From UHGV virus genome UHGV-0201879: a stretch of 64,000 nt of DNA. One strand, written 5' to 3'. Position 1 is the stretch's first letter; each line of letters opens with the position of its first letter. The notes beneath the pieces are model-generated. The model was given only the letters and a program-made list of their open reading frames with translations. It was not told the DNA's origin and did not search any database. Shown one piece after another: positions 1-64,000 of this stretch. The stretch is from a virus. The position numbers and the translations under genes are program-made.

Positions 1-435
1 ATGAAACGAATGTATGTTCACCCAACCATCCTGAAGCTCTTAGAAGTTTTGAAGGAGGTTGAGTGTTTGGAGATATCCAGCAAGAAGGACTATGCAAGGC
101 ATCACAGGCGCTTGGTTGATGTTCAGCATGAGATTGAACTTTCTGATGACTATGACGAAGAACTCAAATGTCACGTCTTTGACCACTTGAAAGATATCTC
201 AGCAGAGAGACGACAAGCCAAAGACACAATGTTTTTGCTAGATTGTTTAAAAAGAAGGTTGCAATCCGGTACAGATTTAGATAGTCTTTCTAAGCTGATT
301 TCAGAGGTTGAGCAGGAATGGGTAAGAAATTACTTCCCAAGGAGTGAGAAATCACTTGACTTCTCTTCAACATCCACTCTGAAGGATTCACGAGTTAAAC
401 TTCTAACCAGAGAGAATACAAATGAAAACGAGTAA
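1..435 (+). CDS. hypothetical protein
   Basis: 144 aa ORF overlapping the start of the next gene; coiled-coil-like. Confidence 0.7.
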   Translation: MKRMYVHPTILKLLEVLKEVECLEISSKKDYARHHRRLVDVQHEIELSDDYDEELKCHVFDHLKDISAERRQAKDTMFLLDCLKRRLQSGTDLDSLSKLISEVEQEWVRNYFPRSEKSLDFSSTSTLKDSRVKLLTRENTNENE

Positions 436-1228
436 AGAATTGCTGCAAGAAAAAGGCGTTAACGAGGTCTACTCTATCTGTTCTATTGAGACACTTGCTC
501 TGCTTATGCGCAGCAACTCAACAGTTTCAAAAATCTACCCAGCAGAGTACAAAGTACCTACCTTAATCAGTGAAGACCCTGAAGAGTCTGAAAAGACCTT
601 CTCTCAAGAGGCTAATCTGATGCTGGAAGACCGTCGTATGGCAATGGCAAGTATTGCTGTTGGTATCGACTACTTTGCAAGCGTATTCTTTGAGAATCTT
701 CATAAGAACGGTATGCCAACTCTTAGTGAAGAAGAACGTAAGCAACTGCTGGAGCAAGATGAAGATTACTTGATGGGTTCCATCCTGTCTTCTGTGACCA
801 TCGTAATGGCTGCTTTAGAGCGTCGTGTAAAAGACGGTAGCCCACTGCTTAAGAAGCTGAACTGGTCTTACAAGAGCGTTATGTCACGTGCTAACGAGAT
901 TGCAACTCTTTGTAACGATGACTTTGAGAAGCTCGTTAAAGAGTCACCAGATTATGACCCAATGCAGATTCGTATGACTGCTCTGGTAGAGAGCATCTCT
1001 CAGATTCTGTGTATTGTAAGCGTCTTCGAAGTCGCTAAGACTCTGGATACCACACCAGAACTTGTCTACGAAGTCGGATACAAAGAAAGTGCTGGTTCAC
1101 TTCTTGAGATTATGATGACGATTGGCGTACAGTTTCTTAAAGAGAAAATTATCCATGACTTTGGAGAAGACTTCTACAACAGTGTAGATGCACTCTCGAA
1201 AGAAGAAGCAGAAGCAGCATCTAAGTAA
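422..1228 (+). CDS. hypothetical acidic helical protein
   Basis: 268 aa ORF, GAGAG RBS, followed by terminator. Confidence 0.8.
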   Translation: MKTSKELLQEKGVNEVYSICSIETLALLMRSNSTVSKIYPAEYKVPTLISEDPEESEKTFSQEANLMLEDRRMAMASIAVGIDYFASVFFENLHKNGMPTLSEEERKQLLEQDEDYLMGSILSSVTIVMAALERRVKDGSPLLKKLNWSYKSVMSRANEIATLCNDDFEKLVKESPDYDPMQIRMTALVESISQILCIVSVFEVAKTLDTTPELVYEVGYKESAGSLLEIMMTIGVQFLKEKIIHDFGEDFYNSVDALSKEEAEAASK

Positions 1229-1233
1229 TCCCT

Positions 1234-1256
1234 AGCCTCCTTTAAGGGGGCTTTTT
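1234..1256 (+). terminator. intrinsic terminator
   Basis: AGCCTCC..GGGGGCT hairpin + T run. Confidence 0.7.
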
Positions 1257-1274
1257 AGTTTATAGGAGAGAGAA

Positions 1275-2018
1275 ATGAAGTCGATTATTGCATTAACGGG
1301 TAAAGCACGTTCAGGTAAAGACACAGCTTGTCAAATCCTGCGTTCATATCTTACAGGGCTTGGCTACAACGTTGCTGTAATGGCCTTTGCAGATAACTTA
1401 AAAGCATCTGCTGCAACCATCTTTGATTTGACTGTAGAAGACCTCTACGGCTCTACCAAAGAGACTCCACAGACGTTTAACCTTTCATACGTCACAATGT
1501 ATGAGCGTGTTGAACAGGCTATGTACAAGCACTTCAGAGACGTATTTGACCCATACAGTGACCGTGTTTTACTGGTCCAGTTGACAGATGTTCTTGTCCA
1601 GAAGTTAAAAGAAGTTGGTAAGCCAACTCTGATGACGCGATTAGGTTTTGCTAACAATTACAAAGTGTCATCCAGACAAATCCAACAAATCTGGGGGACA
1701 GAGGTAGTTCGCTCAATTTTAGGGGATAACTTCTGGGTTAAAGACCTTGAAAGACGTATGCACAGCTTCTGCAATACTGCTATGCAAAACATGACTACAC
1801 CAATCGTGTTGATTTCAGACATGCGTTTTGACACTGAAGCCGATATGGTACGAACCTATGATTCACAGATTATTGAGATTACGAGAGCGAATGCTGCTAA
1901 AGTAGTCAATCACATCTCTGAGAAGGGTTTGTCTCCAGCAATTCCTCGTGACTTTATCACTAACAATGGTACACTTGACGAACTTCGTTATAAACTGATT
2001 GCAATTGTTGGAGAGTAA
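1275..2018 (+). CDS. deoxynucleoside monophosphate kinase
   Basis: N-terminal P-loop GKARSGKDT; R..QQ.WGTEVVR, SDMRF and HISE motifs of T4 gp1/T5 dnk-type kinases. Confidence 0.9.
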   Translation: MKSIIALTGKARSGKDTACQILRSYLTGLGYNVAVMAFADNLKASAATIFDLTVEDLYGSTKETPQTFNLSYVTMYERVEQAMYKHFRDVFDPYSDRVLLVQLTDVLVQKLKEVGKPTLMTRLGFANNYKVSSRQIQQIWGTEVVRSILGDNFWVKDLERRMHSFCNTAMQNMTTPIVLISDMRFDTEADMVRTYDSQIIEITRANAAKVVNHISEKGLSPAIPRDFITNNGTLDELRYKLIAIVGE

Positions 2019-2198
2019 ATGACTAGCTACAAGATTGTTGACCATCGTATTGTTGAGTTACAAACCTTGTCTAGTGAAGTTATCATGGAGAGACTCGAAA
2101 GAGTCTCTTCCAGACGTAAAGAGATAACTGAAGAGATTAAAGAGTTGGATAAGATTCAGCAAGGATTAGAAAAAGAACTTTCTCGCAGGGGACGATAA
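2019..2198 (+). CDS. small coiled-coil hypothetical protein (59 aa)
   Basis: ATG 2019 to TAA 2198 fills the gap; TAATG coupling to primase; below ORF-track cutoff. Confidence 0.7.
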   Translation: MTSYKIVDHRIVELQTLSSEVIMERLERVSSRRKEITEEIKELDKIQQGLEKELSRRGR

Positions 2199-4162
2199 TG
2201 GCAAAAGGTTACAAGTTGAAGGATGCAGGTCAGTACATTGGTCATTGTGCTTGTCCTAAGTGTGGGTCATCTGATGCAGGTTCCATCTATCATCATGACG
2301 ACGACTCTTATTCAATGACCTGCTTTAGTTGTGGTAAAGGTTTTCCGAATTGGGATTTTGATAAAGGACAGATTGTGAGCACTTCTTCATACAGTACAGA
2401 TAACAAAGACCGTAAGTTCCGTGATATGGATTTGGAAGACGTTAAGACAAACCTTGATGCAATGGACCTTAAAGACCGTAAAGTCCCTGCAAAGGTTCTT
2501 GAACGTTTAGGTATTAAGGTAGATATCGACGATGAAGGTCGTATCGACGCACACTTCTACCCAACATACAAAAAAGATGAAGACGGTAAACTTCAGCATG
2601 TCGGTTATCGTGTACGTCACCGCTACCCAGAAGACCATCCAAAAGAGTCTTTACGAGGCAAACTCAAAGACTTCTCCGGTGGTGTAGGAGACATTAAAGG
2701 TGAACTGGCAATGTTTGGTTCATGGATTGCTCCTGAAGGTGGCAACCGTCTGTTTATCTGGGAAGGTGAGATAGACTGTGCAACAGCTATTTACATGACC
2801 TCTTTAGCTATCAAAGATAAGTCACGTAGAAAGAACTATTGCCACGTTTCTGTTCCTTCTGGTGCAAACATTAAGTCTATCAAAGAGAACTATCAGTACA
2901 TCACATCGTTTGATGAGATTTACCTGTGCTTTGATAATGACGAAGCAGGTGCTAAAGTCACTAAAGAGGCTGCTGGTATCTTACCTATTGAGAAGGTTAG
3001 ACTGTTCCAGTATCCAGAAGGTGTAAAAGACCTTAACCAGTGGTGGGTTAAGTTCTACAAAGAGCGTGAGACTGTTTTAGAGGGCTTTAAGCAGCGTATC
3101 TACAATGCACCTCGTTACTGTCCAGCAGGTATCAAGAACTTTGCAGATGGCTTTGAGGCTATGAAGAATCGTGGTCAGATTCCACTGATTCCTTTCCCAG
3201 AGTCCTTCGGTGATTTGAACCGTCTGACTTATGGTGGTTATGGTTTAGGTGAGATTACGACTATTGCAGCACCATCCTCTGTAGGTAAGTCTGCATACAC
3301 TCGTGAGATGATTTATTCAGCTTGGAAAGAGACTGAATACAATATCGGTGTAATTCCGGTAGAGGATACTTACGAAGAGTTGATGGAGATGCTCTGTGCA
3401 ATCCACCTTAGTAAGCAGATTTCAGAGATTCCTTACGATGAACGTAACTGGGATGAATTGAAGGTAGCACACGCAGAACTATCTAAAGGTCGTCGTATTC
3501 ACATCGTAGACCACCAAGGGGCAATTGACCAAGATAACCTGCTTGAGTTCGTTGACTACCTTGTTAACAGTTTAGACTGTAAGATTATCATTCTGGACCC
3601 TATCACGTTGGCTCTGTCACGTTCTGATACGGATGAAGAGGAAGTGTTATCTGAACTGTTGCGTCGTTGCAAACGCTACCAGTATGCACAGGTAAACGTC
3701 TGTCACGTTCGTAAAAGTGCAGGTGGTCAGAAGGCTAACTCTGAAGGTGGTGATATCTCCGAAGAGGATATCAAGGGTTCTGGCGCATACTTCCAGATTT
3801 CCATGAACAACATTCTTCTGATGCGTAACAAGGTTGACCCAGACCCTGTTAAGAAGAACATCACGAAGATTAAACTAACTAAGTGTCGTCGTCATGGTAA
3901 GTCAACTGGTATTGCTGGTCACACTTGGTATAATCCTGAGACAGGTCGCCTTGTTAAGGCTTCTGGTGCAGGTGCAGACCTTGATGGAGCAGCAGAGAAC
4001 ATTCGCCAGCAGTATGCTATCGGTGCTGAAGAAGAGCACTACGATGATTCAATGCCCTGCTACGACTACGAAGTTGTAGACGAAGAAACGGGTGAAGTAG
4101 TAAACTCACCGTCAGCTATTCCACAAGTAAGTGAGGAAGATGATGGCTTTGAAACTGAATGA
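2198..4162 (+). CDS. DNA primase/helicase (T7 gp4-like)
   Basis: Zn ribbon CPKC..CFSC, TOPRIM (EGEID, FDND), DnaB-type Walker A APSSVGKS, IKGSG motif, acidic tail. Confidence 0.95.
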   Translation: MAKGYKLKDAGQYIGHCACPKCGSSDAGSIYHHDDDSYSMTCFSCGKGFPNWDFDKGQIVSTSSYSTDNKDRKFRDMDLEDVKTNLDAMDLKDRKVPAKVLERLGIKVDIDDEGRIDAHFYPTYKKDEDGKLQHVGYRVRHRYPEDHPKESLRGKLKDFSGGVGDIKGELAMFGSWIAPEGGNRLFIWEGEIDCATAIYMTSLAIKDKSRRKNYCHVSVPSGANIKSIKENYQYITSFDEIYLCFDNDEAGAKVTKEAAGILPIEKVRLFQYPEGVKDLNQWWVKFYKERETVLEGFKQRIYNAPRYCPAGIKNFADGFEAMKNRGQIPLIPFPESFGDLNRLTYGGYGLGEITTIAAPSSVGKSAYTREMIYSAWKETEYNIGVIPVEDTYEELMEMLCAIHLSKQISEIPYDERNWDELKVAHAELSKGRRIHIVDHQGAIDQDNLLEFVDYLVNSLDCKIIILDPITLALSRSDTDEEEVLSELLRRCKRYQYAQVNVCHVRKSAGGQKANSEGGDISEEDIKGSGAYFQISMNNILLMRNKVDPDPVKKNITKIKLTKCRRHGKSTGIAGHTWYNPETGRLVKASGAGADLDGAAENIRQQYAIGAEEEHYDDSMPCYDYEVVDEETGEVVNSPSAIPQVSEEDDGFETE

Positions 4163-4412
4163 GAGCTATGAAAAGTACAAACTGACGCCTATAGTGACAA
4201 AAAGAGGTCGTCAAGAATTTGAAAGATTGTGCTTGACTAAGGTCTACGAGTTCCGTAGACTTCTCTTATCCAAGGGGCACTTGGTCCAGTGTGATGACCA
4301 GACCAATGGAACCGTAAGGACAATAACGTTAAGCATTGATAACCTGACTGGTTACTTGTTTACGATTGATAAATACGTTTTTGAATACAAAATTTTTCGG
4401 AGATTAAGATGA
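4143..4412 (+). CDS. hypothetical protein
   Basis: ORF after GAGGA RBS; start moved from the GTG at 4131. Confidence 0.65.
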   Translation: MALKLNESYEKYKLTPIVTKRGRQEFERLCLTKVYEFRRLLLSKGHLVQCDDQTNGTVRTITLSIDNLTGYLFTIDKYVFEYKIFRRLR

Positions 4413-4546
4413 AATACTCAAAAGACTTTATGAAGGTTTTCGGCGATTCCCTGAATGCAACTGCTGGTAAAACCGCAGAGTCCTTTGCAGCAAAGCGTGT
4501 ACGCACTGGTAAGACTGCAAAGAAGCACAAAAAGTCTGAAAAGTAA
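4409..4546 (+). CDS. small basic hypothetical protein (45 aa)
   Basis: ATGA overlap with upstream stop; MKYSKDFMKVFGDS...KKHKKSEK. Confidence 0.65.
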   Translation: MKYSKDFMKVFGDSLNATAGKTAESFAAKRVRTGKTAKKHKKSEK

Positions 4547-4610
4547 TTGTTGCAGTGTTTGAAGATTTAGTTTAGATTACCCAAGTAAATTTTTTAGAGA
4601 AGAGGTCAGA

Positions 4611-5483
4611 ATGTCCCAAGTTATTAAAATGAAATCTCCGGTTGAGAAATACAACAAAGTTGAGCGTCCAACTTTCCGATTCCTTCTGAAGGATGTTTGG
4701 TTCTACTACCTGCAAACTCGTCCTTTTCCGGGACAAGGTAAGTCTGTAGATGCAACGATGCCTGGCAAAGATTGCTCTTACAGCGTTTCAATCCTTGTTA
4801 AGGATGGTGGCAAACTTCTGAAGCAGATTACGAAGTCTAAGAAGAACGCTGAAGGTTTTGACAAGGTTACTACAGAAGTTGTTGATGCAGATGACTTCGA
4901 AGAGAAGTTTGGTTGTGAGCCACCTTTTGAGGCTGAATCTTACCACTTCCTGAAAGTTAACCGTAGTGCAGCATACAAAGACGGTGGAGTATGGAATGCT
5001 AAACATTCATTCCCTGTCCTGCTGATTGAGAACATCGGTGGTAAACGTGTTGCTGTTAAGCAGCCAATGAAGAAGATTAAGGCGAAGAAGTCTCCGAAGC
5101 ATGAAGAGGACCGCACTTATGATGTTGTCCATCCAGACATTGCAGTTGGTAACGGTTCTTTCGGTAGTGTGATTCTGGCAACTCACTTCTACACCTTTGA
5201 GAACAACGTACTTACTAAGCCGATTCAAGAGCAATTCATCATTGAGACTCTTGTTCCTTATGTAGGTGGTGGCAACGGTGAGGCTAACACTGAACTGGAT
5301 GAAGACGAACTGGCTATGCTTGGTATCTCCGGTGTTGAGGACAACGGAACCGTCACAGAGGATGATTCTGATGAAGATGAAGATGAAGCCGATGACGAGG
5401 GTACTGACGATGAAGACATGGAAGACCCTGACGAAGATGAAGATGAAGACGAAGATTTTGACACTGAAGATGACGAAGAATAA
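4611..5483 (+). CDS. putative single-stranded DNA-binding protein
   Basis: lies between helicase and exonuclease; VGNGS.G motif; very long Asp/Glu C-terminal tail. Confidence 0.7.
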   Translation: MSQVIKMKSPVEKYNKVERPTFRFLLKDVWFYYLQTRPFPGQGKSVDATMPGKDCSYSVSILVKDGGKLLKQITKSKKNAEGFDKVTTEVVDADDFEEKFGCEPPFEAESYHFLKVNRSAAYKDGGVWNAKHSFPVLLIENIGGKRVAVKQPMKKIKAKKSPKHEEDRTYDVVHPDIAVGNGSFGSVILATHFYTFENNVLTKPIQEQFIIETLVPYVGGGNGEANTELDEDELAMLGISGVEDNGTVTEDDSDEDEDEADDEGTDDEDMEDPDEDEDEDEDFDTEDDEE

Positions 5484-5501
5484 TCTTAAGTGATACTCAA
5501 C

Positions 5502-5530
5502 AGCCCTGTACTTATGTATGGGGCTTTTTT
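5502..5530 (+). terminator. intrinsic terminator
   Basis: AGCCCTGTAC/GTATGGGGCT stem + T run. Confidence 0.75.
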
Positions 5531-5544
5531 GTTGGAGAAACAGT

Positions 5545-6585
5545 ATGAGTAAATTTATTGTAGTCAAACTACCAAAGAGCGTTAAGAAGGTATTCATTGA
5601 TGCCGATAGTATCGCTTACATGGGTGCTTTCGTTGTCGAGAAGACGCAGTACAAGTTCCTGAATATCAACTCTGGGGAAGAGTCACCAAACTTTGACAGT
5701 GCTAAAGAGGCCGCTACTTGGCTTGCAAACCAGAGAGAGATTGAAGAGATACTTGGCCTCGAATTTGATGATAGTGAGTGGCAAAGATTAAGCTGGAAAG
5801 AACCTAAAAGTGTCGGTGCAGCTATCCAAGCAACTAAGCAAGTGCTTAAGCAGTGGCTTTCTAACATTGGTGACAGAGAATACCAAGGCTTCCTGACAGA
5901 ACGTGGAACAAAGAAACACAAAGATATCAAAGGTCTTGAGCACAGATACCAAGGGAATCGCGGAGATGTTTTACCACCAACGCATCTTGATGCCTGTAGA
6001 GAGTATCTCCTTAACCTGCCTGAGTTTAGTCTTTTACGTGGAGGCTTTGAAGCCGACTCCATCGTAATTGCTAAAGCTGAGAAGTTAGGTGAAAAAGCTG
6101 CACTGATGAGTATTGATAAAGACCTTCGTCAGGCTGAAGGGACTTACTGCATAGACATGACCTATGGAGACAAACCACTTATCTTCTTCACACCTAAAGG
6201 TAATGTTGGCGATATCTGGTACTGCCCTATCAAGTCTAATGCAAAGACTAAGAAGACTGTTGGTGTAGGGTTTAAGTTCCTCTGCTATCAGGCTGTGGCA
6301 GGTGATGTTGCAGATAATTACTTCGGCCTCAAAGGTGCTGGTCCAGCAGCAGTCCTAAAAGCTCTGGAAGGTAAAACCACCTACAAAGAATGCCTTGATG
6401 CAATCTACGAAATGTACGAGAAGAAAGGTGATACCGAGTATGTTGCATGGGACGGTTCTACCCAACGAAGAACACCGCTGGAACTGATGGAGCAGCATTT
6501 TTGGTTAGCCTATCAGGAACGTAATAAGAAAGATGATTTCACATTTAAGAAATACAACTGGGAGCCACATATGAATGAAGATTAA
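5545..6585 (+). CDS. 5'-3' exonuclease (T7 gp6/flap nuclease-like)
   Basis: IDADS, YQGNR, FEAD, SIDKD, GD.ADNY.GL.GAG motifs. Confidence 0.9.
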   Translation: MSKFIVVKLPKSVKKVFIDADSIAYMGAFVVEKTQYKFLNINSGEESPNFDSAKEAATWLANQREIEEILGLEFDDSEWQRLSWKEPKSVGAAIQATKQVLKQWLSNIGDREYQGFLTERGTKKHKDIKGLEHRYQGNRGDVLPPTHLDACREYLLNLPEFSLLRGGFEADSIVIAKAEKLGEKAALMSIDKDLRQAEGTYCIDMTYGDKPLIFFTPKGNVGDIWYCPIKSNAKTKKTVGVGFKFLCYQAVAGDVADNYFGLKGAGPAAVLKALEGKTTYKECLDAIYEMYEKKGDTEYVAWDGSTQRRTPLELMEQHFWLAYQERNKKDDFTFKKYNWEPHMNED

Positions 6586-7072
6586 AGGTTTTGGTAACTG
6601 TCCTGAATACGGACACTGGATTTCACTGTGTGGGGCACTTGACCCCACTAAACACTTTGGGTTCATCTACCTAGTGTACTGTAAAGAGACTGGTCAGTAT
6701 TACATAGGAAAAAAGCAGTTTAACAGTGTAACTAAGAAGAAGGTTGCTGGTAAAACCAGACGTAAAGTAGTGACCAAAGAAAGTGACTGGCAGAAATATA
6801 AGTCTTCCTCTGAGTACCTTAAGAAGGACATTGAGACTTTTGGTATGGATGCCTTTGACTTTTACATTGTACAAACCTACAATACGAAAGGTGGCCTAGT
6901 TTATGCGGAAGCCAACCTACAACATAAATTCGATGTTATGACTAAAAGGATTGACTCGAAGTTGAGACTCTTCTACAATGCAAACATTGCAGCGATTAAG
7001 TTCATTACCAAAGAAACTTATGTAGACGCTGAGAAGAGTATTCTGAAGATTATGAAGTTAAACAGCAAATAG
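6575..7072 (+). CDS. GIY-YIG family endonuclease
   Basis: GFIY...YYIGKK, Y.SSS, E and YN.NI motifs. Confidence 0.8.
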   Translation: MKIKGFGNCPEYGHWISLCGALDPTKHFGFIYLVYCKETGQYYIGKKQFNSVTKKKVAGKTRRKVVTKESDWQKYKSSSEYLKKDIETFGMDAFDFYIVQTYNTKGGLVYAEANLQHKFDVMTKRIDSKLRLFYNANIAAIKFITKETYVDAEKSILKIMKLNSK

Positions 7073-7085
7073 AGAGAGATGAATT

Positions 7086-7319
7086 ATGTTCGCTAAGAAT
7101 GCCGTCAAACGTGTAAGTAAAATCAGCAACCATTGCGAAGAGCTACACAAACTGGTTGAGAAAGCCAAAGAAGAAACCATCACAGAGATGGATTCACTTG
7201 AGGTTGAAATCAACTACTTAGTCACGAAGCGTCAAAAACTGAATGACACTTTGGAACACATCAAGGCTTACGAAAAAGAATTGGAAGGTATTAAATGTTT
7301 GATGCAAGAAAATCAGTAA
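7086..7319 (+). CDS. coiled-coil hypothetical protein
   Basis: 77 aa ORF with RBS. Confidence 0.7.
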   Translation: MFAKNAVKRVSKISNHCEELHKLVEKAKEETITEMDSLEVEINYLVTKRQKLNDTLEHIKAYEKELEGIKCLMQENQ

Positions 7320-8050
7320 CTGACTGGAATCTGAAATGTGGGAATACTCCCGCAAAACCTTACTCAAAAGAATACTGGGACCGACTTAAGTGTCAGGCCA
7401 AATGTCTGGTAGAAGAGGTTAACGAGTTGGTTGCAGCAATTGATGCTGAAGATGCTGTCGAAACTCTTGATGCTCAATGTGATATTGACTATGTTCTGGG
7501 TGGACTAATCTTCATGTCTCAACATGACCACGAAGAGGCTTTGAAACTGGTCTGCGAAAACAATGACCACAAGTTCACAGATGGCTACACAGAAGCTCTG
7601 AAGCGTCTGGCAGACATTGAAAAACGTACTGGAGAGTATTGTAAAGTGGTTGGTAGCATGGTTGATGGTAAAGAGTATTACTGTGTGAAGCGTGTGTCTG
7701 ACGGTAAAGTTATGAAGCAGAGTAACTTACCACCACTGAACATTAGTGAGCAGATTGTGCAGAATCCCTCTAAAGAACTCTATGTAGTTACTTCTGAGAC
7801 TTGCATCATCTGTAAGAACCTCATTAATGAGATGGCATTCCTTGGTGTCAAGGAACTGACAGAGTTAAAACCAGTCCTGTCTCGTGCTGACAGAGATTTC
7901 TGTAAAGAGAACGACTTGTGGCTTGCAGACATTGCCTACTTCGATGGGGAACAATTGCACGTGACTTCTTACCCTGCTTTGGGCTATGATGCACTGAATT
8001 TGAAATTATGGCTGAAAGGAGTTGGGTACAATGGATTCACAGAACACTAA
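7295..8050 (+). CDS. MazG-like NTP pyrophosphohydrolase with C-terminal CxxC thioredoxin-like domain
   Basis: EE.NEL...E.LDA.CD..YV, N..KF, R.SDGK.MK; C-terminal TCIIC. Confidence 0.8.
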   Translation: MFDARKSVTDWNLKCGNTPAKPYSKEYWDRLKCQAKCLVEEVNELVAAIDAEDAVETLDAQCDIDYVLGGLIFMSQHDHEEALKLVCENNDHKFTDGYTEALKRLADIEKRTGEYCKVVGSMVDGKEYYCVKRVSDGKVMKQSNLPPLNISEQIVQNPSKELYVVTSETCIICKNLINEMAFLGVKELTELKPVLSRADRDFCKENDLWLADIAYFDGEQLHVTSYPALGYDALNLKLWLKGVGYNGFTEH

Positions 8051-8390
8051 GAAGAAAGCACCAAGGATTATTCAGGATTACAGCCTGTCTATGACTGTCT
8101 TTACAAAAGACCCGCTTCTGAATCAGTATGGTGTCACACCTGACAAGCTCTTAGAGAACGATAACGTCCTAAAAGCTGTCCTGTATAAGTACGGGCTTGA
8201 TGTGGATAAACCCTTTACATACACGGTTTGTCAACATCGTAATACGTTTGGTAAAGTTGTGACAGCACCGCTTTTTGCAGGTGTTGAGCGTAGAGACTAC
8301 GGATGGCTTTACATCAAACGTAACATTAACAAACTTTACGAGAGCTACAAAGGTGGAGTTCAAATTGAAACCTACAACAGCGCAGCTTAA
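8031..8390 (+). CDS. hypothetical protein
   Basis: ORF with AGGAG RBS; start moved to ATG 8031. Confidence 0.7.
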   Translation: MDSQNTKKKAPRIIQDYSLSMTVFTKDPLLNQYGVTPDKLLENDNVLKAVLYKYGLDVDKPFTYTVCQHRNTFGKVVTAPLFAGVERRDYGWLYIKRNINKLYESYKGGVQIETYNSAA

Positions 8391-8706
8391 GGCATACAAT
8401 ACAGCCTTACAAGGTGAAGCTCTAGCAGAAGATGCCAGAGGGAAACCCATTTATAGCCGAAGCCTTGTCATGTTTACAACTGACTGTAAAGGTCGAAGTG
8501 ATATCGTATTTGGGCGTGTCGTTTCCAAGTCCCGTGGAAACATCATGGTAGCGGGGGTTGACGCAAATGTTCACGACTGCCTGAATAAGCTAATTAACGG
8601 TGAGATTTCTGAGTACAGCTTCAGAACACTTAACCGACTCTCTTTGACTGTAGTGAGTCACAACTTCTTTGTTGGCTTCATTGAAGGTCACATCTTTGAA
8701 ATTTAA
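8365..8706 (+). CDS. hypothetical protein
   Basis: TTG start after GGAG; ends before terminator. Confidence 0.65.
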   Translation: MKPTTAQLKAYNTALQGEALAEDARGKPIYSRSLVMFTTDCKGRSDIVFGRVVSKSRGNIMVAGVDANVHDCLNKLINGEISEYSFRTLNRLSLTVVSHNFFVGFIEGHIFEI

Positions 8707-8709
8707 CGT

Positions 8710-8732
8710 AAGGGCATCTTCGGATGCCTTTT
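8710..8732 (+). terminator. intrinsic terminator
   Basis: AAGGGCATC-TTCG-GATGCCTTTT. Confidence 0.8.
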
Positions 8733-8751
8733 CTCTTTAGGAATACGAACA

Positions 8752-10983
8752 ATGATTGAAAAAATTAGAAAATCCAATGGTGAACTTGTAGACTTTGATG
8801 CCAGCAGACTGAATAAGTGGGGTTCATGGGCCGACAAACGCGGTATCATCTGGTCAGAAGTTGTCATGGAAGCGACAAAGCGTGTCTACGAAGGCTGTAC
8901 GACAAGAGAGATGCAGCAAGCCATGATTGACGTTTGTATTGACAAACAGACTAAAGAGCACTCTGATATGGCTGGCAGACTCCTTCTGGGTATCATCTAC
9001 AAAGAAGCCTTTGGAGGGTTTACCAAGGTTCCACGTTTACTGGCTGCTGTGAAGAGCTACCAAGCACGTGGTCTGTGGGAAGAGATGGATTACACCGATG
9101 CTGAACTGGAATACCTGCAAGGATTCATCGTCCACTCTAAAGATGAAAACTATGGGTATGCAGTCCTGAAACAATTCCGCGATAAATATGGAATCCGTGA
9201 TATCAAAACTGGTAAGCTGTACGAGTCACCACAGTTTATGTTTATGGGGATGGCTATGAAGGCGTTCGAGAAGCAGCCTAAACACCGCCGTCTGGAGGAT
9301 GTAATTAAACTGTACACCTACCTATCAGATTTGAAGATTAACGCTCCTACGCCTTATTTAAACGGCTTACGTGCGACTAAGAGTGGCTATGCTTCATGTT
9401 GTCTGATTAAGAGTAACGACTCTGCACAATCTATCGGTGTTGCTGCCAAGGTTGCTTATGACATGACTACTAAGCAAGCTGGTATCGGGATGCTGCTGGA
9501 GACACGAACAGTTGGTGACGGTATTCGTAATAACACGATTGAACACATGGGTAAGTTACCTTACTACAAACTGATTCGTTCCTGTGTTGAAGCCAATAAG
9601 CAGAAGAGCCGTGGAGGTTCAGCAAACAACTTCTACACAGCTATGGACCCGCAGATTCAAGACCTGCTAAGACTGAAGCACCCAACAACGGTAGCGAGTA
9701 AGCGTATCAATGAGATGGACTACTCTTTTGGTACTAACGATTACTTCTGGGAGTGTGTACAGAAGGACACAGACTGGTTCTTGTTCTCTTACAAAGATGC
9801 CCCACGACTGTATGACGCTTTCTACAAGCTGTCTGCTGCTGAATTTAGCATGCTGGTCGCTATTGAGTTGAATGCAGGTACGAAACATGTTCGTGTGAAG
9901 GCACGTGATGTGGCAAAACTGTTCATTCAGCAACGTTACGCAACTGGACGTATCTATCCGTTCTTTGCAACCAATGCGAACAGTCATACCCCATTCACAG
10001 AAACACTGAAAATGTCAAACCTGTGTATGGAGATTGTACTACCTGTTTATGGTTTTGAAGATGAGCAAGACCTCTATAGTCCGAGCGAGAAAGAGAAAGG
10101 TGAAGTAGCTCTGTGCTTCCTTGCAAGTCTGGTTGCAGGAAGAATTACGGAGGAAGAATATGGTGATGTGGCTTATTACGCTCTTGCAATGGTTGACTCC
10201 GTTATTGACCTTATGGAGTATCCATATCCGTCAATGGCTCACCATGTACGTAAGCGTCGTTCTGTTGGTATTGGTCTTACTAATGTGGCACACTACCTTG
10301 CGAAGAACTATGTTAACTACTCTTCAAGAGCAGGAAAGACTAAACTGCATGAGTTGGCAGAGATGCACTCCTACCACCTCCATGAAGCCTCACTGAGACT
10401 GGCTAAAGAACGTGGTGTACCAGAGTACATGAAATACACTAAGTATCCGAATGGTTGGGTTCCTCCACACACAGCTAACACGAAGATTAATGCGAAACAC
10501 GACGCAAGACTTCGTTACAACTGGGAAGACCTGTCAGACCGTATCAGGGAGAATGGTGGTATTCGTAACTCTGTGTTAGAGGCTTACATGCCTAACGAGA
10601 GTTCTTCATTAGCAACTAATACGACTAATGGACTGTACCCAATTCGTGACTTTATTCTGACTAAGAAGTCTGCTACGGGTAACGTACTGTTTATCGTCCC
10701 AGACTACGAAGAGCTACGATATGTCTACGAAATTGCTTGGGATATCGACACAGTTGACATGATTGATTGCTATGCAATTGTTCAAAAGTTCACTGGACAG
10801 GCTATCTCTTCAGATTTCTATGTTGACTATGCGAAGAAACGTACAGTATCATTAACGGAAGCCATGCAGTACATGATTTACGCTAACTCAGTAGGGCTGA
10901 AGACGATGTACTACTTGAACAGTCGTGTAGGTGTTGGTAAATCAGCACTTCAGGACGCATACTGTGAAGGTTGTGGTGTTTAG
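8752..10983 (+). CDS. nrdA: ribonucleoside-diphosphate reductase class Ia alpha subunit
   Basis: ATP cone, ASCC, SNLCME catalytic motif, LKTMYY, C-terminal CEGC. Confidence 0.97.
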   Translation: MIEKIRKSNGELVDFDASRLNKWGSWADKRGIIWSEVVMEATKRVYEGCTTREMQQAMIDVCIDKQTKEHSDMAGRLLLGIIYKEAFGGFTKVPRLLAAVKSYQARGLWEEMDYTDAELEYLQGFIVHSKDENYGYAVLKQFRDKYGIRDIKTGKLYESPQFMFMGMAMKAFEKQPKHRRLEDVIKLYTYLSDLKINAPTPYLNGLRATKSGYASCCLIKSNDSAQSIGVAAKVAYDMTTKQAGIGMLLETRTVGDGIRNNTIEHMGKLPYYKLIRSCVEANKQKSRGGSANNFYTAMDPQIQDLLRLKHPTTVASKRINEMDYSFGTNDYFWECVQKDTDWFLFSYKDAPRLYDAFYKLSAAEFSMLVAIELNAGTKHVRVKARDVAKLFIQQRYATGRIYPFFATNANSHTPFTETLKMSNLCMEIVLPVYGFEDEQDLYSPSEKEKGEVALCFLASLVAGRITEEEYGDVAYYALAMVDSVIDLMEYPYPSMAHHVRKRRSVGIGLTNVAHYLAKNYVNYSSRAGKTKLHELAEMHSYHLHEASLRLAKERGVPEYMKYTKYPNGWVPPHTANTKINAKHDARLRYNWEDLSDRIRENGGIRNSVLEAYMPNESSSLATNTTNGLYPIRDFILTKKSATGNVLFIVPDYEELRYVYEIAWDIDTVDMIDCYAIVQKFTGQAISSDFYVDYAKKRTVSLTEAMQYMIYANSVGLKTMYYLNSRVGVGKSALQDAYCEGCGV

Positions 10984-11035
10984 TTTCAATAATTATGAGG
11001 GTCGTAAAAGACCCTCTAAAATGTCTGGAGAGACT

Positions 11036-11338
11036 ATGTTAGAAAGAATCTCAAAAGCAGCGGAACGGTTTAAGCCATTCCCTATCTATCTCTACTACAA
11101 AGACCGTGGTACATTCTATTATGTACGTAATACCAACGTCCATGTAAAGCAACCTGACGGAAGCTGGAAGAGACACATCTCGTATGTAGATTGCCACAGC
11201 GGTGTAGAGTATTGCAGACCTTCTGAAATGTTCAAACAGGAGCACTGGTCGGTACTGAGTGGCCCACAAGCTATGGAAAAATATGACAACATTCACCATC
11301 ACACTTTTACTGTAGGAGAGACAAATGCAAACCGTTAA
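11036..11338 (+). CDS. DUF1653-like hypothetical protein between nrdA and nrdB
   Basis: Y.YKDRG.FY...YCRP.EMF pattern; GGAG RBS before ATG 11036. Confidence 0.6.
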   Translation: MLERISKAAERFKPFPIYLYYKDRGTFYYVRNTNVHVKQPDGSWKRHISYVDCHSGVEYCRPSEMFKQEHWSVLSGPQAMEKYDNIHHHTFTVGETNANR

Positions 11339-12404
11339 TACTAACCACCGAATCTTTCTGGGTAAGCCACTGGCAACTTACGATTCACTGAACGTGCACT
11401 ATCCAAAAATCTTTGACCTTTACAAGAAACAGAAAGCACAAGATTGGTCTGAAGATGAGTTCCCATTAGAGCAGTCACGACTGGACTTTGAGACTGTACC
11501 GGAATCTATGTCTGGTGTAATGCTGGAGATTCTTAAGTGGCAATGGGAAGCGGATTCACAGGTGGCTAAGTCTCTTGCAGTAGCTTTTGCACCATTCATT
11601 ACCGATGACACATACGCTACAGCGATTCTGAAGCAGTCTGAGATTGAGAAGCTACATGCTCTCACTTACTCCGAGATTGTCCGTCAGTGTATTCGTAACC
11701 CTGAGACAATCCTTGATGAGATTCAGAATAACGCTGCTGTACAGGACCGTATGCGAGTCATTAACAAGGTTCTGGAAGAATTGCTGGACGAAGGTATCAA
11801 TTACCGTCTTACCTTTGTCAGAGAACAGTTGATGGAGCGTGACCCATTACACTTCCACAAAGTTATCTTGAAAGCTCTCTTTGCAGTTGCAGCTTTAGAG
11901 GGTATCGCTTTTATGGCATCTTTTGCATGTACCTTTGCACTTGATGCGCAGGATAAGTTTCAAGGTATTGCACAGGCTGTGCAGAAGATTATGTTAGACG
12001 AGATTCTTCACACTCAGATTGATATCGAAGTCTTAAAAGAAACACTGAAAGACCCTGAGTTCCAAGCTGCCTTCCAGCAAGTCTTACCAGAAATTAAGGT
12101 AATCTTAGACGAAGGTATTGAAAGTGAAGAGAAATTCTCTTATTATATCTTCTCTGACGGTCGAGCTATCGTCGGACTAAATAGTACCTTACTGAAAAGT
12201 TGGGTCTATTACAATGCAGCACCACTGTATGACATGTTCGGAATCCAACGAGACTTCGAAGCACCGAAAGAGGCTCCACTCAAGTACATGCTGAAGAAGA
12301 TGGAGATTGACAAAGAACAGAATGCTAACCAAGAACAACAAAATGGCGCATATCTGATTAATGCAGTGGTTGATGATTTACAATCTGGTTATTTAGAGGT
12401 TTAA
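11325..12404 (+). CDS. nrdB: ribonucleoside-diphosphate reductase beta subunit
   Basis: W..DE, E.LH...YS, LEGI.F..SF, DEILH diiron motifs. Confidence 0.96.
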   Translation: MQTVNTNHRIFLGKPLATYDSLNVHYPKIFDLYKKQKAQDWSEDEFPLEQSRLDFETVPESMSGVMLEILKWQWEADSQVAKSLAVAFAPFITDDTYATAILKQSEIEKLHALTYSEIVRQCIRNPETILDEIQNNAAVQDRMRVINKVLEELLDEGINYRLTFVREQLMERDPLHFHKVILKALFAVAALEGIAFMASFACTFALDAQDKFQGIAQAVQKIMLDEILHTQIDIEVLKETLKDPEFQAAFQQVLPEIKVILDEGIESEEKFSYYIFSDGRAIVGLNSTLLKSWVYYNAAPLYDMFGIQRDFEAPKEAPLKYMLKKMEIDKEQNANQEQQNGAYLINAVVDDLQSGYLEV

Positions 12405-12405
12405 T

Positions 12406-12648
12406 ATGACGTATGTAATTTATTCTAAGAATGGTTGTCCACAATGTGATGTTGCTAAGAACTTTGCAAAATCCCGTGGTGTAGACCACATTATTCGTAT
12501 GCTGGGTGTTGACTACGAACTCAACGATTTGATGGATATCGCAAAGACGCCAATCCGTCAGATGCCTTTCATCATGAAAACTGTTGATGATAATCTGGTT
12601 CCAGTTGGTTCACTTCAAGATTTCATGAAAGAGGTAAATAATGGTTAA
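12406..12648 (+). CDS. glutaredoxin
   Basis: IYSK.GCPQC, RQMP.I; follows nrdB. Confidence 0.92.
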   Translation: MTYVIYSKNGCPQCDVAKNFAKSRGVDHIIRMLGVDYELNDLMDIAKTPIRQMPFIMKTVDDNLVPVGSLQDFMKEVNNG

Positions 12649-12871
12649 GTTTTTCGAATCCCTCTTTAGCTGTTTGAAAGAAGATGGTGTATTCATAATC
12701 CTTGCCATGATGATTTACAACGTGTTTCTGCCACTACAGCCCTTCGTAGTGCTGGAGTTCATCGCTGTATGGCTTGCAACAGATGCTATTGAGCGACATT
12801 TCCAGTTTACAAAGAAGCTGAGAAAGTACATTCAGAAGCGACGTGAGCAGTCTGGCAAAGGCATTAAATAA
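12641..12871 (+). CDS. membrane protein
   Basis: two hydrophobic segments, basic tail. Confidence 0.7.
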   Translation: MVKFFESLFSCLKEDGVFIILAMMIYNVFLPLQPFVVLEFIAVWLATDAIERHFQFTKKLRKYIQKRREQSGKGIK

Positions 12872-12877
12872 GACAGT

Positions 12878-12900
12878 AAAGCTCTCTTCGGAGGGCTTTT
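12878..12900 (+). terminator. intrinsic terminator
   Basis: AAAGCTCTC-TTCG-GAGGGCTTTT. Confidence 0.8.
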
Positions 12901-12918
12901 CTTGTATCTGGAGAGAGT

Positions 12919-13119
12919 ATGAGCCAATTTTATAAAACCATCGTCACAATCTTTGTTATGTTGTTTGGTTGTGCTGTGACGATTTGGGGATTCTCTGACC
13001 CGCAATGGTCAATCCTCTACAAAGATGGTATGGATTTCTGGGTATGCCTCAAACCATTCATAGGTATTGCTATGATAGTGAGTGCACTCTGTTTTATTAT
13101 CAGGAGGCTGTATGAGTAG
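12919..13119 (+). CDS. two-TM membrane protein
   Basis: 66 aa, two TM helices, GGAG RBS. Confidence 0.75.
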   Translation: MSQFYKTIVTIFVMLFGCAVTIWGFSDPQWSILYKDGMDFWVCLKPFIGIAMIVSALCFIIRRLYE

Positions 13120-13414
13120 AACATTTCGTAGAAAGAACGCTGAAAGGTATGTGAAGGCTTTACAGCATAAGGCAGAAGAAAGGAACAATCCAAAAGCTGC
13201 TATAGCTTATAGTCACTCCGACATGCTTACACGTAAAGGGTGTTGGCTAGACTGGTACAGCAGAAAACCTTGTAGAATTATCAAAGAGATTACTAAGAAG
13301 AAGCTACGCAGTGAAATACACAGTAAATCTTTGGTAGATTTCTTAAAAGAAGACTTTGACATGAATGCCAAAGCCACTATAAAATCCTGTATGGACTACT
13401 ACATGTATTGGTGA
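13112..13414 (+). CDS. basic hypothetical protein
   Basis: AGGAGG RBS before MSRTFRRK. Confidence 0.75.
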   Translation: MSRTFRRKNAERYVKALQHKAEERNNPKAAIAYSHSDMLTRKGCWLDWYSRKPCRIIKEITKKKLRSEIHSKSLVDFLKEDFDMNAKATIKSCMDYYMYW

Positions 13415-13419
13415 GACAA

Positions 13420-13536
13420 ATGATGAAAAGATTCATAGCAGCTACTGCAATCGCTTTAACGGTTGTTGTCTACTTTTTAGTTTTCATTGCACCAGCCCTT
13501 AATATCATGACACCACTTGCTTGGACGAATTGGTAA
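13420..13536 (+). CDS. small single-TM protein (38 aa)
   Basis: MMKRFIAATAIALTVVVYFLVFIAP...; TAATG coupling to next ORF. Confidence 0.6.
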   Translation: MMKRFIAATAIALTVVVYFLVFIAPALNIMTPLAWTNW

Positions 13537-13991
13537 TGAACTACACAGACATTAAAACAGACCCATTTAACATGGGAAGAGAGAAAGACTACGGAATCAA
13601 ACTGGCTAAAGCTGGTGACGAACACTCTGAAAAGTTCACCGACTTCGAGATGTGGGAGATTCTTTACTGCATTGGAAGAAAGGGTATAGAAGACTTTCAC
13701 ATCTATGGGGATGACCCATTAAGTGATGCCAACATCGGTGAAGTCTCTTATATCTGTAAGACAATCAAGCAAAGAAGCGATGGTGACGTGAAGATTACCA
13801 TTCACTCTGCTAAACCACTGCATGAATTTATTAAAGAAGGATTCATGAATATGTTTGTTGACTTCTTTGTAGAGAATAAGTATGATTCAACCACTAACCA
13901 ACTGGAGAGCCAAACTCTCTGGACTAAAGAGTCCGGTTGGATGAACGATATTCAGTGGCACGCTTCACAATTGAGAGGAACTTATGTTTAA
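13536..13991 (+). CDS. NrdG (anaerobic RNR activase)-like protein lacking the radical-SAM cysteines
   Basis: MNY..I, FT...EI, GDDPL...N, VD..VE.KY, SQ.LW align with phage NrdG landmarks; no CxxxCxxC. Confidence 0.7.
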   Translation: MNYTDIKTDPFNMGREKDYGIKLAKAGDEHSEKFTDFEMWEILYCIGRKGIEDFHIYGDDPLSDANIGEVSYICKTIKQRSDGDVKITIHSAKPLHEFIKEGFMNMFVDFFVENKYDSTTNQLESQTLWTKESGWMNDIQWHASQLRGTYV

Positions 13992-14214
13992 AATTATTTC
14001 TAAAGCACTGGCAAAACTGGCAGCAATTGGTCTTAACAATAAAGGTCTGAATGCTGCAAGTATCGACGAACACCTACTACTGGAGCAAGTAAAACAGGCT
14101 TACACCTATGTAGGTCGTGGTAAAGGTGGCAAGAAACGCGCACATACCAAATCTGGTGCAGCAGCAATTAAACGTGCAGCTAAGAAAGCTCGCAACCGCA
14201 AACGTGCTAAGTAA
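13984..14214 (+). CDS. hypothetical protein with very basic C-terminus
   Basis: ..SGAAAIKRAAKKARNRKRAK; GAGG RBS. Confidence 0.75.
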   Translation: MFKIISKALAKLAAIGLNNKGLNAASIDEHLLLEQVKQAYTYVGRGKGGKKRAHTKSGAAAIKRAAKKARNRKRAK

Positions 14215-14223
14215 GGCTATAAC

Positions 14224-14553
14224 ATGACTGACAAACAGAAGATTTACAATACCCGTCGCTTACAGATTATGGTTCTGTGTGGGTATATGAACGATGAGAA
14301 AGACTCACTGTATTGTGGTTCTGGATTTACCAACTCTGACGGACAGTACATCCCTTTCAAGAAAGCTGTGGAGATGTACAACAACGAAAGTAAAGATATC
14401 CGTAGCCGTTACGCTTTTGATAAGCTAAAACTCTCTTACGATAAGCGTAAGAAGAAGATTATCTGCTTATCCAACGTGATTAAGACGCTTGACCTCATTG
14501 ATAGCGAAGAAGATTATAAACACTTCTTAAAAATCTTGAAACGTCATAAATAA
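14224..14553 (+). CDS. hypothetical protein
   Basis: 109 aa ORF, followed by terminator. Confidence 0.75.
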   Translation: MTDKQKIYNTRRLQIMVLCGYMNDEKDSLYCGSGFTNSDGQYIPFKKAVEMYNNESKDIRSRYAFDKLKLSYDKRKKKIICLSNVIKTLDLIDSEEDYKHFLKILKRHK

Positions 14554-14565
14554 CTTGATAGTCTT

Positions 14566-14592
14566 AGGGAACTGTAACAGGTTCCCTTTTTT
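14566..14592 (+). terminator. intrinsic terminator
   Basis: AGGGAAC..GTTCCCT + T run. Confidence 0.75.
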
Positions 14593-14607
14593 ATTGGAGA
14601 TTTTATA

Positions 14608-15141
14608 GTGAACTTCCCATATAGTGTACACAGAAATGCTGCAAAGACTGTTGTAGGTATGGATGAGGCTGCAAGATTAGACCTCGCACTTAATCATAAC
14701 TATGACCCAGAGAACTCCAACAGGATGACCATTCACACTGATGGTAAAATCCGTGAGAGAGCTATCTTCCTCTACTACCCCCACTACACTATTGATAACG
14801 TGTATGAGTATGCTGTTATCAAGTCAACTATCACATACCTTAACAAGCTATGTCGATTCCCCACCAGCAAAGGCTTTACATTAGGCCACCACATCCCTGT
14901 GAAAGCTGGAGGTACACACCACATGGAAAACTGGTTTATCCAGACTTACAAAGATAACCAGCTACAAGGTAACAATGTACCTGAAACGCCTAAGATGACA
15001 TTTGAAGAGCAGAAAGAATATCTAAAACAAAACATGCCACAACTACTTGACAGAGCCTACTCAGATATCGCAGTATTACTCCTGTTGAAGTACGAAGAAA
15101 TCTATAAGGCGACTTATCCATGTCAAAAAGAGATTGGGTAG
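14608..15141 (+). CDS. HNH endonuclease-like protein
   Basis: GHHIPVKAGGTHHMENW...DN pattern (DH.IP...GG.H...N). Confidence 0.7.
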   Translation: MNFPYSVHRNAAKTVVGMDEAARLDLALNHNYDPENSNRMTIHTDGKIRERAIFLYYPHYTIDNVYEYAVIKSTITYLNKLCRFPTSKGFTLGHHIPVKAGGTHHMENWFIQTYKDNQLQGNNVPETPKMTFEEQKEYLKQNMPQLLDRAYSDIAVLLLLKYEEIYKATYPCQKEIG

Positions 15142-15398
15142 TAAAAAGTCTGGTATCGGATGGTGGTCACGGAACTGACATGTACATGATTCGTGGACAT
15201 GTTGATAACGACCTTGCTATGATAACCCTTGATGAGGTTGTAGGGGATTTTCACAGAACCTTGGGAGAACCGAGTTTTGAAAGAACCTTTACAAAACCTG
15301 TACCAGACTCTACAGGCAATTGCTCAGTGATTTATCACATAGTAGACCCTAAGAAGTGTAAATCTGCAATGGCAGTAACCTTCGTAACATACGATTAA
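15120..15398 (+). CDS. hypothetical protein
   Basis: 92 aa ORF. Confidence 0.7.
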   Translation: MSKRDWVVKSLVSDGGHGTDMYMIRGHVDNDLAMITLDEVVGDFHRTLGEPSFERTFTKPVPDSTGNCSVIYHIVDPKKCKSAMAVTFVTYD

Positions 15399-15409
15399 GA
15401 GAGAAAAGT

Positions 15410-16303
15410 ATGAAACTGACTTCTAAAGTAACTGTAAACATCCTGACTAACAACGGTGCATCGTACATTCAGGAACTTGATGTGACACATTTCCCTACTG
15501 GTGAGATTATGGCACACCTGTCTCCAGAGTGTGTACGCTTCTGTCAGGAAAACGGTGGAAACATGAAAGCTGTTGTGTACGTTACACAGGGCTTCTGTAA
15601 AGACCTTCTGTTTAAGATTGCCTTAGCAAAAGAGGCTGTAACTACACTGATTCCTGTTGGAAACGTTACACATGCACTGATAATGGCTTACCTGCCAAAT
15701 GCTCGTTATGACCGTCACATGTTTGAGGGTGATGCAGCAGCTTTGAAGGTGTTTGCAAACATGATTAACAGCATGGGTTTTGATGCAGTCTCCTGCTTCG
15801 ATGCTCATAGTAACGTTGCAGAGAACCTCTTCCCAGCTTTCCGTGAAATGTCTCAAGCAGAAATCTTGGCAGACGGTAAAGAGGTCATTTACCAGAAACG
15901 TTATAACTTCCTTGTAGCTCCAGATGCAGGTGCTTCTAAGAAGATTCACAAAGTATCTGAAGTGCTGGGAATCCCTTACATCACTATGCACAAACATCGT
16001 GACGTTAAAACTGGTGAGATTACCGGAATCAGTGTCCTTGACAAAGAAGACTTAACAGGTAAGACAGTCCTGATTGTTGATGACATTTGTGACGGTGGAC
16101 GTACATTTGTAGAGGCTGCAAAAGTTCTCCGTGAAAATGGTGCTAATGTTGTTGACTTATGCGTTACACATGGTATCTTCAGTGCCGGAGTTGAACGACT
16201 GTTTGAGGGTGGTATTGACACAATCTACACCACAGACACTTTAGGCAGCTTCGAAGAACGTGGTTTTGCCAACAACCCTCGTATGAAAATGTTAGGTCAA
16301 TAA
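15410..16303 (+). CDS. ribose-phosphate pyrophosphokinase-like (probable ADPR-PP synthase, Adps)
   Basis: FPTGE, YLP.AR.DR, D.HS, VAPDAGA, VDDICDGGRT, THGIFS. Confidence 0.9.
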   Translation: MKLTSKVTVNILTNNGASYIQELDVTHFPTGEIMAHLSPECVRFCQENGGNMKAVVYVTQGFCKDLLFKIALAKEAVTTLIPVGNVTHALIMAYLPNARYDRHMFEGDAAALKVFANMINSMGFDAVSCFDAHSNVAENLFPAFREMSQAEILADGKEVIYQKRYNFLVAPDAGASKKIHKVSEVLGIPYITMHKHRDVKTGEITGISVLDKEDLTGKTVLIVDDICDGGRTFVEAAKVLRENGANVVDLCVTHGIFSAGVERLFEGGIDTIYTTDTLGSFEERGFANNPRMKMLGQ

Positions 16304-16314
16304 GAGAGATTATC

Positions 16315-18099
16315 ATGACAAATTCTATCTACGCAGTACCAGCAGGTCTTAATGCAGATGCTTACAAAGCAGGTCACATCTATCAGTACCCAAAAGGTAC
16401 TTCGTTCCTGATGATGAACCTGACACCACGCTCCGATAAGTGGTTTAACAGTCCACTGACCGTTGACGGTGTAGTTGCTTTCGGTATTCAACGCTTTGTT
16501 AAAGACTACCTCGTAGACCACTGGAACAAAACATTCTTCGAAGTTGAGAAGGATGAAGCTGTTAGCCAGATTGTAGATGTAATGAACGGTGTTCTCGGTG
16601 AAGGTGCTATCGGACGTAAGCATTGGGAAGATTTGCACGACCTCGGATATCTGCCAGTAGAAGTTTACGCAGTTGATGAAGGAACAATCGTGCCGATGAA
16701 AGTTCCAATGGTTGTCTTCATGAACACAGTCACTGGCTTCCATTGGGTTGCAGGATATCTGGAAGATGCTTTCTCTGCTGAAATCTGGAAAGCCTCCACT
16801 ATTGCCACTGTTGCCTTACACTACAAACGTATTTGTAAGAAATGGGCTGAACTATCTTGTGACAATCTGGGTCATCTGCCGTGGCAGTGTCATGACTTTG
16901 CAATGCGAGGAATGTCTGGTTTTACAGATGATGCCTTCAATGCTGTAGGCCACTTAACCTGCTTCCAAGGCACTGATAGCTTCCCTGCGGTGTACACTGC
17001 AAAACGTGCTTATGGCAACAACATGCCTATCTCGCAGATTGGTAACTCTGTACCAGCTACAGAACACTCTGTGATGTGTGCTAACATTGCATTCCGAGGG
17101 AAAGGTAAAGAGGACGAGTACGAACAGCGTTACTACGGTGAGAAAGAGACTTTCCGTAAGTTCCTGACTGAGACTTACCCAACTGGTATTGTCTCTGTAG
17201 TCTCTGACACGTACAACTTCTGGCGTACCATTGACGACATTCTGCCATCTCTGCGAAAAGAAATTATGGAGCGTGATGGTAAACTGGTTGTTCGTCCTGA
17301 CTCTGGCGACCCTGTTTATGTTGTCACAGGTTATAAAGCAATCCACTTAGAGTGTGCTAAGAAGGCTTACTACGAACACTTTGTCAACCTGAATATCAAC
17401 AGTCCGAAGACTAAAGCGATTCTGGACATGACACTGGAAGACATTGACTATGGAATGTCTGGTTGGTTGCTCTCTGAAGGGTACGAAATGGTTGTTGACC
17501 GTGAAGACCTTGAGTCGGCTGACACAGTTATCCTGAAAGACGTTTATCGCTCAGGTGTAGTCAACGTAGTAGTTCGTCCGAAAGCAGAGATTGATGGTGC
17601 TCTCAGAACGCTCTATAACGTCTTTGGAGGCACTATTAACTCCAAGGGTTATAAGGTACTGGATGAACACATTGGCCTCATCTACGGCGATTCTATCACG
17701 CTAGAACGTGCTGATTTAATCCTGAAGCGCATGTATGAGATGGGTTTTGCAAGTTCTAACATCGTATTTGGTGTAGGTTCGTACACTTACCAGTACATGA
17801 CACGAGACACTTTCGCATTTGCTGTGAAAGCAACTCTGGCACGTATTGAAGGCGAAGACTACATGCTGTCGAAAGACCCTGTGACGGATAATGGTGTCAA
17901 AAAGTCTGCCCGTGGTGGTGTTGCTGCTGTACGTGGCAAAGACGGGAAACTGAAACTTAAAGATGGTATGACGTTTGCAGATTTTGATGATGCTACAGCG
18001 ATAGGTTCCCTTAGCATGAATCTTGTATTCGCTGACTCTAATGCCTACGGGTACACCAGTTTGAATGACATTCGAAATACTATTGACATTCAACTTTAA
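16315..18099 (+). CDS. nadV: nicotinamide phosphoribosyltransferase-like (probable Namat)
   Basis: DAYK.GH..QYP, HDF..RG, PATEHSV, SVVSDTY, VRPDSG, IYGDSI, FGVG, KDP.TD.G.KKSA.G. Confidence 0.92.
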   Translation: MTNSIYAVPAGLNADAYKAGHIYQYPKGTSFLMMNLTPRSDKWFNSPLTVDGVVAFGIQRFVKDYLVDHWNKTFFEVEKDEAVSQIVDVMNGVLGEGAIGRKHWEDLHDLGYLPVEVYAVDEGTIVPMKVPMVVFMNTVTGFHWVAGYLEDAFSAEIWKASTIATVALHYKRICKKWAELSCDNLGHLPWQCHDFAMRGMSGFTDDAFNAVGHLTCFQGTDSFPAVYTAKRAYGNNMPISQIGNSVPATEHSVMCANIAFRGKGKEDEYEQRYYGEKETFRKFLTETYPTGIVSVVSDTYNFWRTIDDILPSLRKEIMERDGKLVVRPDSGDPVYVVTGYKAIHLECAKKAYYEHFVNLNINSPKTKAILDMTLEDIDYGMSGWLLSEGYEMVVDREDLESADTVILKDVYRSGVVNVVVRPKAEIDGALRTLYNVFGGTINSKGYKVLDEHIGLIYGDSITLERADLILKRMYEMGFASSNIVFGVGSYTYQYMTRDTFAFAVKATLARIEGEDYMLSKDPVTDNGVKKSARGGVAAVRGKDGKLKLKDGMTFADFDDATAIGSLSMNLVFADSNAYGYTSLNDIRNTIDIQL

Positions 18100-18111
18100 A
18101 TAGTCCACATT

Positions 18112-18135
18112 AAAGCCTCCTAACGGGGGCTTTTT
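18112..18135 (+). terminator. intrinsic terminator
   Basis: AAAGCCTCC-TAAC-GGGGGCTTTTT; same hairpin recurs at 26093. Confidence 0.8.
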
Positions 18136-18154
18136 CATTTGTAGAAGGGTTATC

Positions 18155-18490
18155 ATGAAGATTAAAAGTTTGAGTCTACAGTTGCAGGTTGAGGTTAAGT
18201 GGGATGAGATTTGCGGAGTAGACAACTCCATAGCTTTTCTAAGAAAAGTTAAAGAGTGTGCTGAAAAGGAACTCGCTACAGACTATGTAACAACGGTAGC
18301 TGTAAAAGTCTGTTTAAAAGGAATGCCACAAAATCACCAATTAGCTATTGACGAGTTCTTAAACAAGTTCTATTATCCAAACAAGAAGATGATTGACGAA
18401 GAGTTTGCTCTGACCTCAAGCATTGTTCATGACAGAACTTTCACTCTCCACCGACAAGTAGGAGAAAAACTATGCAAGGTGATTGGTTAA
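18155..18490 (+). CDS. hypothetical protein
   Basis: 111 aa ORF. Confidence 0.7.
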   Translation: MKIKSLSLQLQVEVKWDEICGVDNSIAFLRKVKECAEKELATDYVTTVAVKVCLKGMPQNHQLAIDEFLNKFYYPNKKMIDEEFALTSSIVHDRTFTLHRQVGEKLCKVIG

Positions 18491-18654
18491 CACTACTACA
18501 CATTATCTTAGCAGGTTGTGTAATTGGTACAGGGTACATCATTTGTCATTTAGTTATTGACTTTGTTCGCTGCCCGAACTGTAATGGAAAAGGTTTTACT
18601 GACAATGGATGTTGCCCCTTCTGTGAAGGGACTGGAAAAATTCTTAAAAAGTAA
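18472..18654 (+). CDS. TM protein with DnaJ-type zinc finger
   Basis: TM helix then CPNCNGKG..CPFCEGTG. Confidence 0.75.
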   Translation: MQGDWLTLLHIILAGCVIGTGYIICHLVIDFVRCPNCNGKGFTDNGCCPFCEGTGKILKK

Positions 18655-18671
18655 TCTGAGGAAAACTTAAC

Positions 18672-21047
18672 ATGCGAATGGTATCTGAACACGCAGAGGT
18701 TGTAAAAAGTTCACATAATCTGGAAACTGCACAGGCTCAAATCACCATGACTCCAGAGATGTTTAGTCTCTTAAGTTCTGGTGTTTACACTTACAAAGAG
18801 TTAGCAGTAATCCGTGAACTCTGCTGTAATGGTATTGATGCACAAATTGAAGCGGGTAATGGAGACAGACCACTTCGAGTACATCTTCCGACTCGTTTCG
18901 AACCTTACTTTGAAGTACGTGACTTCGGTACAGGTTTAAGTCATGAACTGGTGATGAAGCTGTATCTGAACTACGGTATGTCAACGAAGAATGACTCTAA
19001 CGACTTCATTGGTCAGATGGGTATCGGTTCTAAGTCTCCGTTTGCAATAGCTCAGTCATTCACGGTATCAAGTTATGTAGATGGTGTGGTAACTCGCTAC
19101 AGTGTCTATCTGGAACAGGGTATCCCTCAAGTAACTAAGCTGGCAACGAAAGAGACTGACGAAGAGAACGGTTTAGCTGTCCGTGTAGCTGTATCGACAG
19201 ACCGCATTCAACGTTTTCAGGAAGAGGCTGTAAAGGTTTTTGACTACTTCTCTGTTAAGCCTGAACTGAATATCGCCATTGGTAGCGAACTTGACAGGAT
19301 GAATACCATTGTAGAAGAGAAAGGTCGTTATGCAGCACGTCAGTATAAAGACCGTGGATACTCATCACGCTACGTTATCGAGTTCAACATTGTAATGGGA
19401 AACATTGCATACCCAGTCGACCTTAATAACACATTTGGTGAAGAAGCTAAAAACATGCTTCCTGACTATTTTCGTTCTAGCGTAGATTTGGTAGACATTT
19501 ACATGCCAATTGGTTCTGTAGCTGTTGCAGCTTCCCGTGAAGCACTTCAGATGAATGAACCTACGAAAGAAGCTATTAAGTTGGCTGTCAAAGACATTCA
19601 GGAGCGAATCATTGCAGATATCCTGAAAGACTTTGAAGGGTTTGAGACTTTACAAGAAGCTGCTGACCACTATCACAAACTCCGTGAAGAGGCCCGTGAT
19701 TTCTTCCTTCACTTAGCTTCACGTATTGAGTGGAAAGGTCAGAAACTTTCTGAAGTGGAAGAGCAACTCCTAAACTGTCGCAGAGGTCCAAAGTTTAACG
19801 CTGACGGAACACCTGTGTACATGAAAGATAAAGAGAACAACTTAATCCTCAATCTGGATAAGCAGCCTATACAGTTGGTTGATGAGTTGTACCCAAGCAT
19901 TGAGTATGTTAAGTACAATACTCTGGTACGGTCAACTCGTTCAGCGTCAACTATGCACGTTAACGGTGCAGAACGTTTCTCAATCTTTGGTGCAATGTGC
20001 CTTAAGAATTTGAAACGATATATCTTTGTAGTGAATGACCGTACACATAAAAACGGTACTAAGAAGACTGTCGGCAGAAACCAGATTCTTTTAGGCATCT
20101 GTAAGCTACGTGGTTCTGAAGAGGAACGTTTTAACTCTTACGAGGGTGCTGTGTACATCTTCAATTCAGAGCAACATCTGGATGATACGATTAAGTTACA
20201 TAAACTTGACCGTAGCACTATGAAGATTTATAAGATGAGTGAGCACGAAGAGTTTTACCAACCTGCTTCACGTAAGAAGTTAGGTCCAGTAAAAGTTTAC
20301 AAGGCAAACTACTCAAAAACTCAGAAGTGTACCCATGTACAGGAAGTGACAGAGGATTTCTCCACGATTGAGGAACCACAGTATTACATCCGTGCAGTAA
20401 ACGATGAAGTTGTAGGTGACTTGTTTAATGCTTCACCAAACCTTGTTATTGACCGACTTTCACTGTACCTTGAAAGCAATGTGTACATGTTCAGGAAGTC
20501 CAACTGGAAGAAGATTCCAGAAGATTGGGTGGAAGTGACCAGTGAAGTTTTAGAGGAACATTTGACTCCAGAGAAGTGGATTGATATGAACCGTCATGTC
20601 ACTAATAACACAGTTGCTCGCATACTCGATGTGACTGACTGTGGCGTTATTGCCCGTGAGTTTATGTTCAATAACCGTATCCAGCGACATGGATATGCTT
20701 ACGACTCTCAGATTAACAGTCTGTGTTTCTTAGAGGGTAATGAGGAAGCTCTGGAGAAGGTATTTGGGCGTTTAGCTTACTTTGCAGCACCTGTGGCTTA
20801 CAAGTATGTCTACAGTGGGCTGTACCAGCTTTCACACTCTTTAACTTTAAAGAGTAAGTTTGGTAAGAAGGTAAGAAATGCCAGAGGCCACATGGAAAAT
20901 CATGTGAAGAAGTATTACAAGCGTCGTGCAGAAAAAGAGTTCTTACTCCACAACGTTAACTGGCGTGTAGTCACTGCAAGGGATGTTTCTAAGTTCTTAG
21001 GTACTGAACTTGCATCGGTTCCAAAAGGTACAACAGTTTACGTTTAG
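18672..21047 (+). CDS. rIIA: rIIA protein
   Basis: N-terminal GHKL ATPase (IREL.CN..DA, VRDFGTG, G..GIGSKSPF) upstream of rIIB. Confidence 0.92.
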   Translation: MRMVSEHAEVVKSSHNLETAQAQITMTPEMFSLLSSGVYTYKELAVIRELCCNGIDAQIEAGNGDRPLRVHLPTRFEPYFEVRDFGTGLSHELVMKLYLNYGMSTKNDSNDFIGQMGIGSKSPFAIAQSFTVSSYVDGVVTRYSVYLEQGIPQVTKLATKETDEENGLAVRVAVSTDRIQRFQEEAVKVFDYFSVKPELNIAIGSELDRMNTIVEEKGRYAARQYKDRGYSSRYVIEFNIVMGNIAYPVDLNNTFGEEAKNMLPDYFRSSVDLVDIYMPIGSVAVAASREALQMNEPTKEAIKLAVKDIQERIIADILKDFEGFETLQEAADHYHKLREEARDFFLHLASRIEWKGQKLSEVEEQLLNCRRGPKFNADGTPVYMKDKENNLILNLDKQPIQLVDELYPSIEYVKYNTLVRSTRSASTMHVNGAERFSIFGAMCLKNLKRYIFVVNDRTHKNGTKKTVGRNQILLGICKLRGSEEERFNSYEGAVYIFNSEQHLDDTIKLHKLDRSTMKIYKMSEHEEFYQPASRKKLGPVKVYKANYSKTQKCTHVQEVTEDFSTIEEPQYYIRAVNDEVVGDLFNASPNLVIDRLSLYLESNVYMFRKSNWKKIPEDWVEVTSEVLEEHLTPEKWIDMNRHVTNNTVARILDVTDCGVIAREFMFNNRIQRHGYAYDSQINSLCFLEGNEEALEKVFGRLAYFAAPVAYKYVYSGLYQLSHSLTLKSKFGKKVRNARGHMENHVKKYYKRRAEKEFLLHNVNWRVVTARDVSKFLGTELASVPKGTTVYV

Positions 21048-21050
21048 TTA

Positions 21051-21079
21051 TTGACAGGGGGCTGCAAAGCCCCTAGAAT
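21051..21079 (+). promoter_or_regulatory. sigma70 promoter with palindromic spacer
   Basis: TTGACA-17-TAGAAT; spacer GGGGGCTGCAAAGCCCC. Confidence 0.85.
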
Positions 21080-21125
21080 GAACCCCGTTAAGACAAACAA
21101 GTAATTACTAAGAGAGAGATAAAAG

Positions 21126-22223
21126 ATGGCTACAGTAACTAAAGCAATGATTGACCAAGAAATCTACAAACTGGTTAAAGAAGGCAAGATGACGAAGACT
21201 GCGATTGCAGCTAAGTATAACACCTCAACCCGTTCAGTTGGACGTGCAGTAGAACGTGTAGAGGCAGCTATGAAAGCTGGCAAGTCTAAGGCTAAACCAA
21301 AGTCTAAAGCAAAGACTTCTGTAAAAGACCTTGCTAAGTCTGCAACTCAAAAAACTCCTGTTGCAGTTGCCGTCAAAGCTGAAATGCCAAAGACCCTTCA
21401 AGAGATGGTTATGAATGGCGACAAGCCAGAGTATATCATCACTGGCGACTCTGTTATCCTGACAGCAGGTGATGCAGAACCGGAAATTGTTGAGTCAACT
21501 CACCCAAGCTATGAAGAAATCGTAGTAGCAGTTGTTAAGGGTGACTTCGAGAAAGCACTGAAGCTGATGAACATCCGTAAGAGTATTGAAGATTTTAGCC
21601 GTGGATGTATCCAGATTAAAGGTGAAAAACTCTTCTACGGTGCTGTTGAAGTACGTTCTACTCTGGCAGACCGAATCATCGAAGCGATGCGTAACGGTGA
21701 AGAAGGCTTTGAATCTCTGGTTAACTTCTTCGAGAAGCTGATGGAAAACCCATCCAAACAGTCTGTTGAACAACTGTGGGGCTTCATCTCTCACCTTGAT
21801 GTAGAGATTGACAAAGATGGTTACATCATCGGTTGGAAGAAAGTACAAAGCAAGGCTGACGGTTCTCTGGTAGACAGTCACACTCACAAAGTACCTAATG
21901 ATTTGGGTAACTTGGTTGAGATGCCTCGTTGGATGGTTGATAATGACCCTAACCGTACTTGCTCTCAGGGCTTACATGTCGGTGCATGGGATTATGTATC
22001 TTGCTTTGGTGGCAATACTATCCTGAAAGTTCGTGTCCATCCTCGTGATGTGGTATCCGTACCAGTTGACTACGACGACATGAAGATGCGTGTATCAGCT
22101 TACGAGTCCTTTGCGATTGTCGATAGCAACCGTAAAGTTATTAAGACTCACTCTGGCACTGGTGGATATCGTGTGGTCATCGGCACTAACGGTGAGTTAA
22201 TCTCCAAGACAGAACGCGTTTAA
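21126..22223 (+). CDS. rIIB: rIIB protein
   Basis: N-terminal HTH, ENPS..SVEQL..F, CSQGLHVG, V.P.DVVSVP.DY. Confidence 0.93.
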   Translation: MATVTKAMIDQEIYKLVKEGKMTKTAIAAKYNTSTRSVGRAVERVEAAMKAGKSKAKPKSKAKTSVKDLAKSATQKTPVAVAVKAEMPKTLQEMVMNGDKPEYIITGDSVILTAGDAEPEIVESTHPSYEEIVVAVVKGDFEKALKLMNIRKSIEDFSRGCIQIKGEKLFYGAVEVRSTLADRIIEAMRNGEEGFESLVNFFEKLMENPSKQSVEQLWGFISHLDVEIDKDGYIIGWKKVQSKADGSLVDSHTHKVPNDLGNLVEMPRWMVDNDPNRTCSQGLHVGAWDYVSCFGGNTILKVRVHPRDVVSVPVDYDDMKMRVSAYESFAIVDSNRKVIKTHSGTGGYRVVIGTNGELISKTERV

Positions 22224-22234
22224 TAGTTTACAAT

Positions 22235-22257
22235 AGGCTACTTCGGTAGCCTTTTTT
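22235..22257 (+). terminator. intrinsic terminator
   Basis: AGGCTAC-TTCG-GTAGCCT + T run. Confidence 0.85.
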
Positions 22258-22272
22258 GATATGGGAAGATGA

Positions 22273-23172
22273 ATGGCTAAAGCAGAACTTGATAAATACT
22301 ACACACCAGATGAAGTGATAAGAGTGTGTGAAGAGGAACTACAAAAGGTCTTTAAAGGCACTATTTCGTGCACCATAGACCCCTGTGCAGGTGACGGAAG
22401 GTGGAAAGAATCTTTTAAGAGAGTTTGCCAAGATGTTGTGTTGTACGACATAGAACCAGACTCAGAAGATGTTAGCCAGAAAGACTTCCTGAAAGAGGAT
22501 TTAGAGACTCCAGACAAGCCTTTTGCAATTGTTACCAATCCTCCATTTGGTAAAGCAAACAGCCTGTCTACAAAGGTCTTTAACAAGGCTGCTACAATGA
22601 ATCCAGACTACATCTGCTTCCTAGTTCCTATTAACTTTGGGAAGAAGAATCTTAGCAGACTTAGCAGGGAGTACACCTGCATTAGTGAAGTAGAACTGCC
22701 TAACCTTCACTTTGAAAGGCTTGATGGAGTTACCTACTCATCAAAAGAGTCATCGCTACGCTGTAATTTCCAAATCTGGAAGAGACAAAAGCGTACAGAT
22801 AAGATTTGCAAGATTGAACCTACGATAGTTGACGGTGTGAGAGTTTATAAGCGTGAGAAGTTCACACTGTACAGGCCACCATGTCACAAGGTTGATGGTA
22901 AAGAGCAGCCAGTAGGTGTTTTGGGTAAACTGGATGGTAAAGACGTGTTCACGATTATTACACATGGTCGTAAGGCTGGTACTGTGAAGGCTTTTGAACC
23001 AGATAAAGACAAAGTGTCAGTGAAACAGTTTATCGAACCTCACGTAGAAGGGCTTTACTCAACAATTCAGCAGGATTGGTTCGACGATTTGAGAGATGGC
23101 TTTGCATTGAGTCATGCAGGTTCTATCAACTCTCAAGAAATCATAGAAACTTTAGAAAAACATTTGCATTGA
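22273..23172 (+). CDS. N6-adenine DNA methyltransferase-like protein
   Basis: YYTP (motif X), DPCAGDG (motif I), DFL, TNPPF (motif IV). Confidence 0.85.
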   Translation: MAKAELDKYYTPDEVIRVCEEELQKVFKGTISCTIDPCAGDGRWKESFKRVCQDVVLYDIEPDSEDVSQKDFLKEDLETPDKPFAIVTNPPFGKANSLSTKVFNKAATMNPDYICFLVPINFGKKNLSRLSREYTCISEVELPNLHFERLDGVTYSSKESSLRCNFQIWKRQKRTDKICKIEPTIVDGVRVYKREKFTLYRPPCHKVDGKEQPVGVLGKLDGKDVFTIITHGRKAGTVKAFEPDKDKVSVKQFIEPHVEGLYSTIQQDWFDDLRDGFALSHAGSINSQEIIETLEKHLH

Positions 23173-23192
23173 TAAAAGAATCTGTATAGTAT
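23164..23192 (+). promoter_or_regulatory. sigma70 promoter
   Basis: TTGCAT-17-TAGTAT. Confidence 0.6.
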
Positions 23193-23227
23193 ACCTGTAA
23201 ACAAACCAAGTAGACGAGAGAGCAACT

Positions 23228-24067
23228 ATGAAATTTAAAGAGTTCCAGAGCAAAACACCTTGCAAGATTGACTTCGTTTGTGGTGTAGCTTCTTTCTTCA
23301 TGGGTTACATGGACTGGGCTAACTGTGCAAAGCCTTACTCAGCAAACCGTAGCATTGAGCGACGTATTGCTAAACCGTACCTTAATGAAGAACTTCGTGA
23401 GGTTGACTTGCGTTCACGTGTTACAGGTGTACTGTTCAATGGGGAAGTCATCAACATTGATTCTCATGCACGTGTAGAAAACTGGAAGAATGGTAAACTG
23501 GGTTCACCTAAGAATGGCCTTGTCTATGTGACACTGTTTGCTGTTGATTCACAGGAAGAGGTAGACTTCCTCTATGACCAAGAAAACTCACTGGATTCAC
23601 GAGCTACGAATGGGGACCAAGTAACAACTGCAATCCTACGTTCCGGTTACAAACCGCAGACAGCATTCACTAAGAAATTTACTGGTGCTGGCGTATGGGC
23701 CTTGTTAGGTCTTCGTGGTTGCCTTGATGAAGCCTTTGTACTCTATCAGGAAGAACTCAAACTTATTGATGCACTGAACATTGATAAGAGTGAGATGGAT
23801 AAGTATAAAGAGAAGACTGTGAACGGTGTTAAGCAGAAGTGCGAACTCCGTAAAAAGTATTCCGCTCCTATTATGGCAGCAATGCTTAAGAGCTTTAAAG
23901 AGAATCCTGAAAAGGCTACAAAGTTCTGGTTAGCTTACCGTGATGGGGATGAGGCTGTAAGTAACTTCTTAGCTGCCATTAAGACTCAGTATGACCAGAA
24001 TGGCGGTGTGTTCCAAGGCTATGTAATGTCACAAGCTGACGTTGCATTCAGAGCTTACAAGGACTGA
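23228..24067 (+). CDS. hypothetical protein, possible ParB/Srx-like N-terminal domain
   Basis: GEVINIDSHAR resembles the (L/I)IDGHHR motif. Confidence 0.6.
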   Translation: MKFKEFQSKTPCKIDFVCGVASFFMGYMDWANCAKPYSANRSIERRIAKPYLNEELREVDLRSRVTGVLFNGEVINIDSHARVENWKNGKLGSPKNGLVYVTLFAVDSQEEVDFLYDQENSLDSRATNGDQVTTAILRSGYKPQTAFTKKFTGAGVWALLGLRGCLDEAFVLYQEELKLIDALNIDKSEMDKYKEKTVNGVKQKCELRKKYSAPIMAAMLKSFKENPEKATKFWLAYRDGDEAVSNFLAAIKTQYDQNGGVFQGYVMSQADVAFRAYKD

Positions 24068-24068
24068 T

Positions 24069-24302
24069 ATGCAAGTTAAAAAGATGATGGTAAGGTTTGC
24101 TCTCAAGTATCTGGGGGCAGCTACACAGTACGAGGTAGCAGAATACCTCTCTAAAAAGTTTGGTAAAAAGTATCTCCCATCGGATTTTACACAGGCTTTC
24201 ATAGACTTAGAGAAGACGAGAACTATCACTAAGTTGGCTGTTAAGCGTCGTAACTTTCGTGATGGGAAACCTATGGGTTTTGGGAACCTCTACGTCATGT
24301 AA
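24069..24302 (+). CDS. small basic putative winged-helix protein
   Basis: 77 aa, ATQYEVAEYL helix pattern. Confidence 0.6.
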   Translation: MQVKKMMVRFALKYLGAATQYEVAEYLSKKFGKKYLPSDFTQAFIDLEKTRTITKLAVKRRNFRDGKPMGFGNLYVM

Positions 24303-24308
24303 CTAAAA

Positions 24309-24331
24309 GGGCTACTTCGGTAGCCTTTTTT
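24309..24331 (+). terminator. intrinsic terminator
   Basis: GGGCTAC-TTCG-GTAGCCT + T run, near-identical to 22235. Confidence 0.85.
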
Positions 24332-24386
24332 ATTTGCAATCTGTGCAGAGGTGTATATAATAATCTTTATAGAAAACGGAGGACGT

Positions 24387-24908
24387 ATGAAGAAAATCAT
24401 TTTCATTTTGTGCTTATTACTTACAAGTTTTGGCGTACTCGCTGGGGAAGATTGCCCTAGTCTGTCCTTTAGCCAGAAAGTCAACATGATGAAAGCATAT
24501 CACTACGGTGAGACTCAAATGGGTAAAGGTTGGGGAATCACTCTGGCAGCTATAGCTTTTCAAGAGTCCGATTTAGGTATGAACGTCATCAATAAGAAGA
24601 CACAAGATTATGGAATCTTCCAGAATCACCTGAAGACTGTTGTAAAGCGTAACAAGGTTAGTGCTAACTATGCAAAGGCAAAGCTACTCAACGACTTTGA
24701 TTATGCTGTCAAAGAGACACACAAAGAGCTTCAATTCTGGGCTAAAGTGCACGGTAAAAATAAAGGAAGCGTCTCTTTACATAAGGTTTTAGCCTCTTAT
24801 AATGGTGGGTACGCTTACCATAAAGAAGCACCGCAGAAGTACTCTAAAGAAGTCTTCGCAAACATGAAGGTCTTAGCTACCTGTGAATTAGTCAACAACT
24901 TGAAATAA
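24387..24908 (+). CDS. lytic transglycosylase (SLT-like) with signal peptide
   Basis: MKKIIFIL..VLA signal; AIA.QES, YGIFQ, ASYNGG motifs. Confidence 0.85.
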   Translation: MKKIIFILCLLLTSFGVLAGEDCPSLSFSQKVNMMKAYHYGETQMGKGWGITLAAIAFQESDLGMNVINKKTQDYGIFQNHLKTVVKRNKVSANYAKAKLLNDFDYAVKETHKELQFWAKVHGKNKGSVSLHKVLASYNGGYAYHKEAPQKYSKEVFANMKVLATCELVNNLK

Positions 24909-24916
24909 GGTAAAAC

Positions 24917-25606
24917 ATGTTACACGCTAAAACAAAGGTTTTCGGTCACGCTTATGGTGTTAACCCTGCTGACGTAGGTATTAAAAACTCTGAACAGTGG
25001 TCTAAACAGCGTTTAGAAGACTTCGAAGACACTGCACGACAAGTGACATGTCTGTTTGAAGACTTCCACAGCTACACAGACACTATTAAGTGTGTCGATG
25101 AACTTACTGGTCACACGTTGATTGTACCAAAGGACAACTTTACACTCGTATCCCGTGATAGCAGTGTTAAGACGAAGATAGTAGTTTGCGATATTGATGG
25201 CGTACTCACTAACTACAATCCAGAAACCTGTGAAACACTTATGCGAGATGGTACATCACGTTTATACGCTGACATAGCCTTCTCAGAGAGTGCAGAAGGC
25301 ACTTACATGACACGAATGGTCAATGCTATGACGAAGGTTGCACGATTGGCCTTCCTGACAGCACGTGGAGAGTCTCAGAAGGTTCCTACACACCGTTTCT
25401 TAGACCGTTACCACGAAGACTACATGTTGTTTATGCGTGGATTCTGTGCAAACAGTTTTCCAGCAGATAGACTGAAAGTTCGTATGCTTCAGTCTTGCAT
25501 TTTACCGTACTATGATGTAGAGTGCTTTATAGAAGATTCGTTAGAGAACATTGAGAAGGTCAAACGAGTCTTACCAGAAATTAAAACGTTCCTTATCCAA
25601 CATTGA
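24917..25606 (+). CDS. HAD-family phosphatase (polynucleotide kinase phosphatase-like)
   Basis: CDIDGVL, LTARGE, LFMR, FIEDS. Confidence 0.85.
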   Translation: MLHAKTKVFGHAYGVNPADVGIKNSEQWSKQRLEDFEDTARQVTCLFEDFHSYTDTIKCVDELTGHTLIVPKDNFTLVSRDSSVKTKIVVCDIDGVLTNYNPETCETLMRDGTSRLYADIAFSESAEGTYMTRMVNAMTKVARLAFLTARGESQKVPTHRFLDRYHEDYMLFMRGFCANSFPADRLKVRMLQSCILPYYDVECFIEDSLENIEKVKRVLPEIKTFLIQH

Positions 25607-25617
25607 GAGAGATGAGT

Positions 25618-26082
25618 ATGAAACACATTATTACTGTAGCAATTGACGCAACCGGAAACAAAAGCGAAGCAGTACGTAAGATTATCCGTGACAACTACAA
25701 CGGTCGTATCTTCCGTGCCGTCAACGTAAAAGCTGACGGTGAAATCCGTGAGTACCGTGCTGCATTAAATGTTTCTAAGCATGTTAAGGGTGTTGGTTCT
25801 ACAACAGCACACAAACCAAACCTGCTAACCATCTACGATATGGGTAAGGCTTCACAGTTGGGTGCAGAAGGCATCTCTATTGAGGGTGCTCCTTATCGCT
25901 CATTCAACCTCGAAACTGCTTTAATGCTTTCCTTCACAGCGGGTAATCAGACTACCACGTATCTCTTTACAGATGCTGCAACGGTATCTGCTATTAAGGA
26001 TGACAAGGTGCGTTCAGGTGTTTCGGCAGCAGCTAAAACATCCTCAACGGCTGCAACAATCCTTGCAAGTGTTCTCGGATAG
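25618..26082 (+). CDS. hypothetical protein (SH3-like fold possible)
   Basis: K.DGE.R...YRSFNL pattern; followed by terminator. Confidence 0.75.
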   Translation: MKHIITVAIDATGNKSEAVRKIIRDNYNGRIFRAVNVKADGEIREYRAALNVSKHVKGVGSTTAHKPNLLTIYDMGKASQLGAEGISIEGAPYRSFNLETALMLSFTAGNQTTTYLFTDAATVSAIKDDKVRSGVSAAAKTSSTAATILASVLG

Positions 26083-26092
26083 TAATACAATC

Positions 26093-26116
26093 AAGCCTCC
26101 TAACGGGGGCTTTTTT
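26093..26116 (+). terminator. intrinsic terminator
   Basis: AAGCCTCC-TAAC-GGGGGCTTTTTT. Confidence 0.8.
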
Positions 26117-26130
26117 ATTTGGAGATTGAA

Positions 26131-26487
26131 ATGGGCTTTAACGATTTTTATAAAGCAGGTTTTGCAGTCCTCTTCTTGATTGCCACTGGTGCATGGATGG
26201 GTTACTCTTTCAGAGACTACCAAGAAACTTTACAGGAACTTTCTAATGAGAAAGCTGTGAGTGTTGCCAAGGATGCCTATCAAGAAGGACTGCAAAATCT
26301 CAGCACCAATTACAAAAACGATTTGAAAGACGTGCTTAAGAACAATAAGCACACGAAAGAGGTAATTACCCGTGAAAAGACTAAGCCAGTCTTCCTTAAT
26401 AATTGCGCTAGTAATGATTATGTCGGGATGTTCAACAACCAAAGTGAGCAGTACCTTCAAAAATTACCAAGTGACAGCGGAAGATAA
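26131..26487 (+). CDS. i-spanin (Rz-like)
   Basis: N-terminal TM, coiled coil, C-terminal Cys; overlapped by lipoprotein ORF. Confidence 0.8.
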   Translation: MGFNDFYKAGFAVLFLIATGAWMGYSFRDYQETLQELSNEKAVSVAKDAYQEGLQNLSTNYKNDLKDVLKNNKHTKEVITREKTKPVFLNNCASNDYVGMFNNQSEQYLQKLPSDSGR

Positions 26488-26650
26488 ATACTCGAAAGAG
26501 GCAGTAGAACATAAACTGTCGGGTACGACAGGCCTTGAAATGTCGGAGTCTCTGGAGTACTTTAGAGACAGATTTTACGAGTGCACAATAAAAGCTAACA
26601 ATTTAATTGATATGATTCTTTTGGAGAACTCACAGGATGGAACAGACTAA
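26372..26650 (+). CDS. o-spanin (Rz1-like lipoprotein)
   Basis: GAGGT RBS, GTG start, lipobox IMSG-C, overlaps the i-spanin 3' end. Confidence 0.8.
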   Translation: MKRLSQSSLIIALVMIMSGCSTTKVSSTFKNYQVTAEDKYSKEAVEHKLSGTTGLEMSESLEYFRDRFYECTIKANNLIDMILLENSQDGTD

Positions 26651-26894
26651 CTACCTAGAAGGCTACATGATTGTACCAAAAGGGGAGAAGTATAAACGTG
26701 TAGACTTCGTTCCTATTGCGATGACAGAAGTGATGACACATGTGTTTATGCGTGGTATTACCTCCATACTCCGCAGTTTTAACCTAGGACATCACATACA
26801 GTGTGACAAAGACGACTTAACCAATGAGTTCACATACACTTGGTGCAACGTCGATTCTAAAGAAATTTATGCAGTAATAAAAGTGAGGCAGTAA
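26637..26894 (+). CDS. hypothetical protein
   Basis: 85 aa coupled ORF. Confidence 0.7.
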   Translation: MEQTNYLEGYMIVPKGEKYKRVDFVPIAMTEVMTHVFMRGITSILRSFNLGHHIQCDKDDLTNEFTYTWCNVDSKEIYAVIKVRQ

Positions 26895-27220
26895 TGTTAC
26901 ATGAAGGAAGAGTGATTGTTGCAGTCTTCAAAGAAGACGATAAAGATGTTGGTGTAGCCCAGATTTCACTAGGTCCACAAGGTTACTTCTATGGTGTCGT
27001 TGCTAAGACGAACTGTGAAGGACATGAAAAATCTTTCAAAGATTGTGTAGATATCTTAGAAGAATCTGTGCATAATCAGTGGTGTCTTATCTGGACAAAC
27101 TTAGAAGATACTAAGAAGTATCATCCAGAGCTTGCCAACATTACGGGAGTCTACCACGTAGACCTCTACGAATTAACAGAGAGAGTAAATTATGAAAGCG
27201 CTAGAGATTCAGAGCAGTAA
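26894..27220 (+). CDS. hypothetical protein
   Basis: 108 aa, TAATG coupling. Confidence 0.7.
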   Translation: MLHEGRVIVAVFKEDDKDVGVAQISLGPQGYFYGVVAKTNCEGHEKSFKDCVDILEESVHNQWCLIWTNLEDTKKYHPELANITGVYHVDLYELTERVNYESARDSEQ

Positions 27221-27440
27221 GAGTGGTGAGGTAATTGCAGCTTGTGTCATCGTTTCTGACACTCGTTGTGTACCTTTCCTAGACCTTGACTGTCTGCCAG
27301 AAAGCAGACTCATCTGTCTGGAAGAGTACCTATCAGACCCTATGTTCGCCACTATGCCAACTGAACTGTTTAAAACATACTTTGCAGTTGATGATTCTAT
27401 TATCGTTGAAAGAGAGATTAAAGATGGCCGAATTTTGTAA
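27192..27440 (+). CDS. hypothetical protein
   Basis: 82 aa ORF. Confidence 0.65.
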   Translation: MKALEIQSSKSGEVIAACVIVSDTRCVPFLDLDCLPESRLICLEEYLSDPMFATMPTELFKTYFAVDDSIIVEREIKDGRIL

Positions 27441-27624
27441 GACTTGCTCAGAAGAGATGTTTGGCAAGGCTGGTAAAGACTTTGCAGGACTTGTTTCAGA
27501 GCATGAGTTCAAAGAGCAAGGCTTAGCAGCTTCAGTTTTGTGTGAAGGTTGTGGCTTTATCTACGTAGATAACACAGGCCACCGTGTAAAATCTAACAGC
27601 AACAAAGAGTGGGAGAGATACTAA
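27424..27624 (+). CDS. small zinc-binding protein
   Basis: MAEFCKTCS...LCEGCG. Confidence 0.75.
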   Translation: MAEFCKTCSEEMFGKAGKDFAGLVSEHEFKEQGLAASVLCEGCGFIYVDNTGHRVKSNSNKEWERY

Positions 27625-28403
27625 TGGGCGTTGTAAAAGTTGTGAAAGGTAACTTACTAGCTGCCTTCAAAAACACAGACATTGAACTTATTGCTCATGG
27701 TTGTAACTGTCGTAACCTCATGGGTGCTGGGATTGCCCAGAAGATTGCTAAGATGTTCCCAAAAGCTGAAGAGGCTGACCGGAAGTTCCATAAAAAGCAC
27801 GGTTACAGCGCTCACGATATCGGATACCAGATGATTGGTGAGGTGTCACATGCTCGAACGGAGTACGGTTACATTTTTAACCTGTACACACAGTTGGATG
27901 TTGGGAAGTGTGCGTCATACCAATACTTAGTGGAGTCACTAGAAAAACTCCGTAAGTTCTGCTGGATGCACAGCGTTCGTAAGATTGGCTTACCTATGAT
28001 TGGTGCAGGTATCGGTGGGTTAGACGCACAAGCTGTGAAAAGCCTTATCAATAGCGTCATGTACAACGTCGATGTATACCTTTACGTCTATGATGCAGAG
28101 ATGGCAAGTGTAGTTACCCCTAAGTACTCTACCACAGCACCACAATTTTACGATGGTGTCGTGCTTAGTGACGGTAAGACTAATCAAGTTACCCTCTATC
28201 AGTTGGTTGAAGGCAGGGTGGAGGTTAGTTACCCTCTGGTTAGTGAGATGGGTATGTGCAACAGTGAAATGTTCTCAATCGACCCGTTTGGACGTTACGA
28301 AGGGGTGTTCTTTGATAACTACCCAGCAGCGTACATCTACACAACAAATCAGGATGAAGTTCACTACTTGCTGTACTCTAAAAAGTTCAAGTTCATAAGC
28401 TGA
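27624..28403 (+). CDS. macrodomain (ADP-ribose-binding/hydrolase) protein with C-terminal extension
   Basis: KGNL, AHGCNC..MGAGIA, NLYTQ, P.IGAGIGGL. Confidence 0.9.
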   Translation: MGVVKVVKGNLLAAFKNTDIELIAHGCNCRNLMGAGIAQKIAKMFPKAEEADRKFHKKHGYSAHDIGYQMIGEVSHARTEYGYIFNLYTQLDVGKCASYQYLVESLEKLRKFCWMHSVRKIGLPMIGAGIGGLDAQAVKSLINSVMYNVDVYLYVYDAEMASVVTPKYSTTAPQFYDGVVLSDGKTNQVTLYQLVEGRVEVSYPLVSEMGMCNSEMFSIDPFGRYEGVFFDNYPAAYIYTTNQDEVHYLLYSKKFKFIS

Positions 28404-28482
28404 TTAGAACTCTACAGTATCTATAAAGCTGTCTAAGAAGGCTGCCTAACTCATTGAAAAAATTGAGGAAAGGCGGCCTTTT

Positions 28483-28617
28483 TCATTTTCAATTTGTGCA
28501 GGTATCTATAGAGGTCTGTGCAGATATCTCGAAAAATTTCATCACCGGATAGAAAAATCATTTTAGAAACGTGCAGGTGAGGACGGGCTAGAAAAATCAT
28601 TTTCAAATCGTGCAGGT
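28483..28617. repeat. three imperfect direct repeats (TAGAAAAA)TCATTTT-N6-GTGCAGGT
   Basis: copies at 28483-28503, 28550-28578, 28589-28617 in a non-coding gap. Confidence 0.85.
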
Positions 28618-28794
28618 AGGGGGGTGGAGGTGGGGAGGTCGCCATTTCTCACACGACTACCACATCTGGAAATCGAAGTCAACAGAAAAATTTATAACGG
28701 CTGAAAAAATAATTCTGGACTTGATTTTCATAGTATGCTATCACGCGCACCCGTTCCTTTTCCCAACCTTATAAAAAATATTTAATAAAAACCG

Positions 28795-28823
28795 TTGACA
28801 CGTTAAAGAGATTTCCGTACTAT
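28795..28823 (+). promoter_or_regulatory. early sigma70 promoter with UP element
   Basis: TTGACA-17-TACTAT, A-tracts upstream. Confidence 0.85.
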
Positions 28824-28874
28824 TTGCATCAGACGGGCAAGCAAGCCCACTTCCTAAACTGGAGAATCTAAAAA

Positions 28875-29063
28875 ATGGCAGCAAGAAAAATTAAAGTCGG
28901 CGATGAGGTTAACATCAAGCACGAACATTCTTACAAAATGCTAACTATACGCGCTTACAAGGTTTATCAGGTGGAAGCTATCCATGAAGATAACACATTT
29001 TCCTTAAAAGGGTATAGCGAACGTTTCCCCGCTGAACTCTTTGAGAAATGGAGCGTAAAATAA
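28875..29063 (+). CDS. early hypothetical protein (SH3/KOW-like)
   Basis: IKVGDEV motif; strong RBS. Confidence 0.8.
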   Translation: MAARKIKVGDEVNIKHEHSYKMLTIRAYKVYQVEAIHEDNTFSLKGYSERFPAELFEKWSVK

Positions 29064-29269
29064 TGCTTTACAGTCGTGAATTGATGGTTACAACTAACGT
29101 TAACACAAAGGCAAAACGTTTTTACATGCAAATCTGCGGCGTATGGTCCAGAATATCAGAGGCTGACTATTGCAACTATGTAGAAACGTCTATTAATTCT
29201 AATTGCTACCTTACAAGCAATACAAGAAATTTTATAAGACAGACAGCGATTTACTACTACGATAAATAA
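29063..29269 (+). CDS. early hypothetical protein
   Basis: TAATG coupling. Confidence 0.7.
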   Translation: MLYSRELMVTTNVNTKAKRFYMQICGVWSRISEADYCNYVETSINSNCYLTSNTRNFIRQTAIYYYDK

Positions 29270-29276
29270 AAAGTAC

Positions 29277-29305
29277 TTTACAGGGGGCTTATAGTTCGAT
29301 AAAGT
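29277..29305 (+). promoter_or_regulatory. early sigma70 promoter
   Basis: TTTACA-17-TAAAGT; part of an approximately 90 bp unit duplicated at 29630. Confidence 0.75.
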
Positions 29306-29356
29306 AAGCCCCAGATAAAGAGCTTTACCACTAAATCCTAAACTGGAGAATCTAAA

Positions 29357-29629
29357 ATGTACACCACTAACAACGGTCACACCTTAAACGTTACCCTTCG
29401 CCATTATGTTGACGGGGAGCTGCACCTAGAAGACTTAAAAGCTGAATCACATATTCTTGATTGGCAAGTTGCAGGACTTACAAAAACTGCAACGGGGTAC
29501 GGTAAAAAGATTCCAACAAGCTGGAAAGTTAGATACATGGGCCGACTTCGTAGAATTTATCAAGATGTTTTTAGTAATGCAGCAAAAAGTTATATCATCG
29601 TTAACGGGAAAAAGTTGTCAGTAGTTTAA
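29357..29629 (+). CDS. early hypothetical protein
   Basis: TATGYGKKIPT..RLRRIY motif; strong RBS. Confidence 0.8.
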   Translation: MYTTNNGHTLNVTLRHYVDGELHLEDLKAESHILDWQVAGLTKTATGYGKKIPTSWKVRYMGRLRRIYQDVFSNAAKSYIIVNGKKLSVV

Positions 29630-29637
29630 AAAAGTAC

Positions 29638-29666
29638 TTTACAGGGGGCTTAAAAGGCGATAGATT
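29638..29666 (+). promoter_or_regulatory. early sigma70 promoter
   Basis: TTTACA-17-TAGATT. Confidence 0.75.
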
Positions 29667-29717
29667 AAGCCCCAGATAAAGAGCTTTACCACTAAATCCT
29701 AAACTGGAGATTCAAAA

Positions 29718-30281
29718 ATGAAATGCTATCACGGTACTACCCTCAAAAACTTTGTAAACCTGCTGAATGGTGGCGACAAGCCGGAAGGAATCTGGAACTG
29801 CTCCTACATGGACGATTGTTTTTACGTTTATCCGATGGATAAGGTTGTCAAAATGGAATGTTTGGAAGATGAGGAAGTTTCTTATATCCGTGAACGCTGC
29901 ATTCAAAACGCTTTAGAGTCTGGGCTTATTACGGCGTCTTTCCAAATGGAAACGCAGGACGTGATTATCATTGAAATGGATATACCAGAGGAAGAGTTAG
30001 AGGATGATTATTCTTGTGACAACATGAGCGATATCGCCAGCTTTACAGGTCACTTTGATAAAGATTGGATTATCGGCATTCACTCCGCGAAATTTAGTGC
30101 GATGTATGCACCTTTCTTTGTACCGGATGCAACTAATCGCAACTTAGGGTATGTTGATGAAGATTTATTAAGTATTGCGAAAATTGTACAGAATAGCGGT
30201 GATAGTTCCGTTTATTGTGACCTGCTGGATAAAATCACGGCAAGCCTCACAGAACGCAATCTAAGCGACTTTTTAGGCTAA
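29718..30281 (+). CDS. early acidic hypothetical protein
   Basis: 187 aa; N-terminal YHGT motif. Confidence 0.8.
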   Translation: MKCYHGTTLKNFVNLLNGGDKPEGIWNCSYMDDCFYVYPMDKVVKMECLEDEEVSYIRERCIQNALESGLITASFQMETQDVIIIEMDIPEEELEDDYSCDNMSDIASFTGHFDKDWIIGIHSAKFSAMYAPFFVPDATNRNLGYVDEDLLSIAKIVQNSGDSSVYCDLLDKITASLTERNLSDFLG

Positions 30282-30344
30282 CCCATACAAAGACACCAAC
30301 TTTTAACTTTAGGCCCGTAGAGGGCCGTTTAGAGGGCTTTAATC

Positions 30345-30587
30345 ATGCTTACTACTATCTATCTCATTCTTTCTATCTGCACCGGGCCAAATAGCTGCGA
30401 ATATGGCATAGTTGACACCTTTCAGGGCCAGCCAAAAGATGCAGTGATGGATTGCATGACAGAGAAAGAGTCATACCCGCAAAAACTTCAAACGGGTTGC
30501 TACGTTAAACAGGGAGAAGACAAAGAGACAGAGTATTACGAAAGCGTAGACGATAGCAGCGATGAATTTTTAGAAATCTATAAGTAA
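30345..30587 (+). CDS. early hypothetical protein
   Basis: 80 aa, hydrophobic N-terminus, four Cys. Confidence 0.75.
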   Translation: MLTTIYLILSICTGPNSCEYGIVDTFQGQPKDAVMDCMTEKESYPQKLQTGCYVKQGEDKETEYYESVDDSSDEFLEIYK

Positions 30588-30591
30588 AGTA

Positions 30592-30620
30592 TTGACAAGG
30601 GGCTGAATAGCCCCTACTAT
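30592..30620 (+). promoter_or_regulatory. early sigma70 promoter with palindromic spacer
   Basis: TTGACA-AGGGGCTGAATAGCCCC-TACTAT. Confidence 0.85.
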
Positions 30621-30662
30621 ACAGCCTCAAGCAACAACTTTCCTAAACTGGAGATTCAAAAA

Positions 30663-31004
30663 ATGGCACACGTTCTCATCATTACCGATAAACAACATTC
30701 TTCATGGTCAACTGCTGTTAGCGATAAGATGACACCCTTTCAATGCCTCAAATACTTTGAACAGTGGAATCGTGAAGAGAATACTACCCCTTTTCACGTT
30801 CTCCAGATAGTCCACACAGACAACGAAGGTAATAAAACGACACTGAATAGCGAGTATTACGCAAATCGTTTTGAGAGTCGAGTAGAAACAATGAAGGGCT
30901 TACGTGAGGCCGGATATGGGCACATTGCCGCCCTGTTATGGGATAGCCTCTTAAAATCCCAACAAATGACCTTTGTTAAACCTGAAAAAATATTCATCAG
31001 TTAA
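30663..31004 (+). CDS. early hypothetical protein
   Basis: 113 aa; repeated RBS. Confidence 0.8.
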   Translation: MAHVLIITDKQHSSWSTAVSDKMTPFQCLKYFEQWNREENTTPFHVLQIVHTDNEGNKTTLNSEYYANRFESRVETMKGLREAGYGHIAALLWDSLLKSQQMTFVKPEKIFIS

Positions 31005-31036
31005 TCAATAACTTACAAAAAACTTGAAAAAAGTTG

Positions 31037-31065
31037 TTGACATGCCCCCTTGACAAGGGTAACTT
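31037..31065 (+). promoter_or_regulatory. early sigma70 promoter
   Basis: TTGACA-17-TAACTT. Confidence 0.7.
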
Positions 31066-31160
31066 TGTTCGAGGGGGTTTTCACTTAAAAGGCTTAACTT
31101 TATAATCTTTATAGATACTATATAGATTGTTCGTCATTCCTAAACTGGAGAATCTAAATA

Positions 31161-31295
31161 ATGTTTCACTTTCTCGATATCATCCTCGTTTCTATGTTGT
31201 CTTTGTTGGCTGTTCTTCCTGCTTTGATTGTATGGTCCGAAATAGATGATTATTTATTTCAAAAAAGACTAGACAGAGACAAAAAAAGTCTGTAA
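31161..31295 (+). CDS. small single-TM early protein (44 aa)
   Basis: repeated RBS motif; MFHFLDIILVSMLSLLAVLPALIVW... Confidence 0.75.
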   Translation: MFHFLDIILVSMLSLLAVLPALIVWSEIDDYLFQKRLDRDKKSL

Positions 31296-31367
31296 AGTTC
31301 ACTACATAGACGGGGGGAACACAACATACCCCCCAAATCAAAGAATCCTTAAACTAGGAGAATCTAA

Positions 31368-31898
31368 ATGAACAAGTTTCAAGCTATCAATTACATTCGT
31401 TCAAATGCTGTAATGTCCAAGCCTGTAAAAGATACCTATGAATTTCGTTGCAATGGTGAACATTTCGCAACCATCACCAAATCAGAAAACGGAGCTTATT
31501 ATATCCATCGTCGTAATGTTTCTACGGTTGTAGTTTCTAACTTTATGCAAGCGGTAGCGGAACTCCTCCCAATGTTTTTAGCGCTTCACTTAGATGAGTG
31601 TAAACACATTCATAACCGCGTTAAAAACCTTTTAAACGATTATAGGATGGCTTATGAACGTTCTTTACAGTCATTGAATAAGTTTTATAAAGCCCCTGAA
31701 AATACTGTATCAATGGCCTATGGCGTAGGCGGTTGGACTGTCAGCCTTCACGAAGTGGAAGAAATCGAGCTTTACGACCATCGCCCAAATGGTTACGCTA
31801 AAACACTGGGGGAAGGGTTAATGATGAATATCAAGAACTTAGAAAAAACTTTAAGAGAAATTGAAAAAGACATTGACGAGACAATCACGAATCTGTAA
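31368..31898 (+). CDS. early hypothetical protein
   Basis: 176 aa; promoter TAGACA-17-TAAAGT at 31270-31298. Confidence 0.8.
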   Translation: MNKFQAINYIRSNAVMSKPVKDTYEFRCNGEHFATITKSENGAYYIHRRNVSTVVVSNFMQAVAELLPMFLALHLDECKHIHNRVKNLLNDYRMAYERSLQSLNKFYKAPENTVSMAYGVGGWTVSLHEVEEIELYDHRPNGYAKTLGEGLMMNIKNLEKTLREIEKDIDETITNL

Positions 31899-31963
31899 AG
31901 TGTCTTTTAACGGGGGATGACCTCCCCCAACTAAATAAATTCCTAAACTGGAGATTCTAAACT

Positions 31964-32212
31964 ATGTCTACTATCCGCGTAACTGTTAATGCTTATGGCT
32001 GTCATAAACTTGATGCAAAACTCGATATCGGTGGAACAGATAACACCTTTGACCTCATCAAAATGATGATTCAGCAAGTGATTCCAGACTATAGTCCTAC
32101 AGATGACTTTTGGAAAGATGCAGTAAAAGAGGCATTAAACGATGAATCCCACTATCATTACTGGGGTGACTTGATTGTGTCTCTGTATTACAAGAAAGGA
32201 GAAATTTTCTAA
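31964..32212 (+). CDS. early hypothetical protein
   Basis: 82 aa; promoter TTGACG-17-TAAAGT at 31873-31901. Confidence 0.8.
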   Translation: MSTIRVTVNAYGCHKLDAKLDIGGTDNTFDLIKMMIQQVIPDYSPTDDFWKDAVKEALNDESHYHYWGDLIVSLYYKKGEIF

Positions 32213-33127
32213 TAATCTAATAAGGGGCTTTATAGCCCCTTTGTCGTATCTGCTACACCTCACCTTTGTGATAAAGCTAAAAGGGCTTTTAAATATCCTC
32301 TTCGTCTCTCTCTTCAATCCAACCATAACCCCCACAAAGGGGAAAGGTTGCTTTAAGTAGTAACGTAATAGCCCCTAAAACGCTTCATAGCGCCTTAAAA
32401 GACCTTTAGGTATCCTACCCTATTACAGACCACTAAAAAGCCTTTGTAGGGCTTTACAGTAAGCCTATCAAGTTCTTTGACTAGTGACATTACATAGGCT
32501 TGTCTACGTAGCACTATCAAACTACTTTGTAAAGCCTTCAAAGGCACTTTATAGAATCTAATTAGATATCTATGGTTGAGACTAGAAAGGAGACTAGAAA
32601 GACTCTTTGCAGTTACTTAAAAGTACTCAAAAGTTACTAAAAAGTAACGCTAACACTAGCCCCCTTTACATCCCCTTAACAAAACTTTAACAATCCCTTC
32701 CAAGACCCTACAAAATCCCCTGTATAGTCTCTCTTACGTAGTCAATGAGTAGTGACCCCCTATAGAAGCCTTCTAAATAGCTCTGTAAAGCCCTTAACAG
32801 TACTTCGTAGTATCTTCATAGCCCCCCACTTAGAAAACCTCTTAGACAGCCTCTTATAAGCCTTCTTAGAAGGTCACACAGTCTTTACATCTTGTTAACA
32901 CTTACACAGACCTTTAAAGAATCTTTTAAGAACTTGTTAAATCTTTGTAACAACTTTGTAGAATCTATCAAGCCACTGTAAAGACTCTTACACCCTTGTT
33001 AACAGCTTGTTAAGATTGTTAAGAGCTATGTAGGACTGTAGAGAACTTGTTAGATAATTGTTAAGATTGTTAAAGATATTCGTAGATTTTGCAAAGGGTA
33101 TGTTAAAGGCTGTGGAGACGGTACTAA

Positions 33128-33197
33128 GAGGGTATAGATTTCTTCGTAGAATCTTTGAAAAGGAGGGTATAGATTTCTTTACAGAATCTTTGAAAAG
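33128..33197. repeat. 35 bp tandem direct repeat
   Basis: GAGGGTATAGATTTCTT(CGT/TAC)AGAATCTTTGAAAAG x2. Confidence 0.9.
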
Positions 33198-33603
33198 GTC
33201 TTAGAAGACTCCTTAGAAGAGGACTTAGAAGTCTCTTAAAAGACTCCTTAGATAGTGGACACAGATATCTATAAAGGGTCCAAGAAGTGTCTTAGAAACC
33301 ACCTTAGACGTCTTATAATAAAAAACAGATAAAAACAGAGACATAGATATCTTAGAAGAATCTTAGAAATCCCTTATAAATCAAGGCTTAGTAGAATTTT
33401 ATAAAAAATTTCTGTTAAGAAAATCTTTTCAGTACCTTGTTAAGGCTTAATCACAAGGTCAGGTATGAGGTTTAGAAGGGACTTAGAAGGAACTTTAGAA
33501 GTGTCTTATAAGGACTTAGAAAGGTGGTATGCAATCCCCTCTAAGGGATATTTTTGAAGTGTGGTTCTGAAGGGATTATGAAGGGGGCTATCTAAAATTT
33601 TAT

Positions 33604-33631
33604 AAAAAATAAAGGGAGCTAAAAAGCTCCC
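33604..33631 (-). terminator. intrinsic terminator of minus-strand block
   Basis: GGGAGCT/AGCTCCC hairpin with T-rich tail on minus strand. Confidence 0.7.
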
Positions 33632-33645
33632 CTTCAAAGGTCTAC

Positions 33646-34188
33646 TTAGTACCCGTTAAGAGTTCGTAGTTGAGAGTCATCAATCACAACGTAATGAGAC
33701 TTTCCACCAATCGTAATAGGTAACATGGATTTCATTGGTTGTCCTTTCGGTACTACCAGACCTATGAAACTAAGTTCACTAACCAGTCTTTTTGTTGGTT
33801 CTTCACCTTCAATTTCAAATGTCCAGTCATCTCCTTTAACTGTGATGGTTATCGGGAAAAGACCCAGAGTAATAGTCTTAAAGACTTGACTTTTACTGTC
33901 TGCTACGGTCTTAGAAAGAGTCTCGTAGAAGCTATCACACTCCAGCACAGTAAGAGCCTTCATAGGACGAACTTTGTAGTGACGTAGTGACCACGTAGTA
34001 CCTGCACCATGCTCTGAGAAGGTAAGATGTTCACCCTTAATGAAGAAAGGTGAGTTAGACTTCTCAACCTCTACTAACATGTTCCCACCAGCAATCTGTA
34101 TTACCGTACCGAATGAGTGAACCTCTTGACCATCATAACCATAATCACGGTAGATAGTGACCTTCTGACTTAGGTGAAATTTATCCAT
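33646..34188 (-). CDS. hypothetical protein
   Basis: 180 aa, GAGAG RBS. Confidence 0.75.
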   Translation of the reverse strand: MDKFHLSQKVTIYRDYGYDGQEVHSFGTVIQIAGGNMLVEVEKSNSPFFIKGEHLTFSEHGAGTTWSLRHYKVRPMKALTVLECDSFYETLSKTVADSKSQVFKTITLGLFPITITVKGDDWTFEIEGEEPTKRLVSELSFIGLVVPKGQPMKSMLPITIGGKSHYVVIDDSQLRTLNGY

Positions 34189-34203
34189 CTTTCATCTCTC
34201 TCT

Positions 34204-34650
34204 CTATTTAAGTTGTTCTGCTACTAACTTCTTCTTAAGAAACTCTGCAACAAGCTGTGGAGTAACCTTATCAGACTGTAGAGATTCTTTCAAGCAGATG
34301 TAAGCCCTGTCAAGAGCCTTCACGATATCTGCATGGTCCTCTTTAAGGCAAGATAAGTAGATACTTGCAGAGTCTTCTTCAATCTTCGGTACGATGTAGT
34401 AGTTACCTTCATTGTACAGATGGTGACGTTTATGTCTCCACTCACCTTCAGGGGTAAAACTCATGAAGTCCCCGATACCAAACTCGTGAGAGTACCCCTC
34501 TATGTGGAGTTTGTTAATTATCTTAGTGACCTTAGTCTTGATAGGGTATTCAGTAGGGATGGTTTCCAGACCGTAGCATTCCACTTCAAGATATGCTTTA
34601 CCGGAGCCATCCAGTACGATGAACTTATCACCTGCTTTAGCATTCAGCAT
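34204..34650 (-). CDS. hypothetical protein
   Basis: 148 aa coupled ORF. Confidence 0.75.
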   Translation of the reverse strand: MLNAKAGDKFIVLDGSGKAYLEVECYGLETIPTEYPIKTKVTKIINKLHIEGYSHEFGIGDFMSFTPEGEWRHKRHHLYNEGNYYIVPKIEEDSASIYLSCLKEDHADIVKALDRAYICLKESLQSDKVTPQLVAEFLKKKLVAEQLK

Positions 34651-34879
34651 CTTTCTTCACCTTATCACGCTTGGTTTGCTTCTTAGGCTTTTCTTCTACT
34701 TCTTCCTCAACAACCTCTACAGGTTCTGGAGTGATTGGGTAAGCCTTGTTAATCAGGGCTTCCAAGTCACACTTAAGAATCACCACAGGTTGAGTGTCAA
34801 AGTAAGACTGATTTAGATAGTCTCTGAAGTCTTCCATCTTAGCAAATCTTGACAGGTCTTCTGGTTGTTTTCTAATCAT
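34637..34879 (-). CDS. hypothetical protein
   Basis: 80 aa coupled ORF. Confidence 0.7.
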   Translation of the reverse strand: MIRKQPEDLSRFAKMEDFRDYLNQSYFDTQPVVILKCDLEALINKAYPITPEPVEVVEEEVEEKPKKQTKRDKVKKDAEC

Positions 34880-35343
34880 TACTCTTCAATCTCCACATTG
34901 TATTTTTCACATTCATCTTCGTAGTCTTTTTTGTAGTTCTTGCCCTTCATAGATTGCTTCATAGCAAGGTACACAGCAACTACATCGACTAAGAAGCATC
35001 CTAACTCAAAAGGCCAGTTAGTTGCAAGTGAAAAATCCATGTAGGACACTGAACAGACCAAGATAGTGACGATTGCGAAGATGTACGCTAAGATTGACCA
35101 CTGATATCCGTAGTAGTCGCTACCAAGCATTCTTCTGTATGGAGTGCAAAGTTTCAGGTAGGTTTCTTGCAAGTCTTCATAGAACTTTTGCAGGTAGATT
35201 TGGTCATAACCTTCAAAGATACCTACACCACGGTATTCACCGCTGTCTAATAGTGTGATTTTCCCAGACTGACCATCTGGTTTTACGACTTTGAAAGACT
35301 GACCAGCCTTTTCTTCTTGAAATTGTAGAATGTCTCTTTTCAT
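34879..35343 (-). CDS. two-TM membrane protein
   Basis: two hydrophobic helices. Confidence 0.75.
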   Translation of the reverse strand: MKRDILQFQEEKAGQSFKVVKPDGQSGKITLLDSGEYRGVGIFEGYDQIYLQKFYEDLQETYLKLCTPYRRMLGSDYYGYQWSILAYIFAIVTILVCSVSYMDFSLATNWPFELGCFLVDVVAVYLAMKQSMKGKNYKKDYEDECEKYNVEIEE

Positions 35344-35393
35344 TTCTCTAAACCTTATGTTTAAGGGGGCTATAAAACCCCCTTTTCAGTAAT

Positions 35394-35948
35394 TTATTTG
35401 TTCGGTAGTAAGGCACTGCGTTTAGGCTTACTCACCTTCTCAAGATATTGGATAAATGTGTCACCCAGACCTTTCCAAGGGCTAAAATCAGGAATCTCTT
35501 TACGGATTTCCTCAATGATGGTGTTCAGGGCTACATTCTTCAGCCACCATTCAGGTTTTGCTGGGTTCAGGATGTAGAAACCTTCATCATCCATAATAGG
35601 AGCCTCAATAGCTGGAGACATAACGGTTGTAATGATTGAACCGTTGTTCATGTAGTAGTATCGCTTAGTGACCTTAGACAGAATCTTATGAAGGTCTGAG
35701 AACAAGTCTACAATGGCCTTCTGGTCAATTGAGTCACCAATCAGGTCTGAGCAGTATGCGATAGTCGCAGCATTTACATCTTTGTCGTTATACTTGAAAT
35801 ACTGAACATCTTCCTCTACACAGTACGAGATGTTGTCAACATTCATCGTAATCTTTGCGAATCGTGTAGGAGACTGCATGTTGTATTGGTGAACTGCGAT
35901 AAGGGGTTCGATTGTGCCAACTTTTTGGACTTTAGTAATCTCTGACAT
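35394..35948 (-). CDS. hypothetical protein
   Basis: 184 aa ORF. Confidence 0.75.
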   Translation of the reverse strand: MSEITKVQKVGTIEPLIAVHQYNMQSPTRFAKITMNVDNISYCVEEDVQYFKYNDKDVNAATIAYCSDLIGDSIDQKAIVDLFSDLHKILSKVTKRYYYMNNGSIITTVMSPAIEAPIMDDEGFYILNPAKPEWWLKNVALNTIIEEIRKEIPDFSPWKGLGDTFIQYLEKVSKPKRSALLPNK

Positions 35949-35949
35949 G

Positions 35950-36300
35950 TTAAAGTTTCCTTGTAAGGTATTTCTTTAATTGTGTATGTGGTGTCTTAAA
36001 AACTTCTAAAGATGAAATAGAGATGTTGTCACCTCTCATTCCAGTATGCAGATAGATTTGATACTCTAACATACCAATCATCTTTGAAGGAAGGTCGTAT
36101 CTGACGAAGAGAATCACTTCATCATCAACTTTATAAATTCGAATGTCTTTGTTACAAATTATCTTTTCAGGAACTTTGAAGTCGCCTAAGTCGAATAGGA
36201 CACAAAGTTTCTCCTGAGAACTAAAAAGCCTCATTGCGAGGCTTTCGTTGATATCAGAGAATTTGTCAAAGACCACTACGTGTAGGCTCTGCATCTTCAT
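35950..36300 (-). CDS. hypothetical protein
   Basis: 116 aa ORF. Confidence 0.7.
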   Translation of the reverse strand: MKMQSLHVVVFDKFSDINESLAMRLFSSQEKLCVLFDLGDFKVPEKIICNKDIRIYKVDDEVILFVRYDLPSKMIGMLEYQIYLHTGMRGDNISISSLEVFKTPHTQLKKYLTRKL

Positions 36301-36580
36301 ACTCTCTCAAGAAGAAGTAAAGAATCTTCTTACCGTGTAAGTAGAGGTCGAAACATGTCTGGGTGAAGGGCTGTCTTAGTTCGTCGTAAGCAACGAAAGA
36401 GTCACCTTTCTGGTCAACCTTCAGAGCATCTTTCTTGTACTTCAGGGAGTTTCCGTAGATTTTACGAATACCCTTCTCCAAAGTATCTGAAATATCCTGA
36501 CTGGTAATCTCCTGAAACAAATCCAACTCTTCAGTTACTTCCAACTCACTCACAGGAAAGATTATCTTGATTCTACTCAT
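36266..36580 (-). CDS. hypothetical protein
   Basis: 104 aa ORF, ATGA coupling. Confidence 0.7.
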   Translation of the reverse strand: MSRIKIIFPVSELEVTEELDLFQEITSQDISDTLEKGIRKIYGNSLKYKKDALKVDQKGDSFVAYDELRQPFTQTCFDLYLHGKKILYFFLREYEDAEPTRSGL

Positions 36581-36996
36581 CGTTGGATTACCTGAGTAAC
36601 ACTGATAATGTCTGTGTGGCTGATTTCACCAACTTGAGACTCGGAGACGAATGTGAAGGTAATCTCCACAGGCTCTTCTTCAGATTCTTCGACAGGTACG
36701 CCAGCAAGTTCGTCAAGGATTGACTGAACAGTCCAGTCTTCACCGCCATCTGGGTAGAAGATTGCGTATTTAGGGAACTCACGTCCAAACCATCCAAACA
36801 CAGGGCAACCATCTTCGTCGATACGGGTGCAGTGTAAGACAGAACCGGATTCAAACTCCAGACACATAGCTCCATACTGGTCTACGTAGATTACACCATT
36901 TGACAGAGGTCTTAGCTGTTCACCGTTCGGGGCTTCAGCACTGGTGTCAACTTTAACACGGATGGCTTTAACTTGGGTATGCACATCTTTATTCAT
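36577..36996 (-). CDS. hypothetical protein
   Basis: 139 aa ORF. Confidence 0.75.
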   Translation of the reverse strand: MNKDVHTQVKAIRVKVDTSAEAPNGEQLRPLSNGVIYVDQYGAMCLEFESGSVLHCTRIDEDGCPVFGWFGREFPKYAIFYPDGGEDWTVQSILDELAGVPVEESEEEPVEITFTFVSESQVGEISHTDIISVTQVIQR

Positions 36997-37387
36997 AATG
37001 TCCTTCCTCTGCTAGTTTAATTTTCTCTCTCAGCTTCTGAATCTGCCCTTCATGATACTCAATTTCTTGTTCATGACGCTTGACAGCCTTCTTAAGGAGG
37101 TTTTGATAGTAGCATACCAAAGAAGAATTTGTCAATGGCCCTTTGTGCACAATGTCGCAGTCCATCTCACCAAGGATTGTGTAAGCCCCGTTATCAGCCA
37201 CACTGTATGTGTCACCGAGTATCCAACCTTTGTTAGCAGCAGTTACTGGTGAGCGTCCAACAATTTCTACGACGAACCGTGTTTGTACCTCTGAACCAAC
37301 AGTTGTGACCTTTGAACCAGAGATTCTTACAGGTATCCCAGAGCGTGTGTAGAACGTTTTACCAATGTCTTCAGCGTAAATCTTCAT
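36989..37387 (-). CDS. hypothetical protein
   Basis: 132 aa ORF, GGAG RBS. Confidence 0.75.
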   Translation of the reverse strand: MKIYAEDIGKTFYTRSGIPVRISGSKVTTVGSEVQTRFVVEIVGRSPVTAANKGWILGDTYSVADNGAYTILGEMDCDIVHKGPLTNSSLVCYYQNLLKKAVKRHEQEIEYHEGQIQKLREKIKLAEEGHYE

Positions 37388-37400
37388 TTTCTATCTCCAT

Positions 37401-37430
37401 AAAACAAAAAAGACCCCCGAAGGAGTCTTT
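37401..37430 (-). terminator. intrinsic terminator
   Basis: minus strand AAAGACTCC-TTCG-GGGGTCTTTTT. Confidence 0.8.
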
Positions 37431-37438
37431 GGAATTTA

Positions 37439-37903
37439 CTATGCAGGGTATTTCGCGTCAAGATAAATATCTGCTTCGTATTTACGACGGTTTTTCAAAC
37501 CTTCGCTAACAACTTTCTCACCATTCACAGTGACTTTGTTCCACCACTGCATAGCTTCTGCACAACCAACTTTGTCGCCAGCGTTGTGACGTTTCAAGAA
37601 GGTTGATTCTTTAAAAGCTGGTGCACCGATGTTATAAGTTTCGATAACAAGAGCATCGAACTCGTTCTGTGTAGCTGGTGAAGACAGTTTTTCGTTAACT
37701 ACCGCTTCAGCCCATGTGATATCTTTAGAGAGACACTCTTCAGCTTTCTCTTTAGAAATCGTGGAACCCATCTTCACAGGTCCACCATCAACTTTTGTTG
37801 TACCATACCCGATAGTAGGTACTCCAGCAGAGTCTAAGTAGGCTTCTTCACGGAAGCCTTCAAGGAATTTGAGGGCCGCTAAGCCCTCGTTGGATAATCT
37901 CAT
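37439..37903 (-). CDS. endolysin (GH24 lysozyme)
   Basis: EG.R..AY.D..G..TIGYG, QNEFDAL, GL..RR..E. Confidence 0.95.
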   Translation of the reverse strand: MRLSNEGLAALKFLEGFREEAYLDSAGVPTIGYGTTKVDGGPVKMGSTISKEKAEECLSKDITWAEAVVNEKLSSPATQNEFDALVIETYNIGAPAFKESTFLKRHNAGDKVGCAEAMQWWNKVTVNGEKVVSEGLKNRRKYEADIYLDAKYPA

Positions 37904-39315
37904 TAAGCACCTCCTTCAGCCGCTGCTGGGTTAACAACGACATTTACTGCTTTAGAGTCTACGTTACCGTCAACTCCGATAACAGTTACTGAATAGCTAC
38001 CAGCATCTTCAGCAGCTACTGCATCTTTGGTGTATGTTGCTGCATTAGCACCTTCGATGTTGCTGCCACCCTTCTTCCACTGGTAACTCTTAGCACCTGT
38101 AGCAGTTACCGTCAGGGTAAGTTTTCCACCTACGGTAAGAGTCTGGTCTGTTGGCTGAGCAGTGATTGCTGGAAGCTCAAGAGGGTTTACAGTAACTTTC
38201 GCTGCATTTGAAAGCGTTGTACCATCTGGACCTACAGCCTTACACTGGTAAGAGCCACTATCGGCTTCTACAGCGCTTGCCTTAGTAAAGGTTGCAGCAT
38301 TTGCCCCTTCTACAGCTTTACCATCCTTCAACCATGAGTAGCTTGTAGCATGAGATGCTTCAGCGGTTAGGGTAATAGCTTTTCCAACTTTCGTCGTTAC
38401 CGCTTCTGGTTGCTTGGTAAACACTGGAGGTTGAAGAGCATTAACAGTCACCTTAGCTGCTGCTGAAAGCGTTTCGCCATCATCCCCTACAGCCTTACAC
38501 TGATAAGAACCACTATCACCAACTACAGCGTTTGCCTTGGTAAAGGTAGCCTTGTTAGCACCTTCAACGTTCACACCATCTTTCAGCCATTGGTAGCTAT
38601 CTGCATGGTTTGCTTCAACACTAACACTCACAGCTTGACCTTCTTTAACAGTCTGGCTAGTTGGCTGCTTAGTGATGACTGGCAGAGGGTTAACATTCAC
38701 AGTAACCGCATTAGATTCTACGCTGGTGTCAGCTTCACCCTGAACAACGCACTTATAAGAACCTGCGTCACTTGGTTTCACTGCATCTTTCACGTAGGTA
38801 GCTTCACTACCGTTACCCAACTCTTCTTCACCCTTCATCCACTGATATCCGATAGCATTGTCTGCTTCAAGAGATAGTGTCAGTGTTGCACCTTCGTTCA
38901 CAGTCTGTGAAGTTGGCTGCTTAGTTACTACTGGAGGCTTGATAGCGTCCTTCAGCTTAGCGTTTAGCATTGAGTAAGGTTTTACTCTTGCAAGCCACTC
39001 TGCATAAACGGTCACAACATCTTTACCTTGGTCGATAGCGTATTGCAGGTCCATGAAGAAGTCTGCTGTCACCATCTGAGCACCAACGCTGTACAGCATG
39101 TCTTCAGTGTATGGTACTTTGTAGTCTGGCTTGTACGTGAACATCTCTGGACTCTTCAGGGGAGCCATATCTGCTTCAGGCCAAGGAGAACTATAGGTCA
39201 GTGGTAAAATTGCGTTCTGGTAGGTTCTGAAGTCGTATCTGTCACCTGCCTTTACGCTTGCTACGAAACCCTTGATAAACTCTTTAAAGTCTGGGTAGCT
39301 TCTTGCTTTAATCAT
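37903..39315 (-). CDS. Ig-like domain virion protein (Hoc-like) with four I-set repeats
   Basis: repeated P.ITKQP...YQW.K.G...D.GSY.C motifs. Confidence 0.9.
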   Translation of the reverse strand: MIKARSYPDFKEFIKGFVASVKAGDRYDFRTYQNAILPLTYSSPWPEADMAPLKSPEMFTYKPDYKVPYTEDMLYSVGAQMVTADFFMDLQYAIDQGKDVVTVYAEWLARVKPYSMLNAKLKDAIKPPVVTKQPTSQTVNEGATLTLSLEADNAIGYQWMKGEEELGNGSEATYVKDAVKPSDAGSYKCVVQGEADTSVESNAVTVNVNPLPVITKQPTSQTVKEGQAVSVSVEANHADSYQWLKDGVNVEGANKATFTKANAVVGDSGSYQCKAVGDDGETLSAAAKVTVNALQPPVFTKQPEAVTTKVGKAITLTAEASHATSYSWLKDGKAVEGANAATFTKASAVEADSGSYQCKAVGPDGTTLSNAAKVTVNPLELPAITAQPTDQTLTVGGKLTLTVTATGAKSYQWKKGGSNIEGANAATYTKDAVAAEDAGSYSVTVIGVDGNVDSKAVNVVVNPAAAEGGA

Positions 39316-39356
39316 TAATACCTCATAAAAATAAAGGGACTTTTCAGTCCCCTATG

Positions 39357-39962
39357 TCAGATTTTAGTTCTAAGGATGTTTTTCAACTTCTTAAGGTTAA
39401 CTTCCTTATCAAAGTTGAAGCCATACTTATTTGTGTACTCAATAAACTTTGCCTTATCACTCAACCCTAATGCGTATTCCATGTTGAAACCTTCAACAGC
39501 TTCATCAACATCATCACCAGACGTGTCTAGTGCAGGACTCGATTCAAAGGAGATTTCATCACTTGATTCACTGCTTGAGGGGATTTTTGCTTTCAGGTTG
39601 CAGGTGTAGTTTGCTGGGTAGAAAGATGCAGTGTGCTCAACGTATTCGTAAGCATCTTTGGAGATTTGGTCACTGAACACAGCAAAGAATGTTTCCGCAT
39701 CGTGACATACGAGTTTGTAAACACCATCACCAAGAGCTACTAAGTTATAAACACCAGAACTGTTTACATAACTTTCTGCATCTCTTGCTACAGTAACCCT
39801 GAAAAAGTTACTAGAGAATGATTTACTTTTGAAACTCATTGGTACATAAAACATACCTCTTGAGCATTGTGTGACTAACTCTTTGAGTAGGTCATCTGAG
39901 TATAGTGTCGAGACTGCAATAGAGCCGTCACCATTGTAATTGTACATAACGTTATTCATCAT
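39357..39962 (-). CDS. hypothetical protein
   Basis: 201 aa ORF. Confidence 0.75.
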   Translation of the reverse strand: MMNNVMYNYNGDGSIAVSTLYSDDLLKELVTQCSRGMFYVPMSFKSKSFSSNFFRVTVARDAESYVNSSGVYNLVALGDGVYKLVCHDAETFFAVFSDQISKDAYEYVEHTASFYPANYTCNLKAKIPSSSESSDEISFESSPALDTSGDDVDEAVEGFNMEYALGLSDKAKFIEYTNKYGFNFDKEVNLKKLKNILRTKI

Positions 39963-40179
39963 ACGCGCCTCTTAGTTTTAAGATTTTGCTGCAATAGAGA
40001 AATGCTGAAAACTCTGAGCGTGAAACCATTAAGTGTTCCTCTGAGTCAGGTTGAGCACAAGCCCTTATGTAAAGTGATTTCAAAGTATCGAAGTGTTTGT
40101 TAGTGCAAGACCATTCACACATGCTAAATGCTGAGTGAACATTCAAGATATCTTCGATTTCTAATGTAGTAGTGCACAT
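39952..40179 (-). CDS. hypothetical protein
   Basis: 75 aa ORF. Confidence 0.65.
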   Translation of the reverse strand: MCTTTLEIEDILNVHSAFSMCEWSCTNKHFDTLKSLYIRACAQPDSEEHLMVSRSEFSAFLYCSKILKLRGAYDE

Positions 40180-40322
40180 AAACTTTCCTCTTCGTGTCTA
40201 TACCGTTGGAAGAACTGGTATAAACCTAATTCCGAGGCAGTGTAGTGTGTTTTCTCTACAAACTTATTCTCTTCTAAGGATTTGGTTTTATCACCATTCT
40301 TCAAGTCATTATTTTTTCTCAT
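40161..40322 (-). CDS. small hypothetical protein (53 aa)
   Basis: GGAG RBS before ATG 40322; minus-strand promoter TTGACT-17-TATTGT at 40366-40394. Confidence 0.6.
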   Translation of the reverse strand: MRKNNDLKNGDKTKSLEENKFVEKTHYTASELGLYQFFQRYRHEEESLCALLH

Positions 40323-40622
40323 TAAAGTCTCCTTCCCAAAGGAGAACCCTACAGCGTTATCTATGACAATACAAGAATGCCCGTGAAAAGTCAACAAAAA
40401 TAATTTTACAGAAAGTGTTGACAAAGGGCTTGACAACCTTTAAAGTCATAAAACACTTAATAGTTAACTTAAAAGGGTTCTTTAAAGACTTACTTAGTAT
40501 CTTTTTAAATAGAACATCTTTCTATGTTCTTTGTTTATACTTAAAGGATATTAAAAAGACTTAAAAGATATCTTATCAGAGTTAACTTTGAAGTTACTTA
40601 AAAAAACTACAAAGGAGGCTTA

Positions 40623-40994
40623 ATGGCTACTAAAGAAATCAAAGGCCGATTCAAAAAAGGTCAATCTGGTAATCCAAACGGAAGACCAAAAGGTTCACGT
40701 AACAAACGCTCTCTAGTCAAAGCACAGCTCACCATTGACAACACCTCTGAACATGCAGCAAAACTCTTCCTAGCCATCGTAACGAGAGATGCAGAAAAAC
40801 TTGCAGAGTTCGGACTAGACCCGAAGGATGTTAAAATCAAAGAGATGATTGAGGTCGGTAAGGCCATCATGTCTCAATCTGCTGGTGAAATGAAAGCTCT
40901 TGCTGCTGAAGAGAAGGTTATTCGCAATCCAAAAGACGAAGAACCTAGCAAACCTACTTTCTCATCTGTTGCGACACTTAAGAAAACTAGTTGA
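40623..40994 (+). CDS. putative terminase small subunit
   Basis: GRFKKGQSGNPNGRPKGS (DUF5681-type) N-terminus; GGAGG RBS. Confidence 0.7.
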   Translation: MATKEIKGRFKKGQSGNPNGRPKGSRNKRSLVKAQLTIDNTSEHAAKLFLAIVTRDAEKLAEFGLDPKDVKIKEMIEVGKAIMSQSAGEMKALAAEEKVIRNPKDEEPSKPTFSSVATLKKTS

Positions 40995-41019
40995 CAAGAT
41001 TTCAAAGTTGTTCTAAGTT
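40991..41019 (+). promoter_or_regulatory. sigma70 promoter of the TROVE/vWA gene
   Basis: TTGACA-17-TAAGTT. Confidence 0.75.
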
Positions 41020-41049
41020 ATCTCTACTAACAATTTTGGAGATTAGAAT

Positions 41050-42465
41050 ATGAGCAGAATTTTTGATAACGCACATTTGTATGCAAGCCACACCGAGAAT
41101 GGGGCTGTTAACCACTCATCCTCTGGTAGCGAATTAGTTGATTTATTTAAGCTGGCAGGTTCCAGCAGAAACCACCCAGAAGAACTCCCAGAGGCATTTG
41201 CTAATGCTGCAAAAGTGGATTTAGACGTTGCTGTTCGTATTCTGCTTCACATGCGAGATGCAAGAGAAGGAATGGGTGAGCGTAACGCTTTCCGTGTTGT
41301 CCTGAAGTCTGTCATTGACAATAAACTTCTGACTGACGACGAAGTTATGCGAATCGTTGTAAAGATTCCTGAGTTGGGCCGTTATGATGACTTGTTCATC
41401 CTGCTAGGCACTCGCTTCGAAACGGAAATGTTCCGAATCATTGAGAAGCACCTTGTCGATGAGTCAACAAGAGGTCTGGTTGGTAAGTGGCTCCCACGAG
41501 TTAAAAAGAAAAACAAAGCATTTACCAAGGCATTTTGTAAGTTCTTCAAACTCTCTGAGAAGGAATATCGTGGGCTTCTTCGTGTAACCTCCGATACTGT
41601 AGAGCAGAAGATTAGCTCTGGGAACTTCGAAGCGATTGACTACAGCAAAGTTCCTTCTCTTGCTGCTGCAAGACTACAGAGGGTTTTCTTAGAGAAGGAT
41701 GGTGAGCGTTATGCTGATTACGTCAATTCTCTGGCCTCTGGTAAGGCTAAAATCAATGCTGGTGCTGTTTACCCTTACGATGTACTTAAGTCTTCGTATC
41801 ATGGTGTTAGTGCTGTTGCAGAAGAGCAGTGGAAAGCACTACCTAACTACGTGACTGGTAATGAGAACATCCTGTGTATGTCTGACGTATCAGGTTCCAT
41901 GACTTGTGAAGTGTTTGGGTCCGTGAATGCACTTGATATTGGTTTGTCGCTTTCTCTGTATATTGCAGAGCGTAATAAGGGCATCTTCAAAGATTGTGTC
42001 CTGATTTACTCGACTGACCCATACTTGAAGAAACTTGAAGGAAACCTGTCAAGTCGTGTTGACCAGCTTATGCAGCATGTTGAGTATGGCTCAACAGATA
42101 TCCAAGCAGCGTTTAAGCGTATTCTTGATATCGCCAAAAAAGAGAACATCGCTCAAGATGAGATGCCTGAAAAGGTCATTATCTTCTCTGACATGGAGTT
42201 TAACTATGTAGAAGGTAATCGCGGTCAGACGAACTACGAAGCTATTGCAGAGCAGTTTAAAGATGCAGGTTACGAGATGCCTAAGATTATTTTCTGGTAT
42301 CTTGCAAGCCGTAGTAAGTCTTGTGAGGTTTCTGCAAAGGATGATAATGTCGCTATCGTTTCAGGGTTCTCTCCAGCAACTCTGAAGGCTGTTTTAGGGG
42401 GTGAGAAGTTTGACCCTGTAACAGTTATGATGAAGGCAGTCATGATTCCACGCTACGACTGGTAA
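41050..42465 (+). CDS. TROVE/Ro60-like helical domain + vWA protein (DUF2828-like)
   Basis: TENGA, RD.R.G.GER, GRYDDL, KWLPR, IDYSKVPS.A, QW..L, MIDAS DVSGSM, IFSDMEF, VSGFSP. Confidence 0.85.
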   Translation: MSRIFDNAHLYASHTENGAVNHSSSGSELVDLFKLAGSSRNHPEELPEAFANAAKVDLDVAVRILLHMRDAREGMGERNAFRVVLKSVIDNKLLTDDEVMRIVVKIPELGRYDDLFILLGTRFETEMFRIIEKHLVDESTRGLVGKWLPRVKKKNKAFTKAFCKFFKLSEKEYRGLLRVTSDTVEQKISSGNFEAIDYSKVPSLAAARLQRVFLEKDGERYADYVNSLASGKAKINAGAVYPYDVLKSSYHGVSAVAEEQWKALPNYVTGNENILCMSDVSGSMTCEVFGSVNALDIGLSLSLYIAERNKGIFKDCVLIYSTDPYLKKLEGNLSSRVDQLMQHVEYGSTDIQAAFKRILDIAKKENIAQDEMPEKVIIFSDMEFNYVEGNRGQTNYEAIAEQFKDAGYEMPKIIFWYLASRSKSCEVSAKDDNVAIVSGFSPATLKAVLGGEKFDPVTVMMKAVMIPRYDW

Positions 42466-42484
42466 TAAATTTTGAAAAAGGGTG

Positions 42485-42513
42485 TTGACAGGTTTGTCAG
42501 CATCCTTTAGTAT
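42485..42513 (+). promoter_or_regulatory. sigma70 promoter (tRNA array P1)
   Basis: TTGACA-17-TAGTAT. Confidence 0.8.
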
Positions 42514-42575
42514 TGAGTCATAGGGTTACGGAAGAGAGTCTTTCAAAATAATTTAAAAATTATCTTAAAAAACTC

Positions 42576-42605
42576 TTGACAAGTCGCTAAAAAGAGTGTT
42601 AAAGT
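42576..42605 (+). promoter_or_regulatory. sigma70 promoter (tRNA array P2)
   Basis: TTGACA-18-TAAAGT with AT-rich UP element. Confidence 0.7.
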
Positions 42606-42630
42606 TACTTTATAGCATTTGAAAAGTTAT

Positions 42631-42707
42631 CTGTGTTTAGCTTAGTTTGGTAGAGCACTCCGTTTGGGACGGAGAGGTCGTAGGTTCAACTCCTACAACA
42701 CAGACCA
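42631..42707 (+). tRNA. tRNA-Pro(TGG)
   Basis: cloverleaf, CTCCG-TTTGGGA-CGGAG, CCA. Confidence 0.92.
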
Positions 42708-42714
42708 AATTTAT

Positions 42715-42789
42715 GTCGTAGAAGGCAAAAGGTTAGCCACCTGCCCTTCAAGCAGTTGCTCGCGGGTTCGAATCCCGTCTACGACTCCA
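42715..42789 (+). tRNA. tRNA-Glu(TTC)
   Basis: CTGC-CCTTCAA-GCAG, GTTCGAATC, CCA. Confidence 0.88.
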
Positions 42790-42794
42790 GAATT

Positions 42795-42864
42795 TGACAG
42801 AAGACCAATTGCAGCAAATTATATATCTGACCTGTAATCGGAAACAAATCATTTGGTCTGGTCA
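42795..42864 (+). ncRNA. CAGAAGACC/CAGCAA motif RNA copy 1 (Y-RNA-like candidate)
   Basis: TGAC-AGA-AGACCAA-TTG-CAGCAA...TTGGTCT-G-GTCA. Confidence 0.75.
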
Positions 42865-42872
42865 TTAAGAAT

Positions 42873-42949
42873 TGCGGGTATAGAGAAAGGGTGTCTCACA
42901 TGCCTCATTAGCATGGTATCGGTAGGTTCGACTCCTACACCCGCCTCCA
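42873..42949 (+). tRNA. tRNA-Met(CAT), initiator-like
   Basis: CATGC-CTCATTA-GCATG; unpaired 1:72; CCA. Confidence 0.85.
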
Positions 42950-42952
42950 AAT

Positions 42953-43017
42953 TTGCAGAAGACCGTATTCAGCAACAAAACTACTTTTTGCGGATAAAAG
43001 ATAACACGGTCTGGCAA
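42953..43017 (+). ncRNA. CAGAAGACC/CAGCAA motif RNA copy 2
   Basis: TTGC-AGA-AGACCGT-ATT-CAGCAA...ACGGTCT-G-GCAA. Confidence 0.75.
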
Positions 43018-43025
43018 TGTATTAA

Positions 43026-43099
43026 GGTTAGGAAGCACATAAGGTATGTGCGGTCGCCTGTTAAGCGAATGGCACAGGGTTCGAATCCCTGACTAACCG
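43026..43099 (+). tRNA. tRNA-Asn(GTT)
   Basis: TCGC-CTGTTAA-GCGA; followed by CAA, not CCA. Confidence 0.88.
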
Positions 43100-43110
43100 C
43101 AAATTTAAAT

Positions 43111-43198
43111 GTGTCGTTATCCCGTAGATGGTAGCGGTGGGGACTGTAAATCCCTTGTCATTGAGACTCGGTAGGTTCGACTCCTACACGGCACACCA
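43111..43198 (+). tRNA. tRNA-Tyr(GTA)
   Basis: GGGGA-CTGTAAA-TCCCT, long variable arm, CCA. Confidence 0.92.
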
Positions 43199-43203
43199 AT
43201 AAA

Positions 43204-43280
43204 GGCTATGTAGTTTAACTGGAGAAAATACTCCCCTGTCACGGGAGACGATATGGGTTCAAGTCCCATTGTAGCCGCCA
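43204..43280 (+). tRNA. tRNA-Asp(GTC)
   Basis: CTCCC-CTGTCAC-GGGAG, GCCA. Confidence 0.92.
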
Positions 43281-43336
43281 ATTTAGGAAGGACTTTTTAG
43301 TCCCTCCATTAAAGGGTTCTTTCGAGAGTTCTTTAA

Positions 43337-43422
43337 TGGGGCAGAAGACCAAATACAGCAAACACTCAACAATGTATGAAGAAATTTAATCTATCTCCAT
43401 GTTAAGCGTTGGTCTGGTCCTA
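43337..43422 (+). ncRNA. CAGAAGACC/CAGCAA motif RNA copy 3
   Basis: TGGGGC-AGA-AGACCAA-ATA-CAGCAA...TTGGTCT-G-GTCCTA. Confidence 0.75.
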
Positions 43423-43425
43423 GTT

Positions 43426-43567
43426 ATTATTCTTGTAAGTAAGCTGTTGCTTATATGGGGAGTATGCGGCCCCTGAGCAGAGTAGGTCTAAATACTAGTA
43501 TACGTCCTGATATAATGCACCGCTACAGTCCTTAAGCAAGACTGGACAGCTTACCTACAAGAATAAT
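43426..43567 (+). ncRNA. structured RNA closed by 21/22-bp terminal stem
   Basis: 43426-43447 pairs with 43546-43567; internal hairpins. Confidence 0.65.
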
Positions 43568-43643
43568 GGAAGTGTAGCAGAATGGTGATGCGGCAGACTT
43601 TTAATCTGACAGGCGACGGGTTCGAATCCCTCCACTTCTACCA
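43568..43643 (+). tRNA. tRNA-Lys(TTT)
   Basis: CAGA-CTTTTAA-TCTG, CCA. Confidence 0.92.
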
Positions 43644-43721
43644 AATTCACCCTTAACTGAGAAACACCTGCGCGGCTGGAAACACCCACTCAATAGTTTC
43701 TCTACCAAGGGTACTTATTCT

Positions 43722-43798
43722 GGTTCAGTCGCAGATATGGTAATGCAAGGGTTTCATAAGCCCTATGAATGTGGGTTCGAATCCCATCTGAACCTCCA
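43722..43798 (+). tRNA. tRNA-Met or Ile2 (CAT)
   Basis: AGGGT-TTCATAA-GCCCT, CCA. Confidence 0.85.
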
Positions 43799-43800
43799 AT

Positions 43801-43876
43801 GCTGTGAAAGCACATATGGATGTGCATTCGGCTGATAACCGAAAGGAAGAAGGTTCGAATCCTTCTCACAGTACCA
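43801..43876 (+). tRNA. tRNA-Ile(GAT)
   Basis: TTCGG-CTGATAA-CCGAA, CCA. Confidence 0.92.
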
Positions 43877-43891
43877 ATTTCAATAAAGTTG

Positions 43892-43920
43892 TTGACAATG
43901 AGATGTGACCACTTTATAGT
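43892..43920 (+). promoter_or_regulatory. internal sigma70 promoter
   Basis: TTGACA-17-TATAGT, predicted +1 near 43926. Confidence 0.85.
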
Positions 43921-43925
43921 AACCT

Positions 43926-44085
43926 TAGTTTTCGTTAGCGTAGCGTCTATTTTGCAAATTTAAAATAAATGCAAACGATAATGTTTTTCTGGCAGTAGCT
44001 TAATAGGCTAAACACCAGTGAGGTCTTCCAACCCCTCATCAAAGAATTTGGCGTACTAGCCCACGGTATGATTAATAAAGTGGGC
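43926..44085 (+). ncRNA. tmRNA mRNA-like-domain RNA with antisense 5' arm, no tRNA-like domain
   Basis: AAATAAAT-GCA resume context, tag ANDNVFLAVA* (43971-44003), stop-codon hairpin, two pseudoknot-like elements. Confidence 0.75.
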
Positions 44086-44153
44086 AACATTCTAAAGGGT
44101 ATCCCGAATAGGGCTTGGCTTAAATGCACTAAAGTACCCTTCAGAATGTTAAT

Positions 44154-44228
44154 GCTCCGTTAGTCTAAAGGATAGGCATCTGTCTTCTAAACAGATTGAT
44201 ATAGGTTCGAGTCCTATACGGAGTACCA
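44154..44228 (+). tRNA. tRNA-Arg(TCT)
   Basis: TCTGT-CTTCTAA-ACAGA, CCA. Confidence 0.92.
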
Positions 44229-44340
44229 TATTTAGAGTGTCTCCAAATGGAGGTGGTCTTTATCTCATGTTTCCAGAACATGTAAATAATCTGAGTAGGG
44301 ACTTTGTAGTGTTGTGAAATACGACAAGTTCTGTTGAAGT

Positions 44341-44423
44341 ATGGGACGATGTTAAGACTCTAAGGCATGAGCAACGGCTTCCAACACCGTTTCAAAGGGG
44401 TTCGATTCCTCCGTCCCATGCCA
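44341..44423 (+). tRNA. atypical tRNA-like element, probably Trp(CCA)
   Basis: ATGGGACG/CGTCCCAT-GCCA acceptor, enlarged D arm, 9-nt loop CTTCCAACA, GGTTCGATTCC. Confidence 0.6.
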
Positions 44424-44436
44424 AAGTCTTATTAGG

Positions 44437-44524
44437 GGTAAGTAGCGGCTAATGGAAGCCAAACTGTCTTGAAAACAGTTGCCATTGTAGTGATACGGTG
44501 AGGGTTCGACTCCTTTACTTACCG
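44437..44524 (+). tRNA. tRNA-Ser(TGA)
   Basis: ACTGT-CTTGAAA-ACAGT, long arm; followed by CCT. Confidence 0.88.
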
Positions 44525-44778
44525 CCTAATAAGATTTACACCGTCATGCTTGCTCGCATTTTCGGTTTATCCCTCGTGTATTGTCGTACACAAGATGAAA
44601 CGCCTAGTAGGTGTCACGGAGAAGAGATGATATCAAGCTCTCCAAAGGTACTAGCCACCGGATTAAAGAAGGCTATGATTAAGACCTATTTAGGTCTTTG
44701 TAGATGGCTACGTAAATGGTTTAGTCTATTTCGGTCATTGTTGCTCACATACTGTGTAGCCATCTACAAAGGCTTAAT

Positions 44779-44855
44779 GCACCTATAGCCCAATTGGTAG
44801 AGGCACTAGACTTAGAATCTATGCAGTGTGAGTTCGAATCTCTCTAGGTGTACCA
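44779..44855 (+). tRNA. tRNA-Leu(TAG), short variable region
   Basis: TAGA-CTTAGAA-TCTA, CCA. Confidence 0.88.
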
Positions 44856-44862
44856 AATTAAT

Positions 44863-44938
44863 GCAGGTGTAGCAAAATGGTTATGCGGCTGACTCTTAAT
44901 CAGTAAGACGATGGGTTCAATTCCCTCCACCTGTACCA
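44863..44938 (+). tRNA. tRNA-Lys(CTT)
   Basis: GCTGA-CTCTTAA-TCAGT, CCA. Confidence 0.92.
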
Positions 44939-44943
44939 AATTC

Positions 44944-45019
44944 GGGGATGTAGTTTAAATGGTTAAAACATAAGTTTTGCAAACTTAAGTACAGGGTTCA
45001 ATTCCCTGCTTCTCCACCA
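44944..45019 (+). tRNA. tRNA-Ala(TGC)
   Basis: TAAGT-TTTGCAA-ACTTA, G3:U70, CCA. Confidence 0.92.
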
Positions 45020-45025
45020 ATCAGT

Positions 45026-45100
45026 GCATCCATAGTTTAAACGGGAAAATTACAGTCTTCCAAACTGAGGTTGAGGGTTCGATTCCCTCTGGATGCTCCA
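45026..45100 (+). tRNA. tRNA-Gly(TCC)
   Basis: CAGT-CTTCCAA-ACTG, TCCA. Confidence 0.92.
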
Positions 45101-45106
45101 AACAAT

Positions 45107-45183
45107 GCTGCTTTCGTATAATTGGCTATTACACATCCCTTGTAAGGATGGAAATGCGGGTTCGAGTCCTGTGAGCAGCACCA
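45107..45183 (+). tRNA. tRNA-Thr(TGT)
   Basis: CATCC-CTTGTAA-GGATG, CCA. Confidence 0.92.
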
Positions 45184-45275
45184 ATTTAGGTCAAGTGAAA
45201 AACCGCTTTGAGTCAACTGAAGACCGTAACAAATTCCACGGGGTTGTGGTAGCGGAACAACTCCAGACCTTTTAC

Positions 45276-45350
45276 GCTCGGTTAGTTTATATGGTAAAAC
45301 ACCATCCTTACAAGTTGGTGAAGTGGGTTCAAGTCCCTCACTGAGTACCA
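45276..45350 (+). tRNA. tRNA-Val(TAC)
   Basis: loop CTTACAA, CCA. Confidence 0.88.
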
Positions 45351-45351
45351 A

Positions 45352-45429
45352 GTTCCAGTATCCCAATTGGCAGAGGATGCAAGCTCAAACCTTGTATTAG
45401 TGACGGTTCGAATCCGTCTTGGAACACCA
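45352..45429 (+). tRNA. tRNA-Leu(CAA), short variable region
   Basis: GCAAG-CTCAAAC-CTTGT, CCA. Confidence 0.88.
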
Positions 45430-45434
45430 GTTTT

Positions 45435-45510
45435 GCAGGATTAGTTCAAATGGATAGAGCAACAGTCTACGAAGCTGTTAATAGGGGTTCGAGTCCCTTA
45501 TCCTGCGCCA
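45435..45510 (+). tRNA. tRNA-Arg(ACG)
   Basis: ACAGT-CTACGAA-GCTGT, GCCA. Confidence 0.92.
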
Positions 45511-45526
45511 ATTACTAGGTGGTTAC

Positions 45527-45760
45527 GTGCGTAAATTAATCATTGAGAGTCATGCAGATGCTGATAAGATTGAAACAGCAAAAGTTGGTGACACATCTTT
45601 CATCGTTGTTGGTTGGAAATGCGACCCATACGAAGTTATGAAGGTTGTTCACGGATTTGCTGGTTGTCATTTCAATCAGATTATCTTTGAAACACTATTA
45701 CCAGAAAACAAAGACACCTGTAATAACGCATATCTGCTTACAAGAGTTAGGAATCACTAG
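45527..45760 (+). CDS. hypothetical protein inside tRNA array
   Basis: 77 aa, AGGTGG RBS, GTG start. Confidence 0.65.
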   Translation: MRKLIIESHADADKIETAKVGDTSFIVVGWKCDPYEVMKVVHGFAGCHFNQIIFETLLPENKDTCNNAYLLTRVRNH

Positions 45761-45834
45761 GGGATTAGTTTAAACGGTTAAAACACCGGACTTTGACTCC
45801 GGTAATGAGGGTTCAATTCCTTCATCCCCCACCA
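45759..45834 (+). tRNA. tRNA-Gln(TTG)
   Basis: CCGGA-CTTTGAC-TCCGG, CCA. Confidence 0.9.
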
Positions 45835-45840
45835 AACAAA

Positions 45841-45919
45841 GCTCCATTACTCCAATTGGCAGAGAGGCCAGACTTAAAATCTGTGTTATGTATCGGTTCG
45901 AATCCGATATGGAGTACCA
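45841..45919 (+). tRNA. tRNA-Leu(TAA), short variable region
   Basis: CAGA-CTTAAAA-TCTG, CCA. Confidence 0.88.
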
Positions 45920-45956
45920 AAGTCATTTCTAAGGGTTCTTATGAGAGTCCTTAAAT

Positions 45957-46032
45957 GTGACTTTATCATAAATGGCAATGACCCACACTGTGAATGTGGT
46001 CTATACGGGTTCGAATCCCGTAAGTCACCCCA
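45957..46032 (+). tRNA. tRNA-His(GTG)
   Basis: CCACA-CTGTGAA-TGTGG, C73, CCA. Confidence 0.9.
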
Positions 46033-46038
46033 AATTAT

Positions 46039-46114
46039 AGCCCAAGTAGCTTATAAGGTTAAAGCGCGTGTCTGAAAAACATGAGAATAGGGTTCAATAC
46101 CCGCTGGGCTACCA
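46039..46114 (+). tRNA. tRNA-Phe(GAA)
   Basis: CGTGT-CTGAAAA-ACATG, CCA. Confidence 0.85.
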
Positions 46115-46133
46115 AATCTAATAAGGTGGTAAT

Positions 46134-46868
46134 ATGAAACCGATGACAGACCAAGGTAAGAATGTTTTCAACCTTCTTAAATCTGGTAACGGATTCTCTA
46201 ACCCACTCATTACAGGTGCTGCCGTTCTAGGTGGTACAGTTGCTGTCTCTTCAGGATTAGCAAAAACCTTATCCTCTGTATCCGACCCTACAACAAAAGA
46301 TAAACTTATCGCTGCTGGATTGACAGAGGTTGTCTTGACAGGCTTTACACAGACTCTGGGTAAAAGCACAGAAACTACAAAGACCCTGACTGACTATGGT
46401 CAGAAGTCTATTGATGAGTTCTCTTCAAGAATGCAAGTCGCTAAGAGCTATCAGAACGTAATGGGTGCTGCTGGAGAACAAACCGGATGTACACCTTTCA
46501 GTGGTGTTATGGGGGTTGTTAGTGAAGCTGGACACAAAGTTATGGACACTCTGAATAGTGCCCTAGACAGTGCTAACCAGACCCTGCAAGAGCTACAAGA
46601 TGCTATTGACAAAGGGGTTGGAGAGATTGAAGAGTTAGCTTCAAAAGCTGCTGCTGAGATTGAAGAAGCCACTGCTAAGGTTGAAGAGTATGTGTCCGGT
46701 GTCGAGACAATGATTGAAGATGAGTTAGCAGAGATTGCTGACTACTTGAAAACGAATATCCACGGGTTCTTAGCAGGTATCTTACCAGACTGGTTTGATG
46801 ATGCTTGTAAGAGTGGAATCATTGACTCCATTGCAACACCTGAAATGAAAGAAACATTAAAATCCTAG
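46134..46868 (+). CDS. helical/coiled-coil hypothetical protein inside tRNA array
   Basis: 244 aa, AAGGTGG RBS, hydrophobic N-terminal segment. Confidence 0.8.
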   Translation: MKPMTDQGKNVFNLLKSGNGFSNPLITGAAVLGGTVAVSSGLAKTLSSVSDPTTKDKLIAAGLTEVVLTGFTQTLGKSTETTKTLTDYGQKSIDEFSSRMQVAKSYQNVMGAAGEQTGCTPFSGVMGVVSEAGHKVMDTLNSALDSANQTLQELQDAIDKGVGEIEELASKAAAEIEEATAKVEEYVSGVETMIEDELAEIADYLKTNIHGFLAGILPDWFDDACKSGIIDSIATPEMKETLKS

Positions 46869-46960
46869 GAAGATTAACCCTAAAAGGTAAGGGAGCAGTT
46901 TGCTAAACTGCCAGTAGCTGAGAAATCGGTGTACCAGTTCAAGTCTGGTATCTTCCTCCA
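46868..46960 (+). tRNA. tRNA-Ser(GCT)
   Basis: GCAGT-TTGCTAA-ACTGC, long arm, CCA. Confidence 0.9.
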
Positions 46961-46965
46961 AACAT

Positions 46966-47041
46966 GCGTTGGTGACAGAAATGACTATGTGCTTGTCTGC
47001 AAAACAAGATTATGTGGGTTAAAGCCCCATCCAACGCTCCA
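46966..47041 (+). tRNA. tRNA-Cys(GCA)
   Basis: CTTGT-CTGCAAA-ACAAG, U73, CCA; atypical T loop TTAAAGC. Confidence 0.8.
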
Positions 47042-47073
47042 AATAAACATGCTACATCTCTCTCTGAAATGAT

Positions 47074-47123
47074 GCCCTGCTATGAGTAATCCTGAACAGA
47101 TTATTTTTAGACAGGGCTTTTTT
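47074..47123 (+). terminator. probable terminator of tRNA array
   Basis: GCCCTG...CAGGGC extended hairpin + T6. Confidence 0.6.
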
Positions 47124-47248
47124 GCAGTGTTATACTGTATAAGAAGCCTTATAGAGTATGTCGCTGGCATACATTGTGGTTTCTCCTTTGGCGGCCTCTG
47201 TGCCGTCTTTTTTGGGAGATTCCTTAATTTTTATGATGGAGAATTACA

Positions 47249-47458
47249 ATGAGCGAAAACGTATACAAAGACCTTTACGAATCACGTAAAGAGGTAGAAA
47301 ACCTACAAAACATCCTGTTTACCGTAGCAAAAAGACTACAGAGAGCCACAGGGCTGGAAGATGACAAAGCTACTCTTGAAGCTTTGTTACATGCCGTTGA
47401 TGTTCAGTTCGGTGTAGAAACCGAAGAGGCTGCTGAAGAGTCTGCTGAAAGCGAGTAA
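47249..47458 (+). CDS. small acidic hypothetical protein
   Basis: 69 aa directly upstream of TerL, GGAG RBS. Confidence 0.75.
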   Translation: MSENVYKDLYESRKEVENLQNILFTVAKRLQRATGLEDDKATLEALLHAVDVQFGVETEEAAEESAESE

Positions 47459-47474
47459 ACGCTCTGGAGGCTTA

Positions 47475-49076
47475 ATGAATATCAACTACATTAAGCAGAA
47501 AAGAGTAGAAGATGTAAGGAAGGTCTTAGCTGGTGAGCTAGGGCTTTCCGAAGAAGTAAAAGCAATTATTAAATCTTTCGGAAAAGACCCTTCCAAACTC
47601 CTTCCTACTCAAATTCTGACACTACTTAGATATGACCCAGACCAAGTTCGATTAATCTTCAGACTCATGACTGACAAGAACTATGTCGCTCCCCAACCAG
47701 GCTCCCAAGAGACATTCCTGAATACTGACGCAGACTTAGTACTTTACGGTGGTGCTGCGGGTGCTGGTAAGACTGCTGCACTCTTAATGGACTCTTTAAG
47801 ATTCATTGAAGACCCAGACTACAACGCTGTGTACTTTCGTCGAAACACTACACAGTTACAAGGTGGTTTGTGGCCAGCAGCTAAGAAGCTGTTCAGTAAG
47901 TTTGGTGGCGTACCACATGAACAGAAAATGACTATCACATTCCCTTCTGGGGCTACTATCAAGTTTACCTATTTAGAACTTGAAAAGCACTCTGAAGGAC
48001 ACCAAGGTATTGAATACTCCGCTGTGTATTTCGACGAAGGAACACACTTCAGCGAGTCACAAATTACTTACCTGCAAACACGTCTTCGTTCTGGTGCTGA
48101 CGTTGACTCTTACATGAAGATTTCAATGAACCCAGACAGGGACCACTTCATCTATGACTGGGTAGAACCTTTCCTAGATGAAGAGGGATTCCCTGACCCA
48201 GAGAAGTGTGGAAAGGTGAGATGGTATGTCATGAACGATGGTGTCATGGTATCAGACTGGGACAGAGATGTAATCATCAACATGTTCCCACTCGAAGTCC
48301 CACAGACATACACATTCATCTCTGGAACCATTGATGACAACCCAATCCTAGATTTCCTTGAGCCTAAGTATAGAGGGAAACTGGAAAACAACACACCAGT
48401 AAACGTTGCAAGACTTCGTTACGGAAACTGGAAAGCCAGAGCAGAAGGCTCAAACTACTGGCAAAGACAATGGTGTGAGATTGTTGACAAAGTTCCTGAT
48501 GATATTCATTCAGTGAGAGCATGGGACTTAGCGGCGACTTTGCCGTCAGAAGTTAACCCAAACCCTGACTGGACTGCTGGTGTCAAGATGGCTAAGTCTA
48601 AAAAAGACGGTTGCTATTATGTGATGAACGTAGTAAGATTTAGAGATAGACCATCCGGTGTTGAAAAACAAATCAGTTCTACTGCTGAAGAAGACGGTAG
48701 ACGGGTTGGTATTTTTATCCCTCAAGACCCCGGTGCTGCTGGTAAATCATACGCTACATCACTCATCCGTAAACTAGCTGAAAAGGGCTACAGAGCCAGA
48801 GCTAGACCAACCAACAAAGATAAAGTCACACGTTTTGCAGGTTTCTCATCTGCTTCTGAAGCTGGATTAGTTAAAATCCTCCGAGGAAGTTGGAATGACG
48901 CATTCTTCCTAGAACTTGAAGGTTTTTGTGGTGACGGTAGAGGTAAGGATGACCAAGTGGATGCTACCAGTGACGCATTCAACAGTCTAAACGAAATCAA
49001 ACTGTTTAAGCCGCCTTCAATGGGAAGCCACACCGATATCAAGGTAGAGAACCCTTATGAGGGGCTTAGAAGATAA
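47475..49076 (+). CDS. terL: terminase large subunit
   Basis: Walker A GGAAGAGKT, Walker B VYFDE, MNP, RNase H-like WDLA...DDQVDA. Confidence 0.95.
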   Translation: MNINYIKQKRVEDVRKVLAGELGLSEEVKAIIKSFGKDPSKLLPTQILTLLRYDPDQVRLIFRLMTDKNYVAPQPGSQETFLNTDADLVLYGGAAGAGKTAALLMDSLRFIEDPDYNAVYFRRNTTQLQGGLWPAAKKLFSKFGGVPHEQKMTITFPSGATIKFTYLELEKHSEGHQGIEYSAVYFDEGTHFSESQITYLQTRLRSGADVDSYMKISMNPDRDHFIYDWVEPFLDEEGFPDPEKCGKVRWYVMNDGVMVSDWDRDVIINMFPLEVPQTYTFISGTIDDNPILDFLEPKYRGKLENNTPVNVARLRYGNWKARAEGSNYWQRQWCEIVDKVPDDIHSVRAWDLAATLPSEVNPNPDWTAGVKMAKSKKDGCYYVMNVVRFRDRPSGVEKQISSTAEEDGRRVGIFIPQDPGAAGKSYATSLIRKLAEKGYRARARPTNKDKVTRFAGFSSASEAGLVKILRGSWNDAFFLELEGFCGDGRGKDDQVDATSDAFNSLNEIKLFKPPSMGSHTDIKVENPYEGLRR

Positions 49077-49088
49077 AAGGTGTAAAGA

Positions 49089-50552
49089 ATGGCAGAACTT
49101 ACGGATACAGATAACAGCCTACCACAATTCAGAATGGGTGAGGTTGGTAATCTAGGGTTAACCGTCAGAGGCGGGAGAATCCTACAGGAGCCTAGACAAT
49201 GTTTGAGGTTCCCTGAAAACACTAGAACTTACCAGTTAATGCTACGTGACCCAGCAGTAGCAGCCTCTGTAAACATTATCAAGATGTTTGTAAGGAAAGT
49301 AAACTGGAGATTTGTTCCCCCACAAGGAAAGGAACAAGAACAACATTACATTGACAGAGCAGCTTTCTTCAACTCTCTGATGGATGACATGGAGCATGAT
49401 TGGGCAGACTTTATCAACTCTGTAATGTCATTCTGTACTTACGGCTTCTGCGTTAATGAGAAAGTTTATAAGAAGAGACAAGGTAATACTGGGAAGTACC
49501 CTTCCAAGTTTAATGACGGTCTAATTGGCTGGGCTAAACTCCCAATCAGAAACCAGACAACACTTGATAAATGGTACTTTGATGATGACTTCAGAAAACT
49601 GAAGGGTGTCAGACAGAACCTTAAGAATGTCTCCCACATTAGCGCAGCATTAGGAAGTGGTGACTTACCTCTGACAAGAAAACTTCCTAGAAGCAAGTTC
49701 ATGTTATTTAAGTATGATGATGAGTACGGGAACCCAGAAGGACGCTCACCACTTATCAATGCTTATGTCCCTTGGAAGTACAAGGTTCAGATTGAAGAGT
49801 ATGAAGCTGTCGGTGTTTCAAGAGACTTAGTTGGTATGCCGAAGATTGGTCTTCCACCAGATTATCTGGATGCCAATGCAGAACCTGAAAAGAAAGCCTT
49901 CGTAGAATACTGCAAAACCGTTGTTAACGACATGATTGCTAACGACAGAGCAGGTATTATCTGGCCTCGTTTTATTGACCCAGATACGAAAGAAGATATC
50001 TTCGAGTTCTCTCTGGTATCAAGACAGGGTGCAAAGGCTTACGACACAGGAAGCATCATTGACCGATACTCTAAGCAGATTATGATGGCATTCATGTCAG
50101 ACGTACTCGCAATGGGTCAGTCTAAGTATGGTTCATTCTCTTTAGCAGATTCTAAAACGACACTCTTAGCAATGTCTGTAGATATCCTGCTTAAGCAGAT
50201 TCAGAACGTCATTAATAGAGACTTGGTTAATCAGACTTACACACTAAACATGTGGGATGATGAAGAACATGTCAAGATTATCTATGACGATATCGAAACA
50301 CCTGACTTAGAAGCTCTTGCAAGCTACATTCAGAAGACTGTTGCTGTTGGTGCTCTGGAGGTTGACAAAGCTCTTTCTAACAAACTTAGAGAGCACATTG
50401 GACTTGCCCCAGCTAATGAAGACGAACCTGTTGCAGAACATCTGTCGCCTAATACCCAAAGCCGTTCAGGTGATGGTTATAAGACTGCTGGTGAAGGTAC
50501 TGCGAAGAACCCATCTGCATTAGATAAAAGCACAGCAAATGAGAGCAATTGA
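49089..50552 (+). CDS. portal protein
   Basis: follows TerL; YG.P.G.SPL, GSFSLA (DUF935-like). Confidence 0.9.
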   Translation: MAELTDTDNSLPQFRMGEVGNLGLTVRGGRILQEPRQCLRFPENTRTYQLMLRDPAVAASVNIIKMFVRKVNWRFVPPQGKEQEQHYIDRAAFFNSLMDDMEHDWADFINSVMSFCTYGFCVNEKVYKKRQGNTGKYPSKFNDGLIGWAKLPIRNQTTLDKWYFDDDFRKLKGVRQNLKNVSHISAALGSGDLPLTRKLPRSKFMLFKYDDEYGNPEGRSPLINAYVPWKYKVQIEEYEAVGVSRDLVGMPKIGLPPDYLDANAEPEKKAFVEYCKTVVNDMIANDRAGIIWPRFIDPDTKEDIFEFSLVSRQGAKAYDTGSIIDRYSKQIMMAFMSDVLAMGQSKYGSFSLADSKTTLLAMSVDILLKQIQNVINRDLVNQTYTLNMWDDEEHVKIIYDDIETPDLEALASYIQKTVAVGALEVDKALSNKLREHIGLAPANEDEPVAEHLSPNTQSRSGDGYKTAGEGTAKNPSALDKSTANESN

Positions 50553-50554
50553 TA

Positions 50555-51058
50555 ATGGCAGAAACAATCACTATTTCAAACTCGACAAGAGTTCATGCTT
50601 ATAGGGGTGTTTTAGCTGTCACTGACGAATTAACTGTAGAGGCTGGCTCAAGGGTCAGCCTTTCAGGTAAGAAGAGTGATGGTGTTTTAGACACAGACTC
50701 ACTAACAATTTGCAGGTTTTTAGATGCTTCATTAAGCGGAAAGTTATTTATTTCCGGTTTTTGTGAAGATTATGTTAAAATTCCATTTGACAGTTCCTGT
50801 CTTTTGGGTGTAAAGTTGTATAACTGTGAGAACAAACGAGTTGATGTGGAAAGTGTTGGAGCAGCCTACATCACCATTCAAGATTCATTCCAAGCCCCCA
50901 TGACAGTAAATAAAGAGCATAACAGATTAGATTATCTTTTTTCACAAGATGATTACAAAATGCTTGTCAAAGGTAAAGTTTGTGATATGCTTGTAAGAGT
51001 GGTAGACAATTCCGGCAACCATTCAACAATCCTTAAAAGAAAAGTAAGGTTTAATTAA
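50555..51058 (+). CDS. virion/head-associated hypothetical protein
   Basis: ORF in head operon. Confidence 0.7.
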   Translation: MAETITISNSTRVHAYRGVLAVTDELTVEAGSRVSLSGKKSDGVLDTDSLTICRFLDASLSGKLFISGFCEDYVKIPFDSSCLLGVKLYNCENKRVDVESVGAAYITIQDSFQAPMTVNKEHNRLDYLFSQDDYKMLVKGKVCDMLVRVVDNSGNHSTILKRKVRFN

Positions 51059-51390
51059 TGGGAACTTTAACAACTGACGGAAAGAATAAAATTCTTGCCA
51101 CATTAACCCCAAACACAATCGTTTTACATAATGTAGACCCATCGGTAGAACCTACAGCAAATCAGGTTACAAAACCTACCCCAATCTTTTTCTCATCACC
51201 TGACAATGGATTAATTGCTTCAGAGGACACGGTAACAATTACTGTACCAGCGTCTTCTACGGTATCTCATTATTCTTTGTGGGATGAAGAAGGCAAATGC
51301 TTAGCAACTGGTCTTTTAAATAAGCCACAGTATTTTGCTGAAGAGGGTGCTTACATTATTTCTGCCATCTCGGTAGATTTAAACAAATAA
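51058..51390 (+). CDS. virion structural hypothetical protein
   Basis: 110 aa beta-rich ORF in head operon. Confidence 0.7.
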   Translation: MGTLTTDGKNKILATLTPNTIVLHNVDPSVEPTANQVTKPTPIFFSSPDNGLIASEDTVTITVPASSTVSHYSLWDEEGKCLATGLLNKPQYFAEEGAYIISAISVDLNK

Positions 51391-51399
51391 GGTGAAAAA

Positions 51400-52755
51400 A
51401 TGTCTACTAGAATTTTTAGACTAGCTGACAGAGTTTTCGGACAACCTTTACTTGCCACTGAATCATTAGCTCACTCCGTAGCGACTTATGTAAATAGTCG
51501 AGTTATGGGCGACGATATCCAAGCAGCAGTTAACTTTGAGAAACCTAAAGGCGATGCAAAAACTCGTTTAAAGGTTCATGATAACGTTGCAGTCGTCCCT
51601 ATTATGGGTGGATTAACTCACCGCATGTCATACATTGATGCAATGTGCACAGGTGGTTTGAGTTCTTACGAAGGTCTTCGTAAAGGCTTTGATGAGGCTT
51701 TGGCAGATGATTCCATTGATACCATTGTCCTGCATGTCGATTCAGGTGGTGGTGAGGCTTCAGGTTGTTTCGAACTTGCCAGACATATCAAAGATAGCAG
51801 AGGCAAAAAGAAAATCATCACTTATGTAGATGAGTTTGCTTGTTCTGCTGCATACGCACTGGCTTCTGCTGCTGATGAAGTAATTGCTTCTCCAGACGCT
51901 GATGTAGGTTCAATTGGTGTAATTATGATTCACCAAGAGATGACAAAGGCTTTCCAGAAGAACGGTATCGAGATTAACGTTATCAAGGCCGGACATTATA
52001 AAGGACTTGGTTCTCCTTTCCAAGAGTTAAGCGATGAGAGTCGTGTAAAACTGCAAGACAGAATCAATGACGTTTATAACACCTTTACAAGTTTCGTAGC
52101 ATCTGCAAGAGGTCTATCTGTTGAAGATGTTAAGGGAACACAGGCTGACGTTTATTCCGCGAAGGATGCTCTTGAGAGAGGTCTTATTGATTCTATCAAA
52201 TCTCAAGATGAGTTTTTAAATTATTTAGCAGGTTCTCAAGAGGAATCTTTGAGTAGTGCTGAAATTACTAAAGAGGTTTCAATGACCGAAGAAGAAAAGA
52301 AAGAGTTGGTTGCTCTACGTGAGCAGGTTGCTCAAATGAAAGCTCGTGAGAGTGAAGCAGCCCTAAACGACTTGACTAATAAGCTAAGCGCATCTGCTGA
52401 TGCCCTAGGTTTCGATGCAAGCCATGCTGCAAAGCTCCTGATGGAAGCTGGTATGGATAGCCCAATGAGTTCTCTGTTCATGAGCACTGTAGATGGTGCA
52501 CTCGTTAAGATGAATGAAGCAGAAGAAGCTCACAAAGCTGCTCTTGCTGAAAAAGATGCTGAAAATGCCAAGCTGAAAGAAACAGCAGGTAAGGTTGTAG
52601 AAACCTCTGTTGCTATGGAAGAGCTAGGTAACGATGGTGAAGCTGACGTCGAAGAAGAAAAAGACGTTCAAGACGAACCAACAAAAGCCTCGGCAGAAAG
52701 TGAAGAGCAACGCAAACTTGCACTTCGTAATGCCCTAAAGACTATGATTAGATAA
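51400..52755 (+). CDS. head maturation protease (S49) with scaffold C-terminus
   Basis: DSGGG, ACSAAY..AS, GSIGV, AG.YK; acidic coiled-coil tail. Confidence 0.92.
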   Translation: MSTRIFRLADRVFGQPLLATESLAHSVATYVNSRVMGDDIQAAVNFEKPKGDAKTRLKVHDNVAVVPIMGGLTHRMSYIDAMCTGGLSSYEGLRKGFDEALADDSIDTIVLHVDSGGGEASGCFELARHIKDSRGKKKIITYVDEFACSAAYALASAADEVIASPDADVGSIGVIMIHQEMTKAFQKNGIEINVIKAGHYKGLGSPFQELSDESRVKLQDRINDVYNTFTSFVASARGLSVEDVKGTQADVYSAKDALERGLIDSIKSQDEFLNYLAGSQEESLSSAEITKEVSMTEEEKKELVALREQVAQMKARESEAALNDLTNKLSASADALGFDASHAAKLLMEAGMDSPMSSLFMSTVDGALVKMNEAEEAHKAALAEKDAENAKLKETAGKVVETSVAMEELGNDGEADVEEEKDVQDEPTKASAESEEQRKLALRNALKTMIR

Positions 52756-52766
52756 GGAATAAGATA

Positions 52767-53147
52767 ATGCCTTTATACCAAGGTTACACTCACTTAGGTC
52801 AAAATGAAAGACTGAACGATATCATCCTGTGGGAACAAGTGACTCCAAATGGTCACTCTCGTAAGGTGTACGAGCCTAAAGCTGGTATCAACTACAGAAT
52901 TGGTGAAGTCCTGAAAGCGGATGGTACTAAAGTTGCAAAGGGTGAAGAAGCCCAAGCTGACTCTGTATGTATCGTTAACTTCTACAGCGACTTGAAACTG
53001 TCTTACCACGGACAACTGTACGTTGTTGGTATCTTCCGTGAAGCAGAGTTGAAAGACGCTCTAGTTCTGGAAGAAGGTGTAGACGAAGCTGCTGTTAAGG
53101 CTGCACTGCAAGCGAAAAGCATTGATTTCGTTCCTACTGGCCTTTAA
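52767..53147 (+). CDS. head decoration protein
   Basis: 126 aa between protease and MCP. Confidence 0.75.
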   Translation: MPLYQGYTHLGQNERLNDIILWEQVTPNGHSRKVYEPKAGINYRIGEVLKADGTKVAKGEEAQADSVCIVNFYSDLKLSYHGQLYVVGIFREAELKDALVLEEGVDEAAVKAALQAKSIDFVPTGL

Positions 53148-53177
53148 GAATAATAACAATAATCGGAGAAGCATTTA

Positions 53178-54287
53178 ATGCCATATACAAATTTCCCAAA
53201 CTCTAGCCGTTTCTTAGCAGACTTGACTGGTGAGATTCAGTCTGTACCAAATACATACGGCTACATTTCTGGACTGAACCTGTTCCGTGCTAACCCAATC
53301 ACTCAGACTACTTTCTTGATGGATTTGACTGACTGGGACGTTAGCTTACTGGATGCAGTAGACCGTACTGGTCGTAAGGCTGAAACAAGTGCGCCAGAAA
53401 CCCTGAAGCAAGTTGCCTTCCCAATGATGTACTTCAAGGAAGTTGAGAGCATCACTCCTGATGAAATCCAAGGTGTACGTGCTGCTGGTACTGCGAATGA
53501 ACTGACTACTGAAGCAGTTGTTCGTGCTCGTAAGCTGATGAAGATTCGTACCAAGTTCGATATCACTCGTGAGTTCTTGTTCATGCAAGCTCTGAAGGGT
53601 AAAGTAGTTGATGCGAAAGGTGTTCTGTACGCTGACCTGTACAAGCAGTTTGGTGTAGAGAAGAAGACTGTGTACTTCGACCTAGACAATCCAAACGCTG
53701 ACGTTGACGCTGCAATTGAAGACATTCGTATGCAGATGGAAGACGAAGCAAGAACTGGCTCTGTAATCAACGGTGAAGAAATTCACGTAATCGTTGACAG
53801 AACTTTCTTCTCTAAGCTGACTAAGCATCCTAAGATTCGTGATGCGTACCTTGCACAGCAAACTCCACTTGCTTGGCAACAAATTACTGGTTCTCTGAGA
53901 ACTGGTGGAAGCGATGGTACTCAGGCTCACATGAACACCTTCTACTACGGTGGTGTGAAGTTCGTACAGTACAACGGTAAGTTCAAAGACAAGCGTGGTA
54001 AGACTCATACGCTGATTAGCATCGACGGTGTTGGTGCAGATGTTGGTGTAGGTCATGCTTTCCCTAACGTTTCTATGCTGGGTGAAGCAAACAACATCTT
54101 CGAAGTGGCTTACGGTCCATGTCCTAAGATGGGTTATGCAAATACCCTAGGTCAGGAACTGTACCTGTTCGAGTACGAGAAAGACCGTGATGAAGGTATT
54201 GACTTCGAAGCTCACTCTTACATGCTGCCATACTGTACTCGTCCTCAGTTGCTGGTAGACGTTCGTGCTGACAAAGCTCCAGAATAA
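53178..54287 (+). CDS. major capsid protein (lambda gpE-like)
   Basis: position, 369 aa, TREFL..QALKG, S..LP.CTRP. Confidence 0.92.
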   Translation: MPYTNFPNSSRFLADLTGEIQSVPNTYGYISGLNLFRANPITQTTFLMDLTDWDVSLLDAVDRTGRKAETSAPETLKQVAFPMMYFKEVESITPDEIQGVRAAGTANELTTEAVVRARKLMKIRTKFDITREFLFMQALKGKVVDAKGVLYADLYKQFGVEKKTVYFDLDNPNADVDAAIEDIRMQMEDEARTGSVINGEEIHVIVDRTFFSKLTKHPKIRDAYLAQQTPLAWQQITGSLRTGGSDGTQAHMNTFYYGGVKFVQYNGKFKDKRGKTHTLISIDGVGADVGVGHAFPNVSMLGEANNIFEVAYGPCPKMGYANTLGQELYLFEYEKDRDEGIDFEAHSYMLPYCTRPQLLVDVRADKAPE

Positions 54288-54311
54288 TAATACCTTGCTA
54301 GGGGGTTATAA

Positions 54312-54767
54312 ATGTGTTACACAGGCGACCCAGCCAATAACCCTCTTGACAGAGTAAGGATTCTATGCACCGACACAAACAATGATGAAATTCTCGTTGA
54401 ACAGTCGGTGCTAGAATGGTTCTACTTAGAATCTGGCAAAGATGAGAAGAGAGCAGCCATCAAAGCTCTTAAATATTTACTCTTTCAAGTTGCCAAGATG
54501 GGAGATGAAAAGGTTGGTGGCGTTTATCTACGCAACTCTGCCAGATTCAAAGCTCTCAAATCTGCTCATGACGACTTAGTAAAATCTTCTGGAATCAGTG
54601 GAACCCCTTATGCAGGCGGTATCAACCAGTGTGATATCGACATGAGGAAGTTACAAGACCCTTGCGCTGTTAAGAAGTATACAGAATACGGTGATGCTCT
54701 ACGAGATGATTGTAGACAGAACCCTAAATTTATCAATACAGTTTTCGTTCACAAAAGAGACGAATAA
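54312..54767 (+). CDS. head-tail adaptor
   Basis: Y.GDP....DRVR....DT, PYAGGI; follows MCP. Confidence 0.8.
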   Translation: MCYTGDPANNPLDRVRILCTDTNNDEILVEQSVLEWFYLESGKDEKRAAIKALKYLLFQVAKMGDEKVGGVYLRNSARFKALKSAHDDLVKSSGISGTPYAGGINQCDIDMRKLQDPCAVKKYTEYGDALRDDCRQNPKFINTVFVHKRDE

Positions 54768-55249
54768 TGGTCAAACGGGTTAAACACCCCGCTAGAGATA
54801 AATTAGTCGGAGCTATGAAGAACTTAAGAACCGCTAAAGCTCAAGTCGGGTATTTTCAAGAACAAGGTCGTCATAGCTCCGGTTTCTCTTACCCTGCTCT
54901 AATGTACTTACAAGAAGTTATTGGTGTACCATCAAGCTCTGGTAAAGTACATCGTAGGTTATTTGAAATCACTATGATGATGAATAATCGAAGAATCTTA
55001 GAGCAGACTAAGAGGAATCTAAAGAAGCAGTTAAACGGGTTAGAAAGTAATCCTACTAAAACCCTCGAAGTATTTGCAAAGAACACCCAAGCAGCAATTA
55101 AAAATGGCTTTGGTAACTCTGCAATCCTCCCTCCTAATGCTCCCTCAACAGTTAAGAAAAAAGGCTTTAATGCGCCTCTTATTGAAACAGGTGAATTAAG
55201 GGATGAACTGTCTTATAAGATTTCTACAAAGAAAGGTATTAAGAAATAA
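54767..55249 (+). CDS. neck/tail completion protein
   Basis: PPNAPSTV.KKG...PLI.TG.L motif. Confidence 0.8.
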   Translation: MVKRVKHPARDKLVGAMKNLRTAKAQVGYFQEQGRHSSGFSYPALMYLQEVIGVPSSSGKVHRRLFEITMMMNNRRILEQTKRNLKKQLNGLESNPTKTLEVFAKNTQAAIKNGFGNSAILPPNAPSTVKKKGFNAPLIETGELRDELSYKISTKKGIKK

Positions 55250-55650
55250 TGAGACTCTTAAACAGACACAGTTTCTTAGTAAAGAGAAAGGTTTCTGATA
55301 ATGGCTTTTATAACAGTGACGGTGATTGGGTATCCTCTGACAGCACTGTTGAAGTTACCTGCAAAGGTAATATCCAGCCATACGTCAAAGGTTCTGTGAA
55401 GAACGGTACACAGATTGCTTTACCTGAAGGTATCAGACTGACAGATACAAGAATCCTTTACACAGTCGCTAAATTAAGAACTTCGGATGATGTAGATTGG
55501 CAGGAATCAGACGTTGTGATGATTGATGGTCATGAGTACGAAGTGTTTATGTGCATGGATTGGTCTATGCAACTGGCACATACATCCCACTATGAATACA
55601 TCATTATTAGAAGGGATAAAATGAATGCTGTTAGACACACAAGAAATTGA
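55249..55650 (+). CDS. head closure protein
   Basis: G.IQP, LPEG.R; position. Confidence 0.75.
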   Translation: MRLLNRHSFLVKRKVSDNGFYNSDGDWVSSDSTVEVTCKGNIQPYVKGSVKNGTQIALPEGIRLTDTRILYTVAKLRTSDDVDWQESDVVMIDGHEYEVFMCMDWSMQLAHTSHYEYIIIRRDKMNAVRHTRN

Positions 55651-56224
55651 AAGAGGGGTTGTTAGACTACTCGTTGATGTTATTGGTCACAGACTTGCTC
55701 GTGACAAGAATAACAGGCCGAATGTTATCAGGTCATACCCTTCTGACAACTCAAATGATAAAGGCTTGAAACCAGACCAACCGTTTATCACAGTGTACTG
55801 TCAAAGTGCAGATACACCTTATGGGTGGCTACTGGATAAGTTTGTAGAGAACGATGTAGTTAACTACAAAATTGCCTTCCAAATTCCTGTACTGATTACA
55901 GTTAACGGGAAAGGCGCTCACAGTATTATGCTGGAGCTAAAACAAAGATTCGAATTAAGTTCGACAAGAGATATGTTGGTCAAGGAAACAGGTGCAACTT
56001 TATTAGACACCGGAGATATCCCAAATGACTACACATACCTTAATACAGATTTCGAAAATTCTGCACCTCTTGTTATTTCAGTCGTAAAAAACTCAATCCT
56101 GACAGATGAACACACAAGCATTATTGAAAATGTTATCGCTGATGGGGAGTTGGTTTATGAAAGAACACAAGAACCACCAGAATACACAATCCATCTAGAT
56201 GTAGACTCCAAAGGGGCAAATTAA
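55625..56224 (+). CDS. tail terminator/neck protein
   Basis: immediately upstream of sheath. Confidence 0.7.
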   Translation: MLLDTQEIERGVVRLLVDVIGHRLARDKNNRPNVIRSYPSDNSNDKGLKPDQPFITVYCQSADTPYGWLLDKFVENDVVNYKIAFQIPVLITVNGKGAHSIMLELKQRFELSSTRDMLVKETGATLLDTGDIPNDYTYLNTDFENSAPLVISVVKNSILTDEHTSIIENVIADGELVYERTQEPPEYTIHLDVDSKGAN

Positions 56225-57576
56225 TGTGGAATCCAATTGTTAATGTAGATATTACATTGAACACAGCAGGGACTTCAAGGGAAGGTTTTGGCCTACCACT
56301 CTTCTTAACGTCAACTGACAACTTTGAAGAAAGGGTGCGTGGTTATACTTCTCTGTCTGAACTTGCTGAAGATTTCGATGAAAATTCTGCGGCTTATAAG
56401 GCTGCACGTCAACTATGGAGCCAAACTCCAAAAGTGACACAACTGTACGTTGGTAGACGTGCTTTAAGATATACTGTTTCAATCCACGAGGCAGTTACCG
56501 AAGAAACTAGCTACTCGATTACTGTTGCCGTAAGTGGTGGTGTTTCACAAACTTATCAGTACTCTGCACAGACAGAGAACACAGCGGCTGACGTACTGAC
56601 TCAGCTACAGACTCAGATTGAAGCAGACCCACTCGTAAGAGATGCAGTCACTGTTTCAGTGTCTGGTGCAACTAGCTCTGCAACGTTGACAATCGCTGCA
56701 AAAGGTGACAACGACTTCGTTAAAGTCACTAACACTGACGGTAAGGTCACTATTGCGAAGACAGCAGCAGATACAGCAGCAACTGCACTGAAAGCAATTG
56801 AACTGTACAACAATGACTGGTACTTCCTTGCAGCAGAAGACAGAACTGAATTGTTCGTGACCTCTATGGCAGAAGAGATTCAGGCTCGTAAGAAGATGTT
56901 CTTCACAGCTTCAGCAGACAGCAGAACACTGGAAGGTACAGAGATTTCTTATGGTGGTGATGTAGCTGCACAACTTGCACAGGAGAAGATGACAAGAACT
57001 GTACTGTTGTGGCATCACGAAGCCGACAATGACTACCCAGAAATGGCTTACATCGCTTACGGTGCACCTTACAATGCTGGCTCTATTGCATGGGGTAACG
57101 CACAGCTAACTGGCGTAACTACTTCTCTACAACCAAGCACTAAGAAGTACCTGACAAGCACTCAGAAGTCGGCTCTAGAAGCTCGTAGCGTAAACTATGT
57201 AGACATTGATGGTGGCGTTCCTGTAGTCCGTAGAGGTATTACCTCTGGTGGGGAATGGATTGATATCATCCGTGGCGTTGACTGGTTAGCTTCAGATTTG
57301 AAAACATCTCTAAGAGACTTGCTAATCAATCAGAAGGGTGGTAAGATTTCGTATGATGATACTGGTATTACTCGTATTCGTCAAGTCATCGAAACCTCAC
57401 TTCAAAGAGCCGTAAACAGAAACTTCCTGTCATCTTACACAGTTAATGTTCCAAAGGCTTCTCAAGTTTCACTTGCTGACAAGAAAGCTCGTATCCTGCA
57501 AAACGTTACCTTCCAAGGTATTCTTGCTGGTGCGATTCTGGATGTTAATTTGCAAGGTACAGTGGCTTACGAATAA
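56224..57576 (+). CDS. tail sheath protein (DUF3383-like)
   Basis: GFG.PL, YKAA...SQ.P, GEWIDIIRGVDW, LAGAI. Confidence 0.92.
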   Translation: MWNPIVNVDITLNTAGTSREGFGLPLFLTSTDNFEERVRGYTSLSELAEDFDENSAAYKAARQLWSQTPKVTQLYVGRRALRYTVSIHEAVTEETSYSITVAVSGGVSQTYQYSAQTENTAADVLTQLQTQIEADPLVRDAVTVSVSGATSSATLTIAAKGDNDFVKVTNTDGKVTIAKTAADTAATALKAIELYNNDWYFLAAEDRTELFVTSMAEEIQARKKMFFTASADSRTLEGTEISYGGDVAAQLAQEKMTRTVLLWHHEADNDYPEMAYIAYGAPYNAGSIAWGNAQLTGVTTSLQPSTKKYLTSTQKSALEARSVNYVDIDGGVPVVRRGITSGGEWIDIIRGVDWLASDLKTSLRDLLINQKGGKISYDDTGITRIRQVIETSLQRAVNRNFLSSYTVNVPKASQVSLADKKARILQNVTFQGILAGAILDVNLQGTVAYE

Positions 57577-57588
57577 TAGGAGAAATAA

Positions 57589-58035
57589 ATGGCTATGTAT
57601 CAGCAATATTCCCCAAAAGACGTAGTTTGTAGCTGGAATGGTATTGCCATCGAAGGCTTTGCCCCAGATTCATTCTTACGTATTCAGAGAACTTCTGCCC
57701 TTATCACACCAGTTGTCGGTGCGGGTGGTCAAGTAGCTCTAACCAGAAACGCAGACAGAACAGGTACGATTGAGATTGAACTGATGCAGACTGCTCAGTC
57801 AAACTTACTACTTGCTGCAATTCAGGCTAAACAAGATGACATGGAACTTGAGGAAGATATTTCTTCAAACTTCGTAATCTATGACCCTTCAGGTTCGGTC
57901 TTAGCAACTGGTGTTAACGCATGGTTGCAAGAACTTCCACAAGTTGAGTTAGGTCGTGACCAAAACTCTAAGACGTGGATTTTCGGATGTGAACGTCTAG
58001 AATATACTTCAACGATTCCAGCATCAAGTATCTGA
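57589..58035 (+). CDS. tail tube protein
   Basis: Y.PKDV...I.GFA.D, G..G; follows sheath. Confidence 0.88.
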   Translation: MAMYQQYSPKDVVCSWNGIAIEGFAPDSFLRIQRTSALITPVVGAGGQVALTRNADRTGTIEIELMQTAQSNLLLAAIQAKQDDMELEEDISSNFVIYDPSGSVLATGVNAWLQELPQVELGRDQNSKTWIFGCERLEYTSTIPASSI

Positions 58036-58045
58036 TGAATCCTAC

Positions 58046-58079
58046 AAGGGGGAGACTTAAAAGGTCTTCCCCTTTTTTT
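58046..58079 (+). terminator. intrinsic terminator
   Basis: AAGGGGGAGAC..GTCTTCCCCTT + T run. Confidence 0.8.
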
Positions 58080-58102
58080 ATATTCGTATTAAGGAAAACA
58101 CA

Positions 58103-58504
58103 ATGTTAAAGACAGAATCAAGAGTAATCAACGGTAAGAATGTGAATATCGTCCTGCTTGGTGCAAGAGACGGTATCAAAATGTCTATGAAGTTAGGTAA
58201 GATTGTTGTTCCAACATTCGCACAGATGCTGACTGAAATGTCCAGTACACGTAAAGGGGAAGCCCCAACAGTGCCTTTCAAAGACCTTGCAGAGGCTTGC
58301 TTTGAAAAGATTGAAGAAATCGACATTGACGCAATTGCTATCAAACTGTTCCAAGGTGCTACAGTAGATGACTTCCCTCTGAACATTGACACATACTTCC
58401 AAGGTAACTACGGTGAGTTCGTAGACTTCCTGTCATTCGCCTTAGAAGCAAACTTTGCAAGTTTTTTCGAAGCAAGCATTTTCAAAAGCCTAACTTCTCA
58501 GTAA
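58103..58504 (+). CDS. tail assembly chaperone (gpG-like)
   Basis: between tube and tape measure; slippery T TTT TTC at 58462-58468. Confidence 0.85.
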   Translation: MLKTESRVINGKNVNIVLLGARDGIKMSMKLGKIVVPTFAQMLTEMSSTRKGEAPTVPFKDLAEACFEKIEEIDIDAIAIKLFQGATVDDFPLNIDTYFQGNYGEFVDFLSFALEANFASFFEASIFKSLTSQ

Positions 58505-58746
58505 ACGCAAGATATCTTGCACAGACACCAATGACTGATGCTGCTGTGCAGGAGACTTACGTTGAAGCAGATGAGATGCGATTTGTGCTTGCTATTTACA
58601 GTATGGAAGGGTGTAAAGAAACGCTCGACCAACTCTTCGAAATGAGTTTCACGGACCTACTGTCTCTAAGGGAATACTTAGAAATTCAAAGGTGCTATAA
58701 AGAGGAACTCACGTATAATGAACTCAGAAGAACAGGTAAAATTTAA
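58468..58746 (+). CDS. tail assembly chaperone -1 frameshift extension (gpT-like)
   Basis: -1 frame open from 58468 through ATG 58531 to stop 58746. Confidence 0.8.
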   Translation, partial: RSKHFQKPNFSVNARYLAQTPMTDAAVQETYVEADEMRFVLAIYSMEGCKETLDQLFEMSFTDLLSLREYLEIQRCYKEELTYNELRRTGKI

Positions 58747-60977
58747 TGGCAGACCATAAGGTAGACAGTTTTATTGTTGAACTTGGGTTTAGTGAAAAGG
58801 TTATTAAGGGTCTGGAAAGAGTTGAAAAGGCTGCTATGCAGTCTGCAACCAGAATCGAAAGAAGACTTAATAAATCCTTCGAAATTAAACCTAACAAGTC
58901 TCATCAAGAAGCTCTAAATAGAATCGTAAAGAATGCTCAATCTGCTTCAGGCAAAATCAATAAAGCACTTAATAGCTCCCTCAAGTTCGATTCACAAGGT
59001 GCAAAGTCTTTAAAGAGATTAGAAACTCAAGGAAAGAAGACTGCAAAGGAAATTAATAAAGCCTTACGAGAAGCCATGAAGGTTGACGGCAAAATTAGTA
59101 TCCGAGGTGGAAAGGGCAGAAAGGGTGCACCTGAACCAGAAGGCCTTGGCATCCCTAGACCAACAAGACCACAGAGACAAGATATTCTTCAAAGACAGAT
59201 GGAAAGGATGTTTAACAACAACATGTATTCCGGTCTGACAAGAAAACTTGAGACTATGGGTGGTCAAGGTAGGGGTATGGCTGACAACTTCAGAGGAAAC
59301 CTTCAAAACCTTTATAACAAGTACAAAGGTTCGGGTAAAGTTGGTGAATATGAGTTGGAAGTGAAGAAACTCATTGACACAACAAAAAGGTGGGTTATTG
59401 CTGAAAATGCTAGACTCAGAACAGTCAAAGAATCACAGTGGTTGCAAGAAAGAGCGAACGCATCACTGAAACAAATGGTTGGTGGCTTTGCTTCAGCCTA
59501 TGCAGCACTGGAACTTGCAAAAAGTTCTATCGAGGCAGGTATTAAAAGACAGTCTGTGCAGTTAGCCTCAACAGCTATCTTTGGTAGTGACACTCAACAG
59601 GCTCGTATGTTTGCTGCTACGTTCTCTCACCAAGTTGGTCAGAACTACTCAGACACCATGAAGCAGTATTCAGACTTCGCAGCGGGTGCTCAACCAGCTT
59701 TAGGCTTCCAAGGAACACAGGACTTCTATAAGAACGCTGCGATGTTCGCACGTATCAGGGGTGCTTCGGATGATGACCTGAAAGGTATCATGGTAGCTTT
59801 TCAACAGATGGCTTCCAAGGGTAAGGTTCAGGCAGAAGAACTTCGTGGTCAGTTAGGTGACAGACTTGCTGGTGCGGTACAGTTGTTCGGTGACGCTATC
59901 GGTAAGACACCTAAAGAACTGGATAAGCTGATGCAGGACGGTAAACTTCTGTCTAGTGAAGTTCTTCCTAAAGTCTCTGAGAAGATGGCTGAACTAGTTC
60001 AACAAGCAGGTGGTTTAGACGCTGTAGCAGGACAGACAGCAACATCAATGGGTCAGGCTAAGGCTCAGTGGGAAAACATGCTTGTAGCGCTGTTTAACAA
60101 CTCTAACGAGGGTATTACACAGCTATCAAGGTCTTCAGCGATGTTCTTACAAGGTTCAATGGGTACTGCTGAGATGCTTAGTAGCGCTTTCAATGAAATC
60201 TTGTTAGGTGCGAGTAACATGCTTGATACCGTAACGGATATCATGTACAGAATTTCTGGTACATACTACGGAATCTTAGCTTGGTACACAGACCTTGATA
60301 AGGGGCAACAAGACCTTATCAAACACAGTGCAGACTTCCTAGGTAACGTTGTTGCTATCGGTGGTGCAATTGCTGTCGTAACAAGGGCTGTTAAGTTTCT
60401 GGGTAGTATTGTCAGTGGAGGAATCTTCAGCAAACTGTTATCCAAAGCAGGTATCAAGGTTGGTGAGGTTGTAGCGGCTGGTGAGGAAGCAGCAACAGTA
60501 GCTGGAGTTAGTGCTCTAAGAATGGCAACTGGTGTCGCTGGTCTGTCTCTGGCAGCAACAAGGTCTTCTGACCCTAATGCACAGAAGAACTACAACCCTG
60601 TTACAGCAGATAATCCTTTCAAGGATGCAGTTGCAGATATCACCAATCCTCAACGTCCACTCTTCTTTGACCAGAACGGACAAGCACAGTTTGGTAAGTA
60701 CACACTGAATCAGGATGGTTCTGTCAACCTTGATAAAAGTGAATCAAACTGGGACATTCTTCTTGCTAAGTTCGGTGAGACTATCGAGGCATTCGGGAAC
60801 AAGGTTAACACAATGCCAATGATGATGACACCATCTGGTATGCCTATCCAGACCAAGCAAACCCTCAACGTCTCATTTAACCTAGATGGTAAGCAGATTG
60901 CTACGAAGATGGTAGATATCACTGATAAGAATCAGGAAGACATTTTACTAAACTCTAGCTACCCTGAAGATGAGTAA
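58746..60977 (+). CDS. tape measure protein
   Basis: 743 aa helical; QMASKGKVQAEELRGQLG tape-measure motif. Confidence 0.93.
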   Translation: MADHKVDSFIVELGFSEKVIKGLERVEKAAMQSATRIERRLNKSFEIKPNKSHQEALNRIVKNAQSASGKINKALNSSLKFDSQGAKSLKRLETQGKKTAKEINKALREAMKVDGKISIRGGKGRKGAPEPEGLGIPRPTRPQRQDILQRQMERMFNNNMYSGLTRKLETMGGQGRGMADNFRGNLQNLYNKYKGSGKVGEYELEVKKLIDTTKRWVIAENARLRTVKESQWLQERANASLKQMVGGFASAYAALELAKSSIEAGIKRQSVQLASTAIFGSDTQQARMFAATFSHQVGQNYSDTMKQYSDFAAGAQPALGFQGTQDFYKNAAMFARIRGASDDDLKGIMVAFQQMASKGKVQAEELRGQLGDRLAGAVQLFGDAIGKTPKELDKLMQDGKLLSSEVLPKVSEKMAELVQQAGGLDAVAGQTATSMGQAKAQWENMLVALFNNSNEGITQLSRSSAMFLQGSMGTAEMLSSAFNEILLGASNMLDTVTDIMYRISGTYYGILAWYTDLDKGQQDLIKHSADFLGNVVAIGGAIAVVTRAVKFLGSIVSGGIFSKLLSKAGIKVGEVVAAGEEAATVAGVSALRMATGVAGLSLAATRSSDPNAQKNYNPVTADNPFKDAVADITNPQRPLFFDQNGQAQFGKYTLNQDGSVNLDKSESNWDILLAKFGETIEAFGNKVNTMPMMMTPSGMPIQTKQTLNVSFNLDGKQIATKMVDITDKNQEDILLNSSYPEDE

Positions 60978-61022
60978 TTTAAAGCTGCGTAGGAAACTAC
61001 GCAGTTAACTACAGAGGTTTCA

Positions 61023-61784
61023 ATGTTTGACACAAGACAAATTAAATACTCTGGTAAGGACGGAATCTACTTCCATTTAAGGGAGAACGTAGATGCCTTC
61101 TTAACCTTGTCTGCAACCGAGCAGATGGACTATGACGCACCTATGATGGTGACAACGCAAGCTATGCAGTCTGGACAGACAGTAACTGACAACCTTCAAC
61201 GCTCTCCTAAAACGATTGCTATCTCTGGTGTCGTTGTTGTCGGCTATGAGGGGAGTTTATTACTTTCCAGACAAGGACAGCTTGTAGAGAACTTCATCAC
61301 TACTGTAGAGGGGTGGAGGGATAAGAAGCAGATTATCTCTATCATCTGTAAAGATGGTATTAAGATTGAAGATGCAGTAATCACCCAATTTAAAGCCTCG
61401 AAAGAGCACACAATCTCTAACGGACTTAAAGTTCAGATGGTCTTTCAGGAAGTTAACTTCAAAGCTGTAGTAGGTCAAACAGATATCTCAGCAGCAACTG
61501 GGAAGACAGCTACAACGAAAGACGGTGCAGCAACTTCACAGAAGAGTACAGGGAACACTACCACATCTCTGGGTAATGGGAAGATGAATTGCCAGCTACT
61601 TCATGACCTGAGAGCGAATGGGGTAAGAGCACTGACTTCAAGAGAACTGCAAGCACTTTCTGACTGTGACTTATCAGCAAGTACCAGAAAAGGTATTACC
61701 ACATTTGGTAAGGATGCTGAAAGACAAGCTGGAAAGGCACTGCAAAGAGCCTCGGTGAATCCAAATAAGAAGGGGACTTACTAA
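61023..61784 (+). CDS. baseplate/tail tube initiator protein
   Basis: follows TMP; VT....SG..VTD...P..I.ISG pattern. Confidence 0.7.
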
Positions 61785-62125
61785 TGTCACAATATATTCC
61801 CGTTCCAGATACTGAGTGGTCAACTCAAACAGTTACTTTAGAAGGTACTGTGTTTATGCTTGAACTGAAGTTCAAAGAAAGGCTTGACAGATGGTTCTTG
61901 ACGCTATCAGACGTTGATGGTAATGTATTACTATCTGAAAAGAAATGCTTAGCTGACCAGTCTATCACAGGAAGATACGCAATTCCAACTCTGGAAGGTG
62001 AGATTTTTGTAGAAAAGATGTTTGGTACTGCTAAGCAACCCACCAGAAATGATTTCGGTAGAGGCAAAGCATTCGAGTTGAACTATTACACAACAGATGA
62101 TATGAAAATTCTGGAGAATTTATAA
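61784..62125 (+). CDS. baseplate protein
   Basis: 113 aa; position. Confidence 0.7.
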
Positions 62126-63101
62126 TGGCTGTTAATGATAACACTGCTGATGCTTCTTTTAGGTGTTATCAATTGGCTGTAGGTAGCGAAACCACAGCCT
62201 TTGAGAATAGACCTACAAGACATGCAAAAGACTCCATGCAAATGGATTACTTCAACAACCTCCAATTCACCTGTGACGTTTCGTACACATCCCAGAAAAA
62301 TAAGGTTACTACGGATGATACCACATTCGAAATCTATAACCTGAATAAAGAAATGAGAGCAAAATTTAAAACTATTGGTGCAACAGTCATGTTAAGGGCT
62401 GGGTACACTACAGGTTTTAAAAGGGATGCAACAGGTGAAATTATCATTGAGTATGATAACCTTCCTCTTATTTACCTTGGAACTATTGAGTATGCTTACA
62501 CCTACAAAAGAGGTGTTGATATGATTACCAAGGTTATTTGCTCAAATGATAAGATGGAAAGAACAACAATTAAAACATCCATCTCATACAAGTCTGGGAC
62601 AACCAGAGCCAGCATCATTAAAGATTTAGTCTCTAAGATGGGTTTAACGCTCCTAGACGACGATTTGAAGAGCATTGAGCACCTCACCTATAGGAATGGC
62701 TACAGTGTTTGGGGGAGCGTCTCAGAAGCCCTTACAAGGGTTTGTGAAGAGAGTGGTTTGAGGTGGTACACGTTTAACAAGCAAGTTCGTATCGTCCCGT
62801 TTAATGCAAAGGCCAGAAAACTTTCATGGGAGATTTACCCACACAACGTAATTGACTCCTTGCAAGGATATTACAGAAGGACTCGAAAAGTTGTTAAGAA
62901 AGATAACTCTGTAAAAATCAAGATTAAGACTGGCGTGAGATGCAGAATCCACTTAGATGGAAGAATCAAGATGGGAGACTTTATCACCTTGCGTGAGAGT
63001 GAAGACTTTGAAGGTCAGTACAGAGTAAAAGGACTCGCCCACAGACTTGACTTCACAGGTGGTTCATGGGTTACAGAACTTGATTTAGAAAAGGTAGAAT
63101 A

Positions 63102-63102
<1 letters not shown>
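62125..63102 (+). CDS. baseplate hub protein
   Basis: IYNL, L.AGY; upstream of spike. Confidence 0.8.

Positions 63103-64000
<898 letters not shown>

Follow-up and report, generated by a model that had tools for sequence, protein, structure and literature searches.

The DNA analysed (hereafter the window) is a stretch of 64,000 nt, UHGV virus genome UHGV-0201879. It belongs to a Felix O1-type phage, with Salmonella phage Sl26 and Felix O1 as the top BLAST matches among the matches listed. ARAGORN called 24 tRNAs at positions 42631 to 47041. Within this cluster, an element of about 160 nt is flanked by tRNA-Ile (43801 to 43876) and tRNA-Arg (44154 to 44228). It is made up of a 5' arm, a tmRNA-type resume site, a 10-codon tag frame that has no start codon, a hairpin at the stop codon, and two pseudoknots (Table 1). 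The Felix O1 record carries no annotation across the element, and the Sl26 record carries only a hypothetical ORF on the opposite strand. The long hairpin 5' of tRNA-Arg was placed outside the conserved element because BLAST matches in other phage families stop near position 44086.

Table 1. Features of the element and its surroundings (window positions)
Feature	Position	Strand	Remarks
Sigma-70-type promoter, TTGACA-17-TATAGT	43892..43920	+	Consensus match only; predicted start about 43926
Promoter boxes	TTGACA 43892-43897, 17 nt, TATAGT 43915-43920	+	
Arm segment 1, predicted toehold	43926..43935	+	Fully complementary to tag codons 3-6 of E. coli tmRNA (nt 97-106)
Arm segment 2	43943..43953	+	Complementary at 10/11 positions to the host resume site (nt 81-91)
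Linker and tmRNA-type resume context (U at -5, A at -4)	43956..43970	+	
Start-less tag frame ANDNVFLAVA*	43971..44003 (GCA..TAA)	+	Second stop TAG 44004-44006
Helix-5-like hairpin across stop codon	43989..44018	+	Core 43996-44010, extension 43989-43992/44015-44018
Pseudoknot A	44018..44051	+	44018-44023/44034-44039; loop 44028-44031 with 44048-44051; covariation
Pseudoknot B	44052..44085	+	44052-44056/44066-44070; 44059-44064/44080-44085; covariation
Long hairpin 5' of tRNA-Arg	44087..44149	+	Outside conserved element

Other features of the tRNA cluster were observed. Three copies of a non-tRNA cassette (42799 to 42867, 42956 to 43016, and 43342 to 43419) have AGACC/GGTCT closing arms and a common CAGCAA near the 5' side, and two of them gave weak, unrelated Rfam matches. 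A tRNA missed by ARAGORN lies at 42715 to 42786 (Rfam, 51 bits; the anticodon appears to be TTC), a weak tRNA-like stretch at 44343 to 44417, and a long inverted repeat at 44681 to 44785, in the interval from tRNA-Ser to tRNA-Leu.

The sequence-only reading had assigned the RNA a promoter of its own directly before the arm. This promoter was found in the window, where it was the best scoring (11/12) of 10 promoter-like sites between 42400 and 47300, a number of sites at the level of shuffled sequence (mean, 9.6). It did not hold as a family feature: among 15 named copies, the pattern was located 6 to 10 nt upstream of the arm in three and 81 to 94 nt upstream in three, and was absent from nine. 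In the Felix O1 locus (L001, about 647 to 735) and in many relatives, an insertion of about 88 nt parts the promoter from the arm, so that transcripts do not in every case begin with the arm. A search of RNA-type runs returned 19 matching runs, none with half of the sampled words, and the four examined were all contigs. The contigs over the element started at 43892 or 43912, inside the promoter, and therefore neither a discrete RNA nor its ends were visible. In P1 (NC_005856), the copy, at about 68885 to 69065 and with the tag ANDDLMMVAA, sits about 190 nt past the C1-repressed P1ban promoter, which suggests that the element may be expressed lytically there. The annotation of a "dicF-like region" in P1 overlaps only the start of the arm; no paper on this annotation was found.

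Distribution and conservation of the element

A BLAST search with positions 43880 to 44150 matched 732 phage records at E values up to 1, 65 of them over at least 80% of the query. At least eight phage groups unrelated to one another carry copies of the element, namely, Ounavirinae, Chaseviridae, Jedunavirus, Schitoviridae, Akiravirus, Ackermannviridae, Punavirus (P1), and SSU5/pMT-type phage-plasmids, a list that rests on 14 named phage records and one plasmid. Both arm and tag were present in 14 of the 14 copies inspected among these records. The window element also matched 754 plasmid records at E values up to 1, and a P1-type copy used as the query matched 661 of 5,426 complete E. coli genomes, 547 of them with a cover of at least 80%. 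Most copies lie among phage tRNAs. Across the phages, the neighbors vary between tRNAs, hairpin cassettes, and structural genes, indicating that the element is a stand-alone RNA module. To judge from the comparison of copies, the element is real, widespread, and under selection. On a pMT plasmid, caf1R is about 300 nt away from a copy (L240, 702 to 870) that has the tag ANEDTYLAVA and hardly differs from the copy in phage SSU5.

The tag ANDNVFLAVA*, which had been proposed from the letters alone, was present. The accompanying claim that it lacks a start codon stood for the tag frame itself, which has no in-frame start, but an ATG at 43969 lies in another frame. This ATG was considered as the start of a peptide, MQTIMFFWQ*, and rejected, as the peptide is not conserved. 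One-base codon differences in the ATG frame were 114 synonymous versus 2,358 nonsynonymous (pairwise, not independent), while in the tag frame they were 1,656 synonymous versus 1,328 nonsynonymous (pairwise, with related sequences counted repeatedly). Only 10 of 93 copies have, within the arm, an in-frame start codon without a stop before the tag, and ordinary initiation thus does not explain the frame.

Conservation of the frame in relatives, which the sequence-only reading had set as a check, was confirmed across unrelated phages. Anchoring a scan on the first 8 bases of the tag together with the arm, but requiring no stop, yielded 109 loci, with 71 unique copies among them. In 68 of the 71, the frame runs for exactly 10 codons to a stop, and in 67 it ends in Ala; the three exceptions (L073, L081, and L087) look like chance matches. 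When all scans were pooled, 2 of 95 rows were dropped as chance matches, and the 93 copies kept held 46 tag sequences encoding 33 peptides, with the consensus A-N-D/E-x-x-F/M/V/I/Y-L/R/M-A/M/V-A/V-A. Avoidance of Tyr in the tag was considered and abandoned, as 7 of the 46 tag sequences carry a Tyr codon. One copy (L072) has a tag ending in Pro and is probably a decayed allele. In the resume context of the window and 14 copies found by BLAST, A at -4 was present in 15/15 and U at -5 in 14/15; U85 and A86 of tmRNA are reported as resume determinants (PMC8363625).

The hairpin across the stop codon, the TGAGG/CCTCA hairpin whose loop pairs downstream (pseudoknot A), and the H-type pseudoknot (pseudoknot B) were all present as described from the letters. 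The predicted fold encloses the stop codon in 93/93 copies. For 15 pairs in three helices, 93.8% of the positions in 37 aligned copies were paired (8 type-B rows, one column off in helix 2, were scored as unpaired), with changes on both sides in 12 pairs; none of 500 shuffles matched this level, and slid controls reached 37 to 48%. A generic pseudoknot finder was discarded because it also fired on 333 of 425 shuffles, and column and anchored counts were used instead. By the anchored counts, the loop-partner 4-mer of pseudoknot A was present in 83 of 86 unique modules, in nine sequence versions, and pseudoknot B in 83 of 86. The second stem of pseudoknot B had at least 5 bp in 51 of 55, versus 23% in shuffles. 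As far as these sequence comparisons reach, both pseudoknots and the tag frame are under selection.

Complementarity of the arm to host tmRNA

The host complementarity stated in the sequence-only reading was correct against E. coli ssrA (reference, L119, 794 to 1156), with 10/10 bases of segment 1 and 10/11 of segment 2 matching. The arm, whose conservation in relatives had also been proposed as a check, is kept across unrelated phages. A scan independent of the arm returned 111 loci, of which 23 were tmRNA genes (17 called by ARAGORN and 6 by 5' motifs) and 88 were not. Among these 88, 83 have the common arm and 4 have variant arms, so that an arm is present in 87. The armless locus (L142) is a P1-like copy that also lacks part of pseudoknot A and is probably a decayed allele.

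All 62 unique arms paired better with E. coli tmRNA nt 78 to 109 than with their own message (median, 11 kcal/mol), and 61 of them beat 200 shuffles (P up to 0.05), although segment 1 was partly selected by the search patterns. Host nt 87 to 89, at which the host and phage sequences differ, face segment 2, which was not selected, and their pairing is therefore free of this effect. Here, 20 variants formed Watson-Crick pairs at 36 of 60 positions with the host versus 9 of 60 with themselves. The arm of the window taken alone is unexceptional: of 4,994 windows cut from the two strands of a 50-kb E. coli sequence, 46 paired with it as well as ssrA did. In the same test, there were 106 such rivals for L002 and 21 for L241, whereas the P1 and TR2 arms ranked ssrA first. 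Conserved complementarity to a non-self target, a feature of trans-acting antisense RNAs, was thus found and is modest for the window arm alone. The longest unbroken helix with the host measured 7 to 13 bp (59 arms), and the duplex was always interrupted. RNase III cleavage needs a duplex of some minimum length, and a lasting complex fits these short helices better than destruction by RNase III.

The expectation that the arm would match the ssrA of each host was probably borne out in one lineage of jumbo phages of 254 to 262 kb (L170, L202, and L230), in which segment 1 is changed and matches ANDEQY-type tmRNAs, but not for Salmonella, Proteus, or Yersinia. The L170 arm gave -27.5 kcal/mol with ANDEQY-type versus -17.4 with E. 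coli tmRNA, and the window arm gave -18.0 versus -25.0 kcal/mol, respectively. All 21 other elements preferred the E. coli-type target over three ANDEQY-type tmRNAs; L170 showed the reverse. A jumbo phage of the L170 lineage encodes a homologue of DspB (E value, 2e-49), a Pasteurellaceae enzyme. The tmRNA of H. influenzae has an ANDEQY tag, as listed in a table of PMC12493166. From these two observations, a Pasteurellaceae-type host, a bacterium with ANDEQY-type tmRNA, can reasonably be inferred for the L170 phage, and no more than that; host covariation of the arm consequently rests on one lineage. In the jumbo phage record with the switched arm (L377), this dispersin B homologue is encoded at 14302 to 16503, together with an RlpA-family protein (9168 to 9569) and a tRNA with anticodon ATA (12015 to 12089); the homologues of its RlpA pointed to no host.

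The Salmonella tag, ANDETYALAA, differs from that of E. coli, and the predicted pairing of the window arm with it (-20.5 kcal/mol) includes one mismatch. A total of 265 matching phage records bear a Salmonella name; Salmonella phages keep the E. coli-type arm, and an arm perfect for Salmonella had no matches in viral contigs. Arms matched to Proteus or Yersinia were not found in the scans, and a metagenome scan revealed no new host type of arm. When the probe was widened to 70 nt, the window gave equally good scores for Proteus and E. coli (-26.5 versus -26.2, respectively).

The sequence-only reading had proposed that the arm can fold back on the resume codon of its own RNA and that the whole acts as a toehold switch. 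In the predicted fold of the free window RNA, segment 2 indeed pairs with 43962 to 43972, the first 7 bases are open, and the resume site is hidden. When folded without pseudoknots, the dimer with host nt 79 to 140 was favored by 8.7 kcal/mol, a value that none of 200 arm shuffles equaled, and more of the resume region opened on host binding in 6 of the 9 elements tried. The part of the prediction that can be tested on sequence, an open 5' toehold, a hidden resume site, and favorable host binding, was thus found by folding, and the interpretation of the sequence-only reading is supported at this level.

A long-arm form (71 copies, 26 variants) occurs in P1 and in N4-like, Vi01-like, and Jedunavirus phages. 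Its arm continues into what we take to be the 3' strand of stem 2 of host pseudoknot 1 (pk1), turns, and offers a segment toward host nt 57 to 60. In 25 of 26 variants, the four core pairs to these nucleotides persist despite sequence changes, which are wobble compatible. The GCGG segment was demanded by the search pattern, so that its pairing is no evidence. The spacing from the segment to the resume codon is 10 to 11 nt in 26/26 variants, as compared with 11 nt after the stem in the host; this count includes L008, L070, and L101, whose automatically picked registers are doubtful.

Relation to tmRNA and other phage RNAs

In agreement with the claim that no tRNA-like ends lie nearby, no tmRNA gene was detected in the window by ARAGORN, by the Rfam gathering score, or by 5'-end pattern. 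Below the gathering score, weak matches to permuted tmRNA (24.4 bits; cutoff, 47) and alpha-tmRNA were obtained, and the former alignment (RF04321) borrows the T arm of tRNA-Ile. A matching tRNA-like half elsewhere in the phage would have made the element an ordinary two-piece tmRNA; none of five whole phage records scored above the RF00023 or RF04321 cutoff. No acceptor piece was found in the window or in these five records; about 22 kb of the phage genome lies outside the window. An SmpB gene was found in none of four phage records searched.

The element resembles tmRNA of RF00023 in its start-less frame, the A-N-D start and Ala-stop end of the tag, the U/A resume context, the stop hairpin, and the downstream pseudoknots. 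It differs in that the tRNA-like domain (paired ends and CCA), helix 2, and a pk1 of its own are missing, the antisense arm being in place of pk1, and its score against RF00023 is about 12 bits (cutoff, 47). The closest resume context and tags (ANDEQFLMVA and ANDNAFLMAA) are those of the coding piece of two-piece (permuted) tmRNA, RF04321, phage copies included, against which the elements scored 24 to 31 bits (cutoff, 47). Two-piece tmRNA is also a precedent for a message that is held to the tRNA-like part by base pairing only. In contrast to it, the element has no 5' acceptor strand, D-loop, or acceptor piece, and its predicted partner is an intact one-piece tmRNA of the host, bound at the resume site. 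A 3'-module profile scored a mean of 1.5 bits on 50 permuted 3' ends versus 0.01 for shuffled sequence. Given so faint a signal, descent from the coding piece of a two-piece tmRNA is likely at most, and the permuted tmRNA genes of viruses are a likely source. Such genes were common in viral contigs, accounting for 69 of 100 ARAGORN tmRNA calls in one scan set (e.g., L135, L179, and L220). An 883-kb replicon of Vibrio parahaemolyticus, recorded as a plasmid, carries a divergent tmRNA with the tag ANDEHFTAIAA (L237, 357 to 733).

The anti-sRNAs AgvB and AsxR of EHEC prophages likewise base pair with host noncoding RNA, but they act as sponges. We know of no phage anti-sRNA that brings a reading frame replacing part of its target. 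The tmRNA database papers, in the parts consulted, name whole phage tmRNAs and a form of mycobacteriophage DS6A that consists of the tRNA-like domain (TLD) only and is reported to inhibit tmRNA (PMC4131195, PMC11915505). The DS6A RNA is similarly a phage-encoded half of tmRNA thought to disturb host trans-translation, but it is the opposite half, tRNA-like and with no message, and is thought to titrate SmpB without base pairing. By its sequence features, the element is outside the tmRNA families, yet it uses tmRNA parts. No description of it was found in Rfam or in the full-text literature searched, a search that mostly excludes subscription journals. Large catalogues of candidate phage RNAs may list the motif, without a message-swap reading.

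Proposed message swap and alternative explanations

The reading that we favor, and hold to be moderately probable, is that the element is a trans-acting message that re-tags rescued proteins by masking the host resume site and offering its own tag. The element would dock on host tmRNA-SmpB through the arm. Host nt 97 to 106 would bind the open 5' toehold of the phage RNA, and strand displacement over host nt 81 to 91 would then free the phage resume codon beside the 3' end of host pk1. In the long form, the 3' strand of pk1 stem 2 would also be exchanged for a phage strand, and the phage GCA would come to lie 10 to 11 nt past the stem, a spacing like that of the host (11 nt). The tRNA-like domain of the host and SmpB would still rescue the ribosome, and the protein would receive (A)ANDNVFLAVA instead of (A)ANDENYALAA. 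The benefit may be that another protease or sensor sees the rescued proteins, or that rescue continues when the host message is cut or blocked. With a shade more reserve, the proposal can be put in full: many enterobacterial phages and phage-plasmids, P1 included, may encode a toehold-invading tmRNA message that rewrites the tag on every rescued protein, and the long form may rebuild pk1 as a two-RNA hybrid.

Helix 5, the next pseudoknot, and the four bases before the resume codon are described as contacting the 30S entrance and SmpB (PMC8363625, PMC8012679), and the element keeps all of these parts. As the phage records provided neither a tRNA-like half nor SmpB, the frame would be readable only with host parts. 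Together with the register of the long form and the retained contact parts, this argues for tag swapping over inhibition, protection of the host tmRNA, or a role in cis only. No direct precedent was found for a duplex-tethered message that is loaded into the mRNA channel.

What the swap would change is hinted at by the end of the tag. In the DEtox preprint, strong degron tags are reported to be dominated by terminal Ala-Ala, an LVA end works, and Leu at -3 is part of the screen consensus (10.1101/2024.01.29.576913). By analogy, the phage tags probably remain degrons. Leu at -3 is present in the host tag and, among the tags of phage two-piece tmRNAs, in 15 of 23, but in 0 of 33 element peptides (kin not independent), and element tags never end in L-A-A. 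Its lack in all 33 peptides hints that the swap may alter which factor recognizes rescued proteins.

Plain inhibition is the main rival of re-tagging. The arm might mask the host resume site and switch tagging off, leaving rescue to ArfA/ArfB. The message half would then be a structural decoy, rarely translated, that keeps the complex bound to the ribosome. The arm does cover exactly the frame-setting nucleotides, synthetic antisense oligonucleotides are reported simply to block tmRNA in vitro (PMC7038980), and the TLD-only RNA of the DS6A type is a reported tmRNA inhibitor from a phage (PMC4131195, PMC11915505). An inhibitor, however, needs neither a fixed 10-codon frame with synonymous-biased change, terminal Ala, and stop nor the 10- to 11-nt register of the long form, and we consider this explanation unlikely, if deserving of attention.

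It is less likely still that the RNA mainly protects or bypasses host tmRNA cut by defense RNases and serves as a spare message only then. The arm would make the single-stranded host nt 81 to 106 double stranded on both sides of the resume codon, the location of most copies among phage tRNAs would suit such a role, and tmRNA is described as a frequent target of RNA repair and a predicted target of CoCoNuT (PMC11090510). No defense system that cuts the region of host nt 81 to 106 was identified, though, and a spare should keep the host-type L-A-A end, which is at odds with the absence of Leu at -3.

An RNA acting only in cis, a relic of a two-piece coding piece, would have an arm that folds solely on its own message, with the host match as a by-product and segment 1 as a leftover D-loop motif. 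The predicted fold-back in the window, the fit of the resume context to the permuted-tmRNA consensus, and the resemblance of segment 1 to the D-loop motif of phage two-piece tmRNAs are in line with this. Host pairing nevertheless exceeded self pairing in 62/62 arms and at the discriminating bases, the arm is switched in L170, and both pseudoknots and the frame are under selection, which makes such a relic very improbable. An ordinary two-piece tmRNA with a distant acceptor piece, or a small ORF from the ATG that overlaps the resume codon, is largely refuted: the weak RF04321 matches would suit the former, but the window alignment borrows a tRNA-Ile arm and lacks the 5' acceptor strand, none of the five whole phage records passed the cutoffs, and the ATG-frame peptides of 5 to 13 amino acids change almost only nonsynonymously.

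If the message-swap reading is true, the element would be a new kind of RNA regulator, one that, on the ribosome, takes the place of another RNA's coding part, and a one-piece tmRNA that is itself intact could receive its message in trans. It might also serve as a tool to reprogram tagging without editing ssrA. Even as an inhibitor, the element would be a natural antisense RNA against tmRNA, of which no description was found in the literature searched. About a tenth of complete E. coli genomes carry it (547/5,426; P1-type query, at least 80% cover), and since it lies unannotated in P1 and Felix O1, laboratory strains of E. coli allow an immediate test of its function. A message swap would mean that ribosome rescue and protein degradation are the object of an unrecognized phage-host conflict that is widespread among enterobacterial phages.
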